NCBI GenBank assembly: GCA_051294375.1
Contig: CM119264.1
Span: 21,609,582-21,673,581, forward strand
Direction of reading: 5' to 3'
Source of the DNA: Paraspadella gotoi
Lineage: Eukaryota > Animalia > Chaetognatha
Length of the DNA: 64,000 nt
In this document: in pieces, positions 1 to 64,000 of the stretch
How positions within the stretch are numbered: the first letter of the stretch is position 1
Layout: each line of letters opens with the position of its first letter
Notes under the pieces: generated by a model
Databases searched by the model: none
Seen by the model: only the letters and a program-made list of their open reading frames with translations
Told to the model about the DNA's origin: nothing
Made by a program: the position numbers and the translations under genes

Positions 1-2598
1 AAAATTACATAAAAGCTTTCTCAAAACTCTATAAAGTTTCTATTACTTTCGGCAGTAAAGGCGGGAGAAGAAAATAGAGAATTTAAAATTCATGAAGCTA
101 AAACGTTTTTATTTCTCCCCAAAAAATAGACACGAATTATTTCAAAAATTAAAAAAAACTAATTGTCAATCTGAAAACCGAACATATGGAGAATTGAAAC
201 CTTTGTTTTAGTTATATCCGGGATCAATGGTTTAATTATAAAAAAATGTTTATTATCATCGATACAAAAAAGAATGTTTGATTGCGAAGCAGAAGTTAAA
301 GCATTTAAAAAGGAATATCATCGAAGAAAAAACATTTAAAAAAGTCCAGAGAAGATATAAAAGGAATTTCCTGGGGGGAAATGTAAAGAATTCGTTGTTA
401 AATTCCCTTAAAATCTAATGATAAAAAGTTTCGAGATTGCCAAACCAGACAAGCTAATTCAGGGCTCGACCAAGGCGATCGCGTTTTTTTTTTTTTTTTA
501 TTCTCTTTTTTTTATGTATGAAGGGAAACGCCCGTTGTTGGTTTCCTCGTTTTCCCTTTGTTCCATCGAAGACCGCAAATAGTTTTTGGTCGAACGGTTC
601 TTTGTTGCGCTCAAAGTTAAATCTCTTCGACTTTACGACTTCGACGAACAAAAACTAAAGAAATAAACGATCGTTATTTTTGTTGACTCTATCAATTCTT
701 TCACTTAGTTGCTCAATAGATTTTTATTAAGAACCTTTTCCAGTTTTCTTTCGGATTTTCCTCTGAGAGGTTGACTGCAAAAGTCACGAAACCGTACGAT
801 TTTCGCTATTTAGTCTACCTATTTTTAGCTCTTGACCATATCCCAGGTGAAAACAATTTGTTTTAGGATTCGATACCTGCCTAATAAATTAGGTTCTAGT
901 ATAGTCAATCAATCTCCGAATTTCGTAATACTATTTCCTTCCTCTGGACACATTAGAGTCGTTCTCTATTGTGGAATCAGACCACAAAAAAAACTTTCTT
1001 TTTTTAGGGCAAATTTCTTTGAAAGTGTCAAAATATTACGTAAAAAATGAATCTTAAAGAAATAAAAGCAAAATAATTTCACCGATTTTCTCACACTCAA
1101 TCATCGCCGGATCCGTCAAAAATGTCGCAGATTCCAGATGAGCTGTGATTAGTCGATAACCAACGCGCTTCAACTCTTTCCCAATTCTGATTGATTTAAA
1201 AAGTCAACTTTCTTTCATGAAAAAACAAAGAACAAAACGTAAAGCGGAAAAAAAAAACCCCGGAGGCTTCACTTCAAAAGGTTTGGCGGGTTTCCAGAGA
1301 GCTGTTAACGACATCGGTTTTTGAACTTGACTACAATTTTTTTTCTTTTTTGTCTTTTACTTCCGTTTTTGTTGAGACTTTACAATGCGTCTTGTTGTTC
1401 CCAGTTTCCCAAAACGAATCGTTTTTTTAATAAATAATCACTGACGCTGTAAGGATTCACCACGAATATATTTCTCCCTCGACTCCCAATCAACCCCCCC
1501 CCCCCACCGGAACCCCCTTCAAAATCGACCTCGAGAATCTCCGCTCTTCAAAATCTCCCTTTAAAATCCTTAAAAAAATTCTGCTTTTTAACGACGGCCG
1601 ATTTTTTTGCGCACTTCCCTTCATGAGCTCTTCACACAATCGTTTCTTAAAGATCCGCCTCCCCGCGCCGCCCTTCCTACTTCGTCTTTTCACACTGCCT
1701 CAACACTGTGACTTTCCTCGCCACGCCACCTCTCAGCGCCGGCTTTCCCCCGCGGCGCAGCTGCCGCCTTCCCCCGCGGCGCTGCTGACGCCCCGCCGCA
1801 TTGCCGCGCACCTCCAACGCGTTCGCGAGCCCAGTTTCGCTTTCCCCTTCGAAGTCGCGAGACGTCGTCGTGTTTTTCGTCGTCTTCGTCGTCGCCGTCT
1901 TCGTTGTCGTCTTCTTTGCGTTAGTCGTCTTACGTTGGGACAGAATCGCTTTCTATTTTTTTATTCGCTTAAAGCTTACGATTATTTGAAATTGGGTTCG
2001 AAATATCATCAATGTTCCTTTCATTGTTTCTGCAAGGATAATTTTAAAATGTAAAACTTAGATGCTCTATTTTTGTCTGTTTCATTCTTTACGTTTTTTT
2101 TCCCTCTTTATTTATTTAAAAGCTCAACTTACGTGTTGTCATTTATATGAAATTGATACAACCAATATAAAAATTATCCATTCATTTAATATGCTTCTGC
2201 CGTGGCTAAGCTTGGTCCATATGGCTTTAATACTTTCTTCCATATTTTCTCATTCACCTCCATAATTTCTTATCCTCGGGACTGATCTCGTTTTTCTGCT
2301 ATTTTCTTCATTTGTCATCGTTTTCCTCACCTACCTTGACTCACGACTTTTTCCTTAATATTTTTTTACTTTTTTTTAGTTTTTGCTTTCAAGTTTTCTT
2401 ACGAAGCTTAATCTTCCATTTTTTCGTTTTCTTTTCCTCTCACATTCTTTATATTTCTTATAATTCTCATAATCCTCATAAACCCATTAATCCCATTTTT
2501 CTCCGTCTTTTCGTATCTTGTTATCCCTTTTATCACAAATTAGGATTAGTTCTTTGCTCGTTAATTTCTCGGATTGTATCATTTAAGTAAGCGTTGGT

Positions 2599-2660
<62 letters not shown>

Positions 2661-2703
2661 ATTCTTCGGTTTTTCTCACCTTTTCCAGCCATCAACTCCC
2701 GAC

Positions 2704-2838
2704 CTCATCATAAGATTTAGAAAATCCAACCTCATAATAAGATTTAGAAAATCCAACCTCATCATAAGATTTAGAAAATCCAACCTCACAATAAGATTTA
2801 GAAAATCCAATCTCATCATAAGATTTAGAAAATCCAAA
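2704..2838. repeat. 27-bp minisatellite x5
   Basis: CTCATCATAAGATTTAGAAAATCCAAC repeated. Confidence 0.95.
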
Positions 2839-3111
2839 AATTAATGAGCAGTTTTTCTCTTCGGCGACTTGACATTTTTTGGTCGCGATGACTTTTAAAA
2901 TTATTTATGAGTCTTTTTTAATATTTAGAACATTAACTTTAATACCAAGTTTTTATTTCAATCGTTCTTTTGTCTTCACCCTCCCCATTTTTAACCTCAT
3001 TTTTTTTCGCATTGTCATTTTGCATTCTAGTTCCAATAACGTCAGAGAAGGCGGTGAGGGATTGCGTAACTCACTCATCCATCGTAATTTCTCTCTTTCT
3101 TTTTATTTTAT

Positions 3112-3367
3112 TTTTAGTTTCACCGAGAGAACTGGCGGAGCAACTCACTAAGTAGCTTTTCGGTCGGCAGGTCTGTTTGTCTGCCCGTCCATTCATTAGT
3201 CTATACCACTTACAATAGAAATGCTTATAAGTTGGGTAACACTTCTTCAATTTAATTCATAATGACTAGAAATAAAAGGTAACATAAGACCTGTAACGTG
3301 CGTATTCATCATACTTGTTATGAAATAACAAACTGCCGCGCAACACATTAGAATTATCGTTCTTGTT
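3112..3367 (+). mobile_element. Helentron/DINE-1-like non-autonomous element, copy a
   Basis: CTTTTCGGTCGG + GTCY-type repeats, ends GCGCAACACATT...CGTTCTTGTT; shared with four other copies. Confidence 0.6.
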
Positions 3368-3927
3368 TTTTTTTTTTAAATCGAATCCACTTTTTCATCC
3401 ATCTCTTCCACCTTCTCAACCATGTTTTTATTTTCCACCCTGCCAACCACGCCTACCATGTCTCTATTTTTTATGTCCCTCGCGAAATTCTCTTGAATTC
3501 CCAATGCCTTTTAAGGGACTTTTTTAATTTCCACTCTTACTTTAGGCCCACTTATAAATCGTACCAAATGCTAAACCTCGTCTTAGTTTCTTTTCAGTAT
3601 GAATTCGGTATGAATTCTGTTCACACAAAAATGCGGAAATTATGATTAGCAAGTAAGAATTGCTTAGTCTGAAACTTTATGTCTTTGCGAGGGTTTAAAT
3701 CGACGATAAGCTAAACGACTCAACGTCTTTTCCCTCGCACCCCAAAAAAAAACTCCATCAAAACTGGAACGAACCTCGCGCGCAACACCAGGCTATCTTT
3801 CGGATTCTTCCCTTTTTCCTGGATCATTCTGCCAAATCGGAAATATAGTATTTTCGCCGAAAATCGATCCTTCGTAGAGAAGTTAAAAATTTAAAGAGAC
3901 CCCCCCCCCTCCGCCAAACGTGGACAG

Positions 3928-4116
3928 ATGGCGTCGGCGACGGGGGACGAATCCTCCAGCATCTCGTCGACGGACGTGTCGTCGTTGTCGGCGTTTTCGT
4001 CGTCGTCTTCGTCGTCGTCGTCGTCGTCGGACGATATGACGGAAGGGCGGACCACGGTGATACCGCCCTTCTCCCTTTGGAACGGAAGTGCGTGGAATGG
4101 ATCTCTGCTAAATGGG
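3928..4116 (+). CDS. GPCR exon 1 (Ser-rich N-terminus, N-glycosylation sequons)
   Basis: ATG at 3928, [11 protein letters not shown]...[13 protein letters not shown], donor GTAAGT at 4117, phase 0 fits exon 2. Confidence 0.7.
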
Positions 4117-7100
4117 GTAAGTGGGGTTGAAGTCTTTATCTCTTACCCTTAACTTATTTCTTACACAGTTTTCTTTGTGGGCGTAACTCGTCACCAAGGC
4201 TTTTTAAATACTTCTGTCATTTTTTAATTCTTTCTTTTTCGTAAGCGCGCATAAATCTCATTTGCATCTTGTTGTCTCCGTCGTAAAAAATTACGTGTAA
4301 AAATATTTTGACTGGTATAGAATTTCTTGCTAATTAAAAAACATATATATATATTTATATATACATATATATATTGCGTAAAATTTGAATATTCTTAATT
4401 GTAATATTTAGCTGAGACGAGAATACGGTACTCTTACTTAGTCTTAGAAAGATCCTGCATAATTTGGGACCAGTGGAAATTCATCCGAAATCGAAATTCC
4501 TATCGCCACTTGAGTCAACTACATTCAGTTATATGATAAGGGTATCAGAATCTTATCGTAATAATACAAATTTGGTTCATGAAGCGTACTTTGAAATTAG
4601 GAAGTTACCAGCCTTCCACGATTATTAAGTATTCAAAGGTTAGCGTGATCAAATAAATGTATATTTGACACTTTCTTCATCTCCAAGGAAACGACGGCCG
4701 ACGGAAACAAGGACGAGTATCAGATGCTGGAGTATCAGATCTCCATCGTCGTCCCGCCCATGTTCGCCATCATCAGCATCATCGGTGAGAAAATCATTGC
4801 GATTGCAAATTGTGCGAGATATTCGTGTCGATACTTCCTCTGTAGCTTAAGACACGTTATCACCGATTCACCCGTTTAAAAATATTTTTTGTGTAAAATT
4901 TAAGCGTCATTTCCTTCACAGCTTTACTTGATCTCAATGGACAGGAATATTTATTTACGAATTTGCGTGAATTTTCTTTAAGTTAATCATAATCCATCAT
5001 TTTCGCTTATTCATCGAAAACCGGCAGCGCCCGCAGCGCCTGCAGTACCTGCAGCACCTGCAGAAAGGGAGGCAACGAAGAACTAAAAGAGACAATAAAA
5101 TAAAGTGCTTTGGTCGACTCTCCCTAATTTTTACGAGATCCCTTTCGCCAACTCTCACTCCTTCCAATTTTCCCTTTTTTATCTTTCTTTCTATCTTTCT
5201 TTCTTTCATTTTTTTTCCTTTTCTTCTCTTATCATCATCAATCCTCTCTACTTATAAAGTGATTTATAATTTAACTATCGATCATTTCCTTCTTCGCTCA
5301 CTCACCAGATCGCCTCCTTAATTGTCTTCCCTTTTTCTTTAACTCACCTCCAGCCCTTCATTTCGCTCTCCGGGTCTCCCCCCCTCCTCCTTTCTCGCCT
5401 CCCGCCCTTACGCTCAATGAATTCACCATTTTTCAGTCTTTTCGACGCGTTGTTGTTGTTGTTGCGAACGGTACATCAAAAACTCCCGGTTCTGGTGATC
5501 GAACCGCGAACCACAAAATCGCGATTTGGTTAACGTTGCATGTTCGGCCGTGGGGCGTTCGTTCCGTGGCAGCGTCGGGGTTTCGGCGACGAGGGCTGCT
5601 GTAGAGTTGGCGTCGGAGGCAGCAGAGAGGCGAGTTGTTGGCGGTGGTGATAGGGGCGGCGGCGGTGGCAACAGAGGTGGCGAGGTGTTGGCGGTGGTGA
5701 TAGGGGCGGCGGCGGTGGCAACAGAGGTGGCGGTGGTGATAGGGGTGGCGGCGGAGGCAGCAGAGGTGGCGAGGTGTTGGCGGTGGTGATAGGGGCGGTG
5801 GCGGATTTTGTGAACCAGAACCCGAGTCTTCGTCTCAGATTCTCCAAGGAAAATGTTTTTCACGCTTGAACGAAGTTTGACGCGAAATCGAAAAGGAGAA
5901 TCAATCTTCTCACTGATTTTTTCACACTTTCACTTTTTTTTAACATTTGTCCTGTCCTAAATTTTTTTCACATTTTTCCTTCTTAATTTATTTTAATGCT
6001 ATTTTTTATAAGTAGAAAACAATCTCAAGTTGTTTTTTTTTATAATGTATTGAGTTTATTTATATATATTTATATATATATTATATATATTTATATTTAT
6101 TCCTCTCCTTCCTCTCAAGAAACCAGCAAGGTCGTTTATCGATATTTTTTTATTTACATGTTAATCATTGAATGCTTATTGAGTAATGACTAGGACTGGA
6201 CGTTGCTTTTTCTCTTCGATGGGGACTGGGGGCTGTAGGAAAAGAGAGAGAGAAAGAGAGAGAGAGAGAACGAGAGAGAGAGAGAGAGAGAGTGAGAAAG
6301 AGAGAGAGAGACAGTGAGAGAGAGAGAGAAAACCCCCTCATTTCCATCCCATTGATTTTCAGAGCCTTGCTTGAAAGAAGTATAAATTTCTTTTTCCTGT
6401 GAATTGACGATCTCATGAACCTTTTTCTTTTTTTCTTTTTTATCGAGCGAACTCCTTTTTCGTTGAAGGTTTTCATGCAGCGTACCTTAGTCCTCCTCCA
6501 TCGCCGTACCCTTGACCCTATTTCGTTATTTCGTTAACAATCGTCCTTTTCGCGTTTTCTCATACGTCCTCTCTCCCCCCTAAACCCCCTAACCCTCCCC
6601 CAGCCCCACCTCCTCGCAAGATATCGACTGATTAATGCGTTTTCATTCTCGCTGGTCCCTTTTCATCGCGAAGACCCGGAATTACATTCCCCGCCGAAAA
6701 TAAGATGGCGCTGGTTGAGAGAATAAAGAATCTTCAATCTTTCGCCGCAGGAAAGAAAGAAGTTCTTAAATGTAATATCTTACTTATTTCTCGAAATGAA
6801 CTTGGTTTCGGCTCAGGAGATCGTTTCCGAAAGTCTGATTACGAGTAACAGAAGCGGCTCCTCTTCTTCTGTTATGAAAATCCTCCCTGACAACAAAATC
6901 CCAATGTACGTTCTTCCTTTTCCATTTTTGTCGGAAATTTGTTCCAAGAATCCATCGCCTTCTCACTCGTCACCTTCGCTCGATTTCAGCCTCCCTTAAA
7001 AAAAAGAAAAAGAAAAAAAAGAAATTCTAATCTTTCTCCACTAATTCCCACTTTGTTCCCCCGCGCCAAACCCATCCTTTCTTCGATGATCAGGGTGCCT

Positions 7101-8760
7101 GTCATGATTGGCCGATGGGTTTGGTCCTGAATTCCCCCCCCCCCCGCCGACACCGCCCCTTCGCTCTTCTCGCTCTTCACGCGGTCTTCGTCTTTGTCGT
7201 CGTCATTGTCGTCGTCGTTGACGTCGCCGTCTCCGCGGACGAAACGAAGAGATGAATGAGAAGTCTCGAAGGAAAGTGGATGGCGAGAGATGAGAAAACG
7301 CTTGTCAAGGTTGTTAGTCGCGGAGCCGCCAGAGGCGCGAGAGAGGTCTTTGGGAAAATCAATCATCTTGACGATAGAAGAAGTTTGAGAAGAACTGCTC
7401 GTAACGATCGTCGACAAGCTGGGAAACTCTTTGGAGAATTTCATCTCGGTTTCGAACTGGACATTAAAAACTCTCTGAAGAATGGTCGAGTAGAAATCAA
7501 TTTAAATGCCCGGGCTTGTCCGCGACCGAGAGAGGAAGAACTTTTTGGGGGGAAGAGCGTTTTAAGGTCAGAAGAAAGGTGTCGTCGTCACTTTGATGGT
7601 CCGAGCGAGAATACATCCTCTTCGAACGCGTCGGAGACAAGCAATTAAGAGGCGACGGAGGCGGCGTGGGTCGAGATGGAAAAATGTGAAAGAAGAGGAG
7701 GTGTGAGGTGAACATCACGAAGTAGATCTATTCTCGGAGTGAAAAACCATTTTGGTTAACGAAGTCAATTTTTCTATTTAATCAAATTTTTCTTTTAGCT
7801 TTAGAAATAAAGATAAAATTTTATATTTTTTCTATTATTATACGTAGTCGGGTCTGAGGCTTGAAAAGATATTGATTCAACAATTTTGATCTAACAAAAT
7901 TTTTAATCAACAAAACTTTTTTCAAAGAAAACGATATTTTTTTCGTTTTGAATTGAGGTCCGACACCAGCAGCATTTTTTTGTTTGAAACCAGGCTTTTC
8001 CGATTTTTCCCCCGCGACTTCCAATATTTCAAGTTGAAAGTCAACGTCTAATCTCCGTTAAGCACTCGCGCTGCGCAATGTTCAACGAAGAACAGAGGCG
8101 TCACTTCACTTTACTTACCTTTTTATTATTATTATTATTATCATTATATATTCATTCATGCTTTTTTCCATTAAATTCGTATAATAATTGTTCATTCATC
8201 CAATTTCTTTATTCGTTCATTTTTTTAAAATTTCTTTATTCGTTTTTTCTTCATTCATTTCCTAACACCTTCTTTCATTCAAACCTTAATATCTTCATTC
8301 ATTCCTCCCAGGATTGGCGGCCAACTTGACGGTGATCTTCGTCATCGCCCGCGTTCGTCGAATCCGCAATTCGACGAACATCCTCGTCCTCAGCCTCGCC
8401 ATCGCCGACGCCCTCTTCCTCACCGTCTGCGTCCCCATGACGGCCGTCAGGTGAGACGCTCCACGCCTCCCTTCTTCATCCCTCATTTCACAATAAAATC
8501 GCCGCGTGGCGAGTTACTACAACTTGAATAGAACGATTTCTCGGAAATAAGTTTCCATGACGACAGCAGCAGAAAAAAAAGAGACCGATAGAGTCGAAAC
8601 TTCGTCGGAAAAACGGCACGACTTCAATCCCCGGAGTCATAATCCTTTCCCCTCTGCCTTTTGAATCGAAGGCCGACCTTTTGTGCTGACCCTGGCAACA
8701 AAGAGTGAGGGCCGGAGAAAGGACCGCTGTGGGATGGAGGATGGGAGGATGATAAATAAA

Positions 8761-8831
<71 letters not shown>

Positions 8832-9285
8832 CAAGTGAATGATGTATGATCTCATGAGCACATTCGGAGAGCTATTACTTAATGATCTGTTTACATTATA
8901 CGCTACGCAGCGATCGTTAAACTTCTCTATTTAAGTGCGCGAGGCGCCCGACTATAAAAATAATCCAATTCGCTTCATTGAATGTGAACTCCAGATCAAA
9001 GTTGTAAAAAAATAGATCGAGAGAAAGATCAAAACTTAGAGATTTATAAAAATGAGGAAAAAAAGAGCAAAAGAGATGAACAGAGAAAACATTTTGGCTC
9101 GATATCCTTTGGTGTCGGAAATATCTTGGAATATCTTGGTGTATTTCCCATGTTGCCTCAACTTGTGAATAAATTTATATGAGTGGGATTGGGAAGCTTT
9201 GAAATTTCTAAACAACCGAAAAAGATAAGCGACCGCGCAAGGAGCATCGGAATTGGCCTCGTGGGAGAGGAAGTGAACGAAAAAG

Positions 9286-9357
<72 letters not shown>

Positions 9358-9949
9358 GGGGGGGCAGGCATTGAAAAAAAGCGACGTCCCCGGTCTTTTG
9401 CCTCGGGGTATTAGTACCAGTTGTAGAGCAACGATCTCCAAAAATTCCATTCAGCGATGAATGGAAAGCGACGACGATGCTGAAGACTGCAACGACGATG
9501 ATGACGACGCTGACAGAGGTGACGGTAAAAAAGGACAACAATTTGTGAAAAAGTTTTTACAATTTTAAATTCGTCACCGTTTTGACTTTGTTAAGAACCA
9601 CTGACGCTCCTATGCCGATGCCGATCCAGCTCTTCCATTCCCGCATTTCCAATATTGTCATTACCTATCAGGCTCCTTGGCAATCAAACCCTTCCCGCAC
9701 CACAGCAAAAATAACTGTCTCCCGACCGATCCACTCCTTCCATGCGTCCTCCCCTCTGTCATCCGCCCTTAACTCAATGGAACCGAAGAACCGGTTCCAT
9801 CCGGCGCCACCCAGCTCGAACCGAGACTCTCTCGGCGAAGAAAAGACGCCTTTCTCCTTCGTCGACGTCGACGAAGGTCGAAGTGTCGAACGCAATTTCG
9901 CGATCTTTCTTTCGTACAAAAAGAGAGAGAGAGAGAGAGAGAGAGAAGA

Positions 9950-9998
<49 letters not shown>

Positions 9999-12900
9999 TA
10001 GCAAATACAGGCAGGAAAACGAGAGGGGAAAAAAACTGAAAAAAATAGCCTCGAATAAAAAGAAAATGCACAGATTTGCCTAAGAGAAGCAGAAAGAGAA
10101 AGAAAGATAAGAAAGAAAAGAAAGAAAGAAAGAAAAGAAAGAAAGAAAGAAGATAAAGAAAGAAAGAAAGAAAGAAAGAAAGAACAACCAACCAAACCAA
10201 CAAGAGTATTTTTTCGTCTCTAGAGATGAATGGGGAACGAGAGACTCATGTCGAGACTGAATGTGAAACGAGATTTCCGTTTTTTTTTTTTTTTTTTTTT
10301 TTTTTTGTTGCGAAGATTTTTCGATGTTGATTTCGCGTTTACATCCTGGGACCACAAGTTTTATTTTCTTCTACAATTTAATTTTAGTAGTACATTGTAG
10401 TGGTAGTATTTCATACCCACTACTCGTCCGAGAATCAGCAGCACCTATGGCGAGGAGGTAGCACGAGGCTCCTCCCAACCCAAAGGACTCGGGTTCGCGC
10501 CCTGCTGATTGACACAAGTAAAAGCGGGACGGGGCGTCTCACCCACCTGTAGTGTCGGACTACAGCCCGATCCGAAGTTCGGGACCTTGTTGTGCAACGG
10601 ACGGTAAACTGCTCGCGGCATCGTCTTCCACATTGGTGAGCCCACACGAACACGCTGGCACGTTAATACACCTCTGCCCGGGCATGTTACCATACCTCTG
10701 CCCTCGACCATCGTGTGTGAAGATGGGAGGAGGAATAGGCAGCCCCTCCTAGAGGGCTCGGGCACAAACGCGTGCATCATAGCCATCACACTTGCGCGGG
10801 TGTGTGATGCCTAGGGGGGATGTGTAGTGGTAGTATTTCATACCCCACTACTCGTCCGAGAATCAGCAGCACCTATGGCGCCGGAGGTAGCACGAGCTCC
10901 TCCAAACCAAAAGACTCGGGTTCGCGCCCTGCTGATTGACACAAGTAAAAGCGGGACGGGGCGTCTAACCCACCTGTAGTGTCGGACTACAGCCCGATCC
11001 GAAGTTCGGGACCTTGTGTGCAACGACGGTAAACTGCTCGCGGCATCGTCTTCCACATTGGTGAGCCCACACGACACGCTGGCACGTTAATACACCTCTG
11101 CCCGGGCAATGTTAACATACCTCTGCCTCGACCATCGTGTGTGAAGATGGGAGGAGGAATAGGCAGCCCCTCCTAGAGTGCTCGGGCACAACGCGTGCAT
11201 CATAGCCATCACACTTGCGCCGGTGTGTGATGCCTAGGGGGGGATGTGTAGTGGTAGTATTTTCATACCCACTACTCGTCCGAGAATCAGCAGCACCTAT
11301 GGCGAAGGAGGTAGCACGAGCTCCTCCCAAACCCAAAAGGACTCGGTACGGTCGTCAAATCGCGCGTCGAACCCCTCGCGTGATTGACTCAAGATCAACA
11401 TCGACGCTCAAGTTGAAGTCGACGGTACGGAGCGTCTAACCTCACAACAGCTCCGTACTTGGTCGGACTTACGAAGGCCTGACACGAGAGTATCGGGACC
11501 TATAGCCGATGCTGACCACGGAAGCCGATAATATCTGCTCGCAAGTTGATGCTGGTCCAGCTGCTTCTTCCATTGGTGAGCCCATCACGAACAGCTGGCA
11601 CGTTAATACACCTCTGCGGGCATGTTAACATCACCTCTGCCCTCGACCATCGGTGTGAAGATGGGAGAGGATAAGGCAGCCCCTCCTAGATGCTCCAGGG
11701 CACACTGCGCTGCATCATTAGCCAATTTCACTTGCGCGCCGGATGTGTGATGCCTAGGGGGGCATGTGTGAGTTGGTAAGTATTTCATACCCCACTACTC
11801 GTCCGAGAATCAGCAGCACCTATGGCGAAGGAGGTAGCACGAGCTCCTCCCAACCCAAAGGACTCGGGTTCGCGCCCTGCTGATTGACACAAGTAAAAGC
11901 GGGACGGGGCGTCTAACCCACCTGTAGTGTCGGACTACAGCCCGATCCGAAGTTCGGGACCTTGTGTGCAACGGACGGTAAACTGCTCGCGGCATCGTCT
12001 TCCACAACATTATAAAATTTTCGTCGGAATTAAATTTATTGATAGTGTAAGGTAAAATGGAAAGAAAGAAAGAAAGAAAGAAAGAAAATAAAAAGGGACA
12101 AAAAAAAAAGAAAGAGAAAGAACGAACAAACAAACGAATGAAAAATGAAAAAAGTTAATATTTTGTTAAAACATCCTTTCCTCGTGTACTTTTCTCGGTG
12201 CTTTTTTACCAAGTGATCATAAACGGAACTCTGGTTAAATTAACCGTCCATTTTACGAGGAGAGAGAACGAGGCGGAAGGCTTTCTTTCCGCCTTGCGAC
12301 GAAATCACAGCCGCCAGGAGAGTCGTTAGGTTTTCTCTCAGAGTTAAGGCTGAGGTAAGGTAAGCGACTCGGACCCGGAGTTGATCTTAAAAAAGGAACC
12401 GTTACTCGGGTTAGTTAAAAGTCCGAAGACTCGCACGTTTGGCGTCGAGTTATTGTGGAGTCTGAAGATGTTGTCGATTATAAAGTCTTTAACTGGCTCG
12501 AACCATTTTTTCGACAAAACTTCAGAATTCGATTTTTTTTCCCACGACTGTAAATTAAGTGTTTATTCAGGAATTTATATTTTTCGACCATCGATGAAAA
12601 AATACAGCGAAACCGACACAACGGGAAACAGAAATTAAAAGTGTTTACTGTTCACTGGTCACTTTACACAGTTAAGTGAAGAGAGATGAACTCAAAACTG
12701 TTTTGAGCAGAGTTGATCCGAAGATGATTTACGAACCGACGGACAAGAAAATAAGTTATTTTGGACGTCACCCCGTCAGACCGTCTTGCAGCCATGATGG
12801 TGAATGGCGCTTAAATTGCCCGAGGCGCTTTTACCAAATCTTATCTTTAATCGCCATCGACCTTGCCACCCACGCGGATAAATTGCCATCGACCGTGCCA

Positions 12901-13907
12901 TCCAGGACTTATATAAGCAAAAAAACCAACCCCCGAAGCCTCAGCGACTCCATGTTTAGGGTCGTCGGTTTCGCCACATCAAAGTCTTTAACGACACCAA
13001 AGCAAAACTTCCCACTTCCCATCGCTTTCGCTTTCCATCGCCAAAACTCGGGGATTATTTTTAGTCTTTCTTGGAGAAACTACACATTTTTCATGTCGAG
13101 GGGGAAAAAAGAAAAATAAAGTCTCTTTGGAAACAAAAGGGGGCGGCGGCGGCGGTGGCGGCGGCGGCGGCTGCGGTAAAGAGCCCCATTCAGTATTTAA
13201 AGTTTTTCTCATCATCATGAGTGAGAATATTAGCCTATCGGCGAGATACAAAACGTCGGCAAAGAGATAATAATAATGAGGCCGCAAATGACGAGGATGA
13301 AGAAATACGATAGGGTATCAATGACGTCTATGGCGACGACAATAATGACGTCAATGGCGACCATAATAGTGAGGTTATAGTCGAAAGGATTGAAGACGAT
13401 GTCGGAAACGGCAATCCTTGATAGGAGACGCTGTCAAGGTAATGGTTGCCGCAAACAAAAATAACCATTGGGCGGAAAAAGTTTTCCAAAAAAATTCTGA
13501 CAGAAGCCTCAAACTCAAAGACTCAAAACAAAATTGACGACGAAAGAAAAACAAAAGACGGCGTTGACGATGAAGACCAAAGAAAACAAAAGGAAGAGTC
13601 GATTTGATAATAGAAAAAAATTAAAAAAGGGAAGTCGACTATGGGAAGACTATGGAAAAACGACGAAGAGAAATAAATAGGCAAAGAACACCAAAAAAAA
13701 ATGGCAAAGATAACTTGAACGGTAACGACGAGATGCAGGACGACGACGACGACGACGATAAGTCGACGATGCCGAAGAAGAAATTATTAAGTTGTTAACG
13801 ACGATTCTCAACAAAGAGGAGAGAGACCTCAAAAACGAACTCTAAAACTCTAAATCGTTTTACACCATTGCGCATGGGATTTCCATAACCTTCTTCCTAG
13901 TCACTCT

Positions 13908-13954
<47 letters not shown>

Positions 13955-15072
13955 ACACACACTCCCACACACACTCATAGACTCACGCATGCTCTTCTTT
14001 TTTCCTTTTTCCTTTCTCGTTTCCCATTTCTTTGTCTTCTAACTCCCACAACTTACTTTACCTTACTTTTCTTTTTTTTCGCAACTTTCCCTCTTTTCTC
14101 ATCCCATCAGTTCAGTCAGTTAAACAACAGAAAATATTCCATCTTTTTTTTTTTAAATTAAAAGAGAAACGTAAAATGAAAGAAAAAGATTTACCTCCTT
14201 TCATTGCCTCCAGATGGGTTTCAAGAAGAAGGGCGAACTAGTACGAGTTTTCAAAAAATATTCTTAAAGTCAGAAAAAAAATTTTAATAATGTAATACCA
14301 TTCTTTCTCAGTTCAAACAACAGTAACGAAAACTACCATTTTAAAAGATAAATGAGAAGTGTATATAAAATATTGAAAATTTAAAAAAAATGAAAAAAAT
14401 AAAAAAACCAGCTTTCCCAATGTCCCATTTCTAAAAAATGAAGAAACTTGGAAAAAGTAGTGAGAAATCGTGCGTTTTTTGTCTGTTGTCAACTTATTCA
14501 AACTGGAATTCTTCGCCCTCTGGGGGGCATCGGGGCAAGTTAGGATCACGTGACGACTAAACCCTTTCGTAGTCCACGACGACGAGGAAGACGATTATCG
14601 ACTTTTCAATTCCCTTCGCCGGATTTGAATTACTCTGCGATTTTGCGAGGGATTTGCGGTTCGGTGAGTTACAGCCGGGTTTGTGAGGTTGTCAAATTAT
14701 GTGTACATCCGGATTTTTATGACTCTCAACATCGGAAATGAGATGTTTTGGCCCAGGATCTCAATTTTAGTCCTTAATCCTCAATGTTCTTCGTTCATTG
14801 AGACGGGAGAGGGAGCTACAAACGTTAAGAGCCTCGAGAAAAAGGGAAAAAAAACCTGCTATGTGAATAAACAAAACTGTGAGTGAGTCTTGATTGAAAG
14901 TTTGCAGAAACCTGCTATGTTATTATATTGTAAGTGTGATGGAGGCCTTAAACCACCAAAGCCTGTCCAAAGTCAGGGACAAGATAGCTTATTTATTAAA
15001 TGAATGGATAATTTTTATTTTGGTTGTACCAATTTCATAGAAAGAAAAAAATAAAGATATGTACAAAAAACA

Positions 15073-15156
<84 letters not shown>

Positions 15157-18100
15157 AAAAATCCTTCATATAATTCGGAGATATTCAACATCTTCGTAAC
15201 ATTTTGATCTTTTGTCAGTTAATCCGCAACCGCATCTGCCTCCCATTTTCTTTTTCATTCGCTTCACGGCATCCTCCAAGGGCGCTCAAGCTTTCACAAC
15301 CTTTTGCCCTTTTAAGCTCCGTGACGGGCACCAGCACCGAACTCCCATTCCACCTCCATTTGCAAACGCAATCCATGGGCCTTCTCAATTATGGTCTCCT
15401 TCAAAGATTTTGAGAGAAGGACTCGAAAACCAAGACTCCAAAATGCAGCTCCTAACCTCTCGTTACCTCTCGAATATCTACCCTGTTTTCCAACTTCCTT
15501 ACTAACTTGAAGTCCCGGAGTCGAAAATGCTCTCCGTCGGTTTTGTCCAACACCTCGATTCTTCCACCGGGGCTCAACTTCAGAGAGAGAGAGAGAGAGA
15601 GTCAATCGACGACGTCAATGCCGACAAGTTTCTTGTGGCAGATCGCTCAGCAGAAGAAGACCTGGAAGGTCATTTCCCCCATACGGATTCATCGTCGCCC
15701 GAATATTGCTTCCCTCTTCCAAGAGGATGCCAATGTTGTTAATGATGCGAAAACCCAGATATTGTATCACGTCACTCGAAGATAAATATCCGGAAATGCT
15801 CTCGCCCCATCCCAAGCAATTGAACTTGTCCTGGGCTTGGATCCATGCTTGGAGGATTTCAATGCTCCCAGGCCGGTTCATGGCTAATTTCCAAAGAGCC
15901 AGAGGGACATAACAGAAGTTAGTGAACTTTGCAATGCCCTCTACAGCTCTATCGCGAGATTTTTCTTTCTTAATCAGAATTTATGATTACAATTATGGCT
16001 ATAGTTGATAACTGAATAAGTTACGAATAATCTAATCATTGAAAAATAACACTGCAAATTAAAAATCCCACCCTTTTTGTTTTGTTTTGTTTTGTCATGG
16101 TCCCTATTTTTCTCTCTCCCCTCCTTGCTCGACACGCCTCCATCTTCAGTTACCTCCTTCGTCCGGCATTTTTTTTTTGTTTTCCATTTTTCTTTCCTTT
16201 CTACTTTCCCTTACTCGACTCATTGCCCCCTCCTCCATCACCCTTGCCACCCCCCTGTCCCCCCTCGGCCCGTCCCTGTTTTTCTCTCCTCTACAGATAC
16301 GCTCTGATGACGTGGCCGTTCGGCGAGCCTCTTTGCCGTCTCGTGGAGTACGTGCAAACATCAACGGCTTTCGTCTCCATCTACACTCTGATGTTCATGT
16401 CCCTGGAGCGTTACCTGGCGATCACCAGGCCCATCACCAGCATCACCATGCTCACCGCTAGGTGGAGGAATCACGTGACGCGAAGGGAAAAAGAATACGA
16501 ACTAAACGCCTGCATTATTTTCTCCAATTTTAGGCGAACTTACAAACTGGCGATTTCAAGTTGGGTCCTCACCTTCGTCTGCATGATTCCTTACCTCGTC
16601 TACGTGCAGGAGTACAGTTACGTCTATGAAGGAAAAAACCGGACGATTTGCATTAACTCTCTACGAATCCAGTTGAACAAAACGCCGTACAGGTCGGCCG
16701 CCATTTCTTCGTTTCTTATTTTTTTAAAGAAGATCGCTGAGGAATTGTTGGCAGGGGCGGCGATAGGGGGGGACACCCTCGCCTCAGGCGAGGGGCCCGG
16801 GCACCAGGGGGGCCCGGTAGAAGAGAGAAAAAAGAAGGAAAGAAAATATGAAAAAAAGAAGAAAAAAGAAATCAGAAAGGCTGACTAATTCAGACCTTGC
16901 GTTCAGATTGTAAAAAAAGGCACAATGATTTTGATAGAATTTTTCTCATAAAAATGTGTATCTTGAGTAACTTGTTTGAGTGACTCAACTAGTTTCTTGC
17001 CATTTTCTTTATTGTTTTTTTAAAACTTTTTACTATACTGTACAGCCTGTAATGTTTAAACATTAGAGCCATATTTTTTAATATTCGGAAGGTTTGACTA
17101 ATTCAGACCCCTCGCTCAGTCTAGTCTAGGCACAACGATTGTGATTGTGATATATAATCGTATCTCTATTGCCGCTCATGGTTAAAAATAAGCGCTAAAT
17201 CGTTAAATTGCATGTTCAAAAATCCAAACTTTAAATTGATGATTACTAAATAATATTTCCTTATTTATATGTATGAAAGTAGCTAAAGTCTATAAAAGTG
17301 AAAGAAAAAGTAAAATAATATTTATAAACATTATCGATAGCTACATTCATCCGTAATTCCTATCTACACTACAGGGTTTTTCATGCCGTATTTTTGGTGG
17401 CGTCCTATTGCATTCCTTTGAGCTTGATTATTCTCGTGTACTCCTTGCTCATCAGGCGACTCCTCTGCAGGTAAACCGCCTGCTCCTCACGAAAAGCACA
17501 CATGACATTTACAATCACTTTGTATTATGTATTCCTGTCTTAAATTTCTAAATTAACGACCTTCACGTATTTAAACACAGCGGTTCCTTGCAAGAGCTCC
17601 ACGAGGGAGAAGACCGGAAGAGGAAGAAGAAGAGGGGAAAAGAAAAGTTGAGTGAACCCAGCAACGACCGGCAGAGGAATATACGAAAATCGCGACGAAA
17701 AGCCACGAGGATGGTGAGTAAATTTGTGTGTAAATATTTATTTAACCGTTATCAGTATTAACCGCACTGTTTGTCTCATCTAAGTAAAAAATATTAAATA
17801 TCTGACTGCATCTGATTGAATTGTTGCAGTTTTAAAAAATTATGAACTAAGTCTATCTCAATATTCCAGTAAATTTAAAGCGAGAAATATTCTCCACGGT
17901 CCAAATAGGCGAGAGACAATATTCTGGATAAAAGATCGTCAAATGTTATTCTTCCCGTAATATGCAAAATTGAAATTTTAAAGCCTCGGAGCCCGCCATT
18001 TTAGCCTAACTTCTTTATCAGAAATCCATCGCCTTCTTTTTAAAAGGTTCATAATTGAGAATATTCGACGACGAAGCCGAGAAAATGAGACGCCGACGGC

Positions 18101-20540
18101 CCGAACGTTTTTTACGTCGGCCATTAGTCGTCATAGTCGTCGTCGCTTTCGTCGCCGCCGCCACCGTCACCGCCCCTCGCAGCGGCAGATGGCGACTTGT
18201 TTTCTCGAAAAAAAAAAAAAAGGCCATTAGCAGAGACTCGCGAAAAAACGGAGGGTCTGTCAGTCATCGTCTGGAGTCGGCGGCGATGGTTCTTGTTGAT
18301 GTTTTTGCTTTGCAAATTCCACATGTCGCCAAAGGGAATTATACTCGTCTTGGTCGCGTCCTTCAAATTTTTTTGTTGTCGAGAGTGATTTATGATTTTA
18401 CTTTCACGAAGAGAATAGTAGTACTCGTTACTTTTTCCTTTCGCCAAATGGGATCCCTCATTTCTCCCCGCAGTTACACTGTCGCACTCTCCACCCTTAT
18501 TCTCAACCACATTTTTTCCACCTCCCCCCCTTCGCTCCCCAAAAGGTCATTTCTCTGATCCTCATCTTCGTCATCTGCTGGACACCCCTTCAAGTCTTGC
18601 TGGCGGTTGAAGCCTTTACGGATTTGCAAAAGACGGTGTGGATCATCTGGTACCAGATCGCCAGCAACTGCCTGGCCTACATGAACTCGGTGGCCAACCC
18701 GATCGTCTACACTCTGCTTTCGGCCAAATTCAGAAAGGCTTTGAGTCGGCTCACTCTGTGCAAGGGGGACAGGGACGACGTCGTCGTTCTGGCGAGGACG
18801 AACATCATCAAGATGAGATCGAGGGATCAGAACCTCACCGTCGGCTCGCAGGTACTGAGAGGGGAGGTTGGGGTCGGGAAGTAGCTCAAATTCACAGTTC
18901 AGCATATTGCGTAATGCGTATTGCTTAAAACTGAATAACCGAAAAGAAGCCGGGAAGTTGAGTTAGCCAACATGTTCGCTGTTTATACGTATCAGAGATT
19001 AAGAAAAATATCCGCTTTGCAGTTGCGTGTCGATTCATTCTTAACTACATATTATTCTTAATACGATATTAATATATATCTATGGTTGACTTTGATTTGG
19101 GGCAAAGCAAGAATTTCGTTTTAAAATTTTTAACCAAAGGAGACGACGGGATCGCTGATAACGACGACAATATCGGAGAAAAAGCCCCGGATGTTGTGAG
19201 GATGAGTATCGTCGAGAGATTGATACGCGCAATTCAATTGGTGGGTGATGATTGCTCGTCTTTCCTTCTGCTTGCCAAATGAAAGGAAATCTAACGATCC
19301 TTTTTTTTTCTGGATGGCTTGGGGCTTATGGTTTACAATCACGGCGCTCAACATTTGCATCTATCGCTTTTCATCTCTAATATCTCTGACACCGTCCTAT
19401 GTTTTAATTCCTAGCTTTTAGATGAAGCTTCGTGAACACTAATTTTTTAAAATTTTTATATTCTTTCACCAAACTATTGATCTCATGCACAATAAACAAA
19501 ACCCGCAAAACTACTTCTATTCTTATTATTTCAATCTAAAAGCTTTTTGTCTTTTTGTTTGTGGAGAAACTCAATAAGTCACTTTTCGGTCGGTCTGTCG
19601 TTCTGTCTGTCGGTATGTCTGTCCGTCGGTCTGTCCCACTAACGTTAAAAATGCATATAATTCGCCTATAGTAGGTTGCTCATTTGTTAAAACAGGAAAA
19701 AAACAGTGCATGTCATAAATACAAGGATCATGTCATGTCATATAATGTGGAAATACTCGTGAAAATAAAGTCACTGCGGTGAAACACTTTGTAATCACCG
19801 TTCTTTTTATTATGCGTCTAACCTGCTCTGACAAGAATATCTATGAAACTATCATTGATATAAATTTTCTTTTGTATACAGCTGTATGTACAATCCAGAT
19901 TGCTCGGAATGTGATGCCACAATACTCTTGTTTTCATCTTTATTGGGTTTTTGATTATTTAGTAACATAGTTCCACTGTTTCTGATCAAAAGAAATACTT
20001 TTTATTTCATAAATTTTTTCTCGATGAGCGAACGACCTTTTATTAAAATCTTTCGCTGGAAAATGTCATTTCGATTTACACCAGTAAAAAAATTTCATTT
20101 CTCTAACTCAGTTTCCACAGCGTTTCCTATGTTTTGATTTCTTTTCCATAATAATGTTTTCGTTTCTTCTTCTATCTCCCAATCTCGATCAGGTCTTGGA
20201 GACGGGAGGTCAAAGGTCGCCGATGATCGTGGTGGCGCCGCGACCCGCCGCCTCCGCCGCCCCCGACATCGGAGCTCAAATATGTCGTCAAGAGGAAAGG
20301 AATTCGATCAAGTCGACGCTGGCGCTGCGGTTCGGCGGCGGAGGAGGAGGAACGGTCGGAAACGCCGGGGGGCGCTCCAGTCGCGCCGAGTCGTCGGATC
20401 AGCGATCCGGCGCTTCGGGGGCGTCGGGGGCGTCGGCAACAGTCGCTGCTTCGCCAGGCGTTCAAGACGACGCCGACTCTTTCGGCTCCAAGCATAAAAA
20501 TTGGGAGAAGATGAACGGATTTCAAAAGTGTAACATATGA
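3928..20540 (+). CDS. Rhodopsin-class neuropeptide GPCR, allatostatin-A/galanin receptor-like (9 coding exons)
   Basis: Exons 3928-4116, 4688-4784, 8312-8450, 16297-16461, 16534-16692, 17375-17470, 17581-17713, 18546-18851, 20193-20540 join in frame at GT-AG sites. Motifs: TM1 GLAAN, TM2 [21 protein letters not shown]5 YCIPL, TM6 FVICWTP, TM7 [13 protein letters not shown]. Subfamily inferred from motif resemblance only. Confidence 0.88.
4688..4784 (+). CDS. GPCR exon 2 (start of TM1)
   Basis: AG|[33 protein letters not shown]|GTGAG. Confidence 0.85.
5637..5805. repeat. GC-rich minisatellite (~36-51 bp units)
   Basis: GGCGGTGGTGATAGGGGCGG...CAGAGGTGGCG x4. Confidence 0.85.
8312..8450 (+). 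CDS. GPCR exon 3 (TM1-TM2)
   Basis: [45 protein letters not shown]; CAG and GTGAG flanks. Confidence 0.92.
10512..10594 (+). ncRNA. Twister ribozyme (type P5) copy 1, cleavage-site variant UCA
   Basis: Same fold as copy 2, but TAA is replaced by TCA at 10539-10541. Confidence 0.6.
10862..10936 (+). ncRNA. tRNA-derived Pol III head of array unit 2 (other copies at ~10434, ~11286, ~11809)
   Basis: A and B boxes at tRNA spacing; CTCCCAA anticodon-like loop in copies 1, 3 and 4; domain closed by ATCAGCAG/CTGCTGAT stem; not a functional tRNA. Confidence 0.7.
10939..11019 (+). ncRNA. Twister ribozyme (type P5) copy 2, intact
   Basis: P5 ACACAAG/CTTGTGT; GA-CGG; T^AA at 10966/10967; ACC; P3 CTGTAG/CTACAG; P4 CCCGA/TCGGG with loop TCCGAAGT; pseudoknots CCG:CGG and AC:GT. 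Confidence 0.8.
11887..11967 (+). ncRNA. Twister ribozyme (type P5) copy 4, intact
   Basis: Same sequence as copy 2; predicted cleavage at 11914/11915. Confidence 0.8.
15073..15157. repeat. (GAAA)n microsatellite
   Basis: Pure tetranucleotide run; many (AG)n tracts also occur, e.g. 28606-28740, 42440-42554, 57770-57895. Confidence 0.95.
16297..16461 (+). CDS. GPCR exon 4 (ECL1-TM3, ERY)
   Basis: [45 protein letters not shown]. Confidence 0.92.
   Translation: MRSDDVAVRRASLPSRGVRANINGFRLHLHSDVHVPGALPGDHQAHHQHHHAHR
16534..16692 (+). CDS. GPCR exon 5 (TM4-ECL2)
   Basis: [23 protein letters not shown]...KNRTICIN; TTTAG acceptor, GT donor. Confidence 0.88.
16752..17180. mobile_element. Old MITE-like DNA transposon remnant in GPCR intron 5
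   Basis: CAGGGGCGGCGATAG.. left end and imperfect inverted right end ..CTATTGCCGCTCATG (13/18 identical); no clear TSD. Confidence 0.3.
17375..17470 (+). CDS. GPCR exon 6 (TM5)
   Basis: [31 protein letters not shown]; CAG and GTAAA flanks. Confidence 0.9.
17581..17713 (+). CDS. GPCR exon 7 (basic ICL3)
   Basis: [44 protein letters not shown]|GTGAGT. Confidence 0.85.
18546..18851 (+). CDS. GPCR exon 8 (TM6-TM7-helix 8)
   Basis: [17 protein letters not shown]...[30 protein letters not shown]; may alternatively read on to TAG at 18884. Confidence 0.9.
19555..19805 (+). mobile_element. Helentron/DINE-1-like element, copy b
   Basis: ATAAGTCACTTTTCGGTCGGTCTGTC..., AAAAATGCATATAATT, ends CACCGTTCTTT. 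Confidence 0.65.
20193..20540 (+). CDS. GPCR probable last exon (C-terminal tail)
   Basis: Pyrimidine tract + CAG, phase 0 matches donor at 18852; open GC-rich frame [10 protein letters not shown]...GFQKCNI*. Confidence 0.55.
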   Translation, partial: VLETGGQRSPMIVVAPRPAASAAPDIGAQICRQEERNSIKSTLALRFGGGGGGTVGNAGGRSSRAESSDQRSGASGASGASATVAASPGVQDDADSFGSKHKNWEKMNGFQKCNI

Positions 20541-20606
20541 AAAACTTAGAGACTTCGAAATCAGAAAACCGTTTCCATCCTAATTTTTGCTATCGTCGTC
20601 GTCGTC

Positions 20607-20642
<36 letters not shown>

Positions 20643-23459
20643 CTTTTTCTTTTTGTTCCTTTTTTTCCCGCGAGACGAAAAAAAAAAAAAAATAGATCTC
20701 GTATTAATGGTGACGTCGTAAATTTATTTTCCCTTTTTTTCACACACCCGCCCCACAAATTCTTTTCATTGTTTTTATTTATTGCGTTTTGTTTATTTTG
20801 TTATATCAAGAATCTGATGAAGATAAGTGCTTCCTGGACGTTTTGTTATTACGGTAGTGCTTTGTTCCCCCCCCGTGGAGACTATCCCTCTTCGTCCAAA
20901 AAATTTGTCGTAAATTTTGATCATAACGAAATACGAATAATTCAAAATTGTTCTCTCTTTTTTTAGCCTTTCGTTAACCCTAACTTGAAATTGCGAAAGC
21001 GAAAGGCCTTGTTCATTGATTTTTTGTAGCCGTCGGGGTCAACCGCCCACTATCTCATCGCTTTTTAGTTAATTTAAGTTGTGCGAAAGAAAATAAAAAC
21101 CGTGATTCAAAATTCGATTTTGTTAATTCTATTATTCGTCTAACGTTTTATGCTCTACGACACGTTAAATGACACAAAAAGACAAAAAAAACCTCATTCG
21201 CATCACAAAGGACAGACATAGTTTACGGAAAAAAATAAAGAAAAAAAAAGGCAGATATAAAACACAGCATTGACCACTATGACCGTTGATATTTTTTTTT
21301 TCGGATTGACCAGATCCGTACGTCGTATTTACACCGCAACGTTGATTATGAAACGAGATATCCCTTGTGCGTTTAGCGTGACAGAACCGCGCGTGCAAAC
21401 GAATTTCCACCTACACTAAGCCTCTAAGGACTTTTTTTTTTTGCTTGTGAGAGCGTGTCAGTGGATGTGCAAGACGGTGAGCGTGCGAGAGACTAAATAA
21501 ACGAGTTTCGTTAAAAAAAAAACAGAAAACAAATGTTCGCGAGAGTCACATTAAGCGAGGGATATAAAAAACTTAAATGTACAAACGTGTGTAGGTACGT
21601 ACACAAGCCACAAAAAAAATGTACATGTTTGTGTCAAGCTTGCTTCCTGAACCCCGAGGGCGCAAAACTTAAAAAAAAATTGTGGTTTGTCGTCCTCATT
21701 GGAAATGAAGGTTCAGGCTCAAGGGCGAAAAGATAAAAAATTCTAACAAAACGAAAATAGAAGTAAAACAACCGAAATTCAACGAGTAATATATAGTTAG
21801 AAAGATGGCGACAGAGGGTTGGGAGAGAGGAGGGGATTTTTCTTCTTTTTTTTAGTTTTGAATTTTGTTTAAAGACGTCCATGGTAACGGGGATGCGTTG
21901 CTAAGCAATTGTATGATTAATTCCGACAGTTCGTGTCGTTTGCGACCTGAATAGGGAAGGTAAAATAGTTTTGCACTACGGCACATTTCTTAACTTATTT
22001 ACTCAAACTGCTTTTTCAAAATATTTTTTTTATAATGATTTTTTTCTAGTTTAATATCAGGGATTTTGAATTTGTAAACCTTCGCTGCTTTGAGCGATGG
22101 ATTTTTTGTGGTTTTCTTATCCGTTAATGAAAAGACAATGATTTACCTCTACCGCCTGAATGAAGATTTTTTGACTAGAGTTGATTTGTGAATCGATGAT
22201 GAGAGGGCGTTGTAAAGATCTGATTGGCTGGTATGCAGTCTGCGCCCTGCGTAGCTGTGAGTCAGTTGAGGTTTCGATGATGGTAACGCATAGTCGAGCC
22301 TGTGAAGAAATAAATATTGTCAGAACCATTTTACTATATATGCCGAGCACATCATGGGTTTTTCTCAGCAAAAAAATTTAAGACCTTCTAATTATTTCTA
22401 GTACCAAACTGAAAATTCGTCTTAAATTTTTTAGGGTTATCAAGCGGAGTTAAGAAGCAAAGGCCCGGATAACCATCAATATGTGGTCTTTAGTAGCGGT
22501 CGATATGCGGGCCTCTATGTTATAAACATTTAAAGCTGTAGTGAGTTAGAGAAAAACATTTAATTTTAAGCAACAGTTGATAGTCTACATAATACATATG
22601 AACATTTTACGGACGAGTGTTTTGAATTGTGGCGAATCTACAGAGTGAGAAAACGAAATCACCTAAATTGTGAGGAAAAACGTTTTATTAGTTTCGAAAA
22701 ACCTAACAACATGAGCTTCTTGAAAAGTCGTTTCTACCTACGCTTTCATCTAGAGACAGGCTCTTCATTCTCGAAAGTGCTCTGCGTTAGAGAAGCTTGA
22801 AAGAGAAAGATTAAAAAGCAAAAAGATTTACCACGAATTCCTTTTTAAACTTGACAATTTCTTTTATTTTTAAGAAATTTAACGTAATATATTCTGCCGA
22901 CAGTCTCTCACATTGGTTTTTTTTTTCGTTTTTTATTCGTCAGTACGGTTTACAATTCGTTTCAAATCGAATGTCTTGAGCTTTTGGAACGGGAAATAGG
23001 CGAGTACAAAGTTTGGATATAAATATACGTTTTGGATGTATGTATATAGTTTGTCAATGAGGGAAAATAGAGTAAAAATTATTCGAGTAGCCAATGGCGT
23101 GAGATTGCAATTTTTTTTTAAAAATGATATCTCGCAAAAGCTTTTGATTACGATAATATTTAGGCAATAAAAGCGCGGAAAAAGCCAAAGGGAATTTTTT
23201 GTGACGTTTTTCATCTCAGATTCGCGAAAACCGAGACAAACGTCGAATCCGCAGACGACGGGGAGTAAAAACCATAACAAGAAAAGAAAAAAGACGAATG
23301 TAAAACAAAATAGCATTAAAAAATATTTATGATATGGGCAAATCATGAAGTGGAGCTGAAGTGATAATTGTAAAAATATAAGAAAATGTCAAAGCTTAAA
23401 AAAAGTTTGAATAATTAGAAATAACCACAAAAATTAAACAAACATAAATTATATGTTTG

Positions 23460-23497
<38 letters not shown>

Positions 23498-23602
23498 NNN
23501 NNNNNNNNNNNNNNNNNNNNNNNNNNNNNNNNNNNNNNNNNNNNNNNNNNNNNNNNNNNNNNNNNNNNNNNNNNNNNNNNNNNNNNNNNNNNNNNNNNNN
23601 NN
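23498..23602. other. Assembly gap inside a (CT)n tract (other gaps at 54235-54244, 56855-56864)
   Basis: N run. Confidence 0.99.
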
Positions 23603-23871
23603 TCTCTCTCTCTCTCTCTCTCTCTCAGCAATCATCAAGTGGTCATTTAGTTCCAGCTGTCTCAGGATTCCCCTGACGATAAAATTTTCTCATTATTTCT
23701 GTCAACTTCTTTTCCTCCAAACTGTTTCTCCTCGTCACTGCATATGAGGTCTCGTCAAAATATTAAATTTATTTTTATCGGGATATGACAAAATTGGTTA
23801 GTTGTTACAATTGAAAAGTAAAAGGCTCATCTCTCTTTCTCTCGCTGTCTGTCTATCTCGTTCTCTCGTTC

Positions 23872-23937
<66 letters not shown>

Positions 23938-24057
23938 GCTCTCTCTCTAACTTTAATCTATATTTTTTAAATAAAAAAACAATACTAAAAAAATTTATAG
24001 ACATAAAGAATTTCAAAACTCAAGAAGGAGAAAAAACTAAAATAAAATGTATCTCTA

Positions 24058-63448
<39,391 letters not shown>

Positions 63449-63920
63449 CTATCGCCGAGTGAGTGGGGGAGAGTGATAGGGATGCAGATTGGGGATAATG
63501 TGGAAGAGGAATAAAGGTTGAAAAAACCAAACCGATTCTACTAAAGACTCTCTTTCGCAAAGTATCGATAAAAAAATTTAAAAAATAAAAATCTATAATT
63601 CTTCGGGAGCTAAAATAAAAAAATGTACGTTTTTGCACGAACGAGGCCGAACTCTGGCACGTTCCGTCCGAAAAGCGAGTTACGACCCACGGACGCGTCC
63701 AAATCCCGCGCCAAAGAGAAAGGCGCGGGCGAGCGGAACAGATATATATATATTAAGGCGGGCCAAAATTGATCATTTTTTATCATTAGGAGTTCTGTAA
63801 TCTATAATTCAATATATAATATAATATTTAATCAATATTTACTATTATGCCCTTAAGCGTACGCATACCCTTAAGCAACGACGTGAGCGATTGTACGCAG
63901 CGGTTGCGTGTTCGATAATA

Positions 63921-64000
63921 GGGCTCACCACTTATGGCAACGGGGTGACATGTGTGATGCTTGGGGTGTGAGGCATCTCCCGACAGCTGGCGCTCAAGGC
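63921..64000 (+). mobile_element. Start of a second copy of the hairpin-dense element (cut by the window end)
   Basis: ATGGCAAC..TGTGATGC..GGCATCTC..AAGGC similarity to 31330-31394 (-). Confidence 0.45.

Follow-up and report, generated by a model that had tools for sequence, protein, structure and literature searches.

The window, i.e. the whole 64-kb stretch of DNA analysed here, holds spliced genes for a rhodopsin-family receptor, a giant Ig/fn3/kinase protein and a Rab-like GTPase, which indicate an animal host. It also holds a head-to-tail array at 10396-12006 (Table 1), which a sequence-only reading had described as SINE-like units, each with a tRNA-like head and a twister ribozyme, multiplied by a partner LINE. 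The repeats are indeed present, with unit starts at 10396, 10823, 11247 and 11767 and spacings of 427, 424 and 520. The excess bases of the third unit, all found within LTR3, look like long-read sequencing noise.

Table 1. Features of the array and of the related solo LTR, in window positions.
Feature	Position	Strand	Remarks
Left target-site duplication ACAT	10392..10395	+	identical to 12007-12010
LTR1	10396..10632	+	237 bp, TGT..ACA; twister copy with C for A at 10540
Internal part 1	10633..10822	+	190 bp, non-coding; PBS-like TTGGTGAGCCC 10633-10643, polypurine tract 10813-10820
LTR2	10823..11057	+	235 bp, intact motif set
5' terminal hairpin of LTR2	10824..10851	+	predicted fold
tRNA-like segment of LTR2	10861..10937	+	box letters, 9-bp closing stem
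Type-P5 twister-like fold of LTR2	10939..11019	+	predicted cut 10966/10967
Internal part 2	11058..11246	+	189 bp; PBS 11058-11068, PPT 11236-11244
LTR3	11247..11572	+	copy garbled by insertions (94 bases in 44 runs), probably sequencing noise
Internal part 3	11573..11766	+	194 bp; PBS 11573-11583, PPT 11756-11762
LTR4	11767..12006	+	240 bp; intact twister fold 11887-11967, predicted cut 11914/11915
Right target-site duplication ACAT	12007..12010	+	
Divergent solo LTR	49974..50207	+	234 bp, TA..CA, in intron of Rab-like gene

Architecture and dispersal of the element

Four TG..CA LTRs of about 235 bp alternate with three internal parts of about 190 bp. The garbled LTR3 apart, the LTRs measure 235-240 bp and the interiors 189-194 bp; one element (LTR-interior-LTR) comes to about 660 bp, well within 1 kb. 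The interiors are non-coding, the longest ATG-started frame having 57 codons. In all three of them the PBS-like TTGGTGAGCCC, which opens with TGG, lies directly 3' of the LTR, and a polypurine tract (PPT, AG6-7) lies directly 5' of the next LTR. Counted from TGG, 9 of the first 10 letters of this PBS are identical to those of the tRNA-Trp PBS in Fig. S2 of Kojima 2024 (PMC10886601). ACAT flanks the array on both sides, a match that two local 4-mers would show by chance with a probability of about 0.02, and a 4-bp target-site duplication (TSD) was found at both family insertions in the window (ACAT at the array, TACC at the solo LTR). The array is a tandem non-autonomous LTR retrotransposon (TRIM), not a SINE-like concatemer; that it starts and stops at different phases of the unit, as had been pointed out, is explained by an LTR at both its start and its end. 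None of the 52 open frames of 130 or more codons in the window matched an RT or integrase family.

Copies of the element are dispersed. Loose ends of public contigs coincide with the LTR start in four runs (16, 12, 15 and 5 contigs) and with the LTR end in three (16, 10 and 11 contigs). They pile up at 10823 and at 10632/11057, that is, at the LTR edges, beyond which the flanks are many and unrelated (agreement 0.44-0.52). Since contigs continue into unrelated flanks beyond the LTR edges, and since the element has TG..CA ends, PBS, PPT and TSD, the results point to the RT and integrase of an LTR retrotransposon.

A tRNA-like, putative promoter segment in the LTR

The tRNA-like A and B boxes proposed earlier were found. 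LTR2 carries a box A-like TGGCGCCGGAGG at 10876-10887 and a box B-like GGTTCGCGCCC at 10919-10929, and a 9-bp stem closes the segment. The usual box B letter of tRNA genes is A at the place where the box B of the array LTR has C. Box A reads TGGCG..AGG in the array and TGGTG..AGG in the solo LTR, which comes close to the TRGCY..YGG of Helenus elements; that of LTR2 differs from those of LTR1, LTR3 and LTR4. Box B contains GGTTC and has the same letters in sturgeon Helenus-1_AcRu. The whole segment is kept in both subfamilies (49/75 identity), and at the 5' end of the LTR the solo LTR has a hairpin of other sequence in the same place as that of LTR2. A functional tRNA gene was rejected, as ARAGORN called no tRNA gene in the window. 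It can also be seen that the clean units indeed have no T4 terminator: the sole TTTT on the + strand of the array lies at 11260, in the noisy third copy, and the first one downstream lies about 11 bases beyond the array end. The array is likely transcribed by RNA polymerase III (Pol III).

A predicted type-P5 twister fold follows the tRNA-like segment

Type-P5 twister ribozymes are said to have been described by Roth et al. in 2014. All the elements named by the sequence-only reading were located in unit 2, namely P5 (10939-10945/11013-11019), GA-CGG (10955-10959), T^AA (10966-10968), AC (10972-10973), P3 (10974-10992), P4 (10993-10997/11006-11010) and the loop TCCGAAGT (10998-11005). The claim that every unit holds the complete core set stood for two of the four copies, LTR2 and LTR4. 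It failed for copy 1, in which C replaces A just 3' of the predicted cut site (a letter also seen at low share in public contigs), and for the garbled copy 3. LTR2 and LTR4 both contain the core letters U^AA, GA and U..AA and the pseudoknots T1 (3 bp) and T2 (2 bp). P4 has 5 bp, P2 forms two of three pairs, with a C-C, and the P1 segment is a self-complementary 6-mer at 10960-10965, i.e. 6 nt with about 1 bp. P3, P4 and P5 appear in the predicted fold, and the folding z-scores are unremarkable (twister -1.6, unit -1.1).

A descriptor that fixes 7 letters, leaves both pseudoknots free to vary and was written after the motif had been seen matched nothing in the window but copies 2 and 4; among 312,067 dinucleotide-shuffled units, taken on both strands, it matched 2. 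An Rfam search with the twister models, proposed earlier as a check, gave no match in the array at E<=10, and the solo LTR likewise gave chance hits only, none of them to a twister. In positive controls, 20 of 20 natural type-P5 twisters matched Rfam Twister-P5, 19 of them above the gathering score. No hammerhead family was among the Rfam matches at E<=10 in 9000-13500; a hammerhead or HDV-like ribozyme on either strand was rejected, with no Rfam match and none seen by eye. In the double-mutant matrix of Osa-1-4 the pseudoknot swaps G13A/C31U and C27G/G47C score 0.89 and 0.86, and the matching single changes about 0.17 and 0.13 (columns counted in PDF-derived text). By this count, both pseudoknot swaps of the array twister are the ones that restore activity in published mutagenesis, which supports the earlier claim of compensatory pseudoknots in a type-P5 fold. 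On this model, the LTR fold is twister-like, of type P5 and below Rfam detection, and self-cleavage is predicted for it.

The solo LTR provides a divergent relative of the same family (59% identical to the array LTR), flanked by TACC at 49970-49973 and 50208-50211. It holds tRNA-like boxes and a decayed twister (about 50081-50150) in which two of the three T1 pairs are broken and P2 is damaged. When the window was searched with a model built from 9 phage twisters, the solo LTR ranked first among 10 hits, with LTR2 and LTR4 next (E values of 0.07 and 0.4, weak alone). Between array and solo LTR, 4 of the 20 named twister pairs are changed on both sides and 2 on one. The double-sided changes lie in T2, P3 and P4, T2 being the canonical G-C in the solo LTR and A-U in the array, and identity is 40/57 in the twister core versus 19/46 in the LTR tail. 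In the public contigs, 7 of the 12 variant rows at 1% or more affect the P3 loop or its weak closing pair, 3 of the 12 keep the pair as G-U, and none touches a pseudoknot letter; the loose ends also reveal a subfamily with a different but still complementary P5. Drawn from two subfamilies only, the double-sided pair changes, together with the unvarying pseudoknot letters, imply selection on the predicted tertiary fold.

P1, P2 and a possible dimer

An earlier worry over short P1 and P2 stems stands for P1 and is largely removed for P2. Natural phage type-P5 twisters have a P1 of at least 14 nt and at least 5 bp in 95 of 95 cases. The P1 of twisters has been reported as dispensable, and cleavage without it has been called inefficient (Liu et al. 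2021, PMC8501958). P2 has 3 bp in 67 of 94 parsed natural type-P5 twisters, after rows with fewer than two leading P2 pairs or fewer than three P4 pairs had been dropped, and all three pairs are formed in the 67 of 67 cases with a 3-nt P2. In a previous tally, with 30 of 99 distinct matches unparsable, the P2 strand was 4 nt in 64 of 69 parsed matches, mostly of type P1.

In the fold of a two-LTR transcript, the 6-mers are paired in trans with p 0.79 and P5 is swapped with p 0.80; 25 non-palindromic permutations of the 6-mer gave a mean of 0.17 versus 0.79 for the natural one. The palindrome is weak evidence, because 24 of 60 permutations of its letters are palindromic too, and an exchange of C and U opposite G never breaks the pair. 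In the single-LTR fold a competing GGG/CCC hairpin has p 0.59 and P2 p 0.01 (pseudoknot-free folding), and the lowest-energy dimer moves P2 onto the catalytic G. As P1 is merely a self-complementary 6-mer, cutting may require two LTR copies swapping halves. We regard it as a tentative and rather doubtful proposal that the element is a Pol III-driven TRIM with a P1-less twister cutting only as such a half-swapped dimer; it would then be without precedent both as an LTR retrozyme in an animal and as an LTR retrotransposon bearing a twister. Cutting would be confined to two-LTR transcripts and would yield RNA of unit length whose ends stay together for circularisation.

Discussion

On balance, we lean towards the reading that this TRIM, with tRNA-like A and B boxes followed by a twister in its LTR, likely works as an LTR retrozyme of an animal. 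Pol III would start inside one LTR; cleavage by the twisters in consecutive LTRs is predicted to release a unit-length RNA, and this RNA would likely circularise, as in plant retrozymes, and be copied and inserted by a Gypsy-type RT and integrase. Since the cut falls 3' of the promoter, each monomer would have the promoter at its 3' end, and the promoter would be restored in every LTR. Unit-length RNA and circles are plausible for the array, which may itself have originated as a multimer.

Against the retrozyme reading stand the missing Rfam match, the P1 of about 1 bp, the C-C in P2, the competing hairpin and the contigs, at depth 25-76, that lack the twister domain. The last four points also favour an ordinary Helenus-type TRIM, with a real twister that is now slow, dead or only trimming 3' read-through, with retrotransposition from linear RNA by normal strand transfer, and with the array formed by unequal LTR-LTR recombination or template switching. 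Tandem arrays are common in Cassandra (PMC7215508) and LTR-11_DR, and the parts of the sources considered here report a ribozyme in neither. Depth is much higher over the LTR than over the interior, which suggests mostly solo LTRs, depth not being copy number, and the deviating box A of LTR2 would be unexpected if the array stemmed from a single round on a single circle, unless the assembly introduced it. The retrozyme reading is further weakened by the broken T1 pairs and damaged P2 of the solo LTR, the shift of P2 in the lowest-energy dimer, the C in box B and the limitation of the covariation to two subfamilies. Nevertheless, we judge such a TRIM unlikely, as the double-sided changes in T2, P3, P4 and P5 and the fixed pseudoknot letters imply a selected tertiary fold, and efficient cuts in both LTRs would remove the terminal repeat required by linear strand transfer, an argument also made in PMC4918200. 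That the hairpins of a structured LTR resemble a twister merely by chance is very improbable. The absence of an Rfam match, the E values of the phage model and the late writing of the descriptor would agree with it; the rarity of matches in shuffled sequence and the canonical T2 letters of the independently found solo LTR argue against it. Pattern scans gave no match in viral sequences, 17 in metagenomes, none resembling the unit or having full stems, and 28 in prokaryote genomes, none with the loop; a canonical pattern (4-nt P2, no P4 letters) gave 99 viral matches, none passing the P2 and P4 filter.

Multiplication of a tRNA-headed, SINE-like twister unit into a concatemer by a partner LINE, in the manner of a non-LTR retrozyme, is largely refuted and scarcely credible. 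The order of promoter and ribozyme is that of Sm-alpha (PMC6765202), twisters are known at the 5' ends of RTE-type LINEs (PMC8501958), and in a few contigs the tRNA-like head leads into an A-run near 10522. However, the LTRs, PBS, PPT and both 4-bp duplications led us to reject a LINE-type insertion, and contigs end at the LTR edges, not at the cut site. The array shows neither the lack of LTR, PBS and PPT nor the long, variable duplication or A-rich tail expected of SINEs and non-LTR retrozymes. It is also improbable, although compatible with the retrozyme reading, that the four LTRs partly reflect an assembly effect on an insertion of one or two units. The copies differ mainly by indels, LTR3 is full of insertions, four runs leave the left flank uncovered, and among the contigs listed none spans internal-LTR-internal. 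Yet the duplication matches at both outer ends, all four LTRs share a G at 10511/10938 where nearly all public contigs have C, and tandem TRIMs are well known.

The comparisons that follow concern parts of the articles cited. Helenus TRIMs (TRIMp3; Kojima 2024, PMC10886601) resemble the array in being non-coding and below 1 kb, with tRNA-like A and B boxes in TG..CA LTRs, PBS and PPT; animal Helenus elements have a 4-bp duplication, as at the array and solo LTR, and LTR-11_DR forms tandem arrays. Most Helenus consensus LTRs have a short, often T-rich tail after the tRNA-like part, whereas in the array LTR some 120 bases follow, which contain a twister fold and lack T4; a few (ctenophore, sturgeon) have a longer tail. 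Those parts of the article make no mention of a twister or of self-cleavage, and a motif search of its supplement, where line breaks can hide motifs, found no twister loop motif in a twister context. Cassandra TRIMs (PMC7215508) likewise carry a Pol III promoter in the LTR and form long arrays of LTRs and internal parts; unlike the array, they are 5S-derived plant elements, with no ribozyme described in the parts cited.

Plant LTR retrozymes (Cervera et al. 2016, PMC4918200) share with the array a ribozyme in each LTR, PBS, PPT, a 4-bp duplication, solo LTRs and multimers, and mobilisation through a circle and Ty3-gypsy proteins has been proposed for them, as here. They differ in having type III hammerheads, RNA of 600-1000 nt and a tRNA-Met PBS, and in that cleavage and circles have been shown, the array being an animal element with a twister and a tRNA-like internal promoter, known from sequence. 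The array would thus work like a retrozyme but is not one as defined, the definition calling for a hammerhead. Schistosoma Sm-alpha and animal non-LTR retrozymes (PMC6765202, PMC7229834, PMC7761336) also place a self-cleaving ribozyme after a Pol III promoter in tandem units of a few hundred bases; in contrast to the array they have hammerheads, no LTR, PBS or PPT, and longer duplications. Twister T-variants at the 5' end of Perere-3/RTE (PMC8501958) share the setting in a retroelement, a weak P1 and a P3 beginning with CUGUAG, but have the type-P1 arrangement and occur as a single copy in an autonomous non-LTR element.

Published reviews treat retrozymes as plant LTR elements or animal non-LTR repeats, both with hammerheads; the present family would cross both divisions, as an animal LTR element with another ribozyme class. 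A tRNA-like promoter combined with a twister in an LTR element was not found in the literature searched; subscription journals, Repbase entries and some supplements may hold a precedent. If the reading is true, LTR retrotransposition through a circle has originated repeatedly, one ribozyme class can stand in for another in this route, and twisters have a new biological role. Cleavage might also answer how a terminator-less, Pol III-transcribed TRIM sets its RNA ends.

As for the ribozyme itself, the array agrees with type-P5 twisters (Rfam RF02684) in element order, U^AA, GA, the UxxxAAxx loop, pairable pseudoknots and a 3-nt P2 strand. It differs from them in having no P1 hairpin, a C-C in P2, one swapped pair per pseudoknot and a 7-bp P5 and P3. 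Natural twister families missed by Rfam are probably under-counted.

Anatomy of the array

Repeat analysis of the window bore out the tandem repeat that the sequence-only reading had presented as a tRNA-headed twister unit of about 427 bp. Read from the unit ends, its order is LTR-interior-LTR-interior-LTR-interior-LTR. That reading had also noted that the array starts and stops at different phases of the unit; this was observed, and is explained by the alternation of LTR and interior with an LTR at each end. LTR3 looks like uncorrected long-read sequence. The three interiors (190, 189 and 194 bp) each start with TTGGTGAGCCC, and each has a purine run at its 3' end, separated from the following LTR by two to four bases. 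ACAT borders the array on both sides. The longest ATG-started frame of the unit has 57 codons.

Coordinates of the features in the window
Feature	Start	End	Strand	Length	Remarks
Tandem array	10396	12006
LTR1	10396 (TGT)	10632 (ACA)		237 bp
LTR2	10823 (TGT)	11057 (ACA)		235 bp
LTR3	11247 (TGT)				94 inserted bases in 44 runs
LTR4	11767 (TGT)	12006 (ACA)		240 bp
Rhodopsin-family G-protein-coupled receptor exons	16043	18881	+
Exons with Ig, fn3 and kinase domains	about 27600	63750	-
GC-rich tandem repeat, 101-bp unit	37597	38087			4.8 copies
Telomere-like ACCCTA-rich tandem repeat, 13-bp unit	40308	40408
Rab-like gene, exon	49797	49920	+
Solo LTR	49974	50207		234 bp
Top covariance-model match	50069	50148			17.5 bits, E 0.07

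Every array LTR carries a box A-like TGGCG..GG and a box B-like GGTTCGCGCCC within a predicted 9-bp closing stem; ARAGORN called no tRNA. The clean units indeed lack a T4 Pol III terminator on the + strand. By anatomy the array is a Helenus-type TRIM (short non-autonomous LTR retrotransposon). In Kojima 2024 (PMC10886601), Helenus elements are TRIMs whose LTRs contain tRNA-like boxes and which, in animals, make 4-bp duplications; Gypsy elements probably mobilize them. The box B letters of a sturgeon Helenus family are identical to those of the array LTR. That paper makes no mention of twister or self-cleavage, and its consensus file, searched for twister motifs, gave none in twister context.

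A dispersed family

The unit is partly present in nine public runs from one organism and three studies. Loose contig ends cluster just before 10823 (16, 12, 15 and 5 contigs in four runs) and just behind 10632 or 11057 (16, 10 and 11 contigs in three runs). The flanks past the LTR edges are AT-rich and unrelated (agreement 0.44-0.52), and summed contig depth, which is no copy number, is several-fold greater for most of the LTR than for the interior. Therefore, the element belongs to an abundant family that is dispersed and has LTR ends. Since the array's left flank had zero cover by public contigs, and none of the contigs listed spanned interior-LTR-interior (four runs each), the unit number at the array is provisional. 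Low-depth contig variants delete or replace the twister domain (10522-10596 and nearby, with skips of 73-95 bases), and in some contigs the tRNA-like head is followed by an A-run; these are possibly twister-less or SINE-like derivatives.

The twister fold

The check proposed by the sequence-only reading, a search with the Rfam twister models, went against it: scans of the array and the solo LTR did not recognize the twister, and 20/20 natural type-P5 twisters matched as control. In the Rfam type-P5 consensus P1 is an 8-bp hairpin, P3 is missing and the pseudoknot letters are canonical, which would account for the miss. A descriptor with 7 fixed letters, leaving both pseudoknots free to vary, matched nothing in the window besides LTR2 and LTR4 (2/312,067 in shuffles), and P3, P4 and P5 are all present in the predicted structures.

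Numbered as in rice Osa-1-4, the pseudoknot swaps of the array twister correspond to G13A/C31U and C27G/G47C. In the matrix of Kobori and Yokobayashi, taken from the PDF text, these retain 0.89 and 0.86 of wild type and the matching single changes only about 0.17 and 0.13, each swap having been assayed singly and in a scaffold other than the array twister.

A covariance model made exclusively from phage sequences, 9 type-P5 twisters that have a P3 stem, gave 10 matches when the window was searched without filters. The top one sits inside the solo LTR; LTR2 and LTR4 followed at 13.6 bits (E 0.4), with LTR1 in fifth place. The solo LTR, a divergent member of the family, lies 53 bases into the first intron of the Rab-like gene, bordered on both sides by TACC, its own 4-bp duplication. 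Although blastn with the array did not recover it in the window, its local score against the array LTR (101 versus 20 +/- 3, maximum 38, in 1000 shuffles; identity 131/221) shows the two to be homologous. Its twister is decayed. Among 20 named pairs compared between array and solo LTR, which are two subfamilies and not many events, 4 changed on both sides (T2, P3 twice, P4) and 2 on one; the solo copy has lost two pairs of the T1 pseudoknot, and one P2 pair coincides with a gap.

Public contigs held 12 variant rows at 1% or more: 7 in the P3 loop or its weak closing pair, 3 leading to G-U pairs, 1 breaking a P3 pair and 1 at the A just 3' of the predicted cut. Pseudoknot letters were touched by none of the 12. 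The loose contig ends also include a subfamily with both P5 strands altered, complementary over 6 bp, with three pairs changed on both sides. A contig whose alignment covers exactly 10949-11007 suggests that the two ends lie on the same contigs.

Two weaknesses had been conceded beforehand. The short P2 is partly one: a 3-nt strand is normal (67/94 parsed natural type-P5 examples), but the array pairs only 2/3. That of P1 stands, the array segment being 6 nt versus at least 14 nt and at least 5 bp in 95/95 natural examples. P1 is dispensable according to published twister work; cleavage without it is inefficient according to Liu 2021 (PMC8501958). In several phage contigs, type-P5 twisters come in groups of 3-7, spaced by a few hundred bases. 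Many of them precede a Shine-Dalgarno-like GGAG and a start, and their P2 is mostly 3-bp versus 4 in the Rfam consensus.

The P1 segment of the array is a 6-mer (10960-10965 in LTR2), self-complementary with G-U in both subfamilies, and we hypothesize that the array twister may work through it as a half-swapped dimer. In the predicted fold of a two-LTR transcript the 6-mers pair with p 0.79 and P5 is swapped with 0.80 and 0.43. For two free copies, the predicted co-fold lies 11 kcal/mol lower than two monomers. With 25 non-palindromic permutations of the 6-mer the predicted mean swap was 0.17 (above 0.5 in 3/25). Against a dimer, 24/60 permutations of the 6-mer are self-complementary in any case, and the monomer and dimer models, computed without pseudoknots, both favour pairing GGG with CCC in a shifted position, which would preclude the active fold.

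Proposed cycle and its main alternative

Taken together, the array would behave like an LTR retrozyme, with twister as a new ribozyme class in such a role. Passages of reviews (including PMC6765202 and PMC7229834) describe LTR retrozymes as plant hammerhead elements and animal retrozymes as having no LTRs, PBS or PPT. The literature searched yielded no LTR retrotransposon or TRIM with a twister; precedent may exist in Repbase, in the tables of Roth 2014 and in the supplementary material of Liu 2021 and Cervera 2016.

LTR anatomy, duplications, dispersal and a twister fold with covariation were observed; the cycle itself most likely runs as follows. Pol III would initiate at the tRNA-like head and continue through the following LTR, and twisters would cleave at U^A, releasing an RNA of about 425 nt. 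A host ligase would circularize it; RtcB closes animal hammerhead retrozymes efficiently in vitro, according to PMC7229834. A tRNA would then prime at the Trp-like PBS for a Gypsy-type reverse transcriptase, which may circle the template more than once, and integrase would insert the products, whether solo, single or multimeric, in keeping with the model for plant retrozymes in PMC4918200. The main alternative is a normal linear TRIM cycle in which the twister is weak or serves trimming only and arrays arise by recombination or template switching, origins that PMC7215508 discusses for Cassandra. Contigs with the twister deleted (depth 25-76) fit such a cycle, as does the box A of LTR2, which differs from that of the other LTRs.

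Neighbourhood

The spliced genes around the array indicate that the host is an animal. The Ig/fn3/kinase exons form a twitchin/projectin-like giant gene, in whose span the Rab-like gene appears nested.
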